This document shows, in pieces, positions 1 to 64,000 of a DNA stretch of 64,000 bases. A program made the position numbers and the translations under genes. Location of the stretch: contig JAQTMG010000003.1 of NCBI GenBank assembly GCA_028714455.1, forward strand, positions 39,834 to 103,833, in the 5' to 3' direction. The stretch's first letter is position 1; each line of letters begins with the position of its first letter. The notes beneath the pieces were generated by a model that worked only from the letters and a program-made list of their open reading frames with translations, did not search any database and was not told where the DNA came from. This stretch comes from Patescibacteria group bacterium. Its GTDB lineage: Bacteria > Patescibacteriota > Patescibacteriia > CAIXNZ01.

Positions 1-438
1 CTTGATAATCTCATCCAATTTAGCTTTAATTTGCTCATCAGATATTGTTACTCCGACTTGGTCGGCTATTTTATACATGAAAATATTATCAATCAGCCGA
101 TCTTCCAAAACCGTCTTTTTGAGCTGCGCCAGATCCGGAATATTGGTAAACCCAGCCTTTCTTTGAATATTGAGATATTTATCAGCGGCTTCAAAATTTC
201 TCAAGTAATCATAAAATGGAATAAATTGGCCGTTGACGCGAGCGGCCGGGTACGGAAAAATTTTCGTGATTGCTTCGATGGCGGCGCCGTTCCAGTCAAG
301 TTTATAAATGCCCCAAGCCACCACACCTAAAAATAAAATCAGTAAGATAAGCAAGCCGGCAATTATTCCCGAAATAAATTGAAAAAGAGTTAGTTTCTTC
401 TGCTCTTTTTTGAAAGGATTTTGTAATTTGAATTTCAT
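1..438 (-). CDS. Partial (3'-truncated at window edge) membrane-anchored SurA-N-like chaperone / PpiC-type PPIase-like protein
   Basis: Reverse-complement translation from ATG at 438-436 gives MKFKLQNPFKKEQKKLTLFQFISGIIAGLLILLILFLG.. (N-terminal TM anchor) followed by a SurA-N-like region. It is antisense to the listed +ORF 31..330, which is therefore spurious. Confidence 0.4.
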   Translation of the reverse strand, partial: MKFKLQNPFKKEQKKLTLFQFISGIIAGLLILLILFLGVVAWGIYKLDWNGAAIEAITKIFPYPAARVNGQFIPFYDYLRNFEAADKYLNIQRKAGFTNIPDLAQLKKTVLEDRLIDNIFMYKIADQVGVTISDEQIKAKLDEIIK

Positions 439-442
439 TTGG

Positions 443-835
443 TTATGACTTAAAAAAATAAGACCACCATTTTGATGGATTAGTTTTGTTTGCTTCTAAC
501 AGCGAGGTGTTTTGGGCCTCTGGATTTTCGTTCTGCGGCATGACGACCAGATTTTCACCCGGTTTTTTTAGGCCCATTTTAAGCTTGGCCTCCTGTTCAA
601 TGAAAGTGTCTGACTTGAGATAATCAATCAGCTGACTTAAATCTTGATTTTGCTTCTCAAGATGGCCTATCTCCCCCTGCAAATCGTTAATCTCTGAATT
701 AACGCGATTGCTTTTAATTGTCCCTTCGGCCAGGTAGAATAAGACGGCCAAGAAAATGACAAAGCAAAAAATAAGAAAAAATTTAGAGAATAATAAATCT
801 GGAAAAATTGCTTTTTTTCTCCTGCTTTGCATCAT
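443..835 (-). CDS. Septum formation initiator FtsB/DivIC-like protein (TM + coiled coil)
   Basis: 130 aa with an N-terminal TM segment (LIFCFVIFLAVLFYL), followed by a coiled-coil stretch (NDLQGEIGHLEKQNQDLSQLIDYLK) typical of FtsB/DivIC. Confidence 0.5.
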   Translation of the reverse strand: MMQSRRKKAIFPDLLFSKFFLIFCFVIFLAVLFYLAEGTIKSNRVNSEINDLQGEIGHLEKQNQDLSQLIDYLKSDTFIEQEAKLKMGLKKPGENLVVMPQNENPEAQNTSLLEANKTNPSKWWSYFFKS

Positions 836-858
836 ATATACGCTATTATACTTCTTTT

Positions 859-1599
859 TTAGCGCCTTGTAAACTTAACTTCCTCCATTTCGTCATCGTC
901 CTTTTTATCGCTCTTTTTCAGCTCTTCCGCCAGCATTTTCTTCAGACTTAATTCGCCATAAGTCTCGCTGTACTCCTCAACCAGCTCCGCCAGATTATAA
1001 TCGTCATACTCGGCCATCTTGTCTTGGTTCAAAAATTCATCGGTTAATTTTTCTTTGGCCGCTTCACCGACATTGCTCACCTTTTTAACTTCTAACTTTT
1101 TGCCGGTATCTTGCCTAATCATGTCAACTAGCGTCTGGTTCACCCTGGCCACCTCCGTTATATTTTTGACTACCAGGTCAACGCTCTCGGCCTTAATCCT
1201 GATGGTGCCTAATTTCAAAACTGATTGCCAAAAGCCCTTAACCGAATAAGAGATATCAGAAATTTTTTCATAAGGTATCTCGGAAACGATTTTCTCAAAA
1301 AATCCTTTTTGATCTATGTCAACCACGCGCTGGCTGGTTATCAAAAAAATATTATTGTACCAAATATAAAATTCGCGACTGCCGTAGACTATGCCGGTCA
1401 GCAATAAGGCGCAAAACAAAGCCACGCCGATCTGATCAAGATAGTTAAAAAGCGGATACATCAGAAAAAATGAAAGAAAAATAATCACGACCGTGACGAG
1501 AATCTGTTTCGCGTAGCCGATCAGATGATGGTGTAAAAGCATAATCGGTTCTTCGTCTTCTCGCAGGCTTACTTTTTTAAGAAATTTTTCATTGTTCAT
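859..1599 (-). CDS. Membrane protein with bacterial PH (YdbT/bPH_2-like) domain and acidic C-terminus
   Basis: Two TM helices near the N-terminus, a PH-like region (FLITSQRVVDIDQKGFFEKIVSEIPYEKISDISYSV) and a D/E-rich tail. Confidence 0.4.
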   Translation of the reverse strand: MNNEKFLKKVSLREDEEPIMLLHHHLIGYAKQILVTVVIIFLSFFLMYPLFNYLDQIGVALFCALLLTGIVYGSREFYIWYNNIFLITSQRVVDIDQKGFFEKIVSEIPYEKISDISYSVKGFWQSVLKLGTIRIKAESVDLVVKNITEVARVNQTLVDMIRQDTGKKLEVKKVSNVGEAAKEKLTDEFLNQDKMAEYDDYNLAELVEEYSETYGELSLKKMLAEELKKSDKKDDDEMEEVKFTRR

Positions 1600-1604
1600 A
1601 TTTT

Positions 1605-2777
1605 TTATATAATATTTTTTTCGCTGAATTTGTAGCGCTCGACGCCTTTAATCGCCGCTTCAACTAATTTCTCAAAATCCCAATTTTTTTCTCTCTCAAG
1701 AATTAATTGGAGATTGGCGCGGGTGACCGGATGTTTGGGCATGTAAAGCGAACAGCAATCGTCAAAGGGTTGGATTGAAAGATTGTAGGTCTCTATTTTT
1801 CTGGCGATTTCGATTATCTCTTCTTTATTAAAACCAATCAGCGGCCTGAAAATCGGCAGGCTCGTTACTTGCGAAACGGCTGTTATGTTTTCAACCGTCT
1901 GGGAAGCCACTTGGCCCAGACTTTCGCCAGTCACCAGGGCTAAAATTCCTTCCGTGACTGCGATTTTCTGCGCCAGGCGCAACATCATTCTTCTGTAAAA
2001 TATAACTCGATAGTCATCTGGCGCAACTTTCAATATCTCTTTTTGAATTTCCAAAAAAGGTACTACATACAGCAAGGAATCGTGTTGGTAGCCATTTAGG
2101 ACATTTACTAATTCTTTAACCTTCTCCCTGTTTTCTTTCGGCGTTGCCGGATAAGAATCAAAATGCACGAAAACTATCCGCGCTCCCCTTTTCTGCATTA
2201 AATTAGCGGCGACTGGCGAATCAATACCGCCAGATATCAGACAAAGTAAGGAACCGGAAACGCCGACTGGCAAACCGCCGCGGCCAGAAATTTTGTCAAA
2301 ATAGAGAAAGGCGTAATTATCCACGATGTCTACAAAGCAATTCAAATCAAAATCTGTCAAATCGACTTTCTTTTTCATTTTCTTCATAACAAACTCACCC
2401 AGTTTCTCGGCTATCTTTTGTGAATTGAGAAAAAAACTTTTCTGCGCCCGCCTGACCGTAATTCTGAAAGTCTTGAATTTCTTTTTCTTGACCAAACCGT
2501 AAAGATCTTTCTTTATAATTTCCAGATCCTGCTCCGAATTCCAGGCAAAAGCAAAATATTCAATACCAAACACCTTTTCCAGCTGGTGCTTAATTTTTTC
2601 TAAATCAAAATTCTCTTCTGTCAAAATAATGATCCTGCCGTGCTGATGTCTTAACCAAATCTTACCAAAATCTTTCAGGGCTCTTCTGATGTTTTCAATC
2701 AACTTTGCCTCAAAAAATTTGCGGTTGCCCAGTTTCAGCGCTATCTCGCCATAATGGATGACTATGTATCTCTGCAT
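1605..2777 (-). CDS. thiI: tRNA 4-thiouridine synthase / tRNA sulfurtransferase ThiI
   Basis: THUMP-like N-terminus and a PP-loop motif (SGGIDSPVAA) over 390 aa, the typical ThiI architecture. Confidence 0.85.
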   Translation of the reverse strand: MQRYIVIHYGEIALKLGNRKFFEAKLIENIRRALKDFGKIWLRHQHGRIIILTEENFDLEKIKHQLEKVFGIEYFAFAWNSEQDLEIIKKDLYGLVKKKKFKTFRITVRRAQKSFFLNSQKIAEKLGEFVMKKMKKKVDLTDFDLNCFVDIVDNYAFLYFDKISGRGGLPVGVSGSLLCLISGGIDSPVAANLMQKRGARIVFVHFDSYPATPKENREKVKELVNVLNGYQHDSLLYVVPFLEIQKEILKVAPDDYRVIFYRRMMLRLAQKIAVTEGILALVTGESLGQVASQTVENITAVSQVTSLPIFRPLIGFNKEEIIEIARKIETYNLSIQPFDDCCSLYMPKHPVTRANLQLILEREKNWDFEKLVEAAIKGVERYKFSEKNII

Positions 2778-3061
2778 AAAATTAAATGGGAACTAAAGGA
2801 GATAAAAGAGCTACGGGATAATAGGGACGATAGGATAATAGGTTAAAAAGTTTTTACCTTTTTACCAACCCTTAGCTCTTATTAATCAACTATTTATCTT
2901 AATTCTCTATCCTATTTTCTATATTCTTAATAGTTATTTTAGCAAAATTTAAGCAAAAACAAAAGAGCCACGGCAAATGCCAAGCTCTTTTTCTTATATG
3001 ATTCTCTCAATTTATTGAGAGCTAAATCGTCAACAAGTTGGCAAAAATCAGTTGAGTGAAA

Positions 3062-4387
3062 TCAAGTTGGATTTAAAATCTCCTTCAAAACTTCTCTGGC
3101 AACTTTTCTGTCATCCCAGGGCATTACTTTGCCATTTGATTTAATACTCTGCTCTGTCCCCTTACCAGTGATTAAAACTAAATCCCCTGTTTGCGCCATT
3201 AGACAAGCTTTCTTGATGGCTAATCGCCTATCTGGCTCTTTAATCAAATCAACTTTTTCCGTCTTACCACCCTCTTTTGCGCCAACCGCGATTTCATTAA
3301 GAATTTTTTCAGTCGGCTCATCATAAGAATCCTCGTCGGTCAAAATCGTAATGTCCGCATTTTGGGCAGAAATTTTTCCCAGAACCGGTCTCTTGGCGTG
3401 ATCGCGCACGCCGCCAGCCGAACCAAAGACATGGATAATTCTTTTTATGGGAAACATTTTTAAAGTTTTAAAAAGCGTGCCAAAGGAAACGGGATCGTGC
3501 GCGTAATCGACCAGCACGAAAAATTTCTGCCCCTCATCAATCACCTCCATTCTGCCGGGGATACCAATCACCTCGGCCATAGCGTCTCGGCATTGCACTA
3601 GACTTAGGCCAAAATGCAGACCGACGGTAACCGCGGCCAGCGAGTTATAAACGTTAAACCGGCCAATCAACTTAGTTTTGAACTCAATGCCCGAGACCAT
3701 GAATTCCGTGCCATTGGCCGCCGGCTTCACATCGCCTGCCAAAACTAATTTGGTTTGAACAAGCTGCCTGTTAAACGTAATGCCGTAGCCATATTTTTTG
3801 TCAGCGCTAAAATCATGAAAATATTCCCAACTAGGATCGTCAAGATTTACAATAATCGCTTTTTCAATTTCTTGGCCGTTAATTTTTTTCTTGGAAAATT
3901 TTGAAAGCGAGGCGAAAAGTTCGCCCTTGGCTTTTTGATAATTTTCAAACGAGCCGTGAGCCTCAATATGTTCGGGTGTTAAATTAGTAAAAACCGCCAC
4001 GTCATAATTAATGCCCCAGTTGCGATTTTGCATTATGCCTTCAGACGAGGTTTCAACCACCGCATATTTGCAACCCGCCTTGACCATCTCGCGCAGCATT
4101 TTTTGCAGTTTTGTTCTGCCCTGCATGGTCATGTGAGTGGTGTTAATCCATTCTTTGTCAGCAATTTTAAAATTGGCCGTGGTCATCAAACCGACTTTCT
4201 CATTATTCGCGCTCAAAATTTGGTAAATTAAATTGCTAGTCGTTGTTTTGCCATTAGTACCGGTTACGCCGATCACGATCAGTTCTTTTGAAGGAAAGCC
4301 ATAAACCAGATTCGCCAAAATCGCCCAAAGCTTGTGGTATTGGTTAACTAAATTTTTCGGTATTAATTTTTTGATTAAAGACTTCAT
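3062..4387 (-). CDS. murE: Mur ligase, most consistent with MurE (UDP-MurNAc-L-Ala-D-Glu:diamino acid ligase)
   Basis: GVTGTNGKTTT P-loop. MurE-like central motifs are present (TTANFKI..TTHMT..ETSSEG..VFTNLTPEHIEAHGSFENY). Near the C-terminus a LTDEDSYDEP segment resembles the MurE DNPR region. Confidence 0.7.
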   Translation of the reverse strand: MKSLIKKLIPKNLVNQYHKLWAILANLVYGFPSKELIVIGVTGTNGKTTTSNLIYQILSANNEKVGLMTTANFKIADKEWINTTHMTMQGRTKLQKMLREMVKAGCKYAVVETSSEGIMQNRNWGINYDVAVFTNLTPEHIEAHGSFENYQKAKGELFASLSKFSKKKINGQEIEKAIIVNLDDPSWEYFHDFSADKKYGYGITFNRQLVQTKLVLAGDVKPAANGTEFMVSGIEFKTKLIGRFNVYNSLAAVTVGLHFGLSLVQCRDAMAEVIGIPGRMEVIDEGQKFFVLVDYAHDPVSFGTLFKTLKMFPIKRIIHVFGSAGGVRDHAKRPVLGKISAQNADITILTDEDSYDEPTEKILNEIAVGAKEGGKTEKVDLIKEPDRRLAIKKACLMAQTGDLVLITGKGTEQSIKSNGKVMPWDDRKVAREVLKEILNPT

Positions 4388-4498
4388 AATAAATCAAATT
4401 TATCATAAATCCCAGAATATTTCAACCCATAATCTTGACTGAATTTCTTAATAATGATAATGTCAAATCAGAACATTAAAAACAAAAAGGAGGAAAAA

Positions 4499-4867
4499 AT
4501 GAACGAAAGAAACGATTGGATAGTAAAGATACCTCACTTGTTAAAACCCGCGGCAATAATCGCTATCATTGGTGTAGTCGGGTTGGCTATTTTGGGAATG
4601 GTTCCAAGGCCCCCCTATTCTCATGCGAGCCAGATTGCTCCGAAACCATCATTTGAAATTTCAGTACTCGTTCCTGACCGGGTGATTTTAATCAAGGCGC
4701 ATCAACAGATGCTAAGCACCCGTATCGTAGATACCACAGACAATTTGAGTCTTGGAATCAAGGAAATTTCCAAGAAGTACGACATCAAAAACATTGCGGC
4801 AATTAACCAATATATTGATAACGGCTCGGTGACGGGTTCATTGCTGGTCATTGTTGAGCCAAAGTAA
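4499..4867 (+). CDS. Hypothetical small membrane-anchored/secreted protein
   Basis: AGGAGG RBS 8 nt upstream of ATG 4499 and one TM segment (AAIIAIIGVVGLAILG). The ORF track shows a longer form from 4454. Confidence 0.4.
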   Translation: MNERNDWIVKIPHLLKPAAIIAIIGVVGLAILGMVPRPPYSHASQIAPKPSFEISVLVPDRVILIKAHQQMLSTRIVDTTDNLSLGIKEISKKYDIKNIAAINQYIDNGSVTGSLLVIVEPK

Positions 4868-4883
4868 AAATTTTGCCATCAAA

Positions 4884-4910
4884 GGCGGAAGCAATTCCGC
4901 CTTTTTTATT
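4884..4910 (+). terminator. Rho-independent terminator
   Basis: Perfect hairpin GGCGGAAGCAATTCCGCC followed by TTTTTTATTTTT. Confidence 0.6.
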
Positions 4911-5029
4911 TTTAAATCTTGACTAAAGTTGAAAAATATATTAAAATACGAAGGCAGTATTGTTAACAAAAATCTTTATTTTTGTTATACTTATTTTAAC
5001 CAATTACTGGTTATTTTTTGTTTCAGCAT

Positions 5030-5104
5030 CGCGGGGTAGAGCAGTGGCAGCTCGCCGGGCCCATAACCCGGAGGTCGCGGGTTCAAATCCCGCCCCCGCA
5101 ACCA
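5030..5104 (+). tRNA. Initiator tRNA-fMet (anticodon CAT)
   Basis: Cloverleaf with a C1:A72 mismatch, three G-C pairs in the anticodon stem, loop CCCATAA, T-arm GCGGG-TTCAAAT-CCCGC and an encoded CCA. It is near-identical in architecture to E. coli tRNA-fMet. Confidence 0.85.
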
Positions 5105-5307
5105 GATTCATGGTGGGGGTTTCCGCCGTAGGCGGACCCGCCTCTGGCGGGCAAATCCCGCCCCCGCAACCAGATTCATGGTGGGGGTTTCCGCCGTAGG
5201 CGGACCCGCCTCTGGCGGGCAAATCCCGCCCCCGCAACCAGATTCCTGGTGGGGGTTTCCGCCGTAGGCGGACCCGCCTCTGGCGGGCAAATCCCGCCCC
5301 CGCAACA
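5105..5307 (+). repeat. Three tandem 68-nt direct repeats, each ending in the last 20 nt of tRNA-fMet (AAATCCCGCCCCCGCAACCA)
   Basis: Units at 5105-5172, 5173-5240 and 5241-5307. The third has an A>C change and lacks the CCA. Each unit is GATTCATGGTGGGGGTTTCCGCCGTAGGCGGACCCGCCTCTGGCGGGC plus the tRNA 3' end. Confidence 0.9.
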
Positions 5308-5327
5308 ATGAAAATTAAAATTATTTA

Positions 5328-5400
5328 GATCCGGTAGCTCAGTTGGTAGAGCACCTGCCTTTTAAGCAGGGGGTCCTGGGTTCAATCCCCAGCCGGATCA
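5328..5400 (+). tRNA. tRNA-Lys (anticodon TTT)
   Basis: GATCCGG acceptor, GCTC/GAGC D-stem, anticodon loop CTTTTAA, T-arm CTGGG-TTCAATC-CCCAG; no CCA encoded. Confidence 0.9.
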
Positions 5401-5606
5401 TAGGTTAATGGCTTGCCAAGACTGGCAAGCTTTTTGCGACCCCCTGCTTTATCAAAGCTACACAAAGAAGTCCTGCCTGCCCGCCGTAACGAAGTGAAGG
5501 CGGGGGTTCAATCCCCAGCCGGATCATAGGTTAATAGCTTGCCAAGACTGGCAAGCTTTTTGCGACCCCCTGCTTTATCAAAGCTACACAAAGAAGTCCT
5601 GCCTGC
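5401..5606 (+). repeat. Duplicated ~100-nt segment (tRNA-Lys 3' half + 80-nt downstream unit containing a terminator hairpin)
   Basis: The 80-nt unit TAGGTTAAT(G/A)GCTTGCCAAGACTGGCAAGCTTTTTGCGACCCCCTGCTTTATCAAAGCTACACAAAGAAGTCCTGCCTGCC appears at 5401-5480 and 5527-5606. Between the two copies a second copy of the tRNA 3' end (GGGGTTCAATCCCCAGCCGGATCA, 5503-5526) is preceded by a CCCGCC..GGCGGG hairpin. Confidence 0.85.
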
Positions 5607-5637
5607 CTCTAGCGAAGGCAGACCGGATTATTATAAG

Positions 5638-5664
5638 AATTCCCCCGTCACGGGGAATTTTTTG
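5638..5664 (+). terminator. Rho-independent terminator
   Basis: ATTCCCCCGTCACGGGGAAT hairpin followed by TTTTTT. Confidence 0.55.
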
Positions 5665-5751
5665 ATATTGACATTATCAAAATAATGTGCTAGAATTATT
5701 AATTAGTTGACAGAATCAAAACCAAAAATAAAATCCAAAAGGAGGGAAAAG

Positions 5752-6456
5752 ATGAGGACATTTACCGTAATCACTTCTTTAACCGACGGAGTTCTGAAGC
5801 ATGAAATTTTCGATTTCCTCATCCCCAAAAAGAATGAGGAACGGGCGGGAGAATGGTTTCTCCCTTTCGGTTCCACGCGGATTCCTCTTGGCAAGAGGGA
5901 TCTGGACAAGCTCCTGCAAACTGGCTGGAAGAAAATCCCGTGTTCTGCCAGGGGTGAGAGAAGGTGGAGCGGCCAGAAATCGGCCCAACCGCTGATCTGC
6001 GACAAGTGCGGAGAAAAATATGGCAACTGGCAGCCTTACAAAATCGGATTCGAATGCTTTCACCCGGCAAACGGCGAGATGGTCTTGAGCGACAAAATCA
6101 TCAGTAACGCCTTCTGCCTAAAACTGCGCGACAAGTACACGGAAGAGTACAGCGGTAAGCTTCTGCTTGTCGCGCCTGACAAGGAGCAGGAGGAAGCGCT
6201 CATTCACTGGGATCTCTCGGATCATGCGGCGCTCTTCGAAGATGGGCGAATCATAGCCCAAGACACCTGGCCGTTTCGAACCAACCATTATCTCGTTGCT
6301 CTGAAGCCAGGTTCGAGCCTGCCCGCCATCAAGTCTCATGAACAATCCGCCGCTTACACTCTGGTTCTTTCTTTCGACGGCAACAGCGTCCACGTGACCA
6401 AAAAAGAGTTGGTTGCGAGACAAGAAGTCTCTGACCAGGCTCAAATCTCGGCCTAA
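5752..6456 (+). CDS. Hypothetical protein with Cys cluster (CDKCGEKYGNW..ECFHP), in a GC-rich island
   Basis: AGGAGGG RBS before ATG 5752. Local GC content is clearly above the window average and no known family was recognised. The ORF track gives a longer form from 5707. Confidence 0.5.
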   Translation: MRTFTVITSLTDGVLKHEIFDFLIPKKNEERAGEWFLPFGSTRIPLGKRDLDKLLQTGWKKIPCSARGERRWSGQKSAQPLICDKCGEKYGNWQPYKIGFECFHPANGEMVLSDKIISNAFCLKLRDKYTEEYSGKLLLVAPDKEQEEALIHWDLSDHAALFEDGRIIAQDTWPFRTNHYLVALKPGSSLPAIKSHEQSAAYTLVLSFDGNSVHVTKKELVARQEVSDQAQISA

Positions 6457-6465
6457 GACCAAAAA

Positions 6466-6503
6466 AACAAAAGCCCCTCACTTCCTAGAGCGAGGGGCTT
6501 TTA
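6466..6503. terminator. Bidirectional rho-independent terminator between convergent genes
   Basis: AAAAGCCCCTCAC..GAGGGGCTTTT hairpin flanked by A-run and T-run. Confidence 0.6.
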
Positions 6504-6511
6504 AAATTATA

Positions 6512-7063
6512 TTATTCCATTATAAATACGGCGGCGGCCAGAACAGTGGTCCAAAGTCCGTCTTTATTCCCTTGAGCCGATTGGAAAAAATTAGTGGTTT
6601 TAAAAATATGTCCGCTGGCCTTATATTCTTGTTCCCTCTCCTCCCAGGCCTTGCTGGAATCAAATTCCACGCCCAGTGTCGTAGCTAACATGGTGGCCGC
6701 CACATCCTCGGCATACTCTCCTGATTTTTCGCCGACCTCACCCGTGGCATGATGTTCAGAAAGATAACCATAGTGATTTTCCCTATCTTTTGGCACGGCC
6801 AGACCAATCGCCGCTGAAATTAATCGGTTTGGCTCATTTGTCTCCATGCGCGCCAAAACGCAAAATGTTATTTCGCCTGCTTTTAATAAATTTAAACCGT
6901 CGTCTTTGGGAATCATTTTACATTGAGGCGGAAAGATACTGGAGACTGTCACCAGATTGCATTTTTCAATGCCCGCGTTGCGCAACGCTGATTCAAAAGA
7001 GGCTAGACGATCTTTGTGAATGCCAACGCCTTTGGTGAAAAAAACTTTTGTCGGAATTAACAT
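6512..7063 (-). CDS. pdaD: Pyruvoyl-dependent arginine decarboxylase (PvlArgDC family, archaeal/chlamydial type)
   Basis: 183 aa, the size of PvlArgDC. It starts [14 protein letters not shown] and contains the self-cleavage site motif [10 protein letters not shown] (Ser-Ser serinolysis site of PdaD/AaxB). GC content is elevated. Confidence 0.6.
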
Positions 7064-7199
7064 TTCTTCGAGATTAAAAATTAAATCAATTTAATTATAG
7101 AACTCTCGGCCAAAATATCAATAGTTTTCGCCCTGTGGATAATTAAAAAAACGGCAAACATAAAACCGTCTCGCTAAGCGGGGCGGTTTTTTTATTATA

Positions 7200-9620
7200 T
7201 TATTTTTTATTTTTCTGCAAAATTATTTTTTTCACTTCCAGCCAGAAAATTATCACGAAACTCGAAAGCAGAATCAAGACAAACTCCATAAAAGTGATGG
7301 ACGCCAACTTAAATTCTGAATTTATGACTGGCACACCCAAAATCAGAAATAGAAACACAATCACGGAAACAAGCCACCAATTCATTGTCTTGTTGGTAAA
7401 GACGCCTAACTTGTAGAGCGGAATGGTTTCTGACCTTGAGACATAAGCCAAAATTATGTGACCCAAGATCCAGGCCGTAAAAGCATATGTCTGCAAATGA
7501 ACGATGCTGGCGTCATGCGCGATAGCATAAAGATAAGAAGCCATCACAGCCACAAATAAAGTGATGCCGCCGATAAAAATCTGCGAAATCAATTTGGCGT
7601 CAAAGATCTTGGCCTTGGGATTTCGCGGCGGTCGGTTATAAATAGTCTTTTCAATCGGTTCGCCCACAAATCCGGCTGAAGCGGCCAGGTCCATAAAAAG
7701 TTCTAGCAGGATTATTTGAATGGGAGAAAATGGCAGGGGCAAGCCGAACAAAATAGGGATAAACAGAACGGAAACCAGGGCGACTTTAACTGAAAGATAA
7801 TATCTGACGCTTTTAACCAAGTTGTCATAAAATTTTCTGCCTTCGAAAATCGCGTGCGAGATTGTAATAAAATTATCGTCCGCCAAAACAACGTCAGCCG
7901 CTTCCTTGGCCGCATCAGTTCCTTTGATGCCCATGGCAATGCCAATGTCAGCGCCCTTGAGCGCCAAAGCGTCATTAATACCGTCTCCGGTGACTGCCAC
8001 TACCTCTCCGCCAGCTCTTAACGCCTTGACCAGACGATACTTGTGCTCCGGGAAAGTGCGCGCAAAAACATTAACTTCTTTGGCGACTTTTTCCAGTTCC
8101 TCGTCCGATAGCTTATCAAGGTCAGCTCCGATTAAAACCTTATCGGCTTCGATGCCGACGCTTTTGGCGATGAAAGCCGCGGTCAGCGGATGATCGCCCG
8201 TGACCATGACTGTTCTGATGCCTGCTTTTCTGGCGGTCTCTATCGTATCTTTAACTCCTTGGCGCGGCGGATCTTCCAATGATATCAGACCCACAAATTC
8301 TAAATTCTTTTCCAGTTCACCCACCGATTTATTTTTGTCTGACGCGTTAATTTCTTTTTTGGCCACGCCGATGACTCTCCTGCCTCTTTCCGTCTCTCGC
8401 TGCAAGGCCTTTCTTATTTCATCAAAACCGTCTCTGCACATCGCCAAAACTTCTTCTGGCGCGCCGCTCTCATAAAGAAAAAATTTATTGTTATTTTCGC
8501 GCAAAACGCCTTTTGTTTTTCGGTCATTGCCAAAATTTCTTTCGGAAATAATTTCTCCCAGGTTATCCAGCTTTAGTTCCTTTGCTTTTTGAATGATGGC
8601 GCTGTCAGTCGGAGTCAAGCTGATTTCAGTTGTCGCCAGATAGGCGGCTAATAAAATTTCCTCCTGCTTATTTTCCGGAAAGACTGAAGCGACGTGCATT
8701 TTACCTTCGGTAATGGTACCCGTTTTATCAGTCAGGATTACCGTCGCGTCACCCAGCACTTCGGCCGCTTTAATTTTTTTTACCAAAAAATTTTGTTTGG
8801 AAAGCCGATAAGAGCCAAGACCCAAAATCATTGTGATCAAAATCGGAAACTCCTCGGGAATAATGGCAAAAGCCAGAGCCAGACCGGTCAGGACCATGGT
8901 CTTGGTGTCCTGCCCGCGCAAAAAACCAATGACAGGGATTAAAGCGGAGAATAAGAGCGCGAACCAAACCAATTTGCCCACCAAATCTTTCATGGCCAGC
9001 TGCAGCGGCGTCTTGGGTTCTTTGATTTCCTGCGCCATCAGAGTTATCTTGCCCATTTTGGTGTCAGCGCCGGTTTTTTTTACCTCGCCCTTGCCTTCTC
9101 CGGCCACCACCAGCGTGCCGGCAAAAATTTCATCGCCCGTCTTTTTCTCAACGGCAAATGATTCGCCGGTCAGCGACGACTCGTCAACCTGCAGACTGTA
9201 TGAAGTCAAAATAATTCCGTCGGCCGAGATGCGAGTGCCTGGCGCCAAAATCAGAACATCACCGATGACAACTTCAAAAGTATCAATCTCGGTAATTTTT
9301 TCTTCGCGCAAGACCCTGGTTTTGGGTTCAGAAATTTTTGACAAAGCCGCGATAGCTTTCTTGGCGCGATATTCATTCCAGACCTCGACAAAAACCAAAA
9401 GCATAATCACGATAAAAATCGTAATCGCGTCTTCGACTTTGCCCCAAATGGAATAAATGACACCCACGAAAATCAAAAGCAAAATCATGGGCTCGGTTAT
9501 TTCTTCCTTGGCAATACCCAAAAATCTTACCTCTTTGTGTTTTTTTAAAAGATTGGGGCCGTATTTTTCCAGACGATTTTTTGCCTCGGCCGTTGTCAGG
9601 CCGGTATTTTCCAACGCCAT
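7200..9620 (-). CDS. Cation-transporting P-type ATPase (P2-type, Ca2+/Mg2+-like)
   Basis: 806 aa with the DKTGTITEG phosphorylation motif, VTGDHPLTA, GDGINDALALKGADIGIAMG and 8-10 TM helices. Confidence 0.9.
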   Translation of the reverse strand: MALENTGLTTAEAKNRLEKYGPNLLKKHKEVRFLGIAKEEITEPMILLLIFVGVIYSIWGKVEDAITIFIVIMLLVFVEVWNEYRAKKAIAALSKISEPKTRVLREEKITEIDTFEVVIGDVLILAPGTRISADGIILTSYSLQVDESSLTGESFAVEKKTGDEIFAGTLVVAGEGKGEVKKTGADTKMGKITLMAQEIKEPKTPLQLAMKDLVGKLVWFALLFSALIPVIGFLRGQDTKTMVLTGLALAFAIIPEEFPILITMILGLGSYRLSKQNFLVKKIKAAEVLGDATVILTDKTGTITEGKMHVASVFPENKQEEILLAAYLATTEISLTPTDSAIIQKAKELKLDNLGEIISERNFGNDRKTKGVLRENNNKFFLYESGAPEEVLAMCRDGFDEIRKALQRETERGRRVIGVAKKEINASDKNKSVGELEKNLEFVGLISLEDPPRQGVKDTIETARKAGIRTVMVTGDHPLTAAFIAKSVGIEADKVLIGADLDKLSDEELEKVAKEVNVFARTFPEHKYRLVKALRAGGEVVAVTGDGINDALALKGADIGIAMGIKGTDAAKEAADVVLADDNFITISHAIFEGRKFYDNLVKSVRYYLSVKVALVSVLFIPILFGLPLPFSPIQIILLELFMDLAASAGFVGEPIEKTIYNRPPRNPKAKIFDAKLISQIFIGGITLFVAVMASYLYAIAHDASIVHLQTYAFTAWILGHIILAYVSRSETIPLYKLGVFTNKTMNWWLVSVIVFLFLILGVPVINSEFKLASITFMEFVLILLSSFVIIFWLEVKKIILQKNKK

Positions 9621-9672
9621 AAAAAATTTATTTATTTTTTATAAAATGAGGCGAGTTTTTTATGCTCGCCTC

Positions 9673-9936
9673 TTAAGTAACAACTTTTACTTCATCCTCG
9701 GAAAACGATAGTCCTTTCAGCTCTCTGGGGCCAAGATTTTCTTCATTGAGATATTCAACAATATCCGGATCTAATCTTCTTTTCGCCTCTTCTATGGTGA
9801 CCTCGAAGACCGTCCTTTGTTTGCCTAAAACCACGCTTGCCACAAAAATCTTGCCAATGATCCCTTTCTTTACGCCTTCGGGCAGGTCCCTTCTGTTCAC
9901 CCTGACTATTTCAATGCGCGTAATCTTGTTTCCCAA
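9673..9936 (-). CDS. Hypothetical small protein
   Basis: 87-aa ORF with plausible codon usage (MGNKITRIEIVRVNRRDLPEG..); no family recognised. Confidence 0.35.
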   Translation of the reverse strand: MGNKITRIEIVRVNRRDLPEGVKKGIIGKIFVASVVLGKQRTVFEVTIEEAKRRLDPDIVEYLNEENLGPRELKGLSFSEDEVKVVT

Positions 9937-10025
9937 GTCAGCACCTCCTTTTTATTGAAAAAAGTACAACAATAGCTTATAATTCCATATAAACCTAATA
10001 ATATTTTATATCAAATTATATTTTT

Positions 10026-11189
10026 ATGCAATGGCCCAAAATCGCCTTAACAACCATTGGCTGCAAGCTTAATCAATCAGAAATTCAAGATTTAAAGCAG
10101 GATCTAATTGATGCCGGTTATCTTATTGTTGATAAAAATGAACCGCACGATTTGCATATTATCAACGCCTGTTCAATTACTCACGGCGCCGAACAAATCA
10201 CCCGCCAAAAAATCCGCGAAGCTAAATCTAAAAATCCAAAACTTCAAATATTTGTCATGGGTTGTTTGAATCAACCAATTCCAGAAATCAATAAAGTTTT
10301 CAAAAACAAAAAGGAGGTTTTAAAATTTATCAAAAAAATATATAAAAATACCCAAATTCGTAATTCAAAATTCATAATTCATAATTCCAGAACAAGAGTT
10401 TTGATCAAGGTCCAAGACGGCTGTAACTTCAATTGTGCCTATTGCATCATTACCAAATTCCGCGGCCAATCAAAATCAATTTCTCCAAATAAAATAATCT
10501 CTCAAATCAAACAAAAAGAAAAACAAGGCGCCAAAGAAATCGTTTTAGTCGGCGTTAATATTTTGCTTTATAAATTTGGCACAACCGATTTAGCCGCGCT
10601 GGTTAAAAGAATTTTAGATGAAACAAAAATCCCACGCATCAGATTCAGCTCGCTTGACCCTCGCCTCGTCAATCCCACTTTCCTCAATTTATTTAGGAAT
10701 AAACGCATCTGCCCACATTTGCATTTATCTTTGCAATCCGGCTCCAATAAAATTCTCAAATTAATGAACCGCCATTATACCGCGCAAAGATATTTACAAA
10801 TTATCAAAACCGCCAGAAAAATAAATCCGCTGACTTCAATAACAACGGATATAATTATTGGCTTCCCCGGCGAAACAGAAAAAGATTTTCAAGATACCTT
10901 AAATCTGGTCAAAAAAATAGATTTTCTTAAAATTCACATCTTCCCCTATTCAGCAAGAGGCGCGAGTAAAGAGCAAGGGCAAATTAACGAGAGCGTTAAA
11001 AAACAAAGATTTATAAAATTAAATAAACTCGCCGAAAAACAAAGCCAAAAATTTCTCAAAAAAATGAAAGACAAAATCATGCCCGTGCTTTTTGAACAAA
11101 AAGAAACCGGCTACACGCCAAATTACATTTTGGTCAAAAAGAAAACAAAACAAAATCTGGCGAATAAAATTATAAATGTGAAAATATAA
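10026..11189 (+). CDS. Radical-SAM methylthiotransferase (MiaB/RimO/MtaB family; MtaB-like)
   Basis: N-terminal MTTase domain (IALTTIGCKLNQSE) and a radical-SAM CxxxCxxC motif (GCNFNCAYCII). The tract IRNSKFIIHNS, encoded by an AATTCAT repeat, looks like an insertion. Confidence 0.75.
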   Translation: MQWPKIALTTIGCKLNQSEIQDLKQDLIDAGYLIVDKNEPHDLHIINACSITHGAEQITRQKIREAKSKNPKLQIFVMGCLNQPIPEINKVFKNKKEVLKFIKKIYKNTQIRNSKFIIHNSRTRVLIKVQDGCNFNCAYCIITKFRGQSKSISPNKIISQIKQKEKQGAKEIVLVGVNILLYKFGTTDLAALVKRILDETKIPRIRFSSLDPRLVNPTFLNLFRNKRICPHLHLSLQSGSNKILKLMNRHYTAQRYLQIIKTARKINPLTSITTDIIIGFPGETEKDFQDTLNLVKKIDFLKIHIFPYSARGASKEQGQINESVKKQRFIKLNKLAEKQSQKFLKKMKDKIMPVLFEQKETGYTPNYILVKKKTKQNLANKIINVKI

Positions 11190-11191
11190 AA

Positions 11192-11322
11192 GGCGAAAAC
11201 GGACATTATCGTCGTTGTAGAGACGGGGCATACCCTGTCTCTACGTCATGTATCATATGACGATAATGTAGAGACGCGGTGCACCGCGTCTCTACGGCGT
11301 TTTACGCCGTCCGTTTTCGCCC
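11192..11322. repeat. Structured palindromic repeat (REP/MITE-like), copy 1, double-core
   Basis: Outer 13-bp inverted repeat GGCGAAAACGGAC..GTCCGTTTTCGCC enclosing two 28-bp palindromes: GTAGAGACGGGGCATACCCTGTCTCTAC (11217-11244) and GTAGAGACGCGGTGCACCGCGTCTCTAC (11268-11295). Confidence 0.85.
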
Positions 11323-11405
11323 AAATAACTTTTATAAAAGAAAAACCCCGCACCTTTTGCTAGCAAAAGGTGAGGGGCAAAGTGTACAAGGTACAAGAAT
11401 CAAAG

Positions 11406-11966
11406 TTACGAAACTACGGAACGAGCGCGCAGAATGTCACCGGCACTGCCAGGGTCGCAGCAGCCGATGTACAATCCGCCACCGCCCCATCCCACGCCCG
11501 GCACACCACCATCGGAATCGCAGGAGCCAGAACAGAGTGTCACGTTGTTGATATCAAGATGCTTTCCTGCCGGCCGGTTCCAGTTATAGAAGAGCTCCAT
11601 GACAAGGCGCTCTTCCAGGGTGATGCCGTTGATGCCGCGTTTCTCGCACTCTTTGGCAGAGAGGTTCTTGTTTTCCTTGTCTGCCTCAATTCGGTCTCGC
11701 AGCCAGATGGCATAGGTCTTGTCGGTCTTGCGTACCGAAATAACGGTGTTAAGGTCATCTCTGTACTTCCATGACGTGAAGTGCTCTTTGCACTTATCAA
11801 AGAGACGGTTTGCGGTCAGGCCTGCGGCCATGATGAGTAGCCAGTTGAAGCCCTTCCGCTTTCCGGGCAGAACGATCTTTGAGAAGTCGGCCTTGATGCC
11901 GAAAACTTCTTTGTAGAAACGCTGCCATTCGGCGATCAACTTACTATATTTCCCCTTTTCCGGCAT
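11406..11966 (-). CDS. Hypothetical protein with Gly/Cys-rich C-terminus, in a GC-rich region (likely horizontally acquired)
   Basis: GGAGGG RBS before ATG 11966. Local GC content is far above neighbours. The C-terminus reads CSGSCDSDGGVPGVGWGGGGLYIGCCDPGS. A terminator hairpin GCACCTTTTGC-TAG-CAAAAGGTG lies at 11346-11375. Confidence 0.5.
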   Translation of the reverse strand: MPEKGKYSKLIAEWQRFYKEVFGIKADFSKIVLPGKRKGFNWLLIMAAGLTANRLFDKCKEHFTSWKYRDDLNTVISVRKTDKTYAIWLRDRIEADKENKNLSAKECEKRGINGITLEERLVMELFYNWNRPAGKHLDINNVTLCSGSCDSDGGVPGVGWGGGGLYIGCCDPGSAGDILRARSVVS

Positions 11967-12118
11967 GAACAGTTCCCTCCTTTCGCTTTTGGGATTTTTG
12001 CGTTTTGCCTCTAGGTAACTCGTTTTCGTTTTATAGTCAAAGAAATTTTAATGTTCAGGAATAGTTAAATTTAGCACCTTCTCATTTGAATGTCAAGATA
12101 GAAAAATATTCCAATTCC

Positions 12119-13216
12119 CTACTTCCTCGCCACTTCCGAGATCAAATCCACATATTTTTTCGCCGCGTCTTTATCAATCATGGTCAGGATATTGCGATTC
12201 AAGGTCTGGCGCTCGGCCGGATTTTTCATTAACAAACCTATAGCCACAAAAAATGTTTCCTTATTCAAATCATTTTGTGACAAAATTTTGACCGCGTTAT
12301 ATTTGGCAAAGTATTGAGCGTTAGCTTCTTGATGGCCGGGTAATGGGATTAAAATTGTTGGCTTACCCAAAACCGAAAGTTCAGTGAGCGTTGAAAAACC
12401 GGAACGCGAAATAACCAAATCGGCCATGACTAAAGCATCAAAAATCTCTTTATTCAAAAATTCATAGGAACGATAACGCGCCTCAATCAATTTCATTGAT
12501 TCGCGATTATAAAAATTTTCAAATTGATCAGAAATTCCCTTGCCCTTACCGGTTATATGAATCACCTGATAATTTTCAACTAGTTTGCCAACTGTCTCCA
12601 AAACATTTTCATTTATAATTTGGGCGCCGGTGCCGCCGCCCATAATCAAAATGGTTGGAATGGCCAGATCTAGTTTAAAAAATTGCGCCGCTCTTTCTTT
12701 ACTGCCGCTAAAAACTTCAAGGCGCACCGGGTTGCCTATCTTATATGTTTTTTTGGAATCAAAATTTTTAATCAAATCATCAAAAGTAGTCGTAATTACG
12801 GTGGCTTTTTTCGCCATCAATCTATTGGCTAAACCAACTTCCAGATCCTGCTGATGCACAAAACGCGGCATACCCAATAACCAGGCCGCGTAAATGACTG
12901 GTACGGCCACAAAACTGCCGGCCGTTAAAACAGCATCTGGTTTAAATTTTTTTAAAATGAGGAGACTCTGGAGAAAAGCGGCCAAGACAAAAAAGGGTGT
13001 AAATAAATTAGCTAAAGAAAAATATTGGCGCCACTTGCCCGCGATTATCGGTTTAAAAGGAATCTGATAAGCGCCTAAAAAATCTTTTTCCGGCCCGTTT
13101 TTTGTGCCCAGCCACAAAACCTCGAGATTCGCGTCTCGATTTTTTAATTCTTCAAAAATTGCAACCAGCGGTGAAACGCTTCCCATCGTACCACCTCCCG
13201 CGAATAAAACTTTCAT
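12119..13216 (-). CDS. murG: UDP-GlcNAc:MurNAc-pentapeptide-PP-undecaprenol GlcNAc transferase MurG
   Basis: MKVLFAGGGTMGSVSPLVAI N-terminal Gly-rich motif and GT28 architecture, in dcw context. Confidence 0.85.
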   Translation of the reverse strand: MKVLFAGGGTMGSVSPLVAIFEELKNRDANLEVLWLGTKNGPEKDFLGAYQIPFKPIIAGKWRQYFSLANLFTPFFVLAAFLQSLLILKKFKPDAVLTAGSFVAVPVIYAAWLLGMPRFVHQQDLEVGLANRLMAKKATVITTTFDDLIKNFDSKKTYKIGNPVRLEVFSGSKERAAQFFKLDLAIPTILIMGGGTGAQIINENVLETVGKLVENYQVIHITGKGKGISDQFENFYNRESMKLIEARYRSYEFLNKEIFDALVMADLVISRSGFSTLTELSVLGKPTILIPLPGHQEANAQYFAKYNAVKILSQNDLNKETFFVAIGLLMKNPAERQTLNRNILTMIDKDAAKKYVDLISEVARK

Positions 13217-13243
13217 AAAAATATGATTAATAAATGGTGGAAC

Positions 13244-14359
13244 TTATTCCCTTGTTTGTCTAGAAATATTGATCACAATCCCGCAGGCTGCCATTAAAAC
13301 CACCAGGGCGGTTCCGCCATAGCTGACAAAAGGCAGGGGCACGCCGGTTAAGGGCAGTAAGCCAACCATAGCGCCAATATTAACAAAGGTTTGGATTATA
13401 ATCCAGCTAATCACGCCCACCGTGAACATCTTGGCAAATTTATCCGGCGAACTTTCGGCGATCTTAAACCCGCGATAAGCCAGATACACGTAGGCAAAAA
13501 TTAACAAACTCGAAACTATCCAGCCCATTTCTTCGGCAATGATGGCAAAAATCGAATCGCCTTCAACTTCAGGCAGATATTGAAATTTCTGTCTCGACAT
13601 GCCAAAGCCTCGACCCCAAAACCCGCCGGAGCCGATGGCCAAAAAGGCCTGGTTGATGTGATAACCGATTCCCTGCGGATCCAATTCCGGATGCAAAAAA
13701 ACCGTCAGTCTGGCGGCGCGATAAGGCGCGATCTTGGCCAGACCGATGATGGACAGAAGCGCCGCCGTAATCAAACCGAGAACGTGCAAGATATTGGCCC
13801 CGCCGGCAAAATAAACGGCCAGAGAAAAAGCCACGATAATCGTCATCGTGCCCAGGTCAGGCTGTAAAAATAAAAGTATGGCGATAAGGCCGAGTATTAT
13901 TAAAAACGGAATCAGGCCTTCAGACACATGGCTAACCTTTTTTTCCTCGCGATTTTCCAGCCAGGCCGCCAGATAAATTAGAAAGGTCAGCTTGGCCAAC
14001 TCCGAAGGCTGAAAAGAAAGGCCGAAAATATTTATCCAACTGTTGGCCGTGCCATAATTGGCGCCCACGTGCGGTAAAAAAACCGCCACCAGCAAAACGA
14101 TCGTCAGCACCAGAAGATAAAAAGCGATCTTGCGCCAAAATCTGTAATCGATTATTGAAAAAAGAATGAGAAAAAAAAGTCCGGGCAAAAAACCGTTGAC
14201 CAGCTGATGTTTTAAATAATAATAGTTGTCTTGAAATTTATTAAATGAAATTGCCACGCTAGCCGAAGAAAGCATGATTAAACCAAAGGCCACGATCGCC
14301 GCCAGCGTGATGATAAATTTATAATCGGGTTTATGATAGGATCTGCCGAAAATTTTCAT
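13244..14359 (-). CDS. ftsW: SEDS-family cell division protein FtsW/RodA
   Basis: 371-aa polytopic membrane protein with FtsW/RodA hallmarks, between murD and murG. Confidence 0.85.
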   Translation of the reverse strand: MKIFGRSYHKPDYKFIITLAAIVAFGLIMLSSASVAISFNKFQDNYYYLKHQLVNGFLPGLFFLILFSIIDYRFWRKIAFYLLVLTIVLLVAVFLPHVGANYGTANSWINIFGLSFQPSELAKLTFLIYLAAWLENREEKKVSHVSEGLIPFLIILGLIAILLFLQPDLGTMTIIVAFSLAVYFAGGANILHVLGLITAALLSIIGLAKIAPYRAARLTVFLHPELDPQGIGYHINQAFLAIGSGGFWGRGFGMSRQKFQYLPEVEGDSIFAIIAEEMGWIVSSLLIFAYVYLAYRGFKIAESSPDKFAKMFTVGVISWIIIQTFVNIGAMVGLLPLTGVPLPFVSYGGTALVVLMAACGIVINISRQTRE

Positions 14360-15741
14360 TTGAATTTTTTTACTTCTTTATTAAATTGGTCTCCCCGATC
14401 AAACTCATTAATAAATAGGCCGAAACTAGCCGCGCCAGGAGACAATAAAAATATATCACCGCGTTCCAGCATCTGCTTTGCCTCGTAAAACGCCTCGCTC
14501 ATACTGTCAGCCAAAATTATCTCATTATCAAATTTTGCCCGGCGTAATTCTCTGATTAATTTTTCCGTGGCCGTGCCATTAAATAAAATCAAGTGTTTTG
14601 TTTTTTTCTTAATAACTCTGGCCGCTTCTTTAAAATCAAGCTTCTTGTCAGTGCCGCCAGCCAGCAAAACTACTTTTTTATCAAATGAATTTAGCGCGGC
14701 AACCAGGGCATCAGGCGCAGTGGCTGTCGTGTCGTTGTAAAATTTGACGCCATTTTTAATCGCTACCAATTCAAGGCGACCGCTTAGCCCTTTATATTTT
14801 TTAATTGCCTGTCTAATTATGCTAATCGGCACTTTCATGGCCAGGCTCAAGGTTATGGCCGCTAAAATATTTTCTTCATTATGCTGGCCGATTAATCTGA
14901 CATTTTTTAATTTAATCACGCTAATTATCTTATTGCCTTCCTTAAATTTAAACCAACCGTTCTTGATAAATCCCCCATTTTCTTTTTCACCCAAATTTTT
15001 TCTGGTATACCAAAAAACCCTGGCCTTTGATTTTTTGGCCATGACTCGAGTGTACTCATTATCTCTGTTAAAAACGGCTATGTCATTTCTGCTTTGAAAT
15101 TTCGTAATCAGCGCTTTGGCGCTGGCATAATGAGTCATGCCATCATAAGTATTAAGGTGGTCGCGCAAAACATTGGTCACTAAGGCAAAACGCGGACTGA
15201 TTTTTTTTCGGCCAAGACCTTCCAATTGCCAGGAAGAAAGCTCCAAAACAACTGGCGTGTCTTTTTTAATCTTTGGCAATGATTCCAACGGCGAAATTCT
15301 GATATTGCCGCCAAGCACCGCGTCCTTTTTATATAATTTCATAATCTCGTAGACCAAACCGGTTGTCGTACTCTTCCCCTTAGTACCGGTGATGCCGATG
15401 ATATTTTTCGAAGGGCAGAGTTTAAAAAATAAAGTTAAATCGGTTTCAATCGGAATATGATTGGTTTGGGCAATTCTTAAAAATTCAGAATCGCGGGGTA
15501 CGCCTGGATTTTGAATTATCATGGCCGCCTCTTTAAAATCATTTTTATCATGTCTGCCTAAAACATATTTTATTTTAAATTTCTTCAGTTCTTTGAGGGT
15601 GGACATTAGTTGTTTTCGACTTTTCAAATCAGTGATCGTTAATCTCGCACCTTGCCTGGCTAAAAACTTGGCCACGCCCAAACCGCCTCCGTGCAAACCG
15701 AGACCCATGATGGTTATTTTTTTGTTTTTGAATTCCAGCAT
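14356..15741 (-). CDS. murD: UDP-N-acetylmuramoylalanine--D-glutamate ligase MurD
   Basis: KKITIMGLGLHGGG Rossmann N-terminus and Mur ligase P-loop GITGTKGKSTTT; overlaps ftsW by 4 nt. Confidence 0.85.
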   Translation of the reverse strand: MLEFKNKKITIMGLGLHGGGLGVAKFLARQGARLTITDLKSRKQLMSTLKELKKFKIKYVLGRHDKNDFKEAAMIIQNPGVPRDSEFLRIAQTNHIPIETDLTLFFKLCPSKNIIGITGTKGKSTTTGLVYEIMKLYKKDAVLGGNIRISPLESLPKIKKDTPVVLELSSWQLEGLGRKKISPRFALVTNVLRDHLNTYDGMTHYASAKALITKFQSRNDIAVFNRDNEYTRVMAKKSKARVFWYTRKNLGEKENGGFIKNGWFKFKEGNKIISVIKLKNVRLIGQHNEENILAAITLSLAMKVPISIIRQAIKKYKGLSGRLELVAIKNGVKFYNDTTATAPDALVAALNSFDKKVVLLAGGTDKKLDFKEAARVIKKKTKHLILFNGTATEKLIRELRRAKFDNEIILADSMSEAFYEAKQMLERGDIFLLSPGAASFGLFINEFDRGDQFNKEVKKFK

Positions 15742-15849
15742 ATAAAAATTATATCAATTTATTCGGTTTTTTTCAATAATTTGGCGATAAGACAAAATTA
15801 TTTCATAATAAAATATTCCGTTAAAAATTAAAGCGCAAACCGCGTTTAA

Positions 15850-15990
15850 TGTTCACCGGGGTTTGGGGGCGCAACTAACCTACGTTAGCCGTAGCTAACT
15901 TCGGTTAGCGAAGGCTAAGCGTCTATTTGCATTTGCGACCCCAAAAGTTTTTGGTACTTTTTGCTTACAAAAAGTACGAAAATAATTATT
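15850..15990. ncRNA. Candidate structured small RNA / leader element (unknown class)
   Basis: An outer stem GGGGGCGCAA..TTGCGACCCC encloses nested hairpins GTTAGC-CGTA-GCTAAC and CTTCG-GTTAG-CGAAG. It is followed by the palindromic hairpin GTACTTTTTG-CTTA-CAAAAAGTAC, in a 297-nt gap between murD and the next gene. Confidence 0.25.
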
Positions 15991-16038
15991 TCAATTAAAA
16001 AATCCCTCAAGGCGAGAGATTTTAAATGTTATAAAAAA

Positions 16039-16848
16039 TTAAAATTTCACCGGAATACTCACCATATTTTCTTCAACGCCAGATGCGCTTAAATCGTAAA
16101 TCTCAACAAAACCTTCTTTGGTCGTAGAAAACTCATAATTTATTTTACGAAAAAAACTTCCATAACCATCAGTTCCCAGCTCGGAAAGCGACGCTTGTTC
16201 AGAAATCAAAACTTTGTTACTGGTATTTTTAACGCGGATAAAAACTTTATCGCTGGAAATTTTAGCCGTGCCTGAAACGGTAAAGGGCGAACTTAATTGC
16301 TCATCTGCTTTTGGCGAATTAACGATAATGGCGCCGGAATTTTCAGGCACGCTGGTCGTATTTTTGCTGCATTTTATCAATTGTAAAAGTTGACTATCGC
16401 AGCTGTTATACCAGCCTTCTTTGGTAGTGCCGATGTATTTACAGACTTTGAGGCATTGGCCCTGCTTACATTCTTTTCTAAACAAGGCCCACTCATCGCA
16501 AATACTTTTATCGGAAAAAACGCAGATGCCAAATTGACCGCTATCGTTGGTGTACATTTCAATTTTAGCACCGGCCACCACGCATTCGTCAGAAGCCGGA
16601 TTGGCTATCTGTAAATTTAAATTTGTATTTAATTTTGGCGCCACGGTCGGAGTCGTGTCATTAAGATGGCCGCACCAAGCCGGCGTATAATTCTTGCCCT
16701 GAATACTATTAATCTCATTACAAATTGGCGAAAAAATATCTTTAATAATTTTATAATTCAAAAAATTAACAAAAAAATAAGTCCCCAGGAAAAGGATAAA
16801 TACAATGTTTAAAATGATAGAGAATTTGTTGATGGATCTTTTGTGCAT
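16039..16848 (-). CDS. Hypothetical Cys-rich secreted/membrane-anchored protein
   Basis: N-terminal TM anchor, 13 Cys in the mature part and a C-terminal beta-rich domain. Confidence 0.45.
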   Translation of the reverse strand: MHKRSINKFSIILNIVFILFLGTYFFVNFLNYKIIKDIFSPICNEINSIQGKNYTPAWCGHLNDTTPTVAPKLNTNLNLQIANPASDECVVAGAKIEMYTNDSGQFGICVFSDKSICDEWALFRKECKQGQCLKVCKYIGTTKEGWYNSCDSQLLQLIKCSKNTTSVPENSGAIIVNSPKADEQLSSPFTVSGTAKISSDKVFIRVKNTSNKVLISEQASLSELGTDGYGSFFRKINYEFSTTKEGFVEIYDLSASGVEENMVSIPVKF

Positions 16849-16891
16849 AAAAAATAGTTAATTACTTAATAAGTATACCATTTTTCAAAAG

Positions 16892-16924
16892 AAAAACCCA
16901 CCGCTATTCACGGTGGGTTTTAAA
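16892..16924. terminator. Rho-independent terminator
   Basis: AACCCACCG-CTATTCA-CGGTGGGTT hairpin flanked by A/T runs. Confidence 0.6.
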
Positions 16925-16925
16925 A

Positions 16926-17366
16926 TCAACGCCGGAACGAAAGAGAAATACGCGACCAAATTCCTGTGTGATATTTAAAGGGCGTATTGAAAAAGAACAG
17001 CTCCCCCTCTCCTTGATTGGAAGATGAATCGTAACTGCCGAGATAAAAGATATATGAATACGGGCCCAGGGCTACTTTTGTTCCCTCAAAAATATCACCC
17101 AAGATATAGAGAACAACGAGATCATGATTTACGATACTTCTGTCTTCGGCTCTGGAAATGTGCATCATGGAGTTCGAGATACAATGAATCTCGGCAATGG
17201 CAGAAATAACTTTGCCTGATTTAAATTTTAAGGAAAACGATTGAGCTACCCGATGGGCAAAGGCAGAATACAAATTGTTATGATCCGGACCGCTGGTAAT
17301 TTGTACCTTGCACAATCGAAAGCCATTGACCTCCCTTTGGTGGTTTACCAGATCTTTTCGTTTCAT
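16926..17366 (-). CDS. Hypothetical protein (moderately GC-rich, C-terminal aromatic-rich end)
   Basis: AGGAGG RBS before ATG 17366 (MKRKDLVNHQ..). The ORF track's longer form to 17444 lacks an RBS. Confidence 0.4.
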   Translation of the reverse strand: MKRKDLVNHQREVNGFRLCKVQITSGPDHNNLYSAFAHRVAQSFSLKFKSGKVISAIAEIHCISNSMMHISRAEDRSIVNHDLVVLYILGDIFEGTKVALGPYSYIFYLGSYDSSSNQGEGELFFFNTPFKYHTGIWSRISLSFRR

Positions 17367-17506
17367 GTCTTCCTCCTTGCGCCAAACACGGGCTTTTGCG
17401 CGTGTTTGGGGCGTCTTGAAATGAACATTTACTTTGTCTGTCAAAGTAATCCGCCACCTTGGTCGGATAGTTCAAGTTAACAAAAAAATGGTGTTTTTGT
17501 CAATAG

Positions 17507-17590
17507 GGGCGAAAACGCTTTAACGAAAGTAGAGACGCGGTGCACCGCGTCTCTACAATATAAAATAATTTTTTATAAGCGTTTTCGCCC
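17507..17590. repeat. Structured palindromic repeat, copy 2
   Basis: GGGGCGAAAACGC..GCGTTTTCGCCC outer IR around core GTAGAGACGCGGTGCACCGCGTCTCTAC (17529-17556). Confidence 0.85.
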
Positions 17591-17604
17591 AGCCTCAACA
17601 AATT

Positions 17605-18651
17605 CTAATATATCTTATCCAGCAAAGTTAAAATAATACCAAACACGGCCGTGACCATGCCAATGAGCCAGAACCTCATAACCACTTTGCATTCTGGCCA
17701 GCCAATTGCCTCCAGGTGATGATGAATCGGCGCTGACAAAAAAACTTTTCTCTTAAAAATTTTCTTGGAGCACATCTGAATAATAACGGAAAGTGATTCA
17801 ATGACAAAAGGCAAGCAAATTATAGGCAAGATAAGCGCTGAATTTGTGAGCATGGCAATCACGCCCAGAGTCACGCCCAGCCCCATCGAACCAGTGTCTC
17901 CCATAAAAAAACGAGCTGGCGGAATATTGAACCATAAAAAAGCCAAAAGCGCGCCGACAACCACGCCGCAAAAAGTCGCCAAATCAAATCTGCCTTGAAC
18001 AAAAGCAATCACGCCAAAAGTCGCGAAAGCCGCGGCCAGTAAGCCGCCGGCCAGACCATCCAGGCCGTCAGTCTCGTTGACGGAAAAGGACGTGGCTACG
18101 ATGACAATCATAAAAATTGGGATGTACCACCAGCCGACTTGAAAATCGCCGATAAAAGGTATTCTCATCAGGTCCCAATCAAGTTTGAAAAAAAACCAGA
18201 AAGCGCCGATTAGGGCAATCGCCGAATAAATCAAAAGTTTGTATCTCAATTGCAGTCCGCCGCCTTTTGGTCCCACCCCCCTGACATTTAAAATGTCGTC
18301 AAAAAGTCCCACCAGTGCTGAAGCAACCAAAGCTCCAAGCGGCAAAAATGTCTGCGAGCGAGTCAAAAAATTAAATTTATCAAAAATCGGAATATCCGTG
18401 AATCTCGCCAGATAAAAAGCGCCCAATGATAGTACCAGGACCGTCGCCCAGACCAAAATTCCTCCCATGGTCGGCGTACCGGCCTTGTGCGCGTGCAGGT
18501 TGGACATAATGGGCGCACTCTCGCCGTCACGAATATTTTTCCCCAATTTGTATTTGTACAAAAAATTAGTCAAAAGCGGAGTCCAGACCATGGCCAGCAC
18601 AAACGAAAGAGTCGTGAAGAGAAAAATTTTGATGATGACTAGCGTGTCCAT
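17605..18651 (-). CDS. mraY: Phospho-N-acetylmuramoyl-pentapeptide transferase MraY
   Basis: 348 aa, polytopic, with MraY conserved blocks (KAGTPTMGG, NETDGLDGLA, GDTGSMGLG). Confidence 0.9.
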   Translation of the reverse strand: MDTLVIIKIFLFTTLSFVLAMVWTPLLTNFLYKYKLGKNIRDGESAPIMSNLHAHKAGTPTMGGILVWATVLVLSLGAFYLARFTDIPIFDKFNFLTRSQTFLPLGALVASALVGLFDDILNVRGVGPKGGGLQLRYKLLIYSAIALIGAFWFFFKLDWDLMRIPFIGDFQVGWWYIPIFMIVIVATSFSVNETDGLDGLAGGLLAAAFATFGVIAFVQGRFDLATFCGVVVGALLAFLWFNIPPARFFMGDTGSMGLGVTLGVIAMLTNSALILPIICLPFVIESLSVIIQMCSKKIFKRKVFLSAPIHHHLEAIGWPECKVVMRFWLIGMVTAVFGIILTLLDKIY

Positions 18652-18660
18652 AAAATAAAT

Positions 18661-19047
18661 TTAAATGTTTAAGAGGATGACAAATATCGCAGCCGCGAAT
18701 AAAATTATTTGCAAAAGAGTTTGGGAAATAACCAGGGCATAGCTAATGACTTTTTCCTGAATGTAAAAAAAATATCCCAAAAAACTATTAAAAGCAATTA
18801 TAAAAAGACCCAGCAGCGGAATTACGAACGCCTCATACCAATAGCCGATATTATCAATGCCAAAATAAAGATTGTAGTGTAAATAAATTTGTCCCGAATC
18901 AGTGGTATAAGAAAGAGAATGAAGCTTAAAATATAGAATCGCCCACATCAAAAAATTCAAGGCGAGACTGACTATAAAATTTATCTTAACAATCCTATCT
19001 TCTCTATAAGGATGCTCAAAGAATTTTGAAATATTGTAACCAAGCAT
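18661..19047 (-). CDS. Hypothetical membrane protein
   Basis: Four predicted TM helices. Start taken at MLGYNISKFF to avoid overlap with iscS. Confidence 0.35.
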   Translation of the reverse strand: MLGYNISKFFEHPYREDRIVKINFIVSLALNFLMWAILYFKLHSLSYTTDSGQIYLHYNLYFGIDNIGYWYEAFVIPLLGLFIIAFNSFLGYFFYIQEKVISYALVISQTLLQIILFAAAIFVILLNI

Positions 19048-19051
19048 ATTT

Positions 19052-20281
19052 TTATTTAATCGGCGACATCTTGCGCAAACGGGAAATAATGACGGGCAAA
19101 ACCTCAATTACTTTATCGATTTCTTTTTTGGTCGTAAACTTGCCCAAAGAGAAACGCAGCGAAGCATGGCAAACTTCCGGCGACAAACCCAGCGCCAATA
19201 GAACATGCGAGGGCGCCAGGGAGCCAGAGGCACAGGCAGAGCCCGTGGAAGCCGCGATGCCTTCCAGATCCAGCATCAGCAGCATACTCTCGCCTTCTGC
19301 GTTTTTAAAACTCAAATTAGCGTTGGCCGGCACCCTTTTCGCCATGTCGCCGTTAACGATAGTCTCGGGAATTTTTTTAAGCAAATTTTCAACCAAATAA
19401 TCTCTTAGCTCGCCGATTTGTTTATTAATCTTTTCATTTTCTTTTTTATCGTTGATCATTTCTACGGCTGCGCCCAAACCAACAATCTGCGCCACATTAT
19501 AAGTGCCTGGTCTAATATTATATTCTTGATGGCCGCCAAAAGTAACCGCGCGTAGTGGCGTTCCTTCTTTTATGTAAATCGCCCCAACGCCCTTGGGCCC
19601 ATAAATTTTATGGCCTGAAATTGTAATTAAATCAACGTTTAAATTCTGCACCTTCATATCGCAATAGTGGGCGGCTTGCACGGCATCGGTGTGAAAATAA
19701 ACCTTATCAAAATTTCCAAATTTAGAATTTTTCTTGGCGCGTTCCTCATTTATCTTTTTGATGGCTACTCCGATTTCTTTAATGGGCTGAATCGTGCCGA
19801 TCTCATTATTCACGTACATTATGGAAACCAAAATTGTATTCTCTTTAATAGCTTTAACAACCTCATCAACCTCAACTAACCCCATTTTATCAACCCCAAT
19901 AACAGTCAGTTCTGCTAATCCTTCTTTTTCTAATTCTCTGCACGGTTCCAAAACAGCCGGATGTTCAATGGCCGAAGTTATAATGTGAAATTTTTTGTTC
20001 CAGTTTTCTTTTTTGGCGTAACGAAAAGCCATCAAAAGACCGCGCAAAATCAGATTATTACTTTCTGTGGCGCCAGAAGAAAAAATAACCTCTTTAAATT
20101 TACAGCCAAAGAGTTTGGCGACTTCTTCACGCGCCCAGTCAACGCCCTTCATGGCCTCCTGACCGAAACTATGCTGCGATGAAGCGTTGCCAAAAACATC
20201 TTTATAATACGGCAACATCTTTTTCAACACGATTGGGTCAACCGGTGTTGTGGCGTTATGATCTAAATATATTTTTTGCAT
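19052..20281 (-). CDS. iscS: Cysteine desulfurase (IscS/NifS family)
   Basis: PLP-lysine motif SGHKIYGPKGVGAIY, catalytic Cys region SSGSACASG, 409 aa. Confidence 0.85.
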   Translation of the reverse strand: MQKIYLDHNATTPVDPIVLKKMLPYYKDVFGNASSQHSFGQEAMKGVDWAREEVAKLFGCKFKEVIFSSGATESNNLILRGLLMAFRYAKKENWNKKFHIITSAIEHPAVLEPCRELEKEGLAELTVIGVDKMGLVEVDEVVKAIKENTILVSIMYVNNEIGTIQPIKEIGVAIKKINEERAKKNSKFGNFDKVYFHTDAVQAAHYCDMKVQNLNVDLITISGHKIYGPKGVGAIYIKEGTPLRAVTFGGHQEYNIRPGTYNVAQIVGLGAAVEMINDKKENEKINKQIGELRDYLVENLLKKIPETIVNGDMAKRVPANANLSFKNAEGESMLLMLDLEGIAASTGSACASGSLAPSHVLLALGLSPEVCHASLRFSLGKFTTKKEIDKVIEVLPVIISRLRKMSPIK

Positions 20282-20325
20282 AATATTACGGCTTAGAGCT
20301 CAAAGCCCAGAGCTTTTATAAAAAA

Positions 20326-20556
20326 TTAAACAGCGACAACTTCTTTAATTCCTTTAATTTTTTTCTTCAATTCCGCTTCAATGCCTGCCTTTAAGGTTAA
20401 TTGAGACATCGGACAATGAGCGCAGGCGCCAACTAATTTAACTTTAACAACTCCAGTTTTTTCATCCATATCAACAAGCTGCACATCGCCGCCATCAACC
20501 TGCAAAGATGGCCTTAATTTTTCGATTATTTTTTCTACTTCTTTTTTCATAATCAA
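20326..20556 (-). CDS. Nfu/NifU C-terminal-domain Fe-S carrier
   Basis: 76 aa with a CxxC motif (GACAHCPMS). Confidence 0.7.
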   Translation of the reverse strand: MIMKKEVEKIIEKLRPSLQVDGGDVQLVDMDEKTGVVKVKLVGACAHCPMSQLTLKAGIEAELKKKIKGIKEVVAV

Positions 20557-20593
20557 ATTTTAATTCTAAATTCTCTATTCTCTGTTCTAAATT

Positions 20594-21022
20594 CTAACAA
20601 TGTTCTCCCTCCACTTCTTTTTCTTCCTCTGTCTTTTCGATTGTTTCACCGCGATATTGAGCAATAGCTTTTTTTAAACCCTCGGTAGCCAAAATTGAAC
20701 AATGGATCTTCTCTTTGGGAAGTCCGCCTAATTTTTCGGCAATCTGTTCGCGCGTGATTTTTAAAGCGTCTTTCAGCTTTATGCCTTTGACCATTTCGGT
20801 CAGCATAGAAGTTGAGGCAATGGCCGCGGCGCAACCGAGTGTCTGGAACTTAACATCTTTAATATAATCATCGCCGTCTTTGTCTTTTTCTACCTTTATG
20901 TAGATTTTCATCATATCACCGCAAACGGGATTGCCGACTTCGCCCACCCCGCTCGCATCTTGCATTTCACCCTGATTTTTAGGATGTTTAAAATGCGCCA
21001 TTAAAATATCAGAATAATTCAT
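20594..21022 (-). CDS. iscU: Fe-S cluster scaffold IscU/NifU-like
   Basis: Conserved Cys ligands in GNPVCGD, GCAAAIAS and HCS. Confidence 0.85.
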   Translation of the reverse strand: MNYSDILMAHFKHPKNQGEMQDASGVGEVGNPVCGDMMKIYIKVEKDKDGDDYIKDVKFQTLGCAAAIASTSMLTEMVKGIKLKDALKITREQIAEKLGGLPKEKIHCSILATEGLKKAIAQYRGETIEKTEEEKEVEGEHC

Positions 21023-21105
21023 AATTTAGTAATTGGTTATTAGTTATTGGTTAATTGATTATTATTATAGTAAATTTAAAGAAATATTTCAAATGCTCAA
21101 TTCTA

Positions 21106-21134
21106 TTGACATAGCCCAAAATCTTTGCTAATAT
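21106..21134 (+). promoter_or_regulatory. Sigma70-like promoter upstream of rpmA
   Basis: TTGACA (21106-21111), a 17-nt spacer, then TAATAT (21129-21134). Confidence 0.4.
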
Positions 21135-21192
21135 ACCCTATATCCTAATTTTGATTTCAGAATTCGTAATTCATAATTCATAATTCGAGTTT

Positions 21193-21477
21193 ATGTCACA
21201 TAAAAAAGCAGGTGGCTCCACAGCGTTAGGACGCGATTCACAAGCCAAACGCTTAGGCGTGAAATGTTATGACGGCGAGGTTGTTCGAGCTGGTAATATT
21301 TTAGTGCGCCAGCGCGGTTTTGAGGTCCGACCTGGCCAAAATGTTCAAAGCGGCAAAGACCATACTCTGTTTTCAGTCGTTAATGGCATTGTCAAATTCT
21401 CGCAAAAGAAAATCAAAAAATTCAACGGCGACCTCATTAAAACAAAGTTTGTGCAGGTTTTACCGGAAAAAAAATAA
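21193..21477 (+). CDS. rpmA: 50S ribosomal protein L27
   Basis: [24 protein letters not shown].., typical L27. Confidence 0.9.
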
Positions 21478-21537
21478 AACCACTACTACAAAAACAAAAA
21501 AACTCCGCTTGCTTAGGCGGATTTTTTGTTTGTCTTT

Positions 21538-22224
21538 TTATTTAATGGCAAAAATAAAACCCAAATTATCGGCGAATTTTGATTTTGTAGTTTTAATCTT
21601 AAAATTATTCTGTTTTAAAATATTTTCCAGTTCTTCATGCTTAAAATTTAAAAAATCATGATATTCCAAAATAACCGAATTAATTTTGTCCCAATCGGCT
21701 TGTTTCAAACTATTTAAAACTTCAAATTCAGCGCCCTCGATATCCATTTTTAATAAATCAATTTGATTAACATTATACTTATCACAAATATCGCCAAGAG
21801 TTAAACCTTGAACCTTAACTTTGCGCGCGATTTTTTTGACTAAGTTTTTGTTCAAGCTATGGTCGTGAAAATCTTTGGACACAAAAAAATCGCGTACGCT
21901 GTGCGTGCCAGCCAGCGCTGACGAGACAACATCAACATCCTTAATATTATTTTGCGAAAAATTATTTTCCAGCGCCGCCAAATTTTCCTCATCCGGTTCA
22001 ATCGCAATAATTTTAACTTCTGGGTTTAAAGCTCGCGCGTAAAGACAAAAAAAGCCGGCTTGGCTACCGGCATCAATAATATAATTTTTCGCGCTTCTAA
22101 TTTTTTCTTCAGCAGCTTTGTATTCTCCCAATTTAAAAATTTCTTTAAAAACACTTTTGTCAGCCTGGCTGCGCAAAGTTAAAATTAATTCCCTGCCGCT
22201 TAAAACAATTCTCTCCTCTTTCAT
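21538..22224 (-). CDS. FkbM-family SAM-dependent methyltransferase
   Basis: SAM-binding motif IIDAGSQAGFF and FkbM-like length. Confidence 0.6.
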   Translation of the reverse strand: MKEERIVLSGRELILTLRSQADKSVFKEIFKLGEYKAAEEKIRSAKNYIIDAGSQAGFFCLYARALNPEVKIIAIEPDEENLAALENNFSQNNIKDVDVVSSALAGTHSVRDFFVSKDFHDHSLNKNLVKKIARKVKVQGLTLGDICDKYNVNQIDLLKMDIEGAEFEVLNSLKQADWDKINSVILEYHDFLNFKHEELENILKQNNFKIKTTKSKFADNLGFIFAIK

Positions 22225-22246
22225 AACTTCAAAAAATTTATATTGT

Positions 22247-22930
22247 TTATTCTTCCGAAATTTTGTCAGCCATCTTTTTTATAAAATCTTCAATTACTTC
22301 TGAATCTACTTTTTCGCCAGTTCGCCAAACGCCTTGCTCTAGCAAAAACTCTTTTATCAAGGGATTCGCTTTAATATCCTTAGCGAATTTTACTCCAAAT
22401 TTTTTTGATGTGACATCGCCCTTTTCTATAAATTTTTCCATGATCTCGTTGCTCTGCGATATTACTTCACGGACATATTGATAATAGTCAATAAAATTCT
22501 TAAACTTTGTTAACTTGCCAGCATCTTTAAATTTCTTGAATTTTTCTTCCAAATATTTGAGGATCTTGGGGTCATATTTTTCAAGTCTTTTTAGGCCTCT
22601 TTGCCAAGCAGAATTTTCTTCAGCCAATCGGTCGTTATCATTTTCTACTTCTTTCTCTCTTAGATGACCCAGTTCATGGATAATCACGACAAAACTTAAT
22701 AACACATCACCTCCCGCTGGATATCCTATCTTAAACTCTTTTTTATCATAATCGGTTCTACCATAACCCTGCAATTCAATGGGTATTTCAACTCCTTCTT
22801 CGGCTAAACCCGCAAAAACTTGTTCATTTCTTTTTCTCAATTCCGAATTTTCATCTAAGGCAACTATATTCTCTGGCTTTGGGAAATATTTTTTCTTTTG
22901 CTCTTTTTTTTCACCAAATCGTTCAGCCAT
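22247..22930 (-). CDS. Hypothetical protein with HExxH zinc-peptidase-like motif
   Basis: VVIIHELGHL motif; otherwise unrecognised. Confidence 0.35.
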   Translation of the reverse strand: MAERFGEKKEQKKKYFPKPENIVALDENSELRKRNEQVFAGLAEEGVEIPIELQGYGRTDYDKKEFKIGYPAGGDVLLSFVVIIHELGHLREKEVENDNDRLAEENSAWQRGLKRLEKYDPKILKYLEEKFKKFKDAGKLTKFKNFIDYYQYVREVISQSNEIMEKFIEKGDVTSKKFGVKFAKDIKANPLIKEFLLEQGVWRTGEKVDSEVIEDFIKKMADKISEE

Positions 22931-22969
22931 AATTTATTTTTAAAATTTTTAAATAATAAATTATTAAAA

Positions 22970-24589
22970 TTAGCTAATCGCCGCTTTAATAAATTCCCGA
23001 AAAAGCGGATGTGGTTTTAGCGGCCTGGATTTGAATTCCGGATGGAATTGCGAGCCCACAAAAAATTTGTGACCGACAACCTCAATTATTTCCACCAATT
23101 TGTTATCTGGCGAAGTCCCGGCGATTCTTAAACCCTTTTCGGTTAAAATTTTTCTGTATTCATTATTAAATTCGTAACGGTGTCTGTGGCGCTCGCTGAT
23201 TCTTTTCTGTCCGTAAGCTTTTAAACTAATGGAATCTTTGGCCAAAACGCAAGGATAAGCGCCCAAACGCATAGTGCCACCCATCTTCTTTTCTTCAATT
23301 TTTTTGGCCTGGTCGGCCATAATATGAATTACCGGAAAGGGTGTGCTTTTATTGATTTCCGTGGTGTTGGCATTTTTTAATTTGGCGACGTTGCGGGCAA
23401 ATTCAATTGTGGCCAGTTGCATGCCGTAACAAAGACCCAGATACGGAATATTATTCTCTCGGCAATATTGAATAGCTAAAATCTTGCCTTCAACTCCCCT
23501 ACTGCCAAAACCGCCGGGCACGATAATGCCATCATATTTTTTTAATTCAGCCAGTTTGTCTTCGTCTTTTTCAAATTCTTCGGAATTAATCCAGCAAAGT
23601 ACTGGCCTTTTTTTATAAAACCAGGCAGCGTGCTTGATCGCCTCGATAACCGAGATGTAAGAATCAGCCAGCGTAAAATTACCAGTTGAAAAATACTTAC
23701 CCACGATGCCGATGTGAACTTCGTTCTTGGCTGTTTTGGCGATGCGAACCAACTTCTTCCAATCAGTCAGGTCTTTTTTTCTGCCCTTGAGTTTAAATTT
23801 CTCAAGAATTTTTTCCGCGAATTTTTCTTTTTCAAAATTCAAGGGAACCTCATAAATCACTTCGACGTCCGGCGCCGAGATTGCGTTACCCTTGGCGATG
23901 TTGCAAAAAGTCGCCAGTTTTTCTTTTCTGACTTCATCAAGCGGCACTTCAGCTCGGCATAAAATAAAGTCTGGAAAAATTCCAGCCGAGTTTAATGTGC
24001 GAACCGCCGTCTGGGTAGGCTTGGTCTTCATTTCGCCGATCTTGGAAGGAATCGGCAAATAGCTGACCATGACAAAAACCACGTCAGCGGGAAATTCCGT
24101 CCTTAACATTCTGGCGGCTTCTAAAAACAAAATATTCTGATATTCACCGACTGTACCGCCGATTTCAATTATCGTGAAATCTGCCTTGGCTTTTTTGGCC
24201 GCGGTTTTTATGCGGTTAATAACTTCTTCGGGAACATGAGGCACCACCTCGACACATTTGCCGCCATATTCCAAATTCCTCTCTCTCTGGATGACGCTTA
24301 AATAGACGCGACCGGTGGTCATGTAATTCGTTGAGAGAATATCTTGATCAAGAAATCTTTCGTAATTGCCGATATCCTGATCTGTCTCGTCGCCATCGTC
24401 GGTCACAAAAACTTCGCCATGTTCGGTCGGGTTCATGGTGCCGGCATCAACGTTAATGTATGGGTCAATCTTAATAGCCGTTACTTTATAACCCTTGGTT
24501 TGTAGAATCTTGCCGATCGAGGCGCAAGCGACTCCTTTACCCACGCCAGACATCACGCCGCCGGCCACAAATATATATTTATGTGTCAT
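22970..24589 (-). CDS. pyrG: CTP synthase
   Basis: N-terminal synthetase domain (FVAGGVMSGVGKG) and C-terminal class I glutamine amidotransferase, 539 aa. Confidence 0.9.
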   Translation of the reverse strand: MTHKYIFVAGGVMSGVGKGVACASIGKILQTKGYKVTAIKIDPYINVDAGTMNPTEHGEVFVTDDGDETDQDIGNYERFLDQDILSTNYMTTGRVYLSVIQRERNLEYGGKCVEVVPHVPEEVINRIKTAAKKAKADFTIIEIGGTVGEYQNILFLEAARMLRTEFPADVVFVMVSYLPIPSKIGEMKTKPTQTAVRTLNSAGIFPDFILCRAEVPLDEVRKEKLATFCNIAKGNAISAPDVEVIYEVPLNFEKEKFAEKILEKFKLKGRKKDLTDWKKLVRIAKTAKNEVHIGIVGKYFSTGNFTLADSYISVIEAIKHAAWFYKKRPVLCWINSEEFEKDEDKLAELKKYDGIIVPGGFGSRGVEGKILAIQYCRENNIPYLGLCYGMQLATIEFARNVAKLKNANTTEINKSTPFPVIHIMADQAKKIEEKKMGGTMRLGAYPCVLAKDSISLKAYGQKRISERHRHRYEFNNEYRKILTEKGLRIAGTSPDNKLVEIIEVVGHKFFVGSQFHPEFKSRPLKPHPLFREFIKAAIS

Positions 24590-24662
24590 ATTGATTGAAT
24601 AAGAAATACGAAATAAAAAATACGATTTGTTTATTTCCTATTTCCGATTTCCTATTTCTTAA

Positions 24663-25109
24663 TTATTCCTCTCTAGCGACAGTTAGTCCCAGCTTGGCAC
24701 TGACGCCGCCGCCAAAGTCCAGGGCGACTTCATGGTAACCCAAACTCTTGATCGGCTCTTCAAGCTTTATATATTTAGGCTCAATTTCAAAATTTCTCTC
24801 TTTCAGCTCTTGTGCGATCTTTGACGCGCTCACAGAACCAAAAAGCTTTTTCTTGTCATCGGCCTTGGCTTTTATAATCAACTTGAAATTATTTAATTTT
24901 CTGGCCATCTCTTTAAATTTCAAAGATTGCTTCTGCGCGGCTTTTTCTCTCTGTATTCTGTCGTTTTCCAATTCTTTCACTGTCTTTTTAGTAGCCAGTT
25001 TGGCCAGATTATTGGGCAACAAAAAATTGCGCGCGTAACCTTCCTTAACTTCTTTGGTCTCCCCCATTTTGCCCAGGCCATTGACATTTTTTATTAATAT
25101 AACTTTCAT
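24663..25109 (-). CDS. rplI: 50S ribosomal protein L9
   Basis: MKVILIKNVNGLGKMGETKEVKEGYARNFLLP; start moved to this Met. Confidence 0.8.
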   Translation of the reverse strand: MKVILIKNVNGLGKMGETKEVKEGYARNFLLPNNLAKLATKKTVKELENDRIQREKAAQKQSLKFKEMARKLNNFKLIIKAKADDKKKLFGSVSASKIAQELKERNFEIEPKYIKLEEPIKSLGYHEVALDFGGGVSAKLGLTVAREE

Positions 25110-25129
25110 ATGTATTGATTTTAATACAA

Positions 25130-25513
25130 CTACTCTTTTTTGCCAAATAATCTGCCCCAAAAGCCGCCATTTTCTTCTTCAGCCTCCGCAGCTTTGGCAG
25201 AGGAAGCTTCTTTGTCCTCACCTAAAATTTGAGTATAAATTCTTTGAGCCTCTTGTCTGATAACGTCAGAATCATAATCGCCGCTGTGAGCCGTATAGCC
25301 TTCATAAGAAGCCTTTTTCTGGTCAAGGTGCAAATTCAAAACCAACGGATTCTCCGAATTTACGTACAAATGGAATCTCGGATAAAAATCATTGCGTAGC
25401 CTTCTCACGTAACTAACCTGGCCGGTTTTGCCATCTCTAATCTGCCCATAACCGCAACGTCGGACGAGCAGGTCAGCCGAGACAGAAAGCTTTTGGTTAA
25501 AATCTATTTTCAT
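25130..25513 (-). CDS. Hypothetical protein
   Basis: 127-aa ORF between ctpA-like and rplI with coding-like composition. Confidence 0.35.
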   Translation of the reverse strand: MKIDFNQKLSVSADLLVRRCGYGQIRDGKTGQVSYVRRLRNDFYPRFHLYVNSENPLVLNLHLDQKKASYEGYTAHSGDYDSDVIRQEAQRIYTQILGEDKEASSAKAAEAEEENGGFWGRLFGKKE

Positions 25514-25560
25514 AAAATAGCAAATCGTAAACTCTCGGCTTTTTACCGAGAGTTTTTGTT

Positions 25561-26817
25561 TTATTTATTTGCGTTCTTGCTGGTAAGAATTTGTACCGCC
25601 TTATCAAGCTGCGGATCTTTATTCTCGTTAAAATCCTGATCGGTTAATTTTATCTGAATATCCGGCTCGATCCCCTGCCCGTCAATCGTGTTTTCATTGG
25701 GCGTTAGCCAGAGAGCGATTGTCAACTTGATTGAAGAACCGTCATCCAGCGGAAACAAAGTCTGCACCGAACCCTTGCCAAATGTCTTTTCTCCGACCAG
25801 TGTCGCCAGTTTATAATCCTTAAGAGCGCCGGCAACTATCTCGGAGCCTGAAGCGCTGCCGCCGTTTATCAAAACAACCGTCGGAAAATCTTTAAAAAGA
25901 GCTTTCCCATTTGCGTCATTGGCTTTGAGTTTGCCGTCCGCTGACTTTTCATAAACTACGACTCCCTTATCAACCCATTCACTAGTTACGTCAACGGCCG
26001 TGTCCAAAAAACCGCCAGGGTTGTTTCTCAAATCCAAGACAATCCCCTTGGGATTTTTCGCAATTATTTGATTAACGATCTTGCTAAATTCGGCTGACGT
26101 GTCTTCGTTAAAATATCGCAGATCGATTTGGGCGATGTCGTTGTCCAACATTTTCCAAGTTACGCTCTGGATCTTAATGGTTTGTCTGGTGAGTTTTATT
26201 TCTTTTGGTTTATCCCAGCCCTCGCGATTAATTGTCAAAACGACGTCCGTTCCCCTTTGACCGCGAATTTTATTAACGGCATAATCCAGACTCATGGCTG
26301 TCGTATCCTCGCCGTCGATGGCCAAAATTTTATCGCCTGACTTGAGCCCCGCTTTTTCCGCCGGGGAGCCCGGTAACGAGGCAATAATCGTGATCACGTT
26401 ATTTTTTATGGCTACCTCGGCGCCGATGCCGTCAAAATTTCCCTTTAATTCGTTGGTGAATTTTTGGGTTGTCTCGGGGTCGAAAAAAACAGAGTGCGGA
26501 TCGCCCAGTGAGGCAACACTCCCGGCCATCGCCCCGTAAAGCAATTCTGTCTCGGAAACCGGCTGATGAACGTAATTTTTTTTGATTATGTCCCAGGTCT
26601 GCCAGAACAGATCGAAATTCGCGTTTTTAGATAAAAAGCCGGACCTCATGTTCTGGTTCGTAACCGATCCGCTGACAAAGTTTTGGTTGGTGGAAACGCC
26701 GCTCTGCCTGCCTAAAAAAATGCCGCCCAAAAAAACAAATAGAATCAATAAAATGACTAAGTAATAATTGATGAATTTTTTGAAAAAAATATTCTCTCTC
26801 ATCTTATCCCAAATCAT
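25561..26817 (-). CDS. Carboxyl-terminal processing protease (S41 family) with PDZ domain
   Basis: TM anchor, PDZ domain (GSPAEKAGLKSGDKILAIDGE) and S41 catalytic region (LINGGSASGSEIVAGALKD). Confidence 0.8.
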   Translation of the reverse strand: MIWDKMRENIFFKKFINYYLVILLILFVFLGGIFLGRQSGVSTNQNFVSGSVTNQNMRSGFLSKNANFDLFWQTWDIIKKNYVHQPVSETELLYGAMAGSVASLGDPHSVFFDPETTQKFTNELKGNFDGIGAEVAIKNNVITIIASLPGSPAEKAGLKSGDKILAIDGEDTTAMSLDYAVNKIRGQRGTDVVLTINREGWDKPKEIKLTRQTIKIQSVTWKMLDNDIAQIDLRYFNEDTSAEFSKIVNQIIAKNPKGIVLDLRNNPGGFLDTAVDVTSEWVDKGVVVYEKSADGKLKANDANGKALFKDFPTVVLINGGSASGSEIVAGALKDYKLATLVGEKTFGKGSVQTLFPLDDGSSIKLTIALWLTPNENTIDGQGIEPDIQIKLTDQDFNENKDPQLDKAVQILTSKNANK

Positions 26818-26931
26818 AATATAATATTAATAATAACGTTATTACCATTATACCAGATTTTACTCTATGTTCAAGGTTGCCCCTTGAAAAAAATGCTAAA
26901 ATTTTCTATAATGAGTTTAACAAATAAACCT

Positions 26932-28182
26932 ATGGAACAATATATCATCAACGGCAATAAAGTACTCGGTGGCGAAATAGCTGTAGCCGGAGCCAAAAAC
27001 CAGGCGCTTAAAGTGCTGCCGGCCGCTATTTTATGTCAAAATCCTTGTCTGCTGAAAAACGTGCCGGAAATCGAAGATGTCGAGAGAATGATCGAACTTT
27101 TAACGGATTTGGGCGCCCAAATCACGCGCAAGGGCAAGGGCGAATATGAAATCTCCACTAAGGAAATAAATAAGACAAAATTAAAGCCAGAGCTGGTAAA
27201 AAAGCTCCGCGCCTCAATTATGGTCGCTGGACCGATGCTGGCGCGCTTTGGCGAAGTCACACTCGCTCATCCGGGCGGCTGCATTATTGGACAACGTCCG
27301 ATTGATTTATTTATCGAGGGATTTCAAAAATTAGGAGCGCAGATGTCAGAAGACGGCGATATCTTTACTCTGCGGGCCGAAAAACTAAGAGGCGCTGAAA
27401 TAATTTTGCCTCGCGTCTCTGTCACGGTCACGGAAAATTTGATGATGGCCGCCACTTTAGCCGAAGGGACAACACATATCAAAAATGCCGCCATGGAGCC
27501 AGAGATAGTGGCGCTGGCCGAATTTTTAAATCAGCAGGGTTCAAAAATTAAAGGTGCTGGCACGCCGGAGATTCTCATCGAGGGCGTTAAAGAATTAAAA
27601 GGCGGCGAAGTAAAAATTATTCCGGATCGCATCGAGTGCGGTACTTTTATCATGCTCGGCCTTATCACCAACGGCCAGATAAAAATCACTAACTGTGAGC
27701 CGAAACACATTGAAAATCTTCTCTACTCCCTGGATAAAGCCGGAGCTAAATTAGAAATCGGTCAGGATTATATCGTAACTCATCCTTCTAACCTGAAAGG
27801 CGTAGATATTGTCACTCACGAATATCCTGGCTTCCCCACGGATTTACAGGCACCTTTTACAGTGCTCATGACTCAAGTTAAAGGAACTAGTCTGATTCAT
27901 GAAACGATTTTTCCAGGCCGTTTATTTTACACGGACATACTAAATCAAATGGGCGCCAATATCATTATGTGCGACCCGCATCGCGTGGTGGTCACGGGCC
28001 CGACCAAATTATACGCCAAAAAATTAGTCAGCCCGGACTTGAGAGCCGGCATGGCTCTAATTTTGGCGGCTTTAGTCGCTGAAGGCAGTTCCATTATTGA
28101 AAATATCTATCAGATTAATCGCGGCTATGAAAATATCGTGGCGCGGCTGCAGAAAATCGGCGCCGACATCAAGCAAGTCTAA
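26932..28182 (+). CDS. murA: UDP-N-acetylglucosamine 1-carboxyvinyltransferase MurA
   Basis: GEIAVAGAKNQALKVL, the catalytic Cys-containing loop and EPT fold. Start chosen at MEQYIING; the ORF track extends to 26884. Confidence 0.85.
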   Translation: MEQYIINGNKVLGGEIAVAGAKNQALKVLPAAILCQNPCLLKNVPEIEDVERMIELLTDLGAQITRKGKGEYEISTKEINKTKLKPELVKKLRASIMVAGPMLARFGEVTLAHPGGCIIGQRPIDLFIEGFQKLGAQMSEDGDIFTLRAEKLRGAEIILPRVSVTVTENLMMAATLAEGTTHIKNAAMEPEIVALAEFLNQQGSKIKGAGTPEILIEGVKELKGGEVKIIPDRIECGTFIMLGLITNGQIKITNCEPKHIENLLYSLDKAGAKLEIGQDYIVTHPSNLKGVDIVTHEYPGFPTDLQAPFTVLMTQVKGTSLIHETIFPGRLFYTDILNQMGANIIMCDPHRVVVTGPTKLYAKKLVSPDLRAGMALILAALVAEGSSIIENIYQINRGYENIVARLQKIGADIKQV

Positions 28183-28188
28183 AAAAAT

Positions 28189-29565
28189 ATGACTCTAAAA
28201 ACCAGAAGAATAATCATGTTTGTTTTTATCGGGGCTTTTTTTATAATAGCTCCGATTTTGGTTTTTTATGCCTCGGGTTATCGTTTTGATTTCAAAAGAG
28301 AGAGGGTGATCAAAACCGGCACTCTGATGCTTCAGGCCAATGATGTCAAGGCCAATCTTTATATAAACAATGAATTGTATGAGACGCAATTTAACGACAA
28401 AATTTTTGTGTATAACCTGCTGCCTGGCGATTATGACATTCGGCTGGAAAAAAACGGATATTATTCCTGGGAGAAAAAATTGAGCGTCTACAGCAACACC
28501 ACGACTTTTGCCCAGAATATCATTCTGTTTAAAAAAGAGGTACCGCTGCAAGTCGTCGACGGCAAGATAATTAATTTTTCCATCACGCCGGATTTTCAAA
28601 AATTAGTCTATCTGCTTGAAGTAAATTCATCTTGGAATTTATATGATTACAACATAGGAACCAGAGAAAACGCGCTTTTGGCCGCTCTTACGCCGGGCAA
28701 GAGCTCTGAATTATCTTTCGCGGCCAGCAACAAAAAAATTCTGCTAAAAGTGGGTAGTCAATATTTTGTTTATGACATCGAGAATCAAAAAAGCGGATCC
28801 GATCTTAAAAGCATTATCAGCTTCGCGCCCCAAAATTTAAAATGGGACCTCCAGAGCGACAACCTCTTATACGCGGAGTATAAAAATTCGATCTACAGCG
28901 TCAACATCTTTGACAAAAAAGTGGAAAAAATCTTTGAAAATAAAGAAAACATTAACTCGGAATTTTATCTGGAGGGCAATGACGTTTTTTACATCCAACA
29001 AGAAAAAGATAGAAACACTCTTTACAAATACAATCTGATTTCAAAAACAACCAAAAGAGTTCTTGACCTGGCCGAATCGAAAAACTATTTATTCACAAAA
29101 AGCAATGGCAGTTACATCGGCCTGATTGACAGAGACCACGCTAAATTTTATTTAATCAAAAAAACCAACGAGGGCCAGGAAATCAGCATAAATTCCGGAG
29201 AACCCATAAAAGAGTTTAACGCCAAGGGAGCACTCTGGGACAGGGACGGCAAGCAGGTCTTACTCTATAATGATTTTGAGATTTACATCTACAACCCATC
29301 AACTGGCGAAGAAAACATTATCAATCGATATGGCGAGGTAGTTCAAAAAGCTCTTTGGTACCCAAACCTCTATTATATTGTCATTCAGTTCGACGACTCC
29401 GTGCAGATTATCGATCTGACACTCACTAACGGCACCCACGCGGTTACCGAAATTTTAGGCGCCGACAAAATATCGAATTTTTATCTTGACGAAAACGGCA
29501 ACACGATATTTTTCGACGGCTCGCTGGGCAAACAAGAAGGCCTCTATAAATTAAAAATAAGATAA
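28189..29565 (+). CDS. Hypothetical membrane-anchored protein with PEGA-like domain and C-terminal beta-propeller-like region
   Basis: N-terminal TM segment; PEGA-like segment LPGDYDIRLEKNGYYSWEKKLSV. Confidence 0.4.
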   Translation: MTLKTRRIIMFVFIGAFFIIAPILVFYASGYRFDFKRERVIKTGTLMLQANDVKANLYINNELYETQFNDKIFVYNLLPGDYDIRLEKNGYYSWEKKLSVYSNTTTFAQNIILFKKEVPLQVVDGKIINFSITPDFQKLVYLLEVNSSWNLYDYNIGTRENALLAALTPGKSSELSFAASNKKILLKVGSQYFVYDIENQKSGSDLKSIISFAPQNLKWDLQSDNLLYAEYKNSIYSVNIFDKKVEKIFENKENINSEFYLEGNDVFYIQQEKDRNTLYKYNLISKTTKRVLDLAESKNYLFTKSNGSYIGLIDRDHAKFYLIKKTNEGQEISINSGEPIKEFNAKGALWDRDGKQVLLYNDFEIYIYNPSTGEENIINRYGEVVQKALWYPNLYYIVIQFDDSVQIIDLTLTNGTHAVTEILGADKISNFYLDENGNTIFFDGSLGKQEGLYKLKIR

Positions 29566-29598
29566 CAAAAATACCCCCGCGGAACGGGGGCATTTTTA
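29566..29598. terminator. Bidirectional rho-independent terminator
   Basis: ACCCCCG-CGGAA-CGGGGGC hairpin flanked by an A-run and a T-run. Confidence 0.6.
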
Positions 29599-29602
29599 TA
29601 TT

Positions 29603-30403
29603 CTATTTTTTGAATTCTATTTCATCGCCATAAATTTCCCGAAGCAAAGATTTTACGTCAAATTCTTCAATTATCGCCGCTCTCATATTGGCTCGCAATA
29701 AAGAGGCAAAAGTGCCCGCGTCAGTCCAGGCATGACACAAAATCTCATAAGTCATGCCGCCCGATCTGACGTAAAAATTATTTACGTCGGTGATTTCTAG
29801 TTCTCCCCTGCCAGATGGTTGCAGACTGCTGATAATATCCCAAACTTGCTTATCGTACATGTAAAGCCCGGTCACGGCCAAATTGGATTTTGGTGAAAGA
29901 GGTTTTTCTTCGATCTCCGTTATCTTGCCGCCTTCAATATTAGCCACGCCAAATCTCTCCGGATCAGGAACTTTCTTCAAAAATATCTTTGCGCCACCTA
30001 CCTGTTTTTGAAATTCAATGGCAGCGCCGGCGATATCATCCTCAAAAATATTATCGCCTAAAATCACGATGATTTTCTCATTTCTGGCAAAGTCTTTGGC
30101 CAGGTCCAGGGCCTGCGCGATGCCGCCCGGATTTTTTTGCACGGCAAAACTGAACTTTATGCCAGCGAAATCAGGGTTTTTATCAAAGAGGCGCTTAAAA
30201 TGATCAGCGTGCTCTTTGCCGCTGACAATCATAATATCGTTTAGGCCAGCCTTAATCAGAGTGCGCAGAGGATAATAAATCATGGGCTTGTTAAAAACCG
30301 GCAGTAGATGCTTATTTGTTACGGCAGTGCAGGGAAAAAGTCGCGAACCGGTTCCGCCCGCCAAAATTATACCTTTCATAGGTTTATAATTAGCAATTTT
30401 CAT
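29603..30403 (-). CDS. rfbA: Glucose-1-phosphate thymidylyltransferase (RmlA-like nucleotidyltransferase)
   Basis: GIILAGGTGSRLFP and LGDNIF motifs. The alternative start MKGIILAGG at 30379 may be the true one. Confidence 0.7.
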   Translation of the reverse strand: MKIANYKPMKGIILAGGTGSRLFPCTAVTNKHLLPVFNKPMIYYPLRTLIKAGLNDIMIVSGKEHADHFKRLFDKNPDFAGIKFSFAVQKNPGGIAQALDLAKDFARNEKIIVILGDNIFEDDIAGAAIEFQKQVGGAKIFLKKVPDPERFGVANIEGGKITEIEEKPLSPKSNLAVTGLYMYDKQVWDIISSLQPSGRGELEITDVNNFYVRSGGMTYEILCHAWTDAGTFASLLRANMRAAIIEEFDVKSLLREIYGDEIEFKK

Positions 30404-30496
30404 ATATCAATTTGCAATAAATTTTCAATTTAACAATTTTCAATTTTTTGGCAGTTGATCATTGATAATTGATAATTTAATGAAAATTGTAAATTG

Positions 30497-31348
30497 TTAA
30501 TTGTTAATTGATTTAATATATTCTTTTAACGCCTTCTGCCAATTCCTCGTTTTCGGCAATTTTGTGTTTATTAAAGACGAGTACGGCGGCCTTTTGGCCG
30601 GCAAAGGATATTCTGCCGTCGAGCAGGGCCTGACTTTAACTTTCAGCTTCTGCAACTTGCAGATCTTTTTCGCAAATTCATACCAGGTAATGCCGCCTTT
30701 TTTCGTCTCGTTGGTGATGTGATAAATACCAAAAGGCAAATCATTATTTAAAATATATAAAATTTGCCTGGCCAAGTCAACCGTGTAAGTCGGCTTGCCA
30801 AACTGATCATTGATAACTTTCAACTCTTTTTTTTCTCGGCCCAAGCGTGAAATCGTATCCACGAAATTTTTGCCATGTCTGCCATAAAGCCATGAAGTTC
30901 TAACCAAATAATATTTATCTAGCTTCGCCAGTGCTTTTTCGCCAAGCAGTTTTGAGGCGCCATATATGCTCGATGGCCAAAATTCTTGCGAATTTTCAAT
31001 GTAACCTTTCTTATTTTTTCCGTCAAAGACATAATCAGTGGAGATCTGGACAAAAATGGCCCCTATTTTCCTGGCTATATCAGTCAGATAACCAACTGCT
31101 AACCCGTTCACCATCGTGGCCTTATCAACCTCCTCTTCGCAAGCGTCAACATTAGTAAAAGCAGCGCAATTAAGTATAATATCTGGTTTCAAATCGCCAA
31201 TTTTTGAGTCAACCTGATTTTTATCAATAATATCAATATCATCAAAATCCCAAAGCGTCAAATTATAAAACGAGAAAATCTTGGCTAAATCAGTGGCCAG
31301 CATTCCCTTCGCTCCCAAAATCAATATTTTTTTATTCTTATCTAGCAT
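30497..31348 (-). CDS. rfbD: dTDP-4-dehydrorhamnose reductase
   Basis: KILILGAKGMLATDL Rossmann motif and RmlD-like length and motifs. Confidence 0.7.
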   Translation of the reverse strand: MLDKNKKILILGAKGMLATDLAKIFSFYNLTLWDFDDIDIIDKNQVDSKIGDLKPDIILNCAAFTNVDACEEEVDKATMVNGLAVGYLTDIARKIGAIFVQISTDYVFDGKNKKGYIENSQEFWPSSIYGASKLLGEKALAKLDKYYLVRTSWLYGRHGKNFVDTISRLGREKKELKVINDQFGKPTYTVDLARQILYILNNDLPFGIYHITNETKKGGITWYEFAKKICKLQKLKVKVRPCSTAEYPLPAKRPPYSSLINTKLPKTRNWQKALKEYIKSINN

Positions 31349-31431
31349 GTCTTAAATTTTAGCCGAAAAATTAATTTTTAGCAATAAAAAAGCCCCTATC
31401 AATGATAAGAGCTTTTAGGCGCTTCCTTTCT

Positions 31432-31872
31432 CTACGGCGGCTTATAAGTAGATTCAATCTTTTTAAACAAGATTGCGAGAATTAATCCCGCCCAATATTC
31501 TTCCTTTGGCATTCCTCTGGCTGCCTTAAGCACGCATCTCTTGGCTTCATCCCATTCGCCTTCTTCTTTGAAATAATGTGCCAAAATACCATAGATAAGC
31601 GGCACCTTCTCGTCTTTGTTGATTTCCTTAAGCCACTTGATTATTTGAACCCTGAAAACTGTGGAGTCCAACTTCTTCATCTCCAGATTCATAAAGGCCT
31701 CGAACTCATCCTTGTTGAATTTTTCATTCAGCCGCAGAATCTTTAACCTTACCTCTTCGAGGAATTTGGCATCTTGAGAATTGGCCACCCAGATCACCTC
31801 CTTTTTAAGGTTCTCTTTTTGATTAATAACTATAGCAAAAGCAGCAGTTTTGTCAAGCCATAGATTTGACAA
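31432..31872 (-). CDS. Hypothetical protein
   Basis: 146-aa ORF with coding-like composition. Confidence 0.3.
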   Translation of the reverse strand: MSNLWLDKTAAFAIVINQKENLKKEVIWVANSQDAKFLEEVRLKILRLNEKFNKDEFEAFMNLEMKKLDSTVFRVQIIKWLKEINKDEKVPLIYGILAHYFKEEGEWDEAKRCVLKAARGMPKEEYWAGLILAILFKKIESTYKPP

Positions 31873-31927
31873 TTCAACTTAAATATGCTATAATTATATT
31901 ATAAAATAGTATTTAACTTTATATTTT

Positions 31928-32515
31928 ATGGAACAAATACAACAACCAACAAAAAAACCTATTGGATATAGGGCCTTGTCAGAAAGTCAGCAAGACCCCA
32001 CTCCCAGAAGAAAAAGGGGCGGGATTAAACAAATAGAGATTCCCGAAGAAGAACAACCCATAGATAAGGTAGAGGGTGTTGTAACTTTGGGTGAATTTGA
32101 AGGAGAAACGGGTCGAGAGCGCGAACAAAAAAAGATTCAAGAGTTAGCAATCCTTGAAAAAGGTTTTGAATCAAGCACTCCTGCCGATCTTTATAAATTT
32201 ATCTCCATGGCGGAAAAAATTAAGGAAACAGATCCTGATATTAAAATATTCCCGGAGCTAAGCGACAAATATGACAACCTGATTGGTAAGGCCATGAACT
32301 TACTCAAAACAAAAAATATACTAGATTTGACTACTAAAGAGATCCTGGATTTGAGAAAAAATAAACTGTCACCAGAACAAAATTTCGCGGCCAAAGAAGA
32401 AATAATTAATCGTATAAACACAATTGTATCTATTGCTAAAACGGCCAGAAGTACTGGGCAGATTAAAAAATTTATCGATGACCTGAATACGCTAAAAGAA
32501 TCATTATATCAGTAA
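31928..32515 (+). CDS. Hypothetical protein (charged, helical)
   Basis: 195-aa ORF followed by a strong terminator. Confidence 0.35.
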   Translation: MEQIQQPTKKPIGYRALSESQQDPTPRRKRGGIKQIEIPEEEQPIDKVEGVVTLGEFEGETGREREQKKIQELAILEKGFESSTPADLYKFISMAEKIKETDPDIKIFPELSDKYDNLIGKAMNLLKTKNILDLTTKEILDLRKNKLSPEQNFAAKEEIINRINTIVSIAKTARSTGQIKKFIDDLNTLKESLYQ

Positions 32516-32517
32516 TA

Positions 32518-32554
32518 TAAAAAAATCGTCCCGCTTATGGGACGATTTTTTTGT
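32518..32554. terminator. Bidirectional terminator
   Basis: ATCGTCCC-GCTTAT-GGGACGAT hairpin between an A7 run and a T7 run; overlaps the stop codon of the VanZ-like gene. Confidence 0.6.
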
Positions 32555-32981
32555 TTAGCTTTAAGAGTTCTTTGTGCCGGTGGTTAATATATATGAGCCA
32601 GGCCGAAATTAACGCTCCGGTTGAATCAATTAAAACGTCTCGATAAGTTCCGACCCTATTTAAGGTAAATGTCTGGTGGAATTCATCGGAGATGGCGTAC
32701 AAAATTGTGAAAATTAATGCCCAAACTATATTCCAGATATAATGCCTCTTCTCTGTTTGCCCCAAAATACGAAAAATCAGGAGGGTTAAGACCGCGTATT
32801 CAAACATGTGGGCTATCTTTCTTAAAATAAATTCCCAGATGTCAGTCGCAACTATAAAGTTAAGCGATTTTGAGGATAAATAATAAATCGCCAGCATCCA
32901 GATGATCGCTGACGCCCATTTTTCATAACTCTGAAAATTTTTATTGGCCAAAATTTTCTCAATTTTTGATTTCAAGCCCAT
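32535..32981 (-). CDS. VanZ-like family membrane protein
   Basis: Four TM helices plus VanZ motifs (RKIAHMFEYAVL, SDEFHQ). Confidence 0.55.
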   Translation of the reverse strand: MGLKSKIEKILANKNFQSYEKWASAIIWMLAIYYLSSKSLNFIVATDIWEFILRKIAHMFEYAVLTLLIFRILGQTEKRHYIWNIVWALIFTILYAISDEFHQTFTLNRVGTYRDVLIDSTGALISAWLIYINHRHKELLKLNKKIVP

Positions 32982-32983
32982 AT

Positions 32984-33991
32984 TTATCTTTCTTCGTACT
33001 GTTTTTTATAATAATCTTTATATTCCCCAGATTTAATTTTTTTCCACCACTGCTGATTATTTTTGTACCATTCAACCGTTTGCCTCAAACCATCTTCAAA
33101 TTTAATCCGCGGCTGCCAGTCCAGCTCTTTTTTTATTTTGGAAAAATCAACGGCATAGCGCCTGTCATGCCCTGCCCTGTCTTTGACATATTCAATCATT
33201 TCTTCGCCCTGGCCAAATTCATTTAAAATAAATTCTGTGATTTCCAAATTTGTTTTTTCACTGGCGCCGCCCAGACAATATGTTTCGCCAATTTTGCCAT
33301 TGTGCAAAATCAAATCAACTCCCCTATTATGGTCATCGACATGTATCCAGTCGCGCACATTCAAACCATCACCATAAACCGGCACTTTTTTCCCCTCAAT
33401 TAAATTGGTCACAAAAAGTGGAATCAATTTCTCGGGAAACTGATATGGTCCATAATTATTTGAGCAATTGGAAATAGTAATCGGTAGGCCAAAACTATGA
33501 TAATAAGAGCGCACCAGATGGTCAGAAGCCGCTTTACTGGCCGAATACGGGCTTCTGGGGTCATAGGGCGTTTTTTCATTAAAAGCCTTGTCTTCGGGGC
33601 CCAATGAACCGAAAACCTCATCAGTAGAAACGTGGTGAAATCTTTTATTACCATTTAATTTGGCGGCATCCAATAAAGTTCTTGTGCCCTCGATATTTGT
33701 TTTCACAAAATCACCGCTGTCAATTATTGAACGGTCAACGTGAGTTTCCGCGGCAAAATTAATAATTGCGTCGACTTCTCCAACTAATTTATTCACCAAA
33801 TCAAAGTCGCATATATCACCTTTCACAAATTTATAATTGGAATTATTCTCAATGTCTTTCAAATTCTCCAAATTGCCGGCATAAGTCAATTTGTCCAAAT
33901 TAACAATCTGATCATTTGGATGATTTTTCAAATAATAGCGTATAAAGTTTGAACCGATAAACCCGGCGCCGCCGGTAATAAGTAGTTTCAT
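32984..33991 (-). CDS. rfbB: dTDP-glucose 4,6-dehydratase
   Basis: MKLLITGGAGFIGSNF and catalytic YSASKA with RmlB-like length; start moved to MKLLITGG. Confidence 0.85.
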   Translation of the reverse strand: MKLLITGGAGFIGSNFIRYYLKNHPNDQIVNLDKLTYAGNLENLKDIENNSNYKFVKGDICDFDLVNKLVGEVDAIINFAAETHVDRSIIDSGDFVKTNIEGTRTLLDAAKLNGNKRFHHVSTDEVFGSLGPEDKAFNEKTPYDPRSPYSASKAASDHLVRSYYHSFGLPITISNCSNNYGPYQFPEKLIPLFVTNLIEGKKVPVYGDGLNVRDWIHVDDHNRGVDLILHNGKIGETYCLGGASEKTNLEITEFILNEFGQGEEMIEYVKDRAGHDRRYAVDFSKIKKELDWQPRIKFEDGLRQTVEWYKNNQQWWKKIKSGEYKDYYKKQYEER

Positions 33992-34203
33992 AGTATTATG
34001 AACCACGAAATTTTTTCACGAAAGGCACTAAAATTTCGTGTTATTTAGTGAATTATTTTCGTGTTTCAGATATCAATATTTATAAATCCAATTTATCAAA
34101 AAAACCATAATAAATCAACCCAAAATAAAAAGTCCCGCCGCGAGTGCAACGGGACTTAAAATTGAATTTTTCAAAAGTTCAAAAACATCAAGATTTCAAG
34201 GGT

Positions 34204-34999
34204 TCAAAAACTGAACTTCCGAGATAGGACAACGCGCAAGTCGTCATCGGAGCAATCGACCAAGCCGCCGCTGACAATGAGGCCACCGGAACCAAAGACG
34301 CCGACACCGACGCGGTTGTCATTGGAAGCCGCCGTAGCACCCCAATGGTACCAGTCTTCCGCAATTCGCTCGCCGTTATTGACCATAAAAATGGTCAGGA
34401 TGGCTTCGGCAAAGGCTGCCTCATGACAACGTTCGTAGCCCGCGCCCAGTTCGGTTATCGCTTTTCCCTGCTCCACCCAATTCATGTTGGCGAACTGGCC
34501 GCGGAAGTTGATGAGGTAATAGCCGGTTTGGGGCCTGAAAGTCGCCCACTTGTCCTCGTCGCTCTCGAGCCACCAGTCGTCGTTGGCAAAGGTGTCAAAA
34601 CAGGGCTGTTCGGCCCTATTAACGCCGCGCTTTTCTCTCTGCTCGCGCAGAGAAAGGCCATTGATGTAAACTAGACGCCAATCTTCGCCTTGTTCATTCT
34701 CTTTAGCCGCGTGACGCAAGGTTGCCTTGGAATAGAGGACTTTATCGTCTTTTGGCGACTCCAGTCCCCAGACCCCGGCAGATTGCTTTGCGACAATAAC
34801 ATTATCCCTCCCAAAAAGACGTAAAATAAACTCCCAATCTGGATATTCCCTGGCCTCAAAGGGATTTTTGTGGTCAATCAATGCCTGCAGATGGTCCGTA
34901 TCCAAAGAACCTCGTTTGAGCTGCGAAAAAATTTCCGCCATTTGGTTAATCACCTTTTGACCTGCCCTTACGGACAAATCTTCCTGACGATCTTTCATC
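34204..34999 (-). CDS. Hypothetical protein in a strongly GC-rich island (likely horizontally acquired)
   Basis: GGAGG RBS before ATG 34999 (MKDRQEDLS..). GC content is far above flanks and no family was recognised. A terminator hairpin GTCCCG..CGGGAC lies at 34136-34162. Confidence 0.45.
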
Positions 35000-35247
35000 G
35001 CCTTTCCTCCTTTGCCTTTTTCAAGGCATGTTTTTTCGCCCATACGGACGATGTTTTGTGGTTAGTTAACCAGTTACGCGTTTTTATCTCAAATTTACAA
35101 AGAACTTATTGATTTAAAAATGTATCACTTTTTTATAAAGATGTCAATTAATACAGATGCGCTAACTAGCTGGATCGCGCGAACACTTTAGTGTGAGCCA
35201 GTCTAGTCGACACTAAAGTGTCTCTGCGAGTAGTGGCGTAAACGCAA

Positions 35248-35925
35248 TTATTTCTCGCCCTCAACCTCTTGCCAAAACCTGTCAAAAAATTTCACCATAA
35301 AATCGTGTCTTTCTTGAGCAAATTTTTTGCCTGTTTTGGTTAAAATTTTATCTTTAATCCTTTTTAATTTAAATTCATATTCCATAATGCCAGTGTCATC
35401 GACAGTATAAGAGCGATCAATTCCTCTCTGCGCATAATATTTTTCCTTGCCAGTATAAAGCGCGGTTTTATGATAGCCAGCAAAGAGAAAATCTCGGCCG
35501 ATTCCCACTGCGCCAATTGAATCTAATTTATCAGCATCATAAATTACCTTGGCTTCAATTGTTTTTGGCGCTAAACTTTTACGAAAGCGATGCGCTTCGA
35601 TACAATGTAAAATATTATCAATTTGCTCTTTGTCTAATTTATATTTTTTCAAAATCGGCTTGGCTAATTTGGCGCTTTCCTGCGCGTGACAAATTTTGCC
35701 CTTGCTTTGCATTTCTTTTTTTCTGGCAATGTCATGCCATAAAGCAGCGATTTCAATCACGCCCAAATCAGCTTTTTCTTTTTTGCCAATTTGCAAAGCC
35801 AGATTTCTCACGCGCTCAACATGCGTCCAGTCATGGCAACCGCTGGCGCCGATAAAATATTTTTTAGCTTCTTTTTCTATGGCTAAAATTATTTTTTTAG
35901 TAATTTTCATTTTATCTATATTCAA
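35248..35925 (-). CDS. HD-domain phosphohydrolase
   Basis: HD-domain motif (H..HD) within CHDWTHVERV, plus a downstream His (WHDIAR). Confidence 0.65.
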   Translation of the reverse strand: MNIDKMKITKKIILAIEKEAKKYFIGASGCHDWTHVERVRNLALQIGKKEKADLGVIEIAALWHDIARKKEMQSKGKICHAQESAKLAKPILKKYKLDKEQIDNILHCIEAHRFRKSLAPKTIEAKVIYDADKLDSIGAVGIGRDFLFAGYHKTALYTGKEKYYAQRGIDRSYTVDDTGIMEYEFKLKRIKDKILTKTGKKFAQERHDFMVKFFDRFWQEVEGEK

Positions 35926-36430
35926 TTAATTCCTTGCTATCTCTCAAAATTTTATTATCTAATTTTTCTTTGGGGTCAGGATAGCCGACCAATAGTAAAG
36001 AGATTGGTTTAAATTTTCTCTGGATATTAAATAATTTCTGGATATCTTCTTCTTTTCGAATATCATTAAATTTATGGCCAGACAAATAAACACAACCCAG
36101 GCCAAGATCGTGAATTATTAAAGCCATATTTTGTGACGCCAAAACTCCATCTTCTACAAAACTGATTGGTGATTTTTCCATGTCCACGCAAATTACTATT
36201 ATTAAATTACACGATAGAATTGCGTCCTTATTATATTTATGATTTATTTGAGAAAATTTGTTTATCAAATCCCTATTTTTTACAATAAAAAATTGCCAGG
36301 GTTGAGAGTTCTCTGAAGAAGGAGCGCACCTACCAGCATCTATAATTTTTTCAATTATTTCAGCGGGGATATCCTTAGCTAAAAATTTCCTTCTAGATCT
36401 TCGGGTTTTAATACATTGAAAAGCTTCCAT
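35912..36430 (-). CDS. Nitroreductase-family protein
   Basis: TRRSRRKF..RCAPSSENSQPWQF N-terminal signature. Confidence 0.7.
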   Translation of the reverse strand: MEAFQCIKTRRSRRKFLAKDIPAEIIEKIIDAGRCAPSSENSQPWQFFIVKNRDLINKFSQINHKYNKDAILSCNLIIVICVDMEKSPISFVEDGVLASQNMALIIHDLGLGCVYLSGHKFNDIRKEEDIQKLFNIQRKFKPISLLLVGYPDPKEKLDNKILRDSKELIEYR

Positions 36431-36433
36431 GGT

Positions 36434-36832
36434 TTAATAAATAATTTTATTCCTTAATTTCTTTTTTTCCGATATTTTCTTTTTAGTCGTAATCCTCTTT
36501 TCTTTTGAACCATGAGTCGGCTTGGTCGCAATCCTTTTTATTTCCGGCGTTAAAATTTTATTAACCAGCCAATTCAATTTTTCGATTACAGATTCTTTAT
36601 TTTGTATCTGCGAGCGTTCGCTTTGCGCGTATAAAACCAATTCTCCTTTTTCAGTAATTTTATCGCCCAATTTGTGCAAAAGCAGATATTTTTGTTCAGG
36701 CGCCAAAATATGGGAATTATACAAATCCCATTTCAAAACGGCTTTGGTAGCAACCTTATTCACATTTTGCCCGCCCTTGCCGCCGCTGCGAGCAAAAGTA
36801 ATCTCTAATTCTTTTTCGGGAATTATAATCAT
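36434..36832 (-). CDS. arfB: Peptidyl-tRNA hydrolase ArfB (RF-1 domain, GGQ motif) ribosome rescue factor
   Basis: SGGKGGQNVNKV GGQ motif, 132 aa, with a basic C-terminal tail. Confidence 0.75.
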   Translation of the reverse strand: MIIIPEKELEITFARSGGKGGQNVNKVATKAVLKWDLYNSHILAPEQKYLLLHKLGDKITEKGELVLYAQSERSQIQNKESVIEKLNWLVNKILTPEIKRIATKPTHGSKEKRITTKKKISEKKKLRNKIIY

Positions 36833-36879
36833 AAAAAAATTATTATTCCTTTCACTAATACCTAATCCCTAATACCCAA

Positions 36880-37296
36880 TCACTTAATATTTTCCCTTAT
36901 TTTTTGGGAAACCTCTTCTGCCTCTTTGGCTTTATAACTTTTACCTGGCCAGTGCTGTAAGCCATCCTCGGCAGTTCTGGGCACGATATGCCAGTGTAAA
37001 TGTGGCACAATCTGACCGGCCAACCTGCCGTTATTTAATTCCAGATTAAAGGCATCATAACCCAGGCCAGCCAAAACCGCCTTGGCAATTTTTTGTGTGG
37101 CCAAAATCATGGCTGCCAATGTTTCTTCATCGGCATCCAAAAGATTAACAAAATGTTTTTTGGGCATCACCAATGCGTGGCCGGGATTAACCGGGTGAAT
37201 ATCCAAAATCGCGAGAATTTTATCATCTTCATAAACTTTCGTAGCTGGTATTTCGCCGGCGATAATTTGGCAAAAAAGGCAATCTTCATTGGGCAT
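36880..37296 (-). CDS. HIT-family nucleotide hydrolase
   Basis: Histidine triad HLHWHIV. Confidence 0.8.
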   Translation of the reverse strand: MPNEDCLFCQIIAGEIPATKVYEDDKILAILDIHPVNPGHALVMPKKHFVNLLDADEETLAAMILATQKIAKAVLAGLGYDAFNLELNNGRLAGQIVPHLHWHIVPRTAEDGLQHWPGKSYKAKEAEEVSQKIRENIK

Positions 37297-37321
37297 ATGT
37301 GTTTTAGTAAATAATTAAATA

Positions 37322-37750
37322 TTAAGAATTTATGATTTTAGCCGCCTCTTCGTAAAACCATCTTAGGGCATATTCCTGCGCGCTGGATTTACTGCCTTTG
37401 AGAATATCTCTGATTGTCATCATAATATTGCTTGGATCGGTAGATCCAATCCTGCGCGTCGCCTCCAAACAATAATTTAACTTTCTAATTATCTCTTTCA
37501 TTTCTGTCTCTGACATTTTCTCTTTTTTGAGATCTTCAAGTATCTCCAGATATTGCTTGTAAATTGGCGCCAGATATTTTTTAATGAATAATTCTTTTTC
37601 TTCTTTTTTAACCCAGCCCGTACTCAAGGCGTAATCGACTGATTCATCGACATAATCCCCCTCCGATTTTATTTTTAAGTCTTCTTCGATTTTTTTTCTT
37701 GATCTTTCTTCCGTCGACGGTTGAAGAGGATTTAATTTTTCTTTATTCAT
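37322..37750 (-). CDS. Hypothetical protein
   Basis: 142-aa ORF with coding-like composition. Confidence 0.3.
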   Translation of the reverse strand: MNKEKLNPLQPSTEERSRKKIEEDLKIKSEGDYVDESVDYALSTGWVKKEEKELFIKKYLAPIYKQYLEILEDLKKEKMSETEMKEIIRKLNYCLEATRRIGSTDPSNIMMTIRDILKGSKSSAQEYALRWFYEEAAKIINS

Positions 37751-37794
37751 AATATATAAGGTATAAGGCTTAAATTTTAAATTAAAAATTATAA

Positions 37795-38460
37795 TTATTT
37801 TTTAATATCGTCAGTTAGTCGGGGATAATTCAAACTGGTATATTGCCAATTTTCAGGCAAGCCATGCTTCAAATGATTATAAACTGTATAATTATAATGA
37901 TGATCCCAGTCCCTTTGCTTTTTTAAATGATTTTGATGAAAGCGGATAAAGTGGTCGTAAAAAGATAATTGCCATTTAAATTTTGGGTAAGGACTGCTAT
38001 TGCCAAATTTTTTTATAAATTCTTCCTTATAATGTTCAAGGTTTATTTTCCTCTCATTAAAATCATCAAAATTCCCATTAAATAAATTAAGCAACCTCAT
38101 CCTCATCCTTCGTAGGCGAAACGACGTCGTTTCGCCTACGAAGAGCGGTGAATTTTGATTAATCGTATATCCCATCACAATATTAACATTGCGTGAAAAA
38201 TTTTCTTTTAACGATTTGATTATTTTTGAAATATTATATTGGTTATTAGGTTCAATTATTAAATTAATATGATCATAAATTATGGAAAAGGCATACAGCT
38301 TAAATCCCTTTAATTGTTTACAAATCCCTAAATTCTCAATAAACAAGCTGCAAAAAATCGTCTCTTTAAAATATGGGAAATTATTCTTCGTCTTGATTAC
38401 GATGTAATATATAGCACCTGGAAAATATATCCGCTTAGAATAATTTTTGTGCAATTTCAT
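37795..38460 (-). CDS. IS200/IS605-family Y1 transposase-like protein (RAYT-like, HuH degenerate) carrying an in-frame palindromic insertion
   Basis: N-terminal YYIVIKTKNNFPYF, a degenerate HuH (DHINLI) and a C-terminal SFYDHFIR..Y motif shared with the paralogs at 53983 and 56300. A 38-bp perfect palindrome CTTCGTAGGCGAAACGACG/CGTCGTTTCGCCTACGAAG at 38111-38148 is translated in-frame (SFRLRRMRMR). Confidence 0.5.
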   Translation of the reverse strand: MKLHKNYSKRIYFPGAIYYIVIKTKNNFPYFKETIFCSLFIENLGICKQLKGFKLYAFSIIYDHINLIIEPNNQYNISKIIKSLKENFSRNVNIVMGYTINQNSPLFVGETTSFRLRRMRMRLLNLFNGNFDDFNERKINLEHYKEEFIKKFGNSSPYPKFKWQLSFYDHFIRFHQNHLKKQRDWDHHYNYTVYNHLKHGLPENWQYTSLNYPRLTDDIKK

Positions 38461-38483
38461 TTTATTTTTGTTTTAATTGAAAA

Positions 38484-38783
38484 TTATTTTAAGCCATCAA
38501 AAACCGTAACTTCTCCGTCATCATATTCCCCCGTTTCAAATCCATCATAAACAAAATGGTCCCCATCCTGAAAAAACCAAAGCGAAAATTTTTTATCTAG
38601 AGTGATGATAAAGCCGCGGGAACTATCGGATAACGGCTGAATATCAATTCTTTCGCAATCAGAAAATAATCTTTCGGCATAACCTATTTTTTTAGGGTCA
38701 AAATTATTTTCCAAAACCGCCTGTCTTAAAAAACTCCTTGGAAAAAATTTAATATATAATTTAGTCAACCAATCTATCTTCAT
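38484..38783 (-). CDS. Hypothetical protein
   Basis: ORF overlapping rfbC; start chosen at MKIDWLTK. Confidence 0.3.
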   Translation of the reverse strand: MKIDWLTKLYIKFFPRSFLRQAVLENNFDPKKIGYAERLFSDCERIDIQPLSDSSRGFIITLDKKFSLWFFQDGDHFVYDGFETGEYDDGEVTVFDGLK

Positions 38784-38785
38784 AA

Positions 38786-39238
38786 TTACACTATTTTGAA
38801 CGGCGAAACAGGATCTGCCTCCCACCTAATTTCATCAACTTCCTCTTTTTTTCCTTCGCCTTTATAAAGTTTATCGGGCAAATTAATGACCAGACCGGGT
38901 TCGGTTGAAATACATTTATAACCGTGAACAACGCCAGGCGGCACAATAACCATGGTCGGCTCATTTTCGCCAACGGTTAATTTAAAATTTTGACCCCTTG
39001 TTTCGCTGTCTTCCCTGTTATCCCAAAGAAAAAGCTCAAAAATCCCAGGACCGGGAAAAATAAAAAAGTCGCTCTGAAATTTGTGTTCATGCGGACCGCG
39101 CGCTATGCCCGGCTTTGTCACCGAAAGATAACTCATGGCTGGTTTATAATCTGACTCGTCACTGCGCCAAAATTCAGCCAGATAACCGCGGCTGTCAGAA
39201 AGTTTTTCTAATTTTTTAATAATCACTCCAGAAATCAT
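38786..39238 (-). CDS. rfbC: dTDP-4-dehydrorhamnose 3,5-epimerase-like cupin (RmlC family)
   Basis: SDSRGYLAEFW and RGPHEHK motifs typical of RmlC. Confidence 0.6.
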   Translation of the reverse strand: MISGVIIKKLEKLSDSRGYLAEFWRSDESDYKPAMSYLSVTKPGIARGPHEHKFQSDFFIFPGPGIFELFLWDNREDSETRGQNFKLTVGENEPTMVIVPPGVVHGYKCISTEPGLVINLPDKLYKGEGKKEEVDEIRWEADPVSPFKIV

Positions 39239-39239
39239 A

Positions 39240-39629
39240 TTATTCTTTTTTAATTGAAGTAAATAAAAAGGTAACGCAAATTATGGCCGCGCAGGCGCCG
39301 ACCAAAATACTCAAGTAGCCCATGCCCTGCAAAAAATAAATGACAAATATGCCAAAAAGTGTTGAGAGCAAAATCATCGTGGAATAATCCAGAAATTTCA
39401 TTTTCTTCTGTTCGCCTTCTTCTTTCGGATAAAATAAAACTGTAATCGCGCCGAGAATCAATAAAATCGCCAAATAAATTCCCAGATTAATATAGTTCAA
39501 AAAAATTCTTGGCTTAAAATATTCAATAAAAGCAAAAATGGTGAGAATCGCGAACATCGCCAAAAATAAATCGCGAATAATTATCAAAATTATTTTCTTA
39601 AAATTATCGGGCAAATTGAACTTTGGCAT
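39240..39629 (-). CDS. Hypothetical membrane protein
   Basis: Four TM helices. Confidence 0.35.
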   Translation of the reverse strand: MPKFNLPDNFKKIILIIIRDLFLAMFAILTIFAFIEYFKPRIFLNYINLGIYLAILLILGAITVLFYPKEEGEQKKMKFLDYSTMILLSTLFGIFVIYFLQGMGYLSILVGACAAIICVTFLFTSIKKE

Positions 39630-40188
39630 AATTGTAATAATTTAATAAATTATTATATAAACCTTCTTGTAAAAGCGGCGCGCGCTCTAATGTTATTTTA
39701 ACACGCCTAATGAAAACCGGCTTGTCCGCGCTCAAACCAGGAATTGAAATCATAAAGCGCAGTTTTCCCTTATTTATATTTTTACCAGCCATATCATAGA
39801 CCAAGCTACTGATTTTGTATCCGTCATCTGCCGAAGAACTATTATCAAGCGGCTTTAACTCCCAATCAGCGCCGATATTTGGTCCAATTTTTATTTTGTA
39901 TTTAAAATCATCTTTATATTCTATTTCTAAATCGGCTTTCTGGAAATCGCGAGGCAAAGATAAATCAAAATAAACAGGATCGTCCAAAACCTCGGGCGTC
40001 GAATCAATATTAATTAAACCCTGCGGTTTTAAAATGGAAAAATATGGAGTAAATTCTTTGAAGTCAGTAGAAACGATCAGTTTGCCGCTCCAAACCAGAT
40101 CCCGCGCGATTAAAAAAAATGCCAGGCATAATGATAAAAAAATAACCGCGGCGACAATGATAGCTGGAATGTTTTTTTGATTATTCAT
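39604..40188 (-). CDS. Hypothetical membrane-anchored protein
   Basis: N-terminal TM segment followed by a beta-rich domain. Confidence 0.35.
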   Translation of the reverse strand: MNNQKNIPAIIVAAVIFLSLCLAFFLIARDLVWSGKLIVSTDFKEFTPYFSILKPQGLINIDSTPEVLDDPVYFDLSLPRDFQKADLEIEYKDDFKYKIKIGPNIGADWELKPLDNSSSADDGYKISSLVYDMAGKNINKGKLRFMISIPGLSADKPVFIRRVKITLERAPLLQEGLYNNLLNYYNYAKVQFAR

Positions 40189-41818
40189 TGGAAAATTTAA
40201 TTTTATATAAATAATCGGTGTTCAAAATCCAAGCCCCAAAAATCAACGTTAAATTATTTTTCGTCAGCTCCTGCCTGACTGACGCGGTCTCACCATTACT
40301 GGTTGAAAAATAATAGAGCGGAACCCCCGTGTTGAGTAATTTCGACAAACTTTTTACTTCACTGGAATTGAAAATCACGACCTTTCTTTCTGGAAAAAAT
40401 ATCTTATCGCTGCGCTGACTGACAATAACCGCGTTGTTTTCGGTCATACCGATAACAATCTTATCAATTTTTGTGTAATCGGCTATATTTTGTTTAATCT
40501 TTATAAGATTGTCATTGCCGGAAATAAAAACTACGTTGATTGACAGAGCCAAGAATAAAATTATCAAAAATAAACTTAAAAGCAAACGAATCTTTTTGTT
40601 CTGAAAAAGATTAATTAAATAAACAAAAAATAAAACGGCGAAAGGCAGCGATAAAATATAAATCGGCAAAAAATACCGCACGTACGAAATACCAATCATG
40701 TTTAAGGCCAGAGTCAATTTATCTTCAAATAACCAGCTGCCATAATAAATGGTCAGGTACAGACTGGCGAAAATTGAGCACGCGGCAAAAACTATCTGAT
40801 CTTTTTTCGCCTTTATTTTCCAAAGCACGAGTATGCCAAGCAGCGCCGGCAAAGAAAGCCACCAAAAAAGTGCAAAATAATATTTTATGATATTAATAAA
40901 AGCCAGGCCGGGATTAAAACCAAAAGGCAGGAAAAGAAACCCGACAAAATTTAGAATCAAGGCGTCGTTACCTACTCTGAATTCGGCTGGCAGTTGCGAA
41001 ATTAAATTTCCACCCTGACCCAAGCGCAGATAACCAAAAGATAAGAAGCTGCCGTAGGTTTCGGCGTTGCACAAAAGAATCGGCAAAAAAACCAAAGCCA
41101 TCACGGCCAAAAAAATTATGGCATACCACCACTCGATTTTTTTGTAATAAATTGCCAGCAGCGCGATAACAATGGGTAAAACCCAGAAAAATTCATTTGT
41201 TCTTATTGTTAAAGCCAGTGAAATGAAAAACGAACTCAAAATCAAAAACAATATATTATTTTTTTTGTTAAACTTATCAATTTTAATAAGATAATAAAAA
41301 CCTATTATCAAAAAAGTCAGAAAGCTAACATTGGGCAACATGAAAAAACTGGCATAATACCACCAGGCCGGATTAATAAAAAATAAAAGCGCTGACAAAA
41401 AACCAATTCTCTTTCCAAAAATTAATTTAATCAATTTATAAAAATAAATACCCGCGATTATTGCCAAAAGGGGTGTCAGTAAAACAACCAGATCAAGGCC
41501 GACCACTTTCCCTATCAGGCCATAAATTAAAAGCATGCCCAAAAAAGAACCTGGCACCAAAGCCCCTTGATAAACGTTAAAGCTGCGCGGCTTGACTACT
41601 TCATCGGCAATCAAATTAAGAGGCTCTGAAACCGATAAATTGCTGGTCTGGATATAATTTTTGATGAAAAAATAGTTGGCCGTTTCGTCGGGCCAGGTGA
41701 ATTTTGCCGATAAATTATTATAAATCAAAAAAGAATAAACAAAAAAGAAAATAACCGCCAGCGCAGCTAAAATTAAGGAAATTATCACATTATTGAATTT
41801 TTTGCGGATTACCTCCAT
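40181..41818 (-). CDS. GT-C-fold polytopic membrane glycosyltransferase-like protein (ArnT/PMT-like)
   Basis: 545 aa with more than 10 TM helices. It has aromatic-rich loops and the typical GT-C/PMT_2 topology. Confidence 0.45.
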   Translation of the reverse strand: MEVIRKKFNNVIISLILAALAVIFFFVYSFLIYNNLSAKFTWPDETANYFFIKNYIQTSNLSVSEPLNLIADEVVKPRSFNVYQGALVPGSFLGMLLIYGLIGKVVGLDLVVLLTPLLAIIAGIYFYKLIKLIFGKRIGFLSALLFFINPAWWYYASFFMLPNVSFLTFLIIGFYYLIKIDKFNKKNNILFLILSSFFISLALTIRTNEFFWVLPIVIALLAIYYKKIEWWYAIIFLAVMALVFLPILLCNAETYGSFLSFGYLRLGQGGNLISQLPAEFRVGNDALILNFVGFLFLPFGFNPGLAFINIIKYYFALFWWLSLPALLGILVLWKIKAKKDQIVFAACSIFASLYLTIYYGSWLFEDKLTLALNMIGISYVRYFLPIYILSLPFAVLFFVYLINLFQNKKIRLLLSLFLIILFLALSINVVFISGNDNLIKIKQNIADYTKIDKIVIGMTENNAVIVSQRSDKIFFPERKVVIFNSSEVKSLSKLLNTGVPLYYFSTSNGETASVRQELTKNNLTLIFGAWILNTDYLYKIKFSNE

Positions 41819-41857
41819 TTGCTCTTAATTTTAGCAAAAATATGCTAAAATTGAAAT

Positions 41858-43912
41858 ATGGCAAAGATAATAAAACTAATTAGCTTTTTTTGTTTACTTT
41901 TAGCGGTTTTGATCAATTTTGACTGGTTAAAAATTCCAGCCTTAAGTATAATTTTAGGCTTGGTTTATTTTTTAATCTTTGGCTATCTGCTGGGGAAAAA
42001 TATCTTCAAAAGCCAGGAAGTTAGTTTCCAAACAATTCTCGGCATTTTCTCATTGATTTCTCTCTACTCCCTACTGGGAGCTGTCATCTATTATCTCTAC
42101 CAACTTGATACTTTAGCTATCAACGTTTTGCTCGTCATAATCTCTGGCTGTATTCTCTATCCAGAAATTGTAACTGAAAGCAAAATGCCAGAAATAAAAT
42201 GGCCAAAAACAAACCCGGCTTCAATTATTTTAACTATCACCTACCTTATAATCACCGCTGCCAGCTTTATCGTTCTTTGGCATTCGCAAACCACCGAAGC
42301 CATTTTTACTCCCTGGCAGGTCATACCCAGAGAATTTTTCGCGCTTTATGTTTTGGCCACAGTCAATTTATTACTAATAATTTTTAGAAATAAAAATTTT
42401 CTCACCCCGTTTTTGATTGTTATGCATTACTTTCTGACAATCAGCGTGGCACTCATAATTTACAAGCTCGGCTATGGCTTTGATCCTTTCATTCACCAGG
42501 CCACGGAAAAAGTAATTTTTGACAAAGGTCTAATTTTGCCAAAACCATTTTATTATCTTGGACAATATTCTCTGGTTGTTTTCCTGGCTAAATTTTTACA
42601 ACAATCGGTTGATTTAATTGACAAACTCCTGCTGCCCATCTTACTTTCAGTATTTTTGCCTTACACGATTTACAAGAGTTTAAAAAAAACTTTTGACTGG
42701 CAAAAAAGCATTACTTTAATTTTGGGATTAAGTTTCCTGCTTCTTCCTTTCGGCCTTTTTATCGCCACCACGCCGCAAGCTCTGGCGGGATTTTATTGTC
42801 TGGTAATTATTTTCTTGTCTTTTTTATATTTTCAGAATAAACAAATTCCTCTGGCCGCTCTTATTTTATTGGCTCTGACGACCATTGCCATCCATCCAAT
42901 CGCCGGCCTGCCGATTTTAATCTACCTTATTATTCTGTATCTTGTAAAAAACTTAAATAATCTCGCGGTGAAAATAATCTTGCCGATTTTCTGCGCGCTC
43001 TCGGCTTTTATTTTGCCGATTGCCTTGCTTTTCAATTCATTTATCTCAATAAACAAAGTCAGCTGGCTGCCAAATTCAGTCAGCTTCATTGATTGGCCCA
43101 GCATCTTTATGACTCAATTCAGATTTTTTCCTGATCTGGCTTATCTTTACCGAAATTTTATCTATTGGCTTTTCATTCTGATTGCCCTAATCACCTTCGC
43201 CTATTTAATTAAAACGAAAAGGGCCAAAATCTTTGTCGCGTCACTCATAACTTTTGCCATTCTGGTTATCAACGCTTTTTTACTAAATTTTATTAAAGTT
43301 AATTACATTATTAATTACGAACAAGGCGATTTTAGTCGACGAGTCTGGCAAATAGCTTTTTATTTTCTGCTACCGATTGTTTGTTATGGACTTTATTTCT
43401 TCATTCAAAAAGCCTGGCAAAAATCCGCTGTCTATAAAATATTTTTAATCGTTTCTCTTACCCTTTCTCTCACTCTTTGCTTATATTTAAGTTATCCGCG
43501 CTTTGATGACTATGACAACAGCAAGTTTATCAATGTCAGCGCCGCGGATTTTCAAGCCGTTCAATTCATCGACAAAGACAGCGCCGGACAAAATTACATT
43601 GTGCTGGTCAACCAGATGACCAGTGCCGCCGCCCTGCAAACATTTGGCTTCACAAATTATTACAACAATAATTATTTTTACCCGATTCCAACCGGCGGCG
43701 ATCTTTATAAATATTATGAAAAAATGATTTACACCGAGACCTCAAAAAAAACAATGGTCGCGGCCATGGATTTTGCCAAAGTAAAACTCGCCTATTTTGT
43801 CTTGCCGACTTATCTTAAAACATTTACACAAATCGACCAGAAAGCCGAGAGCAGCGCCGATATGGTCTATAACATCGGCGATAAGATCTATATTTACAAG
43901 TACTCAAAATAA
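41858..43912 (+). CDS. Large polytopic membrane protein (possible GT-C-like glycosyltransferase / YfhO-like)
   Basis: 684 aa with more than 12 TM helices, divergent from the preceding GT-C-like gene. Confidence 0.4.
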   Translation: MAKIIKLISFFCLLLAVLINFDWLKIPALSIILGLVYFLIFGYLLGKNIFKSQEVSFQTILGIFSLISLYSLLGAVIYYLYQLDTLAINVLLVIISGCILYPEIVTESKMPEIKWPKTNPASIILTITYLIITAASFIVLWHSQTTEAIFTPWQVIPREFFALYVLATVNLLLIIFRNKNFLTPFLIVMHYFLTISVALIIYKLGYGFDPFIHQATEKVIFDKGLILPKPFYYLGQYSLVVFLAKFLQQSVDLIDKLLLPILLSVFLPYTIYKSLKKTFDWQKSITLILGLSFLLLPFGLFIATTPQALAGFYCLVIIFLSFLYFQNKQIPLAALILLALTTIAIHPIAGLPILIYLIILYLVKNLNNLAVKIILPIFCALSAFILPIALLFNSFISINKVSWLPNSVSFIDWPSIFMTQFRFFPDLAYLYRNFIYWLFILIALITFAYLIKTKRAKIFVASLITFAILVINAFLLNFIKVNYIINYEQGDFSRRVWQIAFYFLLPIVCYGLYFFIQKAWQKSAVYKIFLIVSLTLSLTLCLYLSYPRFDDYDNSKFINVSAADFQAVQFIDKDSAGQNYIVLVNQMTSAAALQTFGFTNYYNNNYFYPIPTGGDLYKYYEKMIYTETSKKTMVAAMDFAKVKLAYFVLPTYLKTFTQIDQKAESSADMVYNIGDKIYIYKYSK

Positions 43913-43999
43913 GGGGCGAAAACGCTTTCACGTAAAAAACGCTGCCGTAGAGACAGGGTATACCCTGTCTCTACTTTTTATTCAAGGCGTTTTCGCCCC
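43913..43999. repeat. Structured palindromic repeat, copy 3
   Basis: GGGGCGAAAACGC..GCGTTTTCGCCCC outer IR around core GTAGAGACAGGGTATACCCTGTCTCTAC (43947-43974). Confidence 0.85.
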
Positions 44000-44030
44000 A
44001 AAGAAAAAGCCCCATCAATTGATAGGGCTT
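43999..44030 (-). terminator. Rho-independent terminator of the RT gene
   Basis: GCCCTATCAATTGATGGGGC hairpin followed by TTTTTCTTT on the minus strand, abutting the RT stop codon. Confidence 0.55.
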
Positions 44031-45256
44031 TTAATATTTCCCAATATTTTTTACGTAAGTTCCTGCTTCGCCCGAATAACGAATCAAAAAAACGTCATAA
44101 AGAACCGCGTCTACCTCTTGCCACAAATTCTCGGCCGTTTCTCTAATAATGAAACACTGCATGCCGCTTAGCTTAAGATACAACGGCCAAATTTTTGTCT
44201 CAAAATCATCCTTTTGTTCAAGCGCTTTTTTTAGGTTAAAAATGGTCAGGCGCAAACGCAACTTAAACTTCCGAGTATTGCGCACCTGGCCATCAACCAC
44301 ATTCAGTCCTAACGTGTGCAGAATATGCCCTCGTCTGGCAAAATATGATTTATGCAAATAGTAGCGCTGATAATAGGCTCCTTTATTTTGCCACCAACCA
44401 TCTGGGTCAGGCGCCTCTTTCAGTTCATAACCCCTTTTAGCGATACGAAAAACCGCTGAAATAACGGGCGCATGCCACACAATGCAACCGCGATATTTCT
44501 CAATATCTTCCTGACCCGCTGGTTTCACAAAGTAATCGTCAGCGGAGGGATCATCTGGCCGTTCTTCGCCGCGCTCAATGTGTCTTTTTTTTGTTTCCGG
44601 CCAAAATTCTGGCGCTGTGATAAAAATGTTGTCCGCGTAACGTACGTAAGTACCCCTGATGTTCTTGGCTAGCTCGGAAAGCTCGTAATCAAAGGGTTCA
44701 AAACAAAAATCAAACAAGCGCGGGCTGGTTGGCGCGCCTTGTGGCAAACCAAAAGCCGGTAGCCCCTTTTTCTTTTGATTAAACCAGGTCGTCAAACAGG
44801 TCAAATAATAAGAGGCGTAATAACCGTACTTTTTTGACTTGAAAAAATTGAAGACCGCGCGACCGCTTGTCGAAGGAAAAGCATCCTTCACGTCAGTCGT
44901 AAAAACCGCCTGGTCTGCCTTAGCAATAGCCAATGCCGCCTCTTTGACTCCACCGCCAGAAAATCCATAGACATTTCTATGACGGTCCAGCGGCTCAAGA
45001 ATATTTTTGTTGACAGCCCGCTGAATTGTCATCAAATCAGGGTGCGGAATCTGTAAAATTCTTCTGCCGCCGCTTCTTTTAGCAATTGTAATGGTTGAAT
45101 AAAGCCATGGACTCCTGACAATTGCCGCCCACAAAATTCTACGGAATTTTTCGAAATCATTAAAAGGATAATTCAGTTCAGCGAACAAATACCAGGCTGC
45201 TTTTCTGCCTGATTCCCTTAATAAGGGATTTTTAATGCGCTCACGCGATTTCAACA
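44031..45256 (-). CDS. Stand-alone reverse transcriptase (retron/DRT-like; motif C = YADN)
   Basis: RT motifs in order: 1/2 RRILQIPHPDLMTIQRAV, A FTTDVKDAF, B' GLPQGAPTSPRLFD, C YVRYADNIF. The proposed start is TTG 45256, 8 nt after AGGAGG; the ORF track's ATG 45383 would add 42 aa lacking an RBS. GC content is elevated. No maturase, endonuclease or other fused domain was recognised. Confidence 0.75.
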
Positions 45257-45294
45257 ATATTATCACCTCCTTTCCATGTTTTTTGTTTTCAAAG

Positions 45295-45695
45295 AAAAGG
45301 GAGGGGTAAATTCCCCTCCCACCGCTGGTTACTCGCGAATCGCAAGCTGTGCGTGTACCGATCAAGAACCGGGTGATTTGCATATTGCCGTCAGAATTCT
45401 GACAGCCCCTTTCGGCTATTTTAGGATCTCTTAGGGTTCCGGCAATAAAGCTAACTGTCTTGATCTAATTTCGGATTTTAGGGTTAGGGAGGGGTGCAAG
45501 ATTTATACATTTACTTCAAGTTTTGGTTATCCCCTCTCCTTCTAATTAAACCGAATTACCGAGCCAGTTACCTTCGCCGAAAATTATCTAGAGAAGGATA
45601 CGCAGTTTATGTACCTAACTCAAGTTTCGGCTAATCCTTCTCTTTATCCTATTTGGCCTCAAAGCTCGCTAACCAGCGAATGATAATACTTTAGT
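45295..45695 (-). ncRNA. Candidate RT-associated structured ncRNA (about 380 nt) directly upstream of and co-oriented with the RT
   Basis: Minus-strand promoter-like TTGACT-17 nt-TAAAGT at 45716-45688. Two paralogous long hairpins have conserved loops (AAACTTGA..GTA.ATAAA) and different, individually complementary stems (GAGAAGGAT/ATCCTTCTC versus GGAGAGGGG/CCCCTCC). There is a 14-bp palindrome GTCAGAATTCTGAC. The 3' end is a GC-rich hairpin GGGAGGGG-AATTTA-CCCCTCCC followed by TTTTCTTTG just before the RT RBS. Confidence 0.4.
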
Positions 45696-45766
45696 TAAAA
45701 TTTATTAAAAAGTCAAGAAAAAAAGAACCTACATTTACGGGGCTCTTTTAATTTATTTTAACCTAT

Positions 45767-47158
45767 CTATTGTATTTTCCCGTCAATTACCGAGACCGCG
45801 TTTGAGCAACTAAAATTATCCGAGTTATCCACACTGCAAACTTTATAATAATATGCTCCCACGCTGGTGATGTTAACTTCTTTGTCTAAATAATTTTCCT
45901 CCTTGATTTTTCTGGTCGTAAGTTTATCGGCTGAATACGCAGGTGACATATTATAAGCCGAACGCAAAATCGCATACTCTTTAAAATCAGAATCAGAATT
46001 TTTCGTCCAGTTTAAATTAACGCCGCTTTCAGAAATGGTGGCTGACAAAACCGGCGCCCGGGGCGGAGTCGTATCTTTAACTTCTTCGGCTTGGCCAAAC
46101 TGCGCGCCGATAACGTTGCCGCAAGCTACGTTGCCATCCAGCTTCACCACGCAGATTCTATAATAATATTTCTTGCCCTGCTCTGGCGAGGCATCGAGAT
46201 AAGAATTGGTTTCTTTGCCATCAAAAGATTTAATCGAACCATCGGCTGGAAATTTCGGCGAGGCGTTTGTTTCAGATCTGACGATTTGATAATTTTTGAA
46301 ATCATCGCGATTGTAGACAGACCAGGCCAGATAAATACCATTCTCTTTATTGGTCAGAGTTAAAAGTAGGCTGTCAATGACTGTTTCAAATTTGGGAGCG
46401 GTTTGGACTGCCGGGTTTAAACCTTTGTCTAAATCAAAATTCCATTTGTACCAAGGGTCGCTTTGCTGCAAGCCGGCGCTGGCAAAATTATCAATTTTTA
46501 ATATGTCTTTTTTGGCCGCAGACAAATTCAGACTGGCTTTTTCGTTCGGATCTAGACGCATGCCGACAATCAAATTATTATCGGCGTCTCGCGCTTCAAC
46601 TTCCACTTTTTTGTCAATCGCCAATACGGTTACGCTTTTTGACGCCGTCTCATTAATTACTTCGAATTTCGTGCCAAGCGCGGTTACTATCGCGTTTTGG
46701 GCCATAACCTTATAATTCGCGCCAACGCTCAAGTTGTAATAAACCCTGCCCTGCGTCTGCTTGACTATAAAATTTGTTTCGTCGGTATCTTGAAAAATGA
46801 TTTCCGTATTTTCCGCCAGCCTGATTATCGAGCCGTTTTCAAAATTCAAAATCGCTCGGCCATCGGCTGCCGTCTTTATTTTATCGCCCCGATGAATTAT
46901 CGTGTCAACGACTGCGGTCGCGTAATCTTTGTTTTCCACTGACATCTGGACGCCGCCGTAAATGCCAGACAGGCTCATTAAAATATTTTTACTTGACGCT
47001 ACCTGATTATTTTCGGCGGCCGGTTTCCCGATTTCAATTTTCGAAAAATAATTCGTGTAAAACCAGTATAAGAAAAATCCCGCGGCGACAATCACTCCGG
47101 CCGCGATCAGCCACTTGACGGGACTGGCCTTTCTTTTGTAATAATAAATCGCGCTCAT
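45767..47158 (-). CDS. Membrane-anchored FecR-domain protein with fibronectin-III-like repeats
   Basis: TM anchor, FecR-like segment DGRAILNFENGSIIRLAENTEIIF and two FN3-like Cys-containing modules. Confidence 0.45.
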   Translation of the reverse strand: MSAIYYYKRKASPVKWLIAAGVIVAAGFFLYWFYTNYFSKIEIGKPAAENNQVASSKNILMSLSGIYGGVQMSVENKDYATAVVDTIIHRGDKIKTAADGRAILNFENGSIIRLAENTEIIFQDTDETNFIVKQTQGRVYYNLSVGANYKVMAQNAIVTALGTKFEVINETASKSVTVLAIDKKVEVEARDADNNLIVGMRLDPNEKASLNLSAAKKDILKIDNFASAGLQQSDPWYKWNFDLDKGLNPAVQTAPKFETVIDSLLLTLTNKENGIYLAWSVYNRDDFKNYQIVRSETNASPKFPADGSIKSFDGKETNSYLDASPEQGKKYYYRICVVKLDGNVACGNVIGAQFGQAEEVKDTTPPRAPVLSATISESGVNLNWTKNSDSDFKEYAILRSAYNMSPAYSADKLTTRKIKEENYLDKEVNITSVGAYYYKVCSVDNSDNFSCSNAVSVIDGKIQ

Positions 47159-48333
47159 AGACTCAAAAGCTTATAAATATATTTTTTGATATCAAATTCC
47201 TGTGCCTTTATTTTAGCATTTTCCGAGAGATGAGAAAAATTGCCGATGTTTTGCAGGCTCAAATTCAGCTTGTTCAACAGACTAATCCTGTTGTTCGGTT
47301 CAAACAAATAGCCGCAAACGCCTTCCTGAATCAACTCGGGAATGCCGCCGATTGACGAGGCGATGACAGGTGTGGCGAATTTAAAGCTGTCATAAATCAC
47401 GCTCGGAGAATTTTCATAGCAAAGTGAAGGCACAATCGTGTAATGAACTTTTTTAAAAACCTCTCTGCCCAGCAGATTCGAGGAGATAAAGCCCAAAAAC
47501 TCGACCCAGTCGGCGTTCTCATATTTCTTTTTTAATTCATCTTCCAGACTCCCTCGACCCACCACCAAAAGCCGGCACTTGCCATTTTTATTAAATTCGG
47601 AAAAAACGTCCAGCAAAAAGGAGATGCCTTTATGCTTTTCCAGCTGACCCAGAAATAAATAATTTATTTTGTCATCTTCCAATTTTTTGTGCCAATTCGC
47701 GTCTTCCAAAATAATCGGGTTGGGCAAAACAACTTCTTTGGATTTTTTGAAAAAACCGCGCTGATGATAAAAATCCAAAAGCCATTTTGACGGGGAGACC
47801 ACGACCTCGGGGTTATTAAATAATTTCTGACAAATTTTGGCGTAAATTCGCGAAAGCCAACCCTCGCCTTCTTGACCGTAAATTATCAGACCAGAGGGAT
47901 TGACCAGTTGAACATCGTGAAGCGTATGAATATTTTTTAAACCCAAACTTTTAACGGCCGTGGGCGTTAAATAGCCAATACCTTTTAAATTATGCGTTAA
48001 AACAAGGTCTGGTTTTTCCTGCCGCAGGATTTCCTTAACTTGAAAATACGAATGTAAATTAAAAGCATCAATAATGTGCCACAAAAATCTTTTCCAGGCG
48101 GGTTGTTTGCCTATTTCCACAAATGAAAACAGGTTCAGAGGATAAAAACGATATATTTTAATATCATCCATCAGCGAAACAAAGAATTTTTTCTTGTCCT
48201 TGTGCCTGGAAATTGTGATAACAAAAACATCATGGCCGTCTTTTTTTAGTTCTTTGACAATGTTCGAAAATACAACCTCGGCCCCTCCCCGTTTATATGG
48301 CTTATACAAACTATTTATCAACGCAATTTTCAT
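47155..48333 (-). CDS. Glycosyltransferase family 4 (GT-B)
   Basis: MKIALINSLYKPYKRGGAEV N-terminus and a C-terminal E-X7-E-like region. Confidence 0.7.
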   Translation of the reverse strand: MKIALINSLYKPYKRGGAEVVFSNIVKELKKDGHDVFVITISRHKDKKKFFVSLMDDIKIYRFYPLNLFSFVEIGKQPAWKRFLWHIIDAFNLHSYFQVKEILRQEKPDLVLTHNLKGIGYLTPTAVKSLGLKNIHTLHDVQLVNPSGLIIYGQEGEGWLSRIYAKICQKLFNNPEVVVSPSKWLLDFYHQRGFFKKSKEVVLPNPIILEDANWHKKLEDDKINYLFLGQLEKHKGISFLLDVFSEFNKNGKCRLLVVGRGSLEDELKKKYENADWVEFLGFISSNLLGREVFKKVHYTIVPSLCYENSPSVIYDSFKFATPVIASSIGGIPELIQEGVCGYLFEPNNRISLLNKLNLSLQNIGNFSHLSENAKIKAQEFDIKKYIYKLLSL

Positions 48334-48451
48334 ATGCCTGAATTTACGAATATACTAATGTTAATTTTATTAAATTCCGAATCATTTGTTCTCAATTCTT
48401 TAGTATTCTTTATTCTAACCTCATATAACTTCATAAACATCATAAACTCCA

Positions 48452-49630
48452 TTAACTCTTGAGCAAATCTTCATAAATACCAACCAGCCTCCTAATCAAA
48501 TATTCCTGGCCAAAATATTTTTCAGCCTTTTGCCTACCCTGCTGGCCCATTTTTTCCCGAAGCTGATCGTCTGACAATAATTTGCTGACTCGGTTCGCCA
48601 AATCACCTTCATTTTTAACCTCAAAAAGAAAACCGTCAACCCCATCGCTAATCACACTGCGCACACCAGGCAAGTTTGAAGCGACTACCGGCTTGCCGCA
48701 GGCCATAGCTTCAATCAGGGTAATGCCAAACGCTTCGGATCTGTCAACCGAGGGCAGGACAACCAGATCGGCGAGGTTATAATAGTCGGCGATTTTTTCG
48801 TCCGTGACTGGATCAGCGAAAATTATTTTCCCGGCCAGACCCGCCTTGGACACTTCGTCTTTATATTTATTTTTTAGATTCCCCTCACCGACAATCAATA
48901 GCTTAACGTGATAATTAGAATCCTGACCGCCCGAATAATCGAGAACGTTGAAAGAATCAATCAAAAATTTAATGCCCTTGAAATAATGGGCCTTATCCAG
49001 CGCGCCGACAAATAGCATGACTCTATCAATTTCTGAATTTATTCCATATTTATAGAGCAGCTCCTTATTTTTCTTGGAGGGAAAAAACTTTTCCAAGTCA
49101 ACGCTCGGCGGCAATTCCAAAAATTTTTCCGGAGTTTTGGCCACCAGGGCGTTAATATTCGAGGTCTGCGCGTAGTCAAGCGAGGTGACAATAACTTTAT
49201 CAGCGGAATTTATTATGCGAGGCATGATGAACTTGGTATGAAAACTAAAAAATGGTTTCATAAAAATTCCGCCCACCACATCCATATGATAAGTGATCAC
49301 CAGATTTATTTTGCTCTCGTTTAATAGCTTAGCCAGCCAAACCACTTCAGCGCCGCCAAAAAAGGGATAATGCAAGTGCACAATATCAAAATCTTTTAAG
49401 GACCAGAGCAATTGCGGCAAAAAAGCGCCGTTGCCGAGCCGGCCAAAAGTCGAGAGCCGCTTAATCTCAAACTCATCGCTCTTATAATTTTTATCATCTA
49501 CGTTATAAAGCGGCGTAAAAACCGTGACTTGGTGCCCCAATTTGGCCAAACCTAATGATTCCTCGGCGGCCATATTACTGATACCGCCTTTGTAGGGCTT
49601 AAACCGACAAACTATTTGAGCTATTTTCAT
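48452..49630 (-). CDS. Glycosyltransferase family 4 (GT-B)
   Basis: GT4 hallmarks: C-terminal E-X7-E-like region (SEAFGITLIEAMACGKPVV) and an N-terminal GGxxxxxxE-like motif. Confidence 0.7.
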   Translation of the reverse strand: MKIAQIVCRFKPYKGGISNMAAEESLGLAKLGHQVTVFTPLYNVDDKNYKSDEFEIKRLSTFGRLGNGAFLPQLLWSLKDFDIVHLHYPFFGGAEVVWLAKLLNESKINLVITYHMDVVGGIFMKPFFSFHTKFIMPRIINSADKVIVTSLDYAQTSNINALVAKTPEKFLELPPSVDLEKFFPSKKNKELLYKYGINSEIDRVMLFVGALDKAHYFKGIKFLIDSFNVLDYSGGQDSNYHVKLLIVGEGNLKNKYKDEVSKAGLAGKIIFADPVTDEKIADYYNLADLVVLPSVDRSEAFGITLIEAMACGKPVVASNLPGVRSVISDGVDGFLFEVKNEGDLANRVSKLLSDDQLREKMGQQGRQKAEKYFGQEYLIRRLVGIYEDLLKS

Positions 49631-49716
49631 AATAATACTAATTTACTAATTCATGTTAATTATATGGATATTCACCGATCGGTATTATTCGTAATTATCC
49701 GTTTATTAGTATCCAA

Positions 49717-50760
49717 CTACCAAACTATCAAGTGTTTTATTATTTGCCAATATAAATTAAAAACCGGATTGGCGATTTTCTTTATAAAAAAATTATCAAT
49801 TTCCTGAAATTCAATTCTGCCGGTAAAAAATTTTATAACCTCTTTATCCCCTGTTACTCTTTTTGCCCGTTTCTCCCTTCTTTCTCTTCTGATTTTCTTC
49901 CACGTCTTCGGCTTTAAAAAATATCCGCAAACTTTTAACTTCTCTAACCAAAAACCAGACTTGATTGAAAAAATGAATAAACCGATTTCCATCAAGAGCC
50001 AAGTCGGAAAAATTAAAATCAAAGTGCCCAGTTTATAATTTTCCAAAAGGCAGATCAAACGGTTTCTTTCCATGAAATAATATTTTTTGATGCTCTTGGA
50101 AAATTGATATTTATGATAAACAACTGCCTCTGGCACAAGTAAAATATCGTAGCCGGCCAGCCTCGCGCGCCAACCCAAGTCAAGATCCTCGTGGTACATG
50201 AAAAAATCCGGGTCGAAAAGACCAATCTTTTTTAAAACCTCGGTCTTGATTAAAACCGCGGCGCCGCTGGCGTAAGCGATTTCCCTGGGCGTCAAATTCC
50301 CGCTAAACTTCTGGTAACCGCCGCTGGAAAAACCAAAGCCCAAAAAATGAATTGAATTGCCCAGCGAATTAACCTTATCTTTTTCCGGCCAGAGCATCAA
50401 TCGCGGTTGTACCGCCGCGACTCTCTCGTCTCTCAAAACCGAAATTAATTTATTGAGAGAATCGGGCTCTGAAACCGTATCCTGATTGATGAGATAAACA
50501 AAATCAAAGCTCTCGGCCACGGCTTTTTCCAGGGCCAGATTATTACCAGCCGCAAAACCCAAATTTTCTTTGTTGATTATCAAATCGACAGCCGGATAAT
50601 TATGCTTGACAAATTCAAGCGAGTCATCGGTTGAGGCGTTATCAACTAAAAATATTTTTAAATCCTCTTTCGGGTAATCCAAATTCAAGAGTGACTTCAG
50701 GCAATCGTCAAGATATTCCCTGCCGTTGAAATTAACGATTATTACCGCGACTTTATCCAT
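49717..50760 (-). CDS. Glycosyltransferase family 2 (GT-A) with C-terminal TM segments
   Basis: AVIIVNFNG, DNASTDDS and a DxD-like region. Confidence 0.7.
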   Translation of the reverse strand: MDKVAVIIVNFNGREYLDDCLKSLLNLDYPKEDLKIFLVDNASTDDSLEFVKHNYPAVDLIINKENLGFAAGNNLALEKAVAESFDFVYLINQDTVSEPDSLNKLISVLRDERVAAVQPRLMLWPEKDKVNSLGNSIHFLGFGFSSGGYQKFSGNLTPREIAYASGAAVLIKTEVLKKIGLFDPDFFMYHEDLDLGWRARLAGYDILLVPEAVVYHKYQFSKSIKKYYFMERNRLICLLENYKLGTLILIFPTWLLMEIGLFIFSIKSGFWLEKLKVCGYFLKPKTWKKIRRERREKRAKRVTGDKEVIKFFTGRIEFQEIDNFFIKKIANPVFNLYWQIIKHLIVW

Positions 50761-50817
50761 ATAGTTTTAAAAAGGTAGAGACGGCTCTACCCTTTTATTT
50801 ATAATATTTTTCAGGTG

Positions 50818-51846
50818 TTAGCCTTTTATTTCCGTGTGATTCCAGTCAACCAAAACTTTATGCGCCTTGGCGAATTCAATCGTCTCGGCCAGACCCTGGT
50901 CAAGAGTCACGACCGGGAACCATTCCAGCTTATCTTTGGCCAGACTGATATTCGGTATGCTCAAGCGAGACATGAAAAGCAGCGGATCTGAATATTGTAT
51001 TTCTGATTTTGAGCCGGTCATTTTTATAATCATTTTAGCCACGTCTGAAACTTTATATTCCTGTGAGGCGCCTACGTTAAACGGGCCTGCCTCGCTTGAG
51101 GCCATCATTTTCAGCGCCGCGTCAATCGCGTCTGAAACATAGCAAAGCGTCATGGTAAATTTTGTGTCTCCGTAAATCTTAAGCGGCTGATTATCCAAAG
51201 CCGCCACGATAAAATCCGGAATCATATGACCGACAAACAGGGGCATGCGCGGCCCATAAGTCGTAAAGATTCTTAAAATTTTCGCGTCAAGGCCGTAAAA
51301 TTGTTTGTAAGTGTAGACTAATGTTTCGGCAAACCTCTTGCCTTCGTCATAACAGGCGCGGGGTGTCAAGGGACTGGTGGCGTGATAACTTTCTTCAGCA
51401 ACAATCGGCTTTTTCTCGTCGCGCGGTCCATAAACAACGGAAGAAGAAAAATGCAAAAATTTGGCCTTGTATTTGATGGCCAGCTCAAGGCCTCTGATAG
51501 TGCCCAGGCTGTTGGTCTTGGCGCTCTCAACGATTGTCTCGGAAAAATTTTTGGGGCTGGTCGGGCAGGCCAGATTATAAATCTCCTGAATGCCCTGAAA
51601 TTTCACCTTGAATCTTTCTAGCTCTTTATATTTTTCCAAATCAATAAGATTGTTGACATCATCGTTAATAAAAATAAAATTTTCCTGCGACATTAGATTT
51701 TCAATGTTCTCGCGTTTGCCAGAAATAAAATTATCAACGCAAATCACATTATTATCGGCAACTAACTTATCGCAAAGATGAGAGCCTAAAAATCCGGCTC
51801 CTCCCAAAACCAGAATGTTTTTCTTGGCAAAAACTCCGTTTGGCAT
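50818..51846 (-). CDS. NAD-dependent epimerase/dehydratase (UDP-glucuronate decarboxylase/UXS-like)
   Basis: ILVLGGAGFLGSHLCDKL Rossmann motif and a YDEGKR catalytic motif. Confidence 0.65.
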   Translation of the reverse strand: MPNGVFAKKNILVLGGAGFLGSHLCDKLVADNNVICVDNFISGKRENIENLMSQENFIFINDDVNNLIDLEKYKELERFKVKFQGIQEIYNLACPTSPKNFSETIVESAKTNSLGTIRGLELAIKYKAKFLHFSSSVVYGPRDEKKPIVAEESYHATSPLTPRACYDEGKRFAETLVYTYKQFYGLDAKILRIFTTYGPRMPLFVGHMIPDFIVAALDNQPLKIYGDTKFTMTLCYVSDAIDAALKMMASSEAGPFNVGASQEYKVSDVAKMIIKMTGSKSEIQYSDPLLFMSRLSIPNISLAKDKLEWFPVVTLDQGLAETIEFAKAHKVLVDWNHTEIKG

Positions 51847-51970
51847 ATTGTTGTAATTCTTAATTAATAATTACTAATTTTAATAATTTTAAATTAGTCA
51901 TTAAATAAAAATTTAAAATTAATCATTGATGTATATATATTTTATCAAAAATAACGGAATAGATAAAGGG

Positions 51971-52396
51971 TTAATTTTTGGCTAACTTTAAATCTTTTTT
52001 GAACGTCCAATATTTATTGGCGAAAAAATTCCAAAATAAACCCAGGGCGATGGCCACAAGCTTGGCCAGAAGGTCAAAAACGTTCAGATATTTTACGCTA
52101 AAATAAAAGATGGCGTTGTACAAAATAAAGTAAAAAATCGCTATCAAAAAAAATTTCAGATACTGGCTGGCCAGCTTATTTTCAAAATTGCCAAACGTCC
52201 AGTACTTATTCGCGAAAAAACTGAAAGTCATGGCCACCAGCACCGAGACGATGTTGGCGTAAAGAAAATACAAACCCAGCGCTCGGCTAAAAAATAAATA
52301 GACACCATAATCGATAATGGTGTTAAGGATTCCGACCAGGCAAAATTTTAAAAACTGCCTGACGATTTCTTTTTTTGTATATTTTTCAATCATCAA
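51971..52396 (-). CDS. GtrA-family membrane protein
   Basis: 141 aa with four TM helices and GtrA-like motifs (FLKFCLVGILNTIIDYGVY, KYWTF repeated twice). Confidence 0.65.
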   Translation of the reverse strand: MMIEKYTKKEIVRQFLKFCLVGILNTIIDYGVYLFFSRALGLYFLYANIVSVLVAMTFSFFANKYWTFGNFENKLASQYLKFFLIAIFYFILYNAIFYFSVKYLNVFDLLAKLVAIALGLFWNFFANKYWTFKKDLKLAKN

Positions 52397-53982
52397 TTTA
52401 AATTGGCTGCTGAAAAAAGACCCTTATCGGCGTCAATCGAGGTTGCGCCGGCGATTTCAGCGGCCAGATCATAAGCCGCCGAGCTGTCAATCGGAGCGCC
52501 GCTTTGATAATTGGCGAAAAATGAATCCGGCACGTCCTTAACTTTATTTTGCCAAGCAGATCCGAAAATCGAGAGTGCCAGGTCCTCTGATTTAACCCAG
52601 CGCAAAACCCCGCCGCGAGAAACCGCATAGACTTTGGGATCGGTGGCGATTTTCACCAAACTGCCTGGCTTGAGATTCACCACGCCGCCAAATGGAATCT
52701 CCGCCAAACTCGCGTCAGATATTTTTTGCACGCCGCTAAAATCAAGATACCAGCTTAGATAGGTCTGTTTATCTGGAAAGGCGTAGCGCTTGCCGTCAGC
52801 GCCATGATAATAAACCGTATCTTGAGACCCTTTGATGAGCGGATTGGCTACCGGCACGACGTTCAGAGCTTGAAAAATTTTAACCGGATTAATCAGCCCG
52901 TGACCCATTTCACCGGCAAATTGCGGACTGTTCGCGTCCAGGTTATCGGCATTATTTAAAATCAAGTCCATTATTTCCTGGCCGTTTAAACTCGGCTTAA
53001 ACGATTTAATAAGCGCCGCGAGTCCCGAGACGACCGGTGCCGCTAGCGAAGTGCCTGAATATCCCCCGCCGAAATAAGCGCTAAACGAGGCGTTGTTCGC
53101 GTCAAATAAAAGCGTGCCCCAAAAATCCTCGCCTGGCGCTATCACGTCAATGCAACTTGAACCAAAATTGGAAAAATTGGCGAGCCGGTCGTTTTTATCG
53201 CTGGCGCCCACGCCGAGCACGATGTTCTCGCCGTTAGTCCCCTGGAAACAGACCGGATACATTTTGATAGAATCCAGATTGATTGAATGGCCGAAAGAAC
53301 TTTCATTACCGGCGGCCGCTATAACCAGAATGTTATTTATATAAGCCCTCTCCACGGCTTTTTCCAGCGAAGCGTCGTAAGTGTCGCCGACAAAACTTAG
53401 ATTTATAATACTCGCCCCGTTATCAATGGCGTAATTGACGGCTCTGACCACGTCCGAAGTATCGCCCGCGCCGTTTTCATTCAAGACGCGCAGCGGCATA
53501 ATTTTTACGGTCCAGGCCAGGCCGACCGTCCCAAAACCATTATTGCCGACGGCGCCGATTACTCCGGCAATCAGAGTGCCGTGCAAGATCGCCTCCTTGG
53601 TACAGGTGGAAGCGGCCAGACAGTTCTCGCCAAATTTCGGCGTCGGATTATTATTATTTTCAATAAAATCCCAACCGTTGAGATCGTCAATATAGCCATT
53701 ATGATCATTGTCAATTCCGTCATTGGCAATTTCCTTTTGATTTACCCATATATTGTCATGCAAATCGGGGTGTGAAATGTCCACGCCAGAGTCAATCACG
53801 GCCACGATAACACTGCCGCTGCCCGTTTCCTGACCCCAGACTTTTGGCATCTGTAAATCGCTTAAATACCACTGTTTGGAATAATCGGAATCGTTTGGCA
53901 CCAATTCCGCGGCCAAACAAAAATTGCCCAAAGAAAACAGGGTCATAAAAATAATTAACTTTAAAATATTTTTATTTTTCAT
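52393..53982 (-). CDS. Secreted subtilisin-like serine protease (S8) with C-terminal shared ~115-aa domain
   Basis: Signal peptide; catalytic Asp, His and Ser regions (DSGVDISHPDL, HGTLIAGVIGAVGN, GTSLAAPVVSGLAAL); C-terminal domain homologous to those in 54576..56273 and 57099..61037. Confidence 0.85.
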   Translation of the reverse strand: MKNKNILKLIIFMTLFSLGNFCLAAELVPNDSDYSKQWYLSDLQMPKVWGQETGSGSVIVAVIDSGVDISHPDLHDNIWVNQKEIANDGIDNDHNGYIDDLNGWDFIENNNNPTPKFGENCLAASTCTKEAILHGTLIAGVIGAVGNNGFGTVGLAWTVKIMPLRVLNENGAGDTSDVVRAVNYAIDNGASIINLSFVGDTYDASLEKAVERAYINNILVIAAAGNESSFGHSINLDSIKMYPVCFQGTNGENIVLGVGASDKNDRLANFSNFGSSCIDVIAPGEDFWGTLLFDANNASFSAYFGGGYSGTSLAAPVVSGLAALIKSFKPSLNGQEIMDLILNNADNLDANSPQFAGEMGHGLINPVKIFQALNVVPVANPLIKGSQDTVYYHGADGKRYAFPDKQTYLSWYLDFSGVQKISDASLAEIPFGGVVNLKPGSLVKIATDPKVYAVSRGGVLRWVKSEDLALSIFGSAWQNKVKDVPDSFFANYQSGAPIDSSAAYDLAAEIAGATSIDADKGLFSAANLN

Positions 53983-54564
53983 TTAATATTCAATGAAATC
54001 TGTTTTAAAAATTGATTGATCACCGATTTCATAATTTCGCCAGGAAGAATAGGGATATTTTGAAATATCTTCAACTAAGCGAGCAGAAATCGGATTGTTG
54101 TGGATATAATTTAATTTTTCGTTAAATTTCTTGCCAGAATAGATATTAAAGTCGTAAAAACTGGGCTGCCAGATTCTCCTCATCCTCCGGGTAGCCAAGG
54201 CCCCTGCGCCTTGGCTTTTTAAGGGCAAGGCGTATGAGCCTTGCCTACCTATAAAAGAGATGGGTGGGTCTTGCCGACCCGACATGGAATCAAATAAATA
54301 TTCATTAATCAACCTGGAACTATATCCTTTCACCCCGTGCATTATTCTGGAAATGGTTAATTTCGGATTTTCAAAATAAACCAACAAATGGACATGGTCA
54401 GGCATAATACAATACCCATATATCTTCAAATTAAATTTTTTCCGATAATAATCGAGGTTATCTAAAAACAACCGACAGCATTTATCATCTGTAAAAAATT
54501 TTTGTCTGCCGTGTGTATTGGCCGTTACAAAATGGATATGACCCAAATCATTAAATCTGTGCAT
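53983..54564 (-). CDS. IS200/IS605-family Y1 transposase-like protein (RAYT-like) with in-frame structured insertion
   Basis: HuH motif MPDHVHLLV and C-terminal YDFNIY..NYIHNNPISARL (RAYT-like). A roughly 110-bp insert at 54178-54290 contains hairpins CCAAGGC..GCCTTGG and GGCAAGGC..GCCTTGCC and is translated in-frame (RRMRRIWQ..). Confidence 0.6.
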   Translation of the reverse strand: MHRFNDLGHIHFVTANTHGRQKFFTDDKCCRLFLDNLDYYRKKFNLKIYGYCIMPDHVHLLVYFENPKLTISRIMHGVKGYSSRLINEYLFDSMSGRQDPPISFIGRQGSYALPLKSQGAGALATRRMRRIWQPSFYDFNIYSGKKFNEKLNYIHNNPISARLVEDISKYPYSSWRNYEIGDQSIFKTDFIEY

Positions 54565-54575
54565 CTAATTTCCGT

Positions 54576-56273
54576 CTACGTGTGCGGCACAATTACAATC
54601 TTATCCTCGCTAATCGAAGTCGCGTTCGCCGTTGCTGTCAGCGGACTGAAATCTCCCACTAACGCGATGTCCGCGCCAACATTATAGTTCACGAAAAACG
54701 CGTCGGCCACGTCTTGGACTAAAGTGGCCCAATTATCGCCATAAAGAGCTTTGGCCAGCGCTTCGGTTTTTATCCAGCGCAAAGTACCGTGGGCATCAAC
54801 CGCGTACACTTTCGGATCAGTTGTGATTTTTATCAATTTTACACCCGGCTTATACGTCACATTGCCGCCGATGGAGATGGCCGCGAGTTGCGCGTCGGTA
54901 ATCGTCTTGACTGTTGAAAAATCCGGATACCAGGTCAAATACGTATTGAGCGTGGGAAAAACATAGCGCTTGCCGTCAGTGGCATAATAATAAACAGCCG
55001 GACCCGATGCCTTAATCAAATCGCCGTAAGAAATATTGGCCCCGACCAGTCCGGGCGCGTTAATCGTAATTGAGAGAGTGCCGATAACCTGATTATCCAC
55101 TTTAACTGATACTGTCTTAACGCCCAAAGAGGTGGATCTTGCTTCAAAAATTATTTTGCCGTTCACGTCTGAATTATTATTAGGAATAGTGATGATAACT
55201 CCCGAACTGGCGTCGACCACGATTTGTTTATTGGGAAGTGGCTGCCCCATGGAATCCTTAATGGTCACGGTAATGGTTGATTTATCTAAGCCATCATTGG
55301 CCAAAACGATTTTATCGGCCGCGACCGAGGAATTGGAGACCGAGAATGTCTGCGCGTGCGCGCTGACTGTAATCGAGCCTGTCTGCGTAAAATTTCCCCA
55401 GCCATCATGGGCCTGCAAACTGATGGTGTGCGTGCCGTCGCTGATGTTTTCCCAGTCGTAACGCCAGGTGTAAAAATTAACATCCATTTCCTGCACTGGA
55501 TATTCCTGACCGTCAATAAAGATATTGAAATCGCGGATATAACTGCCGCCCTCGTCTCTGGCCATGCCCTGGATCATTAAGCTGTTGGTGTTTAAAATCT
55601 GGCCGTCAAATAAATTGGTAATAACCAGTTTGGGTCCGAACATATCAATGGAATAGGTGCTGACTACCTGGCTGTTCGCGTTTGTCACATTGTCATCGGT
55701 CGGTCCGTTATTTTTGGCAGCCGTGAAAACGCCGAAATCGCCCACGTCAAAAAGGCCATTGGCATTATTGTCCGTAAGAATCGGAATCTGCATCAAAATC
55801 GTGGCCGTACTCGTGTAGTCGGAGAATGTTTCTACGGAGACAAAAAATCTTTTGCCAATGCTTGCGCTTTCATTCAAATTTTGAATATACCAAGATTCAT
55901 AAGTCGTGGTGTAATTAAAATTGCCGATTACCCGGTCAACACCCATGCCTTGAAATCCGGCTGGCCCGTCATCGGCCCAGAGCGTCATGTATTTTATATG
56001 GCTTAAATAATTGGCCGTGCCCAGATTTTTCAAGCCGAGAGCGTTAAGCGTGTCTGTGCCGCTGATATTAAGCGTGAAATCCATAATCAGGCCGTCAAAA
56101 GTCGCTCGATAAAAAGTCGCGTAAGGCGCCTGCAGGTTAATAACTGAACTGGTGGTAAAGGCCAGAGATGGCTGCGCGCCCAAAATCGTCAGCGCCAAAA
56201 TCGCGATGATGATAAAAATTTTTCTTCCGCCAAAGGCAGACCCGCCTCTGACGGGCATAATGTTTTTTTGCAT
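54576..56273 (-). CDS. Membrane-anchored surface protein with Ig-like (Big) domains and C-terminal shared ~115-aa domain
   Basis: N-terminal TM/signal, Big-like beta-sandwich repeats and a C-terminal block AVYYYATDGKRYVFP..DPKVYAV..LRWIKTE. Confidence 0.5.
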   Translation of the reverse strand: MQKNIMPVRGGSAFGGRKIFIIIAILALTILGAQPSLAFTTSSVINLQAPYATFYRATFDGLIMDFTLNISGTDTLNALGLKNLGTANYLSHIKYMTLWADDGPAGFQGMGVDRVIGNFNYTTTYESWYIQNLNESASIGKRFFVSVETFSDYTSTATILMQIPILTDNNANGLFDVGDFGVFTAAKNNGPTDDNVTNANSQVVSTYSIDMFGPKLVITNLFDGQILNTNSLMIQGMARDEGGSYIRDFNIFIDGQEYPVQEMDVNFYTWRYDWENISDGTHTISLQAHDGWGNFTQTGSITVSAHAQTFSVSNSSVAADKIVLANDGLDKSTITVTIKDSMGQPLPNKQIVVDASSGVIITIPNNNSDVNGKIIFEARSTSLGVKTVSVKVDNQVIGTLSITINAPGLVGANISYGDLIKASGPAVYYYATDGKRYVFPTLNTYLTWYPDFSTVKTITDAQLAAISIGGNVTYKPGVKLIKITTDPKVYAVDAHGTLRWIKTEALAKALYGDNWATLVQDVADAFFVNYNVGADIALVGDFSPLTATANATSISEDKIVIVPHT

Positions 56274-56299
56274 ATTTTTTAAAATTATAATTTTAATAA

Positions 56300-56878
56300 T
56301 TAATTTAAAATGTTAAATTCAACCGCCTCTTTGGGATTATCACGATCAAATTCCCAATTTACCGGATTATTGGCAATATATCCTTTTATCCGCGCGTAAT
56401 CTTCATCGTTTTTGATAATGTGTTCGTAATAATTATCTTGCCATTTGAAATCAAGGTTATTTTCATGGCATTTGCGCGTAACGGCACCTTTAAATGTATT
56501 AACGACAGACGATAATGATTTTGGTTTGACGTGGCCAAATTTATTCCGTGTAGAGACAGGGTATACCCTGTCTCTACAATTTTTTGCAAAATCATTTTCG
56601 TCGCATTCAATTTCAATTATCCCATGAACATGATTTGGCATGATTATCCAATCGTCCAATCTTATATTATTAAAATGCTTTGGTATCTCCAACCAACAAT
56701 CAAAAACGACTTTCCCAACCTCCGATAAATAAACATTATTATCCTTAATTTCACCCAAATCGTATATTCTGTCTTTGGTGCAAATTGTCACGAAATAAAA
56801 ACCTCCTTTGGCATAATCCCATTCCATCAAACGCATACTCGCCACGCGATATTTATTTTTAAAATATTCGTCCCCCAT
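56300..56878 (-). CDS. IS200/IS605-family Y1 transposase-like protein (RAYT-like) carrying a copy of the GTAGAGAC palindromic repeat in-frame
   Basis: HuH motif MPNHVHGII and C-terminal WQDNYYEHIIKNDEDYARIKGYIANNP (RAYT-like). The core GTAGAGACAGGGTATACCCTGTCTCTAC lies at 56549-56576 inside the ORF, translated RDRVYPVSTR. Confidence 0.6.
   Translation of the reverse strand: MGDEYFKNKYRVASMRLMEWDYAKGGFYFVTICTKDRIYDLGEIKDNNVYLSEVGKVVFDCWLEIPKHFNNIRLDDWIIMPNHVHGIIEIECDENDFAKNCRDRVYPVSTRNKFGHVKPKSLSSVVNTFKGAVTRKCHENNLDFKWQDNYYEHIIKNDEDYARIKGYIANNPVNWEFDRDNPKEAVEFNILN
56549..56576. repeat. Structured palindromic repeat core, copy 4 (intragenic)
   Basis: Identical to the core of copy 3; no outer GGGGCGAAAACG inverted repeat. 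Confidence 0.85.
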
Positions 56879-57036
56879 TTTTTATTTTTATTTTCCTACC
56901 TCTATTTTACACCAAAAACCCAATATTAACCAAACACAACCCCCGCGTTCTCCCCTCCTTTTCAAGGAGGGGTTCGGCCTGCCTGCCAAAGCTTCAGCGC
57001 AGGCGGGGCAGGTGGGGTAAAAAATTTCCCCAATCA

Positions 57037-57068
57037 AAACAGCCCCGCGAGCGCGGGGCTGTTTTTTC
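57037..57068 (-). terminator. Rho-independent terminator of the adhesin gene
   Basis: CAGCCCCGCG-AG-CGCGGGGCTG hairpin flanked by A and T runs. Confidence 0.6.
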
Positions 57069-57098
57069 TATATCAACGAATCAACAAATTTAGATCAA

Positions 57099-60000
57099 TT
57101 AGGGCTTCACTAAGGCGTTGGCATAAATGCCGCCGCGGAAGATGACATCATCCTCAACATAGTTACCACCATTGTAATTGATACTCCAATTCAGGTTAGG
57201 TGTTGATGCAGCAGCGTCGTTTAACAGAAGCTGGACTGAATCACCAAGGTTAGTCATAGCAGCGGTATTACCGTAAATATACAGTTTCTTGGTCTGACCC
57301 TTTGGTATGACAAAGTCCTTCTGGGCAAACAAGAATGCAGCAGCAGCAGGAGTACAGATATCTGTTGCGGCCAGAGTGGCATTATCCAAGATATTACCAT
57401 CTTCATCCTTCAAAACAAGGCCGGCGCTAGGTCCAGCGGTGCAGTGAGAAGAGATAGTAATCTTCAGTGTGTTTGCGCCAACGACTGGAAGAGTTGGACC
57501 ATCGAAAGTAACATCATCATTATTATCAGCCTTAACATTGAAGATAGCTAACAAAGTGTTAGCACCTGGTACTAGAGCGCCTGATGGCGAACTAGCATTC
57601 AAGCTGAAGTATGGTCGTGACTCATAAGCGAAATGGGTAGCAGGAATTGCTGCTTGCGCATTGGCTGTCTGTTGGCCAGATGACTTACCAGTTACATGGA
57701 TATCACCGGCGGCAAAAACTCGAGCCTGGATAGGATCGGCGTTACCTACGGTAACAGCATCAACCGGAGCGACATCAATTTTAACTGTCAAGGTAACACT
57801 GCCATTGGCCGGAATAGTAACTGTGTTGTCAGCCAAGACAAAGGTGGCTACAGATCCGCCAGAAGCAACAGCAACAGGATCGGTGATAGCACCGCCGTCA
57901 GCTCTTGAACTTGAATATAGATACCAGCTAGTTGCTACTGGTCCAAGAAGCGCTGTGGTTCTGTTAGTTCTAGCCCAAGTACCAGTTGTACCAACGACTG
58001 TAACAACAGTAGCAGATGACACAGTAAAGTTATTAACGCCGAAAGTAGTAACCGTGAAAGGACCGCTGCCTAATACTGGAGTAGAATCGGTTCCGCTCAA
58101 TCTGACAGTGTCACCGGTTGCGAGACCATGACCAGCGGAAGTAATAACTGGTAATGCTGTCCAGGTGCCTGCCGTAGCTGATGTTACACAACCAACGGGG
58201 GCGGCATAAGTAAAGGTAGCAGCGCCAGTTGTTGTAGCAGCAAATGTACCATTACATGTGCCATAAGCAGCGCCATTGACTGTAATGTTTATTGTAGAAC
58301 CAACAACTATTGGCAATGTGTGGTTAACAGCAGAAGTTACAGTTACTGTGCCAGCGGCCGAAACGATACCAGTAGTAGCACCAGTTGTTAAGCTGATTGC
58401 AGTGATAGCACCATTAGTACCTGTATCAGTCACCCTTACATCGTCAATGTCTAAATCCTCAACATTGTTAGCCTGTAATTTATAGACGGCCACAGTTTGC
58501 TTTGTTGAGCTAGCTATTAGCAATGATTTGCTTGGTGATGAAGCGTCTAATGATGTAGTTAAGATACCGGCAGCCGAATCAGTCATTTGCTGACCAGCGC
58601 CGCTATAAGCTACTGCAGGTGTGTTGCCTGTAGATTTGCCCGAAGCGGTTACGGCAGAAACATTCATGGTATGTCTATTTGGAGTAACAGTGTCACCCAG
58701 AGTAGACAAATCACCAACCACCGCAATCTTTACATAGCTACCCTTTGGCACAGTAATAACTTGAGTCAAAGAAATGGCTTTTGTAGCGGGGCTAACACCA
58801 GCAGCTGGCTGTTCATTGTTAGAGACTTTGGTCTCATACGCGTCGCCGCGTGTTGAGCTAGCTGGAGTTAAATCAGCCCAGATTGATAAATTCTGAATCT
58901 CTCTAAAGTCAGCACCTACTACAACGCTAGTAAAGGTGTCTCTAACTGTAACTGCGGAAACTCTCACATCTTCGCCAGAAGCAGTTGCGTCTAATGAAGC
59001 AGTTGCCCAGACAAAGTTTTGAGTACCGACAGCCACAGTGCGAGCGGCGGGTTGAGTTAAAGTTGCAGCACTCAAGGCAACAGCCAATATAGTTTGGACA
59101 TTGCCGTTTGCTGCAGCTGTAGAGATCGTCATGTTGTCCCTAGTGTTCATGCCAGTAGCAGTGATGTCAGTATTTGGAGTAGCAATATCAGCGCGAATAG
59201 TGCCGACAGCAGCTACGCCTGCGTTAGCAATAATATCAGTCTTAAAGGTGAATTTATGAGTACCTGTTGGCACAATATATGTATCTGTAAATACAGCGCA
59301 AACGCCAACAAAGCCGCAAGTAGCGCCAGTAGCATCATTGGTTATTGCTCTTGGACCAGCAATCGTGCTGCCAGTTTCATCAACCAATTTAGCGTTTGTT
59401 ATATTTGCCGGTAATAGACCTCCACCTAGAGTCAATTTAACTATAGTTCTTGTAATTTTGGCTGCTTCACCTCTAACTTCAAAAGCCCAAGTCGTCAAGG
59501 GCTGTTCTGAAGCTTGAGTGATATTGCCAGTTGCAGGAGAAGAGACATCCTTAGTTATATTTAAGATGCCGGTATTAACTGTTTGGTCAGTACCCTTACC
59601 ATCCCAACCATTAAGTATGACTGGAGTAAGGTAGAAACCATAAGTATTACCCTTAACAGTAACTAGGGCGTCTGTACCATCGGTTAAATCAAGGTTCAGA
59701 GTATTACCCGAACCGCTGACCACGTCGGTGTAGACCTGGAAAATATGTTTTGCGCCCTTTGGAATCACTACGTTCAAGGTACTAAAAGTAACTCTTGAAT
59801 TAGCATCAAAGGCAGCGACAGTTCCCAGAGTTCTACCCTCTGTCAAGCTGTACAATTCAATGTTGGCATAATCAACATTGCTAGCCGTACCAGCTTCTAA
59901 CAAGCTGATGGTCTCAACTGTTAGATCTTCGCCGGGACCAGCATTAACTTCAAATTGAGAAACCTGGACCCTCTTAGAGCCAGCGTCTGGCTTGCTGTCT

Positions 60001-61037
60001 GGCGGCAAAGCGTTTTTATCAACGCTAACAGAGCCTAAATCAGCCACCAAAACTACACTCATATAATTTCCCATAACAGGGAAAGCGCCAGTTACGGTGC
60101 CAGCATCCAAAACAACATCAGAAGCTGTTGAAATACCTAGAGCGATTGTATTGCCCCAAGGTGCCAAGCCAATACTTGCTCTGATAAAATAAGAAACAGA
60201 GGTATTGGCAGGGATAGATAATGATGGCACAAAAGTAACTAAAGCTTTGCTATTTGAACCCAAGCTAGCTACGCTACCAACAGTTGCGCCATTCATAGCC
60301 ACTAATTTGATGTTTGAAACATCATCATTAGAGCTTAAGCCAGTGCGTGTGATGTACATTGACTTAACTGTAGCAGCGGTATTGCCTGCGCTTAAAGTAA
60401 TTTTAGTAAAATTAGCAGAAGCAGTATCAGCTACCGTAGAAGCAGCTGGAGTATCAGAAGCCAAAGAAACATTTAGATTGCCACCTGTTGTAACTGAACC
60501 AGCTAAGCCCTTATCAACGTTAATTGATTGAGCGCCAGCTGTTGCGGCAGATGGAGAATAATCAGAAGCATTGTTTATCGGTGCGCCAACAGTGTAGTTG
60601 GTGAAAAATGCGTCTGACACATCCTCAACCTTGCTTGTCCAGGTTGCTCCGTACAAAGTAGAAGCAATGGATTCAGTAGTAATCCATCTTAATTGACCAT
60701 TAGCGGCTACGGCATAAACTTTGGGGTCAGTGGTAATTTTTACCATCTTAACGCCTGGTTTATAAGTAACGTTGCCTCCAATAGCGATAGTAGCTAATTC
60801 GCCGTCAGTGATTGTTCTCACTGTGGAAAAATCAGCGTACCATGTCTTGTATGTCTTCTCATTTGGGAAAACATATCTCTTGCCATCAGCACCGTAGTAA
60901 TAAACGGCTGGTAAAGATGCCTTGATCAAATCGCCCGAGCTGAAAGTTACAGCTTGCGCGCTTGGAACAAAGCCTGCCAAACCGATTGACCACATAATGG
61001 TCACCACCACAATACTGACAGTAAAAAACTTTTTCAT
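57099..61037 (-). CDS. Giant secreted surface protein/adhesin (Thr/Ala/Gly/Val-rich beta-sandwich repeats) with N-terminal shared ~115-aa domain
   Basis: Signal peptide MKKFFTVSIVVVTIMWSIGLAGFVPSAQA (start moved to this Met; the ORF track extends to 61121). It has an N-terminal AVYYYGADGKRYVFP block and roughly 1200 aa of low-complexity Ig-like repeats. Confidence 0.6.
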   Translation of the reverse strand: MKKFFTVSIVVVTIMWSIGLAGFVPSAQAVTFSSGDLIKASLPAVYYYGADGKRYVFPNEKTYKTWYADFSTVRTITDGELATIAIGGNVTYKPGVKMVKITTDPKVYAVAANGQLRWITTESIASTLYGATWTSKVEDVSDAFFTNYTVGAPINNASDYSPSAATAGAQSINVDKGLAGSVTTGGNLNVSLASDTPAASTVADTASANFTKITLSAGNTAATVKSMYITRTGLSSNDDVSNIKLVAMNGATVGSVASLGSNSKALVTFVPSLSIPANTSVSYFIRASIGLAPWGNTIALGISTASDVVLDAGTVTGAFPVMGNYMSVVLVADLGSVSVDKNALPPDSKPDAGSKRVQVSQFEVNAGPGEDLTVETISLLEAGTASNVDYANIELYSLTEGRTLGTVAAFDANSRVTFSTLNVVIPKGAKHIFQVYTDVVSGSGNTLNLDLTDGTDALVTVKGNTYGFYLTPVILNGWDGKGTDQTVNTGILNITKDVSSPATGNITQASEQPLTTWAFEVRGEAAKITRTIVKLTLGGGLLPANITNAKLVDETGSTIAGPRAITNDATGATCGFVGVCAVFTDTYIVPTGTHKFTFKTDIIANAGVAAVGTIRADIATPNTDITATGMNTRDNMTISTAAANGNVQTILAVALSAATLTQPAARTVAVGTQNFVWATASLDATASGEDVRVSAVTVRDTFTSVVVGADFREIQNLSIWADLTPASSTRGDAYETKVSNNEQPAAGVSPATKAISLTQVITVPKGSYVKIAVVGDLSTLGDTVTPNRHTMNVSAVTASGKSTGNTPAVAYSGAGQQMTDSAAGILTTSLDASSPSKSLLIASSTKQTVAVYKLQANNVEDLDIDDVRVTDTGTNGAITAISLTTGATTGIVSAAGTVTVTSAVNHTLPIVVGSTINITVNGAAYGTCNGTFAATTTGAATFTYAAPVGCVTSATAGTWTALPVITSAGHGLATGDTVRLSGTDSTPVLGSGPFTVTTFGVNNFTVSSATVVTVVGTTGTWARTNRTTALLGPVATSWYLYSSSRADGGAITDPVAVASGGSVATFVLADNTVTIPANGSVTLTVKIDVAPVDAVTVGNADPIQARVFAAGDIHVTGKSSGQQTANAQAAIPATHFAYESRPYFSLNASSPSGALVPGANTLLAIFNVKADNNDDVTFDGPTLPVVGANTLKITISSHCTAGPSAGLVLKDEDGNILDNATLAATDICTPAAAAFLFAQKDFVIPKGQTKKLYIYGNTAAMTNLGDSVQLLLNDAAASTPNLNWSINYNGGNYVEDDVIFRGGIYANALVKP

Positions 61038-61415
61038 AAGTAAATTCTTTAAATTGCTCTCGATCCAGAATCTGGCTGCTGGAAAATAAGGTTTTGACAT
61101 CCGTCTTCGCTTCGCCTCCAAGCCAACTCGGAGTCGACCTTTGCCAAAGCAAATGGGATCCCTATAGTCCGCTTAACCAAACCGTGAAAAGAGAGTGTTA
61201 ATTAGCTTCTTACCTCGCGGTAAGAAAATCCTCGGCCTTGCGGCCTCGGTTTTACTCACACCTTTCGGTATGAGCCAGCCCCAAACCGTCTGGTTTAGGG
61301 GTGGATGAACCACACTGCGATAATCACCAAATTCCAAGCATCAAATCCCAAACAATATGGATAGTAGTTATAACAGTGTGATTCACCCAAATATATTTAA
61401 TTATTAATTTTCAAT

Positions 61416-62753
61416 TTAACTCTTTGTCTCTGTTTCTATCGCCTCGACCTTGGCAGAATCTGCTGGTTTGTCCGCCTCCTGATTTTCAACCGGCGCGACC
61501 AGGTACTGGCTGTTGGCGTCAATAACTTTATTAATGGTTGATAAAATATCATCGGCCTGATTTACCTGCACAAAGGCCTGCGAGACCGAGTTGCTCTTCA
61601 GATATTCCTCGGCTTTGGCCAACAGTTTTTCTATCTGGGCCGGCTTATCTTTCATCTCTTCAATAGTCGGCAAAACCTCGACTGGCGCTTCTGGTTCTAG
61701 CGCGGAAATATCGCTGTTGATATTCGTATTTGAATTGGTATTTAAATTTACATTCGAATTGGTGTTTAAATCAGTTCCGGAATTTGTATTTGTGTTGGCA
61801 TTTGAATTTGACTGTTCCTTATCAGCCTCGGTCGTAGTTGTTTTAGTCTTATCGATTGCCGTTGCCGCGTCCTCTTGCTTTTTCTCTGCCTCGACTTTGG
61901 CCGCTGCTTCAGCTTCGGCTTTAGCCTTGGCTGCTTCGGCTTTGGCCAGTTCCTCGGCTTTGGCCTTATTATCAATAATAGTCTGAATGTCTGTCTTGGC
62001 CCCCTCATTGTCTTTTTTCAAGCCCTCGATTCTTTCGCTAAGTTTCAATTTGAGCTCATCAAGTGAAACGTCTTCACTGCCGCTTTCAAATTCGTTAAGC
62101 ATAACTGAAAGCGCTTTATCGCCGGTTGCCTTGGAAACAATAATAGCGTCTGTCGTGTTGGAATCAGACTTAATTTCATCGCTCCTTAAAAGATCAACGT
62201 AGACGCTGGCCTGGCGGTCAACCATGTCAGCCAATTTCAAGGCCTTGCCTTTATCAGTCATTTCCAGCTTGGCCAGATTGCTTTTCACGTTCGCCATGTT
62301 CTCCTGATATTTTTTCAGAGGCAGTTCAAGTTTGGACTTATCGTTTGTTCGGCTCATCACTTTCTTCGCTTCATCCAAACGCAGACCGGCAAAGGACATT
62401 TCCAGATTTGTTTTCTTCTCATCGTTAAGCGCCAGATTAACCTGCAGGCGCTCGCCTGTCAGTTTTAAGCCCCAAAGCAAATCACCGGGCAAACTATTTT
62501 TAGTGGCGCCGACTCCGGCCGCCCAGATGCCGGAAACCGCGATCAGAATCGCGAAAGTCATGGCGACAGGCCTTAATATGGTAAAAGCAAATTTTTGAGC
62601 CAACACTTTTGACAATTTATTTGAATCAAGCTCACTTGTCTGGGCGATAATTTGGGCATGCAAAATCTCCCGGCTTTTTTCTTTCCAGGTTTGGTTGGGC
62701 AAAATCTTATTTTGCAAATTATTGAGTTGTCGCAAGAGTTCTTTTTTCTTCAT
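61416..62753 (-). CDS. Putative anti-sigma factor-like membrane protein with low-complexity (TNxN) C-terminus
   Basis: Immediately downstream of the ECF sigma gene; one TM segment (FAFTILRPVAMTFAILIAVSGIWAAGVGA); coiled-coil and Asn/Thr repeats. Confidence 0.4.
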   Translation of the reverse strand: MKKKELLRQLNNLQNKILPNQTWKEKSREILHAQIIAQTSELDSNKLSKVLAQKFAFTILRPVAMTFAILIAVSGIWAAGVGATKNSLPGDLLWGLKLTGERLQVNLALNDEKKTNLEMSFAGLRLDEAKKVMSRTNDKSKLELPLKKYQENMANVKSNLAKLEMTDKGKALKLADMVDRQASVYVDLLRSDEIKSDSNTTDAIIVSKATGDKALSVMLNEFESGSEDVSLDELKLKLSERIEGLKKDNEGAKTDIQTIIDNKAKAEELAKAEAAKAKAEAEAAAKVEAEKKQEDAATAIDKTKTTTTEADKEQSNSNANTNTNSGTDLNTNSNVNLNTNSNTNINSDISALEPEAPVEVLPTIEEMKDKPAQIEKLLAKAEEYLKSNSVSQAFVQVNQADDILSTINKVIDANSQYLVAPVENQEADKPADSAKVEAIETETKS

Positions 62754-62771
62754 TATATTAGAAGTTGAAAT

Positions 62772-63341
62772 TTATTTTTTTGGCTCCTTGGCCACGAGTT
62801 CCTTAAGGGTGTTTAACGCTCGGTAGAGCAGCACCCTCACGTTGCCTTTTTTCTTTTCAATGATTTCGGCAATTTCGCCTATTGATAGATTCTCAATGTA
62901 GCGCAAGACAATTACTTCCCTGTATTCATCTTTCAGTTCCCGCAATTTTGTTTCCAGATCTTCTATGTCCAGGCCGACATCTATTTTTTCTAAGCTGCTT
63001 GTCGCCGCGCCCATTCTTTCATCTAAATTATCTTTCTCTTTTTCCAAAGATATTTCCGTTCCCTTGCTGGCTCTTCGGTAATAATCAACGATTAAATTTC
63101 TGGCGGTCTTGTAGAAAAATGCGTTCAAATTTTTTACTTTTTTTCCGTCCGCGATGTACTGCCAGGTTTTCAAAAATACTTCGGAGGAAAGGTCCTGGGC
63201 ATCTTCCGCGTTGGCAACTTTAAAAAAAATAAAGCGATAAATCCTGTCCAGATACAAATCGTAAACCTTGCTAAAGGCCTCCGGATCTTTATTCTTCGCT
63301 TTAAACAGTAAGTATTGATTTTTAAGTAAATTACCTTTCAT
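62772..63341 (-). CDS. RNA polymerase sigma factor, ECF (sigma-70 group 4) family
   Basis: Region 2 (FSKVYDLYLDRIYRFIFFKV) and region 4 HTH (LSIGEIAEIIEKKKGNVRVLLYRALNTLK). Confidence 0.85.
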   Translation of the reverse strand: MKGNLLKNQYLLFKAKNKDPEAFSKVYDLYLDRIYRFIFFKVANAEDAQDLSSEVFLKTWQYIADGKKVKNLNAFFYKTARNLIVDYYRRASKGTEISLEKEKDNLDERMGAATSSLEKIDVGLDIEDLETKLRELKDEYREVIVLRYIENLSIGEIAEIIEKKKGNVRVLLYRALNTLKELVAKEPKK

Positions 63342-63550
63342 CTTATAAGACGTAAAATTAAAAAAAATGTTACAGTTTTGTGCATAACATTTTCTTGAAA
63401 ATATGTTTCTAGGTGTTTTTGGGCATATGAGATTATCCTAATTATAAATCAAGGACAGAAATAAATCAAGCAAAATGTCAAGGCGTTAAATTAACAAAAT
63501 TTCGCTGAAATTAAGGCCTTTTATCCAAAATCAACTGTGTAAAACTTTCC

Positions 63551-63617
63551 TTGCCAATATTATTGTTATTTGTGCTATAATATTAGTAATAGTCTAATTG
63601 TCTAGATTATTCTAGAC
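63551..63617 (+). promoter_or_regulatory. Putative promoter (TTGCCA .. TGcTATAAT) with palindromic operator GTCTAGATTATTCTAGAC
   Basis: -35-like TTGCCA 63551-63556, extended -10 TGCTATAAT 63573-63581, and an 18-bp palindrome 63600-63617 just upstream of the HTH gene. Confidence 0.3.
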
Positions 63618-63640
63618 AAAAATACATATTATCACAACTT

Positions 63641-63919
63641 ATGCCGGAAATCAATTCAATTAGGATCTCTGTCTCCGAAGCCGCCCGCTTATTTGGCATT
63701 GACCCCAAAACAGTCAGACGAGCGCTGAAGGCGCAAGAGCTGCGCTATATAGTCGTACGCGGCCGGTACAAGCTTCATTTTGAGAGTCTGGTCAAGTGGT
63801 CGCAAAAGAAACCCACGGTTAAAAATAAGAGCGATAAATTCGGGCTGGGCCAGTATGTAGAAAAGTGGAAAATAAATAACAAGCACTACTCCCCTAATCC
63901 GAAGCAGCTGGAAAAATAA
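63641..63919 (+). CDS. Small HTH DNA-binding protein (excisionase/MerR-like HTH_17)
   Basis: SVSEAARLFGIDPKTVRRAL helix-turn-helix, 92 aa. It is followed by the palindrome GGCTCGAACACTTAAGTGTTCGAGCC at 63971-63996. Confidence 0.5.
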   Translation: MPEINSIRISVSEAARLFGIDPKTVRRALKAQELRYIVVRGRYKLHFESLVKWSQKKPTVKNKSDKFGLGQYVEKWKINNKHYSPNPKQLEK

Positions 63920-64000
63920 TATTGGCCGCTAATTACGCTCAACTAACTTTGCCAACCTTCCCCCAAAAGGCTCGAACACTTAAGTGTTCGAGCCGTGATT

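Follow-up and report, generated by a model that had tools for sequence, protein, structure and literature searches.

A candidate stand-alone retron-type cassette with a YADN reverse transcriptase and a structured upstream RNA in Patescibacteria

A 64,000-nt stretch of a Patescibacteria genome (assembly GCA_028714455.1, contig JAQTMG010000003.1, positions 39,834 to 103,833; hereafter the window) carries on its minus strand a locus that we read, with a probability of roughly 55%, as a stand-alone retron-type cassette, in which a non-coding RNA (ncRNA) gene with its own promoter and terminator is followed by the gene of its cognate reverse transcriptase (RT) (Table 1). The RT is retron-type, the two ends of the RNA (a1 and a2) covary across 26 distinct homologous loci, and a universal hairpin in the RNA co-occurs exclusively with RTs whose motif C reads [Y/F]xDN (the xDN clade).

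Table 1. Features of the cassette and of its surroundings in the window
Feature	Coordinates	Strand	Details	Basis
FecR-domain gene	45767-47158		one flank	Pfam 4.9e-11
Sigma-70-like ncRNA promoter	45688..45716	-	TTGACT-17-TAAAGT	consensus scan
ncRNA unit (msr/msd-like)	45291..45681	-	predicted 5' end to end of terminator U-tract	folding, conservation
a1	45670..45678	-	CGCUGGUUA; 5' arm of end-to-end stem	MFE fold, partner search, covariation
Putative priming (branching) G	45669	-	UUA-G-C, directly past a1	conservation; AGC context
Hairpin module 1	45590..45643	-	10-bp stem AGAGAAGGAU/AUCCUUCUCU, ~34-nt loop with CCGAAACUUGA...ACAUAA	MFE fold, paralogue alignment
Hairpin module 2	45487..45539	-	stem GGAGAGGGG/CCCCUCC, paralogous loop	MFE fold, paralogue alignment
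Universal hairpin	45387..45406	-	GCUGUCAGAAUUCUGACGGC; 8-bp stem, ANNU loop	clade-wide conservation
Constant-length segment	45332..45386	-	putative msd template for ~55-nt RT-DNA	constant spacing; template role inferred
a2	45323..45331	-	UAACCAGCG; 3' arm of end-to-end stem	MFE fold, partner search, covariation
Intrinsic ncRNA terminator	45291..45320	-	GGGAGGGG-AAUUUA-CCCCUCCC + UUUUCUUU	terminator scan
RT gene	44031..45257	-	408 aa, TTG start; SD GGAGG 45270-45266	
RT landmarks			motif A D122; steric-gate F127; motif B LPQGAPTSPRLFD; motif C YADN, residues 207-210	
RT-gene terminator	44003..44029	-	AGCCCUAUCAAUUGAUGGGGCU + UUUUU	read directly from sequence
Convergent 684-aa protein gene			other flank; hydrophobic; no Pfam match	inspection
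REP-like palindrome	43913-43999		copies at 11217 and 56550; arms at 17506/17579	

A retron-type reverse transcriptase with an altered active site

The open reading frame of the RT as listed spans 44031-45383 on the minus strand; the true start is the TTG at 45257, 8 nt past the GGAGG at 45270-45266, which gives a protein of 408 aa. The N-termini of homologues align at this start, and a database protein called with the TTG start (P0001) is identical to the 408-aa RT. A 450-aa version, allowed for in the first-pass annotation, was rejected, as its start would fall within the RNA element and is not conserved; the same-strand structured unit proposed upstream of the TTG start has stood, with a length of about 390 nt. 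Pfam recognises RVT_1 alone, and an AF2 model (pLDDT 84.6) comprises fingers, palm and thumb with a small insertion past motif C. Neither Pfam nor the model revealed an extra domain, in agreement with the earlier statement that no maturase, endonuclease or other domain is fused to the RT; the N-terminal extensions of some xDN-clade members are likewise without Pfam match.

By profile, PDB-sequence and fold matches alike, the window RT is retron-type. In PADLOC the top 25 matches were all retron RT models, led by RT_III-A (8.8e-34) and RT_II-A (8.8e-28), and the best NCBIfam model was retron_St85_RT (3.7e-32). Among PDB sequences, Ec86 came first (1.2e-24), followed by Kva2, Ec67, Ec83 and Ec78, and the top 15 Foldseek matches were all retron RTs (E 3e-14 to 1.6e-9, TM up to 0.74), with E of about 1e-13 for Eco7/Ec78/Ec86. 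Other RT families scored far lower in the profile comparison that the first-pass annotation had proposed. In NCBIfam, Drt2 reached 27.9 bits (cut-off 390) and Drt3a 23.4 bits (cut-off 200), and the group II model TIGR04416 gave 35 bits against 300; the PDB sequence match to DRT2 was 3.9e-7 vs 1.2e-24 for Ec86, and fold matches were 3e-7 to 7e-6 for DRT2/DRT9 and 1.7e-7 for a DGR RT, vs 3e-14 for retron RTs. The retron models themselves fall short of member level, with 115 bits for the window RT vs about 250 for a true member (P0111) and an NCBIfam retron cut-off of 235 bits; the PADLOC RT_Ec107-like model gave 69 bits, below the III-A and II-A models.

Residues K60, R66, D122, F127, Q173/G174 and D209 are invariant in 18 family members, and this invariance of the active site argues for a working polymerase with dNTP selectivity. 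Motif C, which had earlier been listed among the RT motifs, reads YADN opposite the YADD of Ec86, a substitution that had gone unnoticed; both D209 and N210 are invariant in the 18 members. Retron RTs carry between RT2 and RT3 a region X with the motif NAXXH, whose His is the most conserved residue of the region and is possibly required for initiation (PMC7736814, PMC6868368), and deletion of region X in Ec86 and Ec73 abolishes msDNA synthesis (PMC6868368). In the window RT this motif is absent, the alignment showing E-A-A-L-A-I in its stead; across the wider xDN clade the sequence is A-x-x-P-H, in which the His is kept and the Ala shifted by one, and the subfamily of the window lacks the His. 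The region Y triplet in RT7 is T-L-G in the window and (A/L/M)-L-G in the clade vs VTG in retrons, whose best-conserved residue there is the Gly; the Gly is invariant and Val/Thr are not kept. Three features that define retron RTs are altered here: YADD to YADN, the absent NAXXH, and VTG to TLG.

The xDN clade consists of about 70 clusters at 50% identity, in which an invariant [Y/F]xDN replaces YADD and is accompanied by LFD vs LSN in motif B and by AF vs FF in motif A. In an unbiased search the top ~70 representatives (E <= 1e-37) were xDN and canonical YADD RTs ranked below them; the motif was present in about 63 of the 75 best unbiased matches. The named loci of the clade are mostly from Patescibacteria, and in the literature we found no description of an xDN family, including any among retrons in Patescibacteria or the candidate phyla radiation (CPR). 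The clade is apparently an undescribed lineage residing mostly in tiny-genome CPR/Patescibacteria; the earlier remark that such systems were not known from CPR-like genomes agrees with a family centred on CPR bacteria for which no describing paper was found. A phage origin was considered and rejected, given that viral contigs had no match to the universal hairpin motif and that IMG/VR returned only distant, partial matches (<=34% identity over residues 53-217), none of them family-like.

The upstream RNA and its conserved core

The predicted ncRNA is a compact transcription unit on the RT strand, with the sigma70-like promoter, hairpins and terminator that the first-pass annotation had described. 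Both promoter hexamers keep their position in the closest homologous loci and are present in most others, and a1 starts about 9 nt beyond the -10 box. A 393-nt fold has -129 kcal/mol (z = -4.9; 0 of 100 shuffles as good), the z-scores against shuffles being -4.9 and -5.7. The terminator, which may also be written GGGAGGGG..CCCCTCCC + TTTTCTTT (45320-45291), sits between the ncRNA and the RT gene, and an equivalent G-rich hairpin with U-tract lies 3' of a2 in nearly all homologous loci (terminators were located with single-hairpin constraints). Rfam gave no family match to the ncRNA, either in an E-value search of 43500-46200 or in a gathering-threshold search of the whole window. The matches returned were two tRNAs and terminator-driven chance hits (Phe_leader, MicC, tfoR); it is the RT-gene terminator that actually aligns in the weak leader/sRNA matches.

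The RNA precedes every clade RT fetched, so the upstream region is conserved in homologous loci. The search for such loci, proposed earlier, yielded 28 non-redundant ones, each with an upstream hairpin, and the conserved core runs in the order a1, G, variable insert, universal hairpin, constant-length segment, a2 and terminator. All 28 loci keep 71-96 nt between hairpin and terminator, and the length of the 5' part ranges from 32 to 276 nt; long and variable hairpins lie 5' of the universal hairpin, and the a2-adjacent segment of about 55 nt is constant in length and weakly structured, with no obvious long hairpin such as the stable stem-loop that retron msd regions form there. In many members a short U-tract was seen by inspection within the segment preceding a2. 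Retron reverse transcription begins adjacent to a2 (PMC7736814), and by retron logic 45386-45332 is a putative msd-like template.

Two paralogous hairpin modules had been taken as the defining architecture of the RNA. Both exist (45643-45590 and 45539-45487), with a mean column identity of 82% over five copies from three genomes, and within the window their loop motif occurs in these modules only. They are, however, confined to the nearest relatives, being present in one or two copies in the window and two further loci (L001, L002) and degenerate in a third (L164); the modules are a lineage-specific decoration.

In the MFE fold, a1 pairs with a2, and when the best duplex partner was sought for the segment before the terminator, it fell directly past the -10 box in 15 of 16 loci. 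MAFFT with RNAalifold on the compact ncRNAs recovered only the universal hairpin, a1 or a2 being misaligned by the variable 5' part, and covariation was therefore assessed by duplex energies and by a hand-anchored pair table with shuffle and slide controls. Cognate a1/a2 duplexes averaged -19.0 vs -11.4 kcal/mol for non-cognate ones (p = 1e-16). Over 10 positions in 26 distinct sequences, 88.5% of cells pair, a fraction somewhat inflated by hand curation of the registers, vs 34-51% in slid registers and 54% (maximum 65%) in 2000 partner shuffles. Each position showed 2-8 pair types, with several at almost every position.

A G stands directly past a1 in 24 of the 28 loci and 1-2 nt further in the other 4. 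In the window (G45669) its context is AGC, which is the described context of retron priming guanosines (PMC6868368), and the string UUAGCGAG is common to the window and the Ec86 msr, the sequence of the latter having been checked against E. coli genomes. By this analogy, G45669 is the putative priming residue of reverse transcription.

The motif GTCAGAnnTCTGAC occurs once upstream of the RT in 25 of the 28 loci, 75-200 nt from the called RT ORF start and 130-180 nt where that start is reliable. The remaining loci (L004, L169 and L172) have variant hairpins at the same position, in which, by reading of the sequences, a U-A pair is replaced by C-G. Among about 140 canonical (YxDD) retron loci the hairpin was found upstream of the RT in none, with a single chance match on the wrong strand. 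It is the ncRNA signature of the xDN clade and the probable RT-binding stem-loop.

Genomic setting and inheritance

The cassette lies between the FecR-domain gene and the convergent gene for a 684-aa protein, flanks that had been named from sequence beforehand as a FecR-domain gene and a polytopic membrane-protein gene; the Pfam match and the hydrophobicity seen by inspection agree with this. Two other parts of the first description did not hold. The REP-like repeat, counted as part of the module, is a genome-wide repeat outside it. The supposed GC elevation is not significant, with 0.44 for the RT, 0.43 for FecR and a window mean of 0.407 (sd 0.04), and 23% of equal-sized windows as high; a compositional island was accordingly rejected.

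The first-pass annotation had noted no neighbouring effector gene, and clustering of all ORFs within about 5-6.5 kb of the RT extends this to the family: the RT is the sole gene common to the 28 loci, with no conserved effector. Neighbours across loci include CysS, a pyrophosphatase, tRNAs and envelope genes; in many loci the gene downstream is convergent. Where downstream genes lie on the same strand they were identified as CysS and a membrane pyrophosphatase (by inspection), TrmB (Pfam) and DUF5684, the rest being without Pfam match. No conserved small ORF was seen at the cassette; a 4-codon ATG..TGA frame over the SD (45277-45263) is absent in L164 and L001. Att-like repeats by tRNA genes amounted to a 16-nt duplicate upstream of the cassette in L082 and to none in L165 and L161.

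Across six syntenic genomes, RT identities of 60-64% or 44-46% track those of FecR (53-58% or 43-47%) and of the membrane protein (69-72% or 51-56%). In the lineage of the window, divergence of the cassette parallels that of a conserved envelope-glycosylation cluster, a sign of vertical inheritance.

Proposed function, alternative readings and significance

In the stand-alone cassette that we favour, the ncRNA would fold with its 5' end, a1 (45678-45670), paired to its 3' end, a2 (45331-45323), and the stem would bring G45669, in its AGC context, beside the 3' end of the ~55-nt segment 45386-45332. Read-through transcripts would supply the RT, which would bind the universal hairpin (45406-45387), prime from the 2'-OH of G45669 and turn the ~55-nt segment into a short RNA-linked, msDNA-like ssDNA. 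We infer in this scheme the transcription, the 2'-OH priming, the identity of the template, DNA polymerisation by a YADN enzyme and the biological role. As there is no effector gene, the RT-RNA-DNA particle would therefore act alone or with a partner encoded elsewhere, most likely in phage sensing or defence, a domesticated non-defence role being the alternative.

The retron-like candidate put forward from the first reading is upheld by the best matches being retron RTs, by the a1/a2 pairing and by the G in AGC context. Canonical retrons (Retron-Eco1/Ec86, type II-A; Eco7/Ec78, type I-A) are the closest systems in RT fold and sequence, likewise have the ncRNA directly upstream on the same strand, and share the pairing of a1 with a2, the G in AGC past a1 and stem-loops between a1 and the putative template. 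They differ from the window cassette, which has no effector gene, has an ncRNA with its own promoter and terminator, and sits in a housekeeping context with vertical inheritance rather than in defence islands or prophages; moreover, type-specific HMMs stay below member score for the window RT. The window RNA varies 5' of the conserved hairpin, and its putative template on the a2 side is short and of constant length, which reverses the msr/msd proportions and counts against a canonical retron. So does the terminator between RNA and RT gene, since textbook accounts give retrons a single transcript.

Precedents have been noted both for (msr-msd)-RT cassettes that stand alone and for retrons that are inherited vertically and may have been domesticated (PMC7736814), the former in retron RT clade 2 (Ec107/Eco5-like, Gammaproteobacteria) and clade 11 (Actinobacteria) (PMC7736814; bioRxiv 10.64898/2026.05.14.725207). 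These resemble the present cassette in combining a retron-type RT and ncRNA with no recurrent accessory gene, in their restricted taxa, and in the suggested vertical inheritance or possible domestication. They differ in RT lineage, in hosts (Patescibacteria here) and in ncRNA, which here has the universal GUCAGAnnUCUGAC hairpin; the Ec107 motif is YCDD vs xDN (PMC6868368). Type VI retrons are also non-canonical and show that retron RNAs can have regulatory roles: the long structured hybrid RNA of Retron-Vpa2 carries more than the template, and its msDNA is not constitutively abundant (bioRxiv 10.1101/2025.10.22.683967). They differ in having an HTH protein and an RNA-encoded small toxic peptide, whereas no conserved small ORF was seen here.

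A bolder and decidedly tentative proposal is that the xDN clade could be a separate, ancient retron-like branch with long vertical descent in ultra-small CPR bacteria. It would be effector-free, with a rewired active site (an Asp moved from motif C to motif B, and the region X His lost in the subfamily of the window), would make a non-canonical product from a short template of fixed length, and its RT-RNA(-DNA) particle would carry the function. If true, this function might be immunity of a new type or a housekeeping task, e.g. regulation via small DNA.

Rather unlikely is a self-contained defence RT of the DRT2/DRT9 kind (UG/Abi group), as considered in the first-pass annotation, in which the cDNA product would itself be the effector (a concatemeric toxic-ORF cDNA or a phage-protein-sequestering homopolymer), with no branched msDNA and no partner protein. 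Those systems too consist of one RT and one structured upstream ncRNA with no other protein, as do the 28 effector-free loci; the changes in the catalytic motif and in region X point to non-canonical chemistry, and the U-tract before a2 in many members would suit this reading. The RT family is nevertheless far away, the window RT being much closer to retron RTs by profile, PDB sequence and fold, with Drt2 far below its cut-off and fold matches weaker by about six orders, and a1/a2 with the G is a retron priming geometry pointing to 2'-OH priming. The window RNA has no stop-free frame, its six frames holding 2-11 stops, and no frame is consistently open across the 28 homologous RNAs; a never-ending, repeat-encoded ORF of the DRT2 type was rejected on this ground.

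Somewhat less probable still is a catalytically impaired or inactive RT that only binds the structured RNA, in an RNP with a regulatory or scaffolding role and no DNA synthesis. The Asn in place of the second Asp of YADD throughout the clade, the missing region X His in the subfamily of the window and the long vertical residence amid housekeeping genes would accord with it. Against it, the motif A Asp, the steric-gate Phe, the Q/G of motif B, the first Asp of motif C and the finger Lys/Arg are all invariant; the Asn is itself invariant rather than drifting, and throughout the clade it goes together with an N-to-D change in motif B that may supply a carboxylate. Polymerases with xDN motifs can, furthermore, be active, as in the GDN of mononegavirus L proteins and the D211N mutant of the Ty1 RT in vitro.

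It is improbable that the upstream region merely controls RT expression in cis, as a leader or attenuator, and is neither template nor partner RNA: an intrinsic terminator does stand between promoter and RT start, and pairing of its CCUCCC arm with the GGAGG ribosome-binding site is possible in principle, but predicted 5' and 3' ends that pair with covariation are a feature of stable stand-alone RNAs and retrons rather than of attenuators, such a model leaves the invariant hairpin and the conserved G without a role, and Rfam gave no match to a riboswitch or leader family. Descent from a group II intron or DGR, as a remnant or variant, is effectively refuted, even though DGRs make up about 80% of the RTs reported in CPR bacteria (PMC8632793) and group II RTs do turn up among the weaker matches by fold and sequence, by the scores given above, by the lack of a maturase or endonuclease domain and of an intron RNA domain (Rfam), and by a search of the RNA region against the rest of the 64-kb window that found no template/variable repeat pair (best, a 31-nt AT-rich match, E 0.01).

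The current picture of retrons is that of tripartite toxin-antitoxin defence systems whose effector is kept in check by the RT-DNA. The retron literature has raised the question of what an RT and its RNA do where the effector is missing (PMC7736814). For this question the xDN lineage is a clean test case, combining a cassette of under 1.7 kb, a sharp RNA signature, a natural YADD-to-YADN site and evidence of long vertical retention in minimal genomes. The stand-alone cassette would also bring retron-type elements into the Candidate Phyla Radiation, whose RT repertoire was considered to be dominated by DGRs. If active, it would be one more candidate for in vivo DNA production, in the form of a small RT/ncRNA pair whose template is short.

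A retron-type reverse transcriptase with an altered motif C

The functional start of the reverse transcriptase (RT) gene, placed by the first-pass annotation at a TTG behind AGGAGG, was borne out by an identical public protein with the same start (P0001, 408 aa) and by the aligned N-termini of 17 homologues. Pfam returned RVT_1 as the sole domain, and the AlphaFold model, computed with the family alignment as input, was confident (pLDDT 84.6) and comprised fingers, palm, a thumb of three helices and, behind motif C, a small insertion of low conservation; neither revealed an extra domain, in agreement with the initial description of an unfused RT. The cassette, i.e. the RT gene and its upstream ncRNA, is flanked by a FecR-domain gene and, on the other side, by a convergent gene for a 684-aa protein, hydrophobic by inspection. 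Its GC content, described at first as elevated, is not unusual relative to the window.

It should be added that a four-codon mini-ORF (ATG GAA AGG AGG TGA, 45263-45277, minus strand) overlaps the RT ribosome-binding site; since a similar one is present in the homologous locus L002 and absent from L164 and L001, it is probably fortuitous. In another homologous locus, L012 (1101-3119), and in the database protein P0131, the RT apparently carries an acidic N-terminal extension of ~330 aa with no Pfam match; the true start in L012 is uncertain because the ORF as called begins inside a2, the 3' arm of the ncRNA end-to-end stem.

Coordinates of the cassette features and adjoining elements
Feature	Position	Strand	Remarks
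FecR-domain gene	45767-47158		flank of cassette
ncRNA promoter TTGACT-17-TAAAGT	45716-45688	minus	conserved in homologues
a1 CGCUGGUUA	45678-45670	minus	5' end of ncRNA, pairs with a2
Hairpin module 1	45643-45590	minus	paralogous to module 2
Module 1 arms AGAGAAGGAU/AUCCUUCUCU	45634-45643/45590-45599	minus	terminator-like
Hairpin module 2	45539-45487	minus	paralogous to module 1
Module 2 arms GGAGAGGGG/CCCCUCC	45531-45539/45487-45494	minus	terminator-like
Universal hairpin GCUGUCAGAAUUCUGACGGC	45406-45387	minus	8-bp stem, ANNU loop
a2 UAACCAGCG	45331-45323	minus	directly before terminator, pairs with a1
ncRNA intrinsic terminator	45320-45291	minus	3' end of RNA
RT ORF as listed	45383-44031	minus	ORF call
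RT functional start TTG	45257	minus	8 nt after GGAGG (45270-45266)
RT gene terminator	44029-44003	minus	downstream end of gene
Nested palindrome, inner GTAGAGACAGGGTATACCCTGTCTCTAC, outer arms GGGGCGAAAACGC	43913-43999		between convergent RT and membrane-protein genes

The RT is retron-type, with retron RTs first in every comparison: among PADLOC profiles (RT_III-A, 8.8e-34; RT_II-A, 8.8e-28; retron RT models throughout the top 25 families), in NCBIfam (retron_St85_RT, 3.7e-32), among sequences of solved structures (Ec86, 1.2e-24, then Kva2, Ec67, Ec83 and Ec78) and among fold matches (Eco7/Ec78, Ec86, Ec83, Eco2 and Eco8, E 3e-14 to 1.6e-9). The retron-like assignment made earlier is thus upheld. 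No member-level score was reached with any retron model (115 bits for the window RT; ~250 bits for P0111, a true retron-model member). A group II intron, considered at the outset, was excluded (RT/maturase model 35 bits, cut-off 300; Pfam RVT_1 only; no intron hit in Rfam), and so was a DGR, for which a search of the 64-kb window gave no template/variable repeat pair with the RNA region. The folds of DGR, DRT2 and DRT9 RTs were matched at E about 1e-7 to 1e-6.

Alignment to Ec86 revealed YADN in place of YADD in motif C; D209 and N210 do not vary among the 18 closest relatives. When 1.84 billion representatives were searched with a profile in an unbiased manner, the result was eight clusters at E < 1e-120 and ~60 further clusters at 1e-66 to 1e-37, nearly all with [Y/F]xDN; canonical YADD retron RTs appeared only below the latter group. 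Wider members of this xDN clade score 100-170 bits, spread evenly across many retron types. The clade also differs in motif A (DxK(D/N)AFPS vs DxxDFFPS, i.e. AF for FF), at the end of motif B (LFD, residues 181-183 in the window RT, vs LSN) and in regions X (AxxPH vs NAXXH) and Y ((A/L)LG vs VTG). The paired exchanges, N-to-D in motif B and D-to-N in motif C (207-210), may represent a carboxylate relocation. The window's own subfamily has, in addition, lost the histidine of region X. YADN and this loss would fit an inactive, RNA-binding RT derivative; this is possible, albeit disfavoured, as the rest of the active site is invariant. As the dNTP- and metal-binding residues are otherwise invariant (K60, R66, D122, F127, Q173/G174 and D209), we think that the RT is enzymatically active.

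The upstream ncRNA

The predicted RNA starts at ~45681 behind its own sigma70-like promoter and ends in an intrinsic terminator before the RT, both as originally proposed, and it folds far more stably than shuffled sequences (z = -4.9 and -5.7), in keeping with a structured non-coding region. Its ends, a1 and a2, are complementary across the family: when the best duplex partner was sought for the 26 nt preceding the terminator, it was located just after the -10 box in 15 of 16 loci, and mean duplex energies were -19.0 kcal/mol for cognate arms vs -11.4 kcal/mol for non-cognate arms taken from other lineages (p = 1e-16). In a table anchored at the junction, with 26 distinct sequences and 10 positions, 88.5% of cells were paired, an absolute value that is somewhat optimistic since registers were set by hand, vs 34-51% in slid registers and a mean of 54% (maximum 65%) in 2000 shuffles of partners; each of the first nine positions had two to eight pair types. 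Directly after a1 stands a G in the context UUA-G-C; in retrons, the priming guanosine is found where the a1/a2 stem ends, as part of a conserved AGC (PMC6868368). The string UUAGCGAG is common to the window ncRNA and the Ec86 msr, the sequence of which was verified in 48 E. coli genomes and overlaps a gene annotated as retron St85 family effector.

Of the 28 non-redundant xDN loci, 25 have exactly one copy of the universal hairpin core, GTCAGAnnTCTGAC, ahead of the RT, 75-200 nt from the called ORF start (130-180 nt where the start is reliable). The other three loci (L004, L169 and L172) possess variant hairpins at the same position, in which, by reading of the sequences, a U-A pair has become C-G. 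Among ~140 canonical (YxDD) retron loci retrieved in the same searches, none has the hairpin ahead of its RT; this signature ties the ncRNA to the xDN clade. The distance from hairpin to terminator is nearly constant (71-96 nt); between a1 and hairpin, the spacing varies, with 32 nt in Saccharibacteria as the shortest and 276 nt in the window as the longest. Promoter, a1/a2 pairing and hairpin all recur in homologous loci, and the upstream region, the conservation of which had been left to be checked, is conserved.

The two paralogous hairpin modules previously seen as the ncRNA architecture are real (five copies, 82% mean column identity, loop motif nowhere else in the window), but they are restricted to the closest relatives (two in L001, one in L002, a degenerate one in L164) and are a lineage-specific expansion in the variable part, not the core. 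The terminator arms GGGAGGGG/CCCCUCCC (45299-45320) are similar to the module arms, and the CCUCC arms show complementarity to the RT's GGAGG ribosome-binding site as well, pointing to possible alternative pairings. In many loci, a short U-tract (3-6 U, e.g. CUUUUCA) is placed inside the putative template, 20-30 nt upstream of a2 (e.g. loci L008, L009, L011, L007, L017 and L081; 45360-45352 in the window), and a weak CGCCGC-like motif recurs between the universal hairpin and a2.

A DRT2/DRT9-like mechanism, to which the first-pass annotation had also likened the arrangement, is disfavoured: the RT affinity lies with retron RTs, the Drt2 model gave 27.9 bits (cut-off 390) with weaker fold matches, and stops occur in every frame of the ncRNA. 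If the region were purely a cis-leader, the end pairing, the conserved G and the hairpin would be left without explanation.

Genomic neighbourhood and inheritance

Clustering of ORFs around the 28 loci identified the RT as the one universal family and no shared effector gene, consistent with the initial observation at this locus. The surroundings are of a housekeeping kind. The next downstream gene is convergent in most loci, and same-strand neighbours include cysteinyl-tRNA synthetase and membrane pyrophosphatase (both by inspection), a TrmB-type regulator and small unknown proteins. The context of the window is common to seven loci, from Falkowbacteria- and Buchananbacteria-type genomes, in the order epimerase, GT2, GT4, GT4, FecR, cassette, convergent ~690-aa membrane protein and PMT_2-like protein. 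This conserved envelope cluster was observed in ABY1-type Patescibacteria (window 40181-49630, L001, L002, L162, L164, L167 and L170); its ~690-aa hydrophobic protein has no Pfam match and the PMT_2-like protein has 545 aa.

In six of the seven syntenic loci, the RT and its neighbours run in parallel in their identity to the window, the RT diverging at about the FecR rate: values for RT, FecR and membrane protein were 60-64%, 53-58% and 69-72% in the closer genomes (L001, L002 and L164), and 44-46%, 43-47% and 51-56% in the more distant ones (L162, L167 and L170). The pattern is what one would expect of vertical descent over a long time with the cassette kept at one site. The xDN clade is rare, with about 16 of 185,579 species representatives, which implies frequent loss or poor sampling. 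In viral contigs, neither a relative of the RT nor a copy of the hairpin motif was found.

Locus L161 (3007-5556) is otherwise syntenic with L165 (common tRNA-Ile/Phe/Pro/Gly, cassette and TrmB) and differs in a minus-strand gene pair inserted between tRNA-Gly and the ncRNA, encoding a 570-aa HATPase_c_3 protein and a 278-aa protein without Pfam match; the pair may represent a small islet next to the cassette, either variable or devoted to defence. In locus L082, the last 16 nt of the tRNA-Gln gene (583-657) are duplicated ~105 nt downstream (about 761-777), just upstream of the ncRNA, with no second copy beyond the RT; this duplication may be an old integration scar.

The REP-like repeat initially counted as part of the module is real, but since it recurs at 11217-11244 and 56550-56577, with arms at 17506-17518 and 17579-17591, it is a genome-wide element and not a module component. 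The inner palindrome occurs three times and the outer arm four times in the window, with ~0 expected.

Proposed mechanism and relation to known retrons

Following retron logic (PMC7736814), the a1/a2 stem would position the 2'-OH of G45669 for the RT, which, probably docked on the universal hairpin, would copy the adjacent segment 45386-45332 into a ~55-nt DNA still linked to RNA. The terminator between the RNA and the RT gene would keep RT low relative to RNA. Given that no effector gene accompanies the cassette, the particle might act together with a partner whose gene lies elsewhere, or the active agent might be the product itself.

The kind of system is already known: both stand-alone cassettes and retrons that may be domesticated and vertically inherited are on record from Gammaproteobacteria (Ec107-like) and Actinobacteria. 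They belong to a different RT lineage with the canonical DD motif. Literature searches yielded no relevant description of YADN RTs or of retrons in Patescibacteria or the candidate phyla radiation, and Patescibacteria go unmentioned in a 2026 survey of retrons across metagenomes, which accords with the earlier remark that such systems were not known to have been characterised in CPR-like genomes. We rate the cassette as an orphan lineage of retron-like RT and ncRNA in which the catalytic core is altered. It makes the question of what role a retron without an effector plays directly testable with a very small construct.

What the first reader, a model, noticed from the sequence alone, without database searches (positions are those of the whole stretch)
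44625..44640. RT motif C reads YADN instead of canonical YxDD
Direct translation of the minus strand (rc of 44628-44636 GTTGTCCGC = GCG GAC AAC) gives Y-A-D-N-I-F. The second aspartate of the catalytic YxDD box is replaced by Asn (GAC to AAC, a single transition). In RTs both aspartates coordinate Mg2+. This could mean a catalytically impaired or mechanistically unusual RT (for example a protein-primed or template-restricted mode). It could also be a recent inactivating mutation or an assembly error.
Basis: seen in the sequence. Interest (0 to 1): 0.6.

Follow-up and report, generated by a model that had tools for sequence, protein, structure and literature searches.

The report
Retron-like reverse transcriptases with conserved YADN
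The odd YADN active-site motif is real and is not a mutation or an assembly error: it is the selected hallmark of an apparently undescribed family of retron-like reverse transcriptases from candidate-phyla-radiation bacteria, each paired with its own conserved structured RNA and no partner toxin gene.

Summary
The reverse complement of 44628-44639 reads Y-A-D-N, in frame in an intact 408-aa reverse transcriptase (RT; 44031..45257, minus strand).

Asn is invariant in 34 aligned homologues down to 26% identity and in every readable sequence among the ~80 top-scoring (>190 bits) 50%-identity cluster representatives. It is encoded by both AAT and AAC.

The substitution is coupled to a reciprocal change in motif B:
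- Ordinary retron-type RTs carry SPxLxN plus YxDD (77 of 161 proteins tabulated).
- This clade carries SPRLFD plus YADN (77 of 161).
- There are 7 exceptions.

All other polymerase motifs are conserved. The closest folds are retron RTs.

Every member examined has a conserved upstream non-coding RNA that is absent from Rfam. Its order is: promoter, covarying closing helix (a1/a2), invariant G, invariant hairpin CUGUCAGAAyUCUGACGG, terminator-like hairpin, ribosome-binding site. No effector gene is shared. Neighbours are housekeeping genes, and the locus is syntenic and co-diverging across candidate-phyla-radiation (CPR) lineages. No member was found in the phage, plasmid or viral collections.

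Most likely this is an active but tuned retron-like RT working on its own RNA. Catalysis and priming were not tested. I found no description of the clade in the searchable literature.

The parts
44031..45257 (-). RT coding sequence, 408 aa, TTG start. The 450-aa ATG-started ORF that runs to 45383 is a spurious 5' extension over the leader RNA.
   Evidence: Pfam RVT_1 E=6e-12; AlphaFold2 model pLDDT 88, pTM 0.83; best PDB fold matches are retron RTs
45045..45080 (-). RT motifs 1-2 (fingers), KRSGGRRILQIP. R66 and P71 are nearly invariant in the clade.
44868..44903 (-). Motif A, FTTDVKDAFPST. Holds the catalytic D122 (invariant). A126 and F127 are invariant; F127 is at the register of the HIV RT Y115 steric gate (register from my own knowledge).
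44709..44747 (-). Motif B, LPQGAPTSPRLFD. It ends in D183, which replaces the Asn of ordinary retron-type RTs (Ec86 KLAN). By motif register this is the HIV-1 RT Q161 position.
44619..44648 (-). Motif C, YVRYADNIFI. D209 is the catalytic Asp; N210 (codon 44630..44628) is the residue flagged in the finding.
44349..44357 (-). Motif D / RT6, LHK. H302 and K303 are invariant. I interpret K303 as the motif-D general-acid lysine (inference).
44301..44312 (-). RT7 / region Y, LGLN, followed by ..NTRKFKLRLR. This takes the place of the retron VTG triplet. L316 and G317 are invariant.
45688..45716 (-). Sigma-70-like promoter TTGACT-N17-TAAAGT for the leader RNA. TTGACT/TTGACA boxes with a 17-nt spacer occur at the same place in related loci.
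45670..45678 (-). a1, the 5' strand of the closing helix (CGCUGGUUA).
   Evidence: covariation of the homologous helix in relatives:
45669..45669 (-). G immediately 3' of a1. It is present in 21/21 readable short-form RNAs and in the 9 long-form RNAs read by eye. It occupies the position of the retron branching (priming) G.
45387..45407 (-). P3, the family-defining hairpin GGCUGUCAGAAUUCUGACGGC. Its core 18 nt are almost invariant. It occurs once in the window.
45323..45331 (-). a2, the 3' strand of the closing helix (UAACCAGCG).
45285..45320 (-). Terminator-like G+C hairpin (45299-45320) plus the conserved tail UUUUCUUUGAAAAC (45285-45298).
45262..45271 (-). Ribosome-binding site AGGAGGTGAT of the RT gene.

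Best explanation
YADN is the ancestral, positively maintained active-site signature of a distinct clade of retron-like RTs. Every member that carries a taxonomic hint comes from candidate-phyla-radiation (CPR, Patescibacteria) bacteria.

Shown:
- The Asp-to-Asn change in motif C is fixed across the clade.
- It is coupled to the opposite change, Asn to Asp, at the end of motif B.
- Every other polymerase motif is kept: the motif A Asp, the aromatic residue at the steric-gate position, QGxPTSP, the first motif C Asp, the motif D His-Lys and the primer-grip LG.
- Each RT gene is preceded by its own promoter-driven structured RNA. Its parts, in order, are a covarying closing helix a1/a2, an invariant G directly after a1, a variable stem, an almost invariant hairpin CUGUCAGAAyUCUGACGG, a linker, a terminator-like hairpin and the ribosome-binding site.
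- No effector gene is shared among loci.

Inferred:
- The enzyme is still a DNA polymerase. Its second metal site is weakened or re-tuned by Asn, making it slow, short-product or Mn2+-dependent, as in birnavirus ADN polymerases.
- It binds the invariant hairpin of its own leader RNA.
- As in retrons, it primes from the 2'-OH of the invariant G and copies the segment just 5' of a2 into a short cDNA.
- The RNA-protein(-cDNA) particle itself, not a separate toxin, is the functional output.
- The terminator-like hairpin makes the RNA a discrete species, and RT translation depends on read-through.
For: Asn is conserved:
- Invariant in 17 close relatives and in the 34-sequence alignment.
- Of the top-scoring (>190 bits) 50%-identity cluster representatives, every one in which motif C could be read has xDN plus LGLN..HNTR; motif C was not read in about 20 (fragments, or my pattern did not match). 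Hits below about 185 bits are almost all ordinary YADD/VTG retron RTs.
- Both Asn codons are used.

Reciprocal swap:
- D+DN in 77 proteins and N+DD in 77, with only 7 exceptions.

Other catalytic residues:
- D122, A126, F127, G174, P176, T177, S178, D209, H302, K303, L316 and G317 are invariant.

Retron kinship:
- PADLOC retron RT_III-A at 9e-34.
- NCBIfam retron_St85 at 3.7e-32.
- Foldseek best hits are retron Eco7, Ec78, Ec86, Ec83 and Eco2 RTs.
- A profile search of PDB sequences puts Ec86 first at 3e-38.

The RNA:
- The hairpin lies upstream of all 10 RT genes that were fetched by protein alone.
- An 18-nt pattern scan of metagenomes gave 111 hits. Of these, 27-31 are followed 600-900 nt downstream by an RT, and all of those RTs have xDN and none has xDD.
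- The a1/a2 helix is 91-94% paired, with compensatory double changes in 6 of 8 pairs, against 27-52% paired in slid controls.
- G follows a1 in 21/21 sequences.
- The fold of the window RNA has z = -4.8.

Precedent for an active Asn:
- PMC3394715 and PMC3121795.

Long residence:
- The locus is syntenic in the window, a Falkowbacteria genome and a Buchananbacteria genome. RT identity is 62% and 46%, against 53-81% and 45-69% for the flanking genes.
Against: - No biochemical datum exists. In HIV RT all three aspartates are described as essential (PMC3388302), so Asn could abolish activity with Mg2+.
- The RNA lacks a long msd-type hairpin inside the a1/a2 helix in the short forms.
- The window protein lacks the His of region X and the V-T of the retron VTG triplet. 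Retron-type priming therefore cannot be assumed.
- The layout of closing helix, then terminator, then ribosome-binding site is also what a cis-regulatory leader looks like.
Confidence: 0.5

Rival explanations
1. Pseudo-enzyme. The clade has lost polymerase activity. The RT fold serves only as a sequence-specific RNA-binding protein for the leader RNA, acting as a scaffold, chaperone or autoregulator of its own operon.
For: - The second motif C Asp is described as essential in HIV RT.
- The region X His is missing in the window protein and the VTG triplet is altered.
- The RNA ends in a terminator just before the RT ribosome-binding site, which suits autoregulation.
Against: - Every other catalytic or substrate-binding residue is invariant over sequences as low as 26% identical: D122, F127, Q173-S178, D209 and K303. 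Pure RNA binding does not need these.
- Asn itself is invariant rather than drifting.
- Natural ADN polymerases are active, and loss of the second Asp is rescued by Mn2+.
Confidence: 0.25
2. The upstream RNA is only a cis-regulatory leader (a riboswitch or attenuator). The RT acts on other substrates, as a domesticated host enzyme comparable to the G2L4 RT, which has YIDD and works in DNA repair.
For: - The architecture is that of a riboswitch: closing helix directly abutting a terminator, then the ribosome-binding site.
- Neighbours are housekeeping genes and inheritance looks vertical.
- There is precedent for an active-site variant marking a domesticated RT (10.1101/2022.03.14.484287 and PMC12337344).
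Against: - Where an RT follows the motif, it always belongs to this RT clade.
- The hairpin is conserved in sequence, not only in pairing, as expected for a protein recognition site.
- The nearest relatives of the protein are retron RTs, which use exactly such an upstream RNA as primer-template.
- An invariant unpaired G lies at the a1 junction.
Confidence: 0.15
3. Recent inactivating point mutation, or a sequencing or assembly error (GAC to AAC) in an otherwise ordinary retron RT.
For: The change is a single transition, and the window comes from an uncultivated organism.
Against: - Asn is invariant in all homologues from independent samples.
- Both Asn codons are used.
- An identical sequence occurs in a Logan assembly.
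- The ORF is intact with a strong ribosome-binding site.
Confidence: 0.01
4. Protein-primed RT in the manner of AbiK or DRT9.
For: The close subfamily has a conserved C-terminal IRYSGxxGT with a Tyr.
Against: - That C-terminal motif is absent from the wider YADN clade.
- DRT9 and Abi families are much poorer sequence and fold matches than retrons.
- A retron-like RNA with a candidate priming G is present.
Confidence: 0.05

Closest known systems
Retrons (RT plus msr/msd ncRNA; e.g. Ec86/Eco1, Ec78/Eco7, Ec83, Ec67/Eco2)
   Same: - Best sequence and fold matches.
- RT gene directly preceded by its own structured RNA.
- The RNA ends pair in a covarying a1/a2 helix, with a conserved unpaired G right after a1, where retrons have the branching G (features as defined in PMC7736814).
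   Different: - YADN instead of YADD.
- Motif B ends in D instead of N.
- xLG instead of VTG, and no region X His in the window protein.
- No long msd hairpin inside a1/a2 in the short forms.
- A terminator-like hairpin lies between the RNA and the RT gene.
- No effector gene, and no defence-island or mobile context.
- Scores below the NCBIfam retron cut-off (111.7 against 235).
Two-component RT + ncRNA defence systems without a separate effector (DRT2, DRT9)
   Same: A single RT gene plus an upstream structured ncRNA, with no conserved partner protein. In those systems the cDNA itself is the effector (my knowledge of the DRT2 and DRT9 papers; structures appear).
   Different: - Much weaker similarity: Drt2 27.9 bits against a cut-off of 390; Foldseek E of 1e-6 to 1e-5.
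- No stop-free ORF spans the closed loop of the window RNA.
- Different RNA.
Viral RdRps with Asn in motif C (birnavirus VP1 ADN; mononegavirus L GDN)
   Same: The same position (second acidic residue of motif C) is Asn in a naturally active palm-domain polymerase. In birnaviruses the tripeptide is literally ADN. GDN in mononegaviruses is from my own knowledge.
   Different: - They are RNA-dependent RNA polymerases of viruses, with no evolutionary link beyond the common palm fold.
- Birnavirus motifs are permuted to the order C-A-B.
G2L4 group II intron-like RT (YIDD)
   Same: A free-standing bacterial RT whose YxDD box carries a clade-specific substitution tied to a domesticated host function.
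   Different: - The substitution is at the x position, so both aspartates are kept.
- It belongs to the group II intron lineage and has no dedicated ncRNA.

Membership tests
Reverse transcriptase superfamily (Pfam RVT_1) | Match above the Pfam gathering score | tested here: met
   46.1 bits against a cut-off of 29.6, E=6e-12, residues 100-259 of the 450-aa ORF
Retron | RT closest to retron RTs in sequence and fold | tested here: met
   PADLOC retron RT models are the top hits. Foldseek top 17 hits are all retron RTs, TM up to 0.76 on the target. Ec86 is the best PDB sequence match.
Retron | Curated NCBIfam retron model cut-off (retron_St85_RT) | tested here: not met
   111.7 bits against a cut-off of 235. 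The match covers only up to motif C.
Retron | YADD catalytic box in RT5 | tested here: not met
   YADN, invariant in the clade
Retron | Region Y VTG triplet in RT7 (G is the most conserved residue; PMC7736814) | tested here: not met
   TLGLN in the window and aLGLN in the clade. Only the G is kept.
Retron | Region X NAXXH between RT2 and RT3 (H is the most conserved residue) | tested here: not met
   Ec86 NATPH aligns with the clade consensus AlkPH. The window protein reads AALAI, with no His.
Retron | Contiguous upstream ncRNA whose ends pair (a1/a2 inverted repeats) | tested here: met
   Window 45670-45678 pairs with 45323-45331. The helix covaries in relatives.
Retron | Conserved branching G next to a1 that primes through its 2'-OH | tested here: inconclusive
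   A G at that position is invariant, 21/21 and in the long forms. The 2'-5' priming itself cannot be tested with these tools.
Retron | msd region forming a long (10-50 bp) hairpin inside the a1/a2-closed RNA | tested here: inconclusive
   Short forms have only short stems between P3 and a2. The one long variable hairpin lies outside a2 and looks like a terminator. The window long form has internal roughly 10-bp hairpins on the a1 side.
Retron | Associated effector gene or domain (tripartite system) | tested here: not met
   No neighbour family is shared beyond lineage synteny. Neighbours are CysS, DnaX, EF-P, GreA and glycosyltransferases. The RT has no extra domain.
Retron | Production of msDNA | not testable with these tools
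   Needs expression and nucleic-acid analysis.
DRT2 / DRT3 / DRT9 (UG-type defence RTs) | Curated model cut-offs | tested here: not met
   Drt2 27.9 bits against 390; Drt3a 23.4 against 200. Fold matches are much weaker than to retrons.
Group II intron RT / maturase | TIGR04416 cut-off | tested here: not met
   35.2 bits against 300. Rfam found no intron RNA.
Any Rfam RNA family (for the leader RNA) | Match to a curated covariance model | tested here: not met
   There is no hit in 45258-45766 even at E<=1. At gathering threshold the window has only two tRNAs.

The most novel reading that the evidence does not exclude
The paired swap (motif C Asp to Asn, motif B Asn to Asp) marks a rewired polymerase centre in a CPR-wide, vertically inherited RT-RNA particle. 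On this reading the particle is not a mobile defence element. It is a resident cellular machine carrying out a non-canonical reaction, for example tightly limited or Mn2+-gated synthesis from an RNA 2'-OH. That would make it a new functional class of prokaryotic RT with its own new structured RNA.
Probability: 0.3. Interest if true: 0.85.

Novelty: new variant of a known kind. Interest (0 to 1): 0.68.

Why it matters
- **The YxDD rule.** Surveys treat YxDD as a near-universal feature of RTs and use its presence as evidence of activity. Here about 80 sequence clusters keep Asn under selection together with a compensating-looking change in motif B. Either RT chemistry tolerates, or exploits, an Asn at the metal-A site, or an RT fold has been repurposed.
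- **A new RNA.** The clade brings a new, strongly structured, easily recognisable RNA: an 18-nt near-invariant hairpin, a covarying closing helix and an invariant G.
- **An unusual setting.** The clade sits in the tiny genomes of CPR bacteria among housekeeping genes and has no toxin partner. [quoted passage not shown]
- **Testability.** The system has only two components, so it can be tested directly in vitro. If it makes short defined cDNA it could also interest retron-based genome engineering.

Tried and rejected
- **Literature.** 'YADN' or 'YXDN' with reverse transcriptase or retron, at word start and anywhere in a word, gave only irrelevant hits. Retron with Patescibacteria or CPR gave nothing on this clade. 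The library lacks most subscription papers, so absence is not proof.
- **Rfam.** No family matches the leader RNA.
- **Genome scan by protein.** The genome-contig scan was saturated by the generic LPQGAPTSP pattern and returned mostly ordinary retron RTs. Only L014 (Saccharibacteria) was a member.
- **Viral contigs.** The hairpin pattern gave 19 hits, none followed by an RT.
- **Phage and plasmid collections.** Only partial matches to ordinary RTs, no clade member.
- **Automatic a1/a2 detection.** RNAduplex with shuffled controls was noisy, with z mostly between -0.3 and -3.6. I replaced it with RNAalifold, pair counting and a covariance model.
- **Covariance model on long forms.** The model built from short forms forces a wrong 5' strand on the long-form RNAs, including the window at 27 bits. 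The long-form helix therefore rests on the single-sequence fold and on pairings read by eye.
- **DRT2-like 'never-ending ORF' idea.** No ORF of 50 aa or more spans the closed loop of the window RNA on either strand. I did not pursue it.
- **afdb50 fold library.** It was not available, so no UniProt taxonomy was obtained for the clade.
- **D183-N210 distance.** Model coordinates are not exposed, so the distance could not be measured.
Full report
**1. The observation**

On the minus strand, 44639..44628 reads TAC GCG GAC AAC (Y-A-D-N), followed by I-F. The codons are in frame in the ORF 44031..45383.

Homologues and the upstream sequence show that the real start is the TTG at 45257, five bases after AGGAGGTGAT. 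This gives a 408-aa protein. The extra 42 codons of the ATG-started ORF run over a hairpin and T-tract and are spurious.

In 408-aa numbering the flagged residue is N210. The protein is an RT:
- Pfam RVT_1 matches at E=6e-12.
- Motif A is FTTDVKDAFPST, motif B is LPQGAPTSPRLFD and motif C is YVRYADNIFI.
- A profile alignment to the solved retron Ec86 RT places RYADN opposite RYADD.

**2. Not an error and not a recent mutation**

A search of 5.8 billion proteins found 34 relatives with full-length similarity. All 16 close ones (35-100% identity) and all 18 more distant ones (26-42%) read R[Y/F]ADN. In the joint alignment A208, D209 and N210 are invariant.

An exhaustive profile search of 1.84 billion cluster representatives gave about 80 clusters scoring from 190 to 423 bits. 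My pattern did not read motif C in about 20 of these, which were fragments or did not match. Every one in which it could be read has xDN: mostly ADN, a few TDN or VDN. Those below about 185 bits are almost all ordinary retron-type RTs with YADD.

In 32 distinct genomic loci Asn is encoded by AAT 22 times and by AAC 10 times, next to GAC or GAT for the Asp. The amino acid is therefore held while the codons drift.

A Logan contig is 100% identical to the window over 7289 nt.

**3. What else defines the clade**

The ordinary retron-type RTs that appear as outgroups have motif B ending in SPxLxN, motif C YxDD and the region-Y triplet VTG. The clade has SPRLFD, YADN and aLGLNxIxGxxHNTRxFKRRLR.

Tabulating the two positions over all proteins fetched gives the following:

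| Motif B end | Motif C | Proteins |
|---|---|---|
| D | DN | 77 |
| N | DD | 77 |
| N | DN | 4 |
| E | DN | 1 |
| H | DN | 1 |
| D | DE | 1 |

The four N+DN proteins score lower and all read LFN.

The loss of a carboxylate in motif C is thus accompanied by the gain of one at the end of motif B. By motif register (Q151+10) that position is HIV-1 RT Q161, a site where a mutation confers resistance to the pyrophosphate analogue foscarnet. Whether the two side chains touch could not be measured here.

The other catalytic and substrate-contacting residues are invariant over the whole alignment:
- D122 of motif A.
- A126-F127, at the register of the HIV RT steric gate Y115 (register from my own knowledge).
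- G174, P176, T177 and S178 of motif B.
- D209.
- H302-K303 of motif D.
- L316-G317 of the primer grip.

This pattern is what is expected of a working polymerase, not of a decaying one.

**4. Fold and nearest relatives**

An AlphaFold2 model built on the 34-sequence alignment is confident (pLDDT 88, pTM 0.83). Foldseek against the PDB returns retron RTs first: Eco7/Ec78, Ec86, Ec83, Eco2 and Eco8, with E from 3e-14 down and TM up to 0.76 on the target. They are followed by G2L4, GsI-IIC, DRT2, DGR and DRT9.

PADLOC's best models are retron RT_III-A and RT_II-A. NCBIfam's best is retron_St85, but it scores 111.7 bits against a cut-off of 235.

Relative to Ec86:
- The window protein lacks the His of region X (NATPH in Ec86, AALAI here).
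- It has LG for VTG.
- The close subfamily also has an insertion of about 45 residues after motif C, at 215-260.

The protein is therefore retron-like, but it fails several retron signatures as defined in PMC7736814 and PMC4244168.

**5. The RNA that comes with it**

In every locus fetched by protein alone, a gap of 340-500 nt precedes the RT gene. All ten such RT genes carry, 100-200 nt before the start codon, the hairpin C[U/C]GUCAGAA[N][N]CUGA[C/U][A/G]G.

Scanning 241 million metagenome records for the exact 18-mer CTGTCAGAAYTCTGAYGG gave 111 loci:
- 27-31 are followed 600-900 nt downstream by RT motif B plus motif C. All of these read xDN and none reads xDD.
- A few more are cut by contig ends.
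- About 50 with long flanks have no RT and are compatible with chance for a 34-bit pattern.

The architecture is constant, in this order:
- A TTGACT/TTGACA-N17-TAnnnT promoter.
- About 10 nt later, a 7-12-nt strand a1.
- A G.
- A variable stem.
- The near-invariant hairpin.
- A linker of 55-75 nt.
- The complementary strand a2.
- Directly after a2, a G+C-rich hairpin of 8-20 bp whose sequence differs in every locus.
- A tail yUCUUUnAAAA.
- The ribosome-binding site.

RNAalifold on 14 short-form RNAs recovers a1/a2 and the hairpin. On that alignment the a1/a2 helix is 91% paired, with changes on both sides in 6 of 8 pairs. Sliding the partner by 1-3 columns drops pairing to 28-52%, and no shuffle out of 500 reaches the observed covariation score.

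A covariance model built from this alignment finds full-length matches in eight further loci. On the 22-sequence alignment the helix is 93.5% paired, again with 6 of 8 pairs covarying. That alignment is fitted to the model, so it leans towards the structure. The base after a1 is G in 21 of 21 sequences, and the base before a2 is G in 21 of 22.

The window belongs to a long-form subfamily with about 270 nt inserted between a1 and the hairpin. Here a1 is CGCUGGUUA (45678-45670), the G is 45669, and a2 is UAACCAGCG (45331-45323).

The single-sequence fold pairs these strands, with z = -4.8. Other long forms show different but complementary strands:
- L116: GUCAGGCUA / UAGCCUGAC.
- L007: GUAUCGGGGCUG / CAGCUUCCGAUAC.
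- L117: GCGGGGCUA / UAGUCCCGC.
- L004 compared with L184: a C-G to U-A exchange.

These pairings come and were read by eye. Rfam has no model for this RNA.

**6. Context**

No partner gene is shared. Neighbours are as follows:
- Window and two relatives: glycosyltransferases, a FecR-domain protein and a PMT_2-like membrane protein.
- Six other loci: CysS. Three of them also have DnaX upstream.
- Three loci, one of them Saccharibacteria: EF-P and a VirD4-like ATPase.
- Elsewhere: GreA, PolX and others.

The window, a Falkowbacteria MAG and a Buchananbacteria MAG hold the RT between the same genes. RT identity is 62% and 46%, which tracks that of the flanking proteins at 53-81% and 45-69%. This indicates long vertical residence.

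The named sources are all CPR (Patescibacteria):
- Falkowbacteria, Buchananbacteria and 'Patescibacteria group'.
- Saccharibacteria.
- Paceibacterota and Nealsonbacteria, through the adjacent CysS.

One contig carries two tandem RT genes, each with its own RNA. No member occurs in 50,697 phage or 72,556 plasmid records or in IMG/VR hits of the hairpin. The G+C content of the RT (0.44) is close to that of the window (0.41).

**7. How it most likely works**

Shown:
- A conserved two-part module of structured RNA plus RT.
- A retron-like RT fold.
- An intact set of polymerase residues except for the D-to-N and N-to-D pair.
- An RNA closed by a covarying helix, with an invariant unpaired G at the junction and a sequence-invariant hairpin.

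Inferred:
- The RT recognises the hairpin and uses the RNA as primer-template in the retron manner, with the G 2'-OH as primer and the template starting 5' of a2.
- The Asn tunes catalysis rather than abolishing it.

The inference about Asn rests on polymerase enzymology summarised in PMC3394715:
- The first Asp of motif C is the catalytic one.
- The second Asp binds ion A and a non-catalytic ion.
- Its mutation is rescued by Mn2+ in poliovirus RdRp and HIV RT.
- Birnavirus polymerases naturally carry ADN, and converting it to GDD raises activity.

PMC3121795 confirms ADN at the apex of the motif C hairpin. A slow, short-product or Mn2+-gated enzyme would fit a resident RNA-protein particle with no toxin partner.

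Three rivals remain:
- A catalytically dead RNA-binding RT fold.
- An RNA that is only a cis-regulatory leader for an RT with other substrates, with G2L4 (YIDD) as precedent for a domesticated RT carrying an altered box.
- Protein priming, for which there is no clade-wide evidence.

**8. Novelty and verdict**

I found no paper that mentions YADN or YxDN in an RT. No curated protein model is specific for the clade, and no Rfam family matches the RNA. The searchable library omits most subscription journals, so prior description cannot be excluded.

I rate the finding as a new variant of a known kind: retron-like RT plus ncRNA, with interest about 0.68. What lies behind it is a coherent, widespread and apparently undescribed RT-RNA family whose chemistry can be tested with a handful of mutants.

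Noticed in passing
window 45258-45383 (-): The mechanical ORF list gives a 450-aa ATG-started RT. The first 42 codons overlie the terminator-like hairpin, the tail and the ribosome-binding site of the leader RNA. Homologues start at the TTG at 45257. Gene callers that prefer ATG would mis-annotate the start and hide the RNA.
   Followed up: yes
window 45298-45307 and 45486-45495: The 3' arm of the terminator-like hairpin (ACCCCUCCCU on the RNA strand) is repeated exactly inside the body of the leader RNA, as the 3' arm of an internal hairpin. This could allow alternative (anti-terminator-like) pairing. A similar CCCUCCC is seen in L002 but not in L004.
   Followed up: partly
window 45605-45630 and 45500-45526 (-); L002 equivalent: The long-form leader RNAs of the window and L002 hold two paralogous internal hairpins. 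Their about 30-nt loops share CCRAAACUUGAnnUAAAnGUAyAUAA, which looks like an internal duplication specific to this subfamily.
   Followed up: no
window 45285-45298 (-) and all related loci: The tail after the terminator-like hairpin is conserved as yUCUUUnAAAA across the whole family, although the hairpin sequence itself varies freely. This is more than a plain U-tract would need. Its role is unexplained.
   Followed up: partly
L008 1428-2489 and 2837-3964: One metagenomic contig carries two tandem YADN RT genes (P0034 and P0027). Each has its own copy of the leader RNA, between a VirD4-like ATPase gene and efp.
   Followed up: partly
window 44031-44090 (-), C-terminus of the RT: The close subfamily (P0001-P0014) ends in a conserved IRYSGxxGT. 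This motif is absent from the wider clade. A conserved Tyr near the C-terminus is what protein-primed RTs use, but nothing else points that way.
   Followed up: no
window 43947-43974: A perfect 12-bp hairpin with T-runs on both sides lies between the convergent RT gene and the 684-aa membrane-protein gene. It is probably a bidirectional terminator.
   Followed up: no
window 45718-45746 (-): A separate hairpin plus a run of seven Ts right after the FecR-domain gene (45767-47158) ends that transcript, just before the promoter of the leader RNA. The RT-RNA module is therefore its own transcription unit.
   Followed up: partly
P0174, P0177, P0179, P0184: Four lower-scoring RT clusters combine xDN in motif C with LFN (not LFD) in motif B. 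They are possible evolutionary intermediates, which would suggest that the Asp-to-Asn change came first.
   Followed up: no
window 41858-43912 (+) and 39604-41818 (-): A 684-aa polytopic membrane protein has no Pfam match. Beside it is a 545-aa PMT_2-like glycosyltransferase. Both are conserved in synteny with the glycosyltransferase cluster in Falkowbacteria and Buchananbacteria genomes.
   Followed up: partly

Follow-up and report, generated by a model that had tools for sequence, protein, structure and literature searches.

The window, i.e. the whole 64-kb stretch of DNA that was analysed, carries on its minus strand a reverse transcriptase (RT) gene preceded by a separate gene for a structured RNA of ~390 nt. 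The RT gene (45270-44031) comprises an SD sequence GGAGGUG (45270-45264), a TTG start codon at 45257 and a stop codon at 44031, and codes for 408 amino acids identical to the database protein P0001. The RNA gene extends from 45681 to about 45291 and has a promoter and an intrinsic terminator of its own; a gene for a FecR-domain protein (47158-45767) lies upstream of it. A consensus scan identified a sigma-70-like promoter (45716-45688, minus strand) with the -35 element TTGACT (45716-45711), a spacer of 17 nt and the -10 element TAAAGT (45693-45688), and the start of the transcript is predicted at about 45681. The arrangement TTGAC(T/A)...TAAA(G/T)T is present upstream of the RNA in most related loci. 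At the other end, a terminator scan detected the hairpin GGGAGGGG-AAUUUA-CCCCUCCC (45320-45299, minus strand) followed by UUUUCUUU (whole element 45320-45291). This terminator separates the RNA gene from the RT, ends 34 nt before the RT start codon and is probably leaky.

The RT belongs to the retron clade. It is recognised by Pfam RVT_1 (6e-12), and its best 25 matches among the PADLOC models are all retron RT models, with RT_III-A in first place (8.8e-34) and RT_Ec107-like weaker (1.1e-19). When the PDB was searched with a profile of 15 family members, the Ec86 RT came first (3.6e-24), followed by the RTs of Kva2, Ec67, Ec83 and Ec78, and Drt2 (1.7e-6) and the group II RTs were far behind at about 1e-6 to 1e-8. 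The top 16 Foldseek matches of an AF2 model of the protein (pLDDT 83.7) were all retron RTs, and full-length matches to single-domain retron RTs gave TM-scores of 0.63-0.72 (normalised to the length of the target). The score with the NCBIfam model retron_St85_RT was 112 bits and thus below the cutoff of 235. The catalytic box reads YADN in the window RT and (Y/F)ADN, not YxDD, in all 17 RTs of the family compiled below; with YADN in the place of YxDD, polymerase activity of the protein can only be considered putative. The YxDD box has been mutated in retron studies to kill activity and reads YSDD in the type III-A3 retron Retron-Eco11 (PMC12746101). About 16 close homologues (35-100% identical) were found by a word-based protein search, and all those that carry a taxon name come from Patescibacteria (Falkowbacteria, Buchananbacteria, Saccharibacteria). 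An exhaustive profile search of 1.84 billion representatives returned only 8 clusters that match over the full length with E values of 1e-121 or better and, after a gap, a second tier at 1e-65 to 1e-30. The genes next to the RT differ between loci, and none of the 13 neighbouring proteins tested matched a PADLOC model. No effector is thus conserved beside the RT, and the usual retron logic, in which RT and msDNA hold a toxin, is without a visible partner at this locus.

Unconstrained folding of the 390-nt transcript resulted in a structure of -129.3 kcal/mol (z -4.65) that none of 100 shuffled sequences equalled and that comprises a closing stem a2/a1, an enlarged arm P2 with the hairpin module M1 and the stem P2b carrying module M2, a hairpin P3 and the terminator. 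All coordinates of these parts refer to the minus strand. The 5' arm of the closing stem, a2 (CGCUGGUUA, 45678-45670), forms an inverted repeat with the 3' arm a1 (UAACCAGCG, 45331-45323), and the two arms are paired in the unconstrained minimum free energy (MFE) fold. Directly 3' of a2 lies G45669, the candidate branching (priming) nucleotide, in the sequence context UUAGCGAG, which is the same as at the branching G of Ec86. The following arm P2 (45664-45408), on the non-templated (msr) side, is branched and 257 nt long in MFE folds. Its conserved lower stem (CUUU/AAGG, GGC/GCC, UAGGAU/AUCCUA) leads to a three-way junction that bears M1 and P2b, the latter a long imperfect stem (45582-45437) with M2 at its tip (z -2.45 for a fold of 45416-45596). 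Next comes P3 (GCUGUCAGAAUUCUGACGGC, i.e. GCUGUCAG-AAUU-CUGACGGC, 45406-45387), a hairpin that is nearly invariant across loci. The stretch between P3 and a1 (45386-45332), variable in sequence and near-constant in length, is the candidate, msd-like template; its cDNA, with a predicted length of 56 nt, folds at -5.9 kcal/mol. Rfam found two tRNAs and nothing else in the whole window at the gathering threshold, and no relevant family in 45250-45760 at E values up to 10 (best E 1.4).

The same plan was recovered in 17 loci, namely the window, 11 more independent loci from the close family, and five distant members (L001, L081-L084) that were found by scanning contigs with the generic retron peptide LPQGAPTSP and whose RTs are 27-33% identical to the window RT. 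All 17 have, in this order, a promoter, a2, the G, a P2 closed by a stem, P3, a stretch of 44-58 nt, a1, a G+C-rich hairpin with UUCUUU(U/G)AAAA, an SD sequence and the RT gene. The G+C-rich hairpin and the UUCUUU(U/G)AAAA that follows it occupy the position of the terminator in the related loci, and a gene-free gap of 370-770 nt precedes the RT in every one of them. The a2/a1 stem has 9 bp, and its sequence is different in nearly every locus; nevertheless 93.5% of the 153 cells are paired compared to 58.7% in shuffles (0 of 500 reach the value), a statistic that is somewhat inflated because in 8 loci the arms were located by eye on the basis of their complementarity. The promoter directly ahead of a2 and the terminator directly behind a1, however, fix the positions of the arms independently of complementarity. 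When the register is slid, only 33-48% of the cells pair, and in the real register pairing collapses past pair 9-10. The covariation score of the stem amounts to 0.993 versus 0.302, with changes on both sides at 8 of the 9 pairs. G occupies the position after a2 in all loci but one (16 of 17) and the position 5' of a1 in 15 of 17. The distance between the G and P3, which is filled by P2, is by far less uniform and ranges from 27 to 264 nt, the window locus having 264 nt. P2 has only 27-35 nt in the simplest members, the msr hairpins of which are P2 and P3 alone. One to three short hairpins are usual in the msr part of a retron; the window RNA has, besides P3, the branched 257-nt P2 with M1, P2b and M2, which follows the plan of these members at a size far beyond that of described retrons. 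P3 has an exact or near-exact match in 17 of 17 loci, even in those with the most distant RTs, and where it changes the pairing is kept (L001 has C-G for U.G and L173 has C-G for U-A, as read by eye). The P3-to-a1 stretch has no long stable stem-loop in any of the 17 loci and folds only into non-conserved short hairpins (-1.9 to -18 kcal/mol).

By definition, a retron RNA has inverted repeats at its ends that hybridise with each other and, in the msr part, a conserved branching G that serves as primer (PMC8632793; PMC7736814). The locus described here has a retron-clade RT, a contiguous gene for a non-coding RNA on the same strand, the repeats a1 and a2, and a G at the inner end of a2. A long msd stem-loop, a YxDD box and an associated effector are missing. 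Two pseudomonadotal loci that attracted notice in the contig scans through the YADN of their RTs, L063 and L106, turned out to be complete type III-A retrons with PRTase_III-A, WH_III-A and RT_III-A, which match in L063 at 7e-76, 1.5e-17 and 4.8e-121, respectively. Their RNAs have the same a2-G...a1 layout as the window family and an msr hairpin with an AAUU loop that resembles P3. The window locus thus shares with type III-A retrons the best-matching RT model, an RNA upstream on the same strand, closure by a2/a1 and the G after a2, and with L063 in addition the AAUU-loop hairpin and a YADN box. The definition, the a2-G...a1 layout and the likeness to type III-A taken together, we read the RNA as a retron-type msr-msd RNA. 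The conserved G45669 is a feature of the sequence, and its branching role is that of a candidate.

The differences to type III-A are substantial. A PRTase/winged-helix effector beside the RT is typical of that type and occurs neither in the window nor in the related loci. RT_III-A matches the window RT only partially (residues 84-258, 115 bits), whereas L063 is matched over the full length with 402 bits; the window RT is about 60-90 amino acids longer than a type III-A RT, with an insertion after YADN and a C-terminal part of its own. On the template side, the window has about 50 nt and no long stem, and L063 about 120 nt that include a long hairpin. In contrast to type III-A, the window RNA is separated from the RT by a terminator and its msr arm is large and variable. 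Retron-Eco11 (type III-A3) differs by YSDD where the window RT has YADN. Retron-Eco1 (Ec86), of which the RT is the closest solved one by profile and among the top fold matches, has the same order of a2, G, msr, template and a1. In Ec86 the branching G directly follows a2 and the template directly precedes a1, an arrangement that the window RNA matches. The msr of Ec86 forms two short hairpins, its msd of 86 nt has a long stem, the catalytic box is YADD and the effector is of the NDT kind, while the window locus has a 264-nt msr side with duplicated hairpins, YADN and no effector. A long stable stem-loop is listed as typical of the msd (Mestre et al. 2020, PMC7736814). In the combination of RT and ncRNA without a specific neighbouring effector, the locus is reminiscent of the orphan retrons of the Retron-Eco5/Ec107 branch and of clade 11, for which effectors in trans or another function have been left open (Mestre et al. 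2020). Host group and RNA core are different from those of the orphan retrons, all named members of the window family being Patescibacteria.

Two other kinds of RT systems were considered and rejected. DRT2 (UG2) also consists of a single RT gene after a structured ncRNA of a few hundred nucleotides without an effector gene, but its RT is distant (NCBIfam Drt2 28.1 bits against a cutoff of 390; 1.7e-6 in the PDB search as given above; fold rank 43), and the window RNA has the closing stem and the priming G of retrons. A diversity-generating retroelement (DGR), in which two repeats differ at adenines of the template copy and one of them lies inside a target gene, does not fit, as 16 of the 20 differences between M1 and M2 are transitions and not adenine-specific, both copies are intergenic, and a DGR RT appears only at rank 35 of the fold matches.

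A first-pass annotation of the region had drawn attention to two similar hairpins upstream of the RT. Both exist on the RT strand. M1 (45643-45590, minus strand) consists of a 10-bp stem (45643-45634 with 45599-45590; AGAGAAGGAU/AUCCUUCUCU) and a loop of 34 nt, and folds on its own at -15.8 kcal/mol (z -3.0; equalled by 1 of 200 shuffles). M2 (45540-45486, minus strand) has a 9-bp stem with one bulged A (45540-45531 with 45494-45486; AGG(A)GAGGGG/CCCCUCCCU) and a loop of 36 nt, and folds at -14.1 kcal/mol (z -1.9; equalled by 10 of 200 shuffles). The loops, which carry CCGAAACUUGA...GUACAUAAA in M1 and CCAAAACUUGA...UGUAUAAA in M2, have the motif AAACUUGA...UA..(U/G)(A/G)(C/U)AUAAA in common, in agreement with the annotation. 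M1 and M2 are paralogues: they are identical at 63% (34 of 54) of the positions, and their local alignment score of 22 was reached in 7 of 2000 shuffles (12.3 +/- 2.2). The statement that the stems differ completely went too far. A structure-guided alignment of the 5' arms (AAGAGAAGGAU in M1, AGGAGAGGGGA in M2) and of the 3' arms (AUCCUUCUCU in M1, ACCCCU-CCCU in M2) reveals recognisably homologous arms in which most pairs are identical, three pairs are A-U in M1 and G-C in M2, and one further stem base, an A, pairs in M1 but forms the bulge in M2. As had been proposed, the region represents a structured RNA that is non-coding; a coding function was discarded since the ORFs across the modules have only 22-46 codons. 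A repeated or mobile element was likewise rejected: the 64-kb window has no third copy of the module, and no further copy was present in 181 kb of related loci.

The most informative relative is L162, a locus of Candidatus Falkowbacteria whose RT is 67.9% identical to the window RT. It has the same arrangement as the window and both modules, and the stem that corresponds to P2b (GGUUUGGCUGG/CCAGCUAAGCC) differs in sequence and is fully paired. A covariance model of the modules matched only the four modules of the window and L162 in the 181 kb of related loci. The modules are absent from the other 15 of the 17 loci. In the four module sequences, 3 of the 11 pairs of the stem have changed on both sides, and covariation scores 0.242 versus 0.108 in shuffles (3 of 500 reach it), a statistic that leans toward structure because the alignment was fitted to the structure by hand. 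A MAFFT alignment was dismissed, since one stem was displaced in it by a single base, which obscured the pairing. In the real register 85% of the cells of the module stems are paired, against 47-67% in slid controls. The covariation of the stems, and with it the compensatory changes that the first-pass annotation had claimed, is hence real but modest, with two independent loci and four sequences.

Comparison of the window with L162 showed that conservation is unevenly distributed over the RNA. The loops of the modules are 71-74% identical without large indels, whereas the spacers that flank the modules are 32-52% identical with 21-23 gapped positions and large indels. The loops therefore look selected for their sequence and not for shape alone. 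For comparison, the P3 core is 88% and the candidate template between P3 and a1 34% identical. The M1 copies of both loci share CCGAAACUUG with an M1-specific G and have A-U at stem pair 2, and the M2 copies share CCAAAACUUG with an M2-specific A and have G-C at this pair. Such copy-specific bases common to both loci indicate a single duplication before the window and L162 lineages split. By their RTs these two are sister lineages, and L161 branched off before they separated: both are less similar to L161 (64.5% and 63.7%) than to each other. In L161, the RT of which is 64.5% identical to that of the window, P2 comprises 146 nt, is built differently and contains no duplication.

Stretches complementary to the loops were sought in the RNA and the RT leader as possible partners, and none was conserved in both the window and L162. 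L162 alone has an 8-bp complementarity of the M1 loop to the M2 loop (UUGGAUUA/UAAUCCAA) that is not kept in the window. Beyond these two loci, the P2 arms of L166 and L164 contain matches to the loop motif (AAACUUGAG and UACAUAAG), which is weak evidence. A strict search for an inner hairpin that presents GAAAC(U/C)U found 4 of 12 loci with a large P2, compared to 0.8 expected (1 of 300 shuffles reaches this number); the window modules pass this search only if a bulge is allowed, and RNAalifold gives a different inner helix of 4 bp. In viral contigs the P3 motif was unmatched, and four matches to a degenerate version of the loop motif had no flanking stems and were taken as chance.

We propose the following model. 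The msr-msd RNA of ~390 nt would be transcribed from its own promoter and end at the terminator that precedes the gene of the retron-clade RT. The 9-bp a2/a1 stem would close the RNA and the RT would bind to P3, which by analogy to known retrons is likely the RT-recognition stem-loop of the msr part. The 2'-OH of G45669 beside a2 would then serve as primer, and the stretch of ~55 nt beside a1 would be copied by the RT into a short branched msDNA, as known retrons suggest. M1 and M2, which go back to the duplication of a single hairpin in an ancestor shared by the window and L162 lineages, sit at the ends of two branches of P2, the stem-loop of the non-templated side. Since they cap these branches and are found in the window and L162 only, we consider them accessory elements of the non-templated side, and since 15 of 17 loci with the same RT family and RNA core do without them, they are not essential for priming or templating. 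Taken as a whole, this picture of M1 and M2 as accessory msr stem-loops of a retron-type RNA that are located outside the reaction centre is in our view probable. The comparison of loci shows how the RNA is built, that it is conserved and covaries, where the modules lie, that they are limited to one sub-lineage and that their loops are conserved, while the synthesis of msDNA, the part played by P3 and docking are inferences.

As to the function of the modules, selection has kept the stems and above all the sequence of the loops, and a role in docking or assembly is for this reason thought most likely. M1 and M2 might offer a protein the same docking site twice, be it the RT itself or a partner that is not linked to the locus, or might aid in the assembly of the ribonucleoprotein. 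Recognition by a protein had already been suggested in the first-pass annotation, and the conservation of the loops relative to the spacers fits this idea; a conserved partner of the loops, on the other hand, was not found. We therefore put forward docking or particle assembly as the most probable function of the modules but, taken by itself, in a tentative manner, perhaps somewhat closer to one case in three than to an even chance.

The strongest competitor is a neutral expansion. P2 could be a tolerant site similar to an expansion segment of rRNA, in which M1 and M2 arose by slippage duplication and have no specific function, their hairpin form being kept only since misfolded insertions would disturb the core. 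The tenfold range of the distance between the G and P3, the differently built and unduplicated P2 of L161 as the closest outgroup, the presence of the modules in just two loci and the failure to find a loop partner are all in line with this assumption. It is at odds with loops that remained similar and free of large indels next to spacers that did not, and with copy-specific bases that both lineages conserved; the motif matches in the P2 arms of L166 and L164 also speak against it, albeit weakly. We regard neutral expansion as a reasonable though minor possibility, about one chance in four, and prefer accessory stem-loops under selection.

A more fundamental alternative concerns the RT itself. 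The YADN protein could be a catalytically altered RT fold that makes no DNA and binds the RNA as the scaffold of a ribonucleoprotein, with the hairpins as parts of a larger RNA machine. The altered box is invariant in the 17 RTs and dominant in the wider clade: xDN was read in 44 of the 62 second-tier proteins with a readable motif, and ADD dominates beyond this tier. The absence of an effector and of a long msd stem-loop and the retron_St85_RT score below its cutoff point in the same direction. However, without priming it is difficult to see why the a2/a1 stem should end exactly at a conserved G and why the length of the template side should be constant, and L063, a complete type III-A retron, likewise has YADN. 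Polymerases with ADN or GDN in motif C, such as birnavirus VP1 and the mononegavirus L protein, are active, which also counts against a loss of polymerase function. We consider this alternative unlikely and continue to favour a retron-type RNA that is primed at the G.

The modules could also be part of a riboregulator. The C-rich 3' arm of M2 (ACCCCUCCCU) could pair with the 5' arm of the terminator (GGGAGGGG) and would in this case act as an anti-terminator that tunes read-through into the RT. This is suggested by an exact repeat of 10 nt (45486-45495 and 45298-45307), by which the 3' arms of M2 and of the terminator are identical, by the occurrence of CCCUCCC in both places in L162 and by a weak match of the module covariance model to the terminator of L162 (15.5 bits, E 0.24). 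The competing 5' arm of M2 itself, however, is 36 nt away whereas the terminator is at a distance of about 170 nt; other loci keep the terminator without such a C-rich arm, and a repeated 10-mer in 531 nt rich in stems with G and C runs could be due to chance (rough expectation 0.1 or more). Such a regulatory function is improbable. Least convincing of all, and hardly to be expected, is the proposal of the first-pass annotation that the modules are template or primer units. In this case the RT would transcribe one hairpin or both, or would continue beyond P3 into P2, and the modules would become part of the cDNA, for example as repeats that permit template jumps as in DRT2. Two copies of shared sequence 104 nt apart, a stretch beside a1 without a long stem-loop and a P2b that with M2 forms a long stem-loop of the msd kind would suit it, but the topology of retrons sets the template directly 5' of a1, beyond P3 as seen from the modules, which are 155-310 nt away behind P3, the priming G is likewise located elsewhere, the 15 loci without modules keep a2, G, P3 and a1, and the RT is much nearer to retron RTs than to Drt2.

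The duplicated hairpins provide a small and clean case of a paralogous RNA element under selection. The more interesting result lies outside the coordinates to which attention had been drawn and is the retron variant locus itself. Retrons have been studied as anti-phage systems and as tools for genome editing, and nearly all of this work concerns Proteobacteria and a small number of further cultivated groups. The literature that we searched contains no description of retrons in Patescibacteria or the candidate phyla radiation (CPR), of YADN RTs or of this RNA. A review puts the share of DGR RTs among all RTs of the candidate phyla radiation at about 80% (PMC8632793). The present locus appears to be a rare retron variant associated with Patescibacteria, in which the catalytic box is altered and no effector is seen. 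As a compact unit in reduced genomes it raises two testable questions, namely what orphan retrons serve and whether the second aspartate of YxDD is dispensable. For engineering, P2 is of interest as a place in a retron RNA, outside the templated part, that naturally accepts insertions; between 27 and 264 nt are tolerated there.

A bolder reading is that the locus belongs to a rare undescribed retron lineage, seemingly confined to Patescibacteria, in which RT oligomers, or a partner whose gene lies elsewhere, dock on the two hairpins; we rate this as possible, a little below docking or assembly in general and above neutral expansion. The lineage would be characterised by a YADN RT, the lack of a linked effector, a terminator that insulates the RNA gene from the RT, a short template poor in hairpins and an msr arm that can be expanded about tenfold. 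If this is true, these bacteria with their tiny genomes would possess a retron that works with a trans-acting partner or one that has a purpose beyond toxin-based defence.

Between the RNA gene and the gene of the reverse transcriptase (RT), at window positions 45291-45320, a G+C-rich hairpin precedes a conserved UUCUUU(U/G)AAAA tract, and such a hairpin and tract recur at this position in every locus (the window and the related loci L161-L174, L001 and L081-L084). The element looks like an intrinsic terminator that features a conserved C within its U-tract, and it could set the ratio of RNA to RT or have another role. Immediately downstream of the FecR-domain gene, and directly ahead of the RNA gene's -35 box, is a second hairpin, AGAGCC...GGUUCU followed by UUUUUUU (45715-45747). 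This hairpin probably terminates transcription of the upstream operon, and the RNA gene would thus be transcriptionally separate on both sides.

The terminator hairpin between the RNA gene and the RT shares its 3' arm (45298-45307) with M2, one of the two paralogous hairpins in the P2 arm of the RNA: the 3' arm of M2 (45486-45495) reads ACCCCUCCCU on the RNA strand, and the two arms are identical. In the sister locus L162, which also carries M1 and M2, the terminator is a weak match to the covariance model of the module. These resemblances may reflect a common origin, alternative pairing or chance. The M1 loop segment UUGGAUUA of L162 is perfectly complementary over 8 bp to the M2 loop segment UAAUCCAA (approximately L162 4680-4687 and 4753-4760), which would allow a contact between the two loops; only 4 bp of this complementarity are left in the window.

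In two related loci, a tRNA gene precedes the RNA gene at a distance of 200-250 nt: tRNA-Gly in L164 (4397-4471) and tRNA-Gln in L084 (583-657), each with partial repeats of the tRNA 3'-end downstream. In L166, two inserted genes separate the same tRNA-Gly gene (1884-1959) from the retron. Such an arrangement is typical of an integration hot spot. In the window, the Rfam matches comprise two tRNA genes only (5030-5101 and 5328-5400).

Several more distant loci (L164 2454-2813, L165 1746-2105, L169 1070-1423 and one contig of the database protein P0015) have 23S_rRNA_IVP-family genes, which encode four-helix-bundle relatives of the DGR accessory protein Avd. These genes are 2-4.5 kb from the RT, in non-adjacent positions, and may simply be common in these genomes. 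Located 3' of the RT are a 145-146-aa ORF without family match in L161 (3052-3489) and L162 (6296-6736), which is not present in the window, and a TrmB-like HTH gene in L164 (6292-7071) and L166 (6291-6929); neither is conserved across the family.

In alignment A1, each of the 17 family RTs has (Y/F)ADN as its catalytic box, with the YADN codons of the window RT at 44620-44631. Of the 62 next-best clusters whose motif is readable (among P0053-P0187), 44 carry xDN, and YADN is also found in two complete type III-A retrons from Pseudomonadota, L063 and L106; ADD is the motif of retron RTs further away. Taken together, these motifs suggest that the second aspartate is missing across an entire clade of retron RTs.
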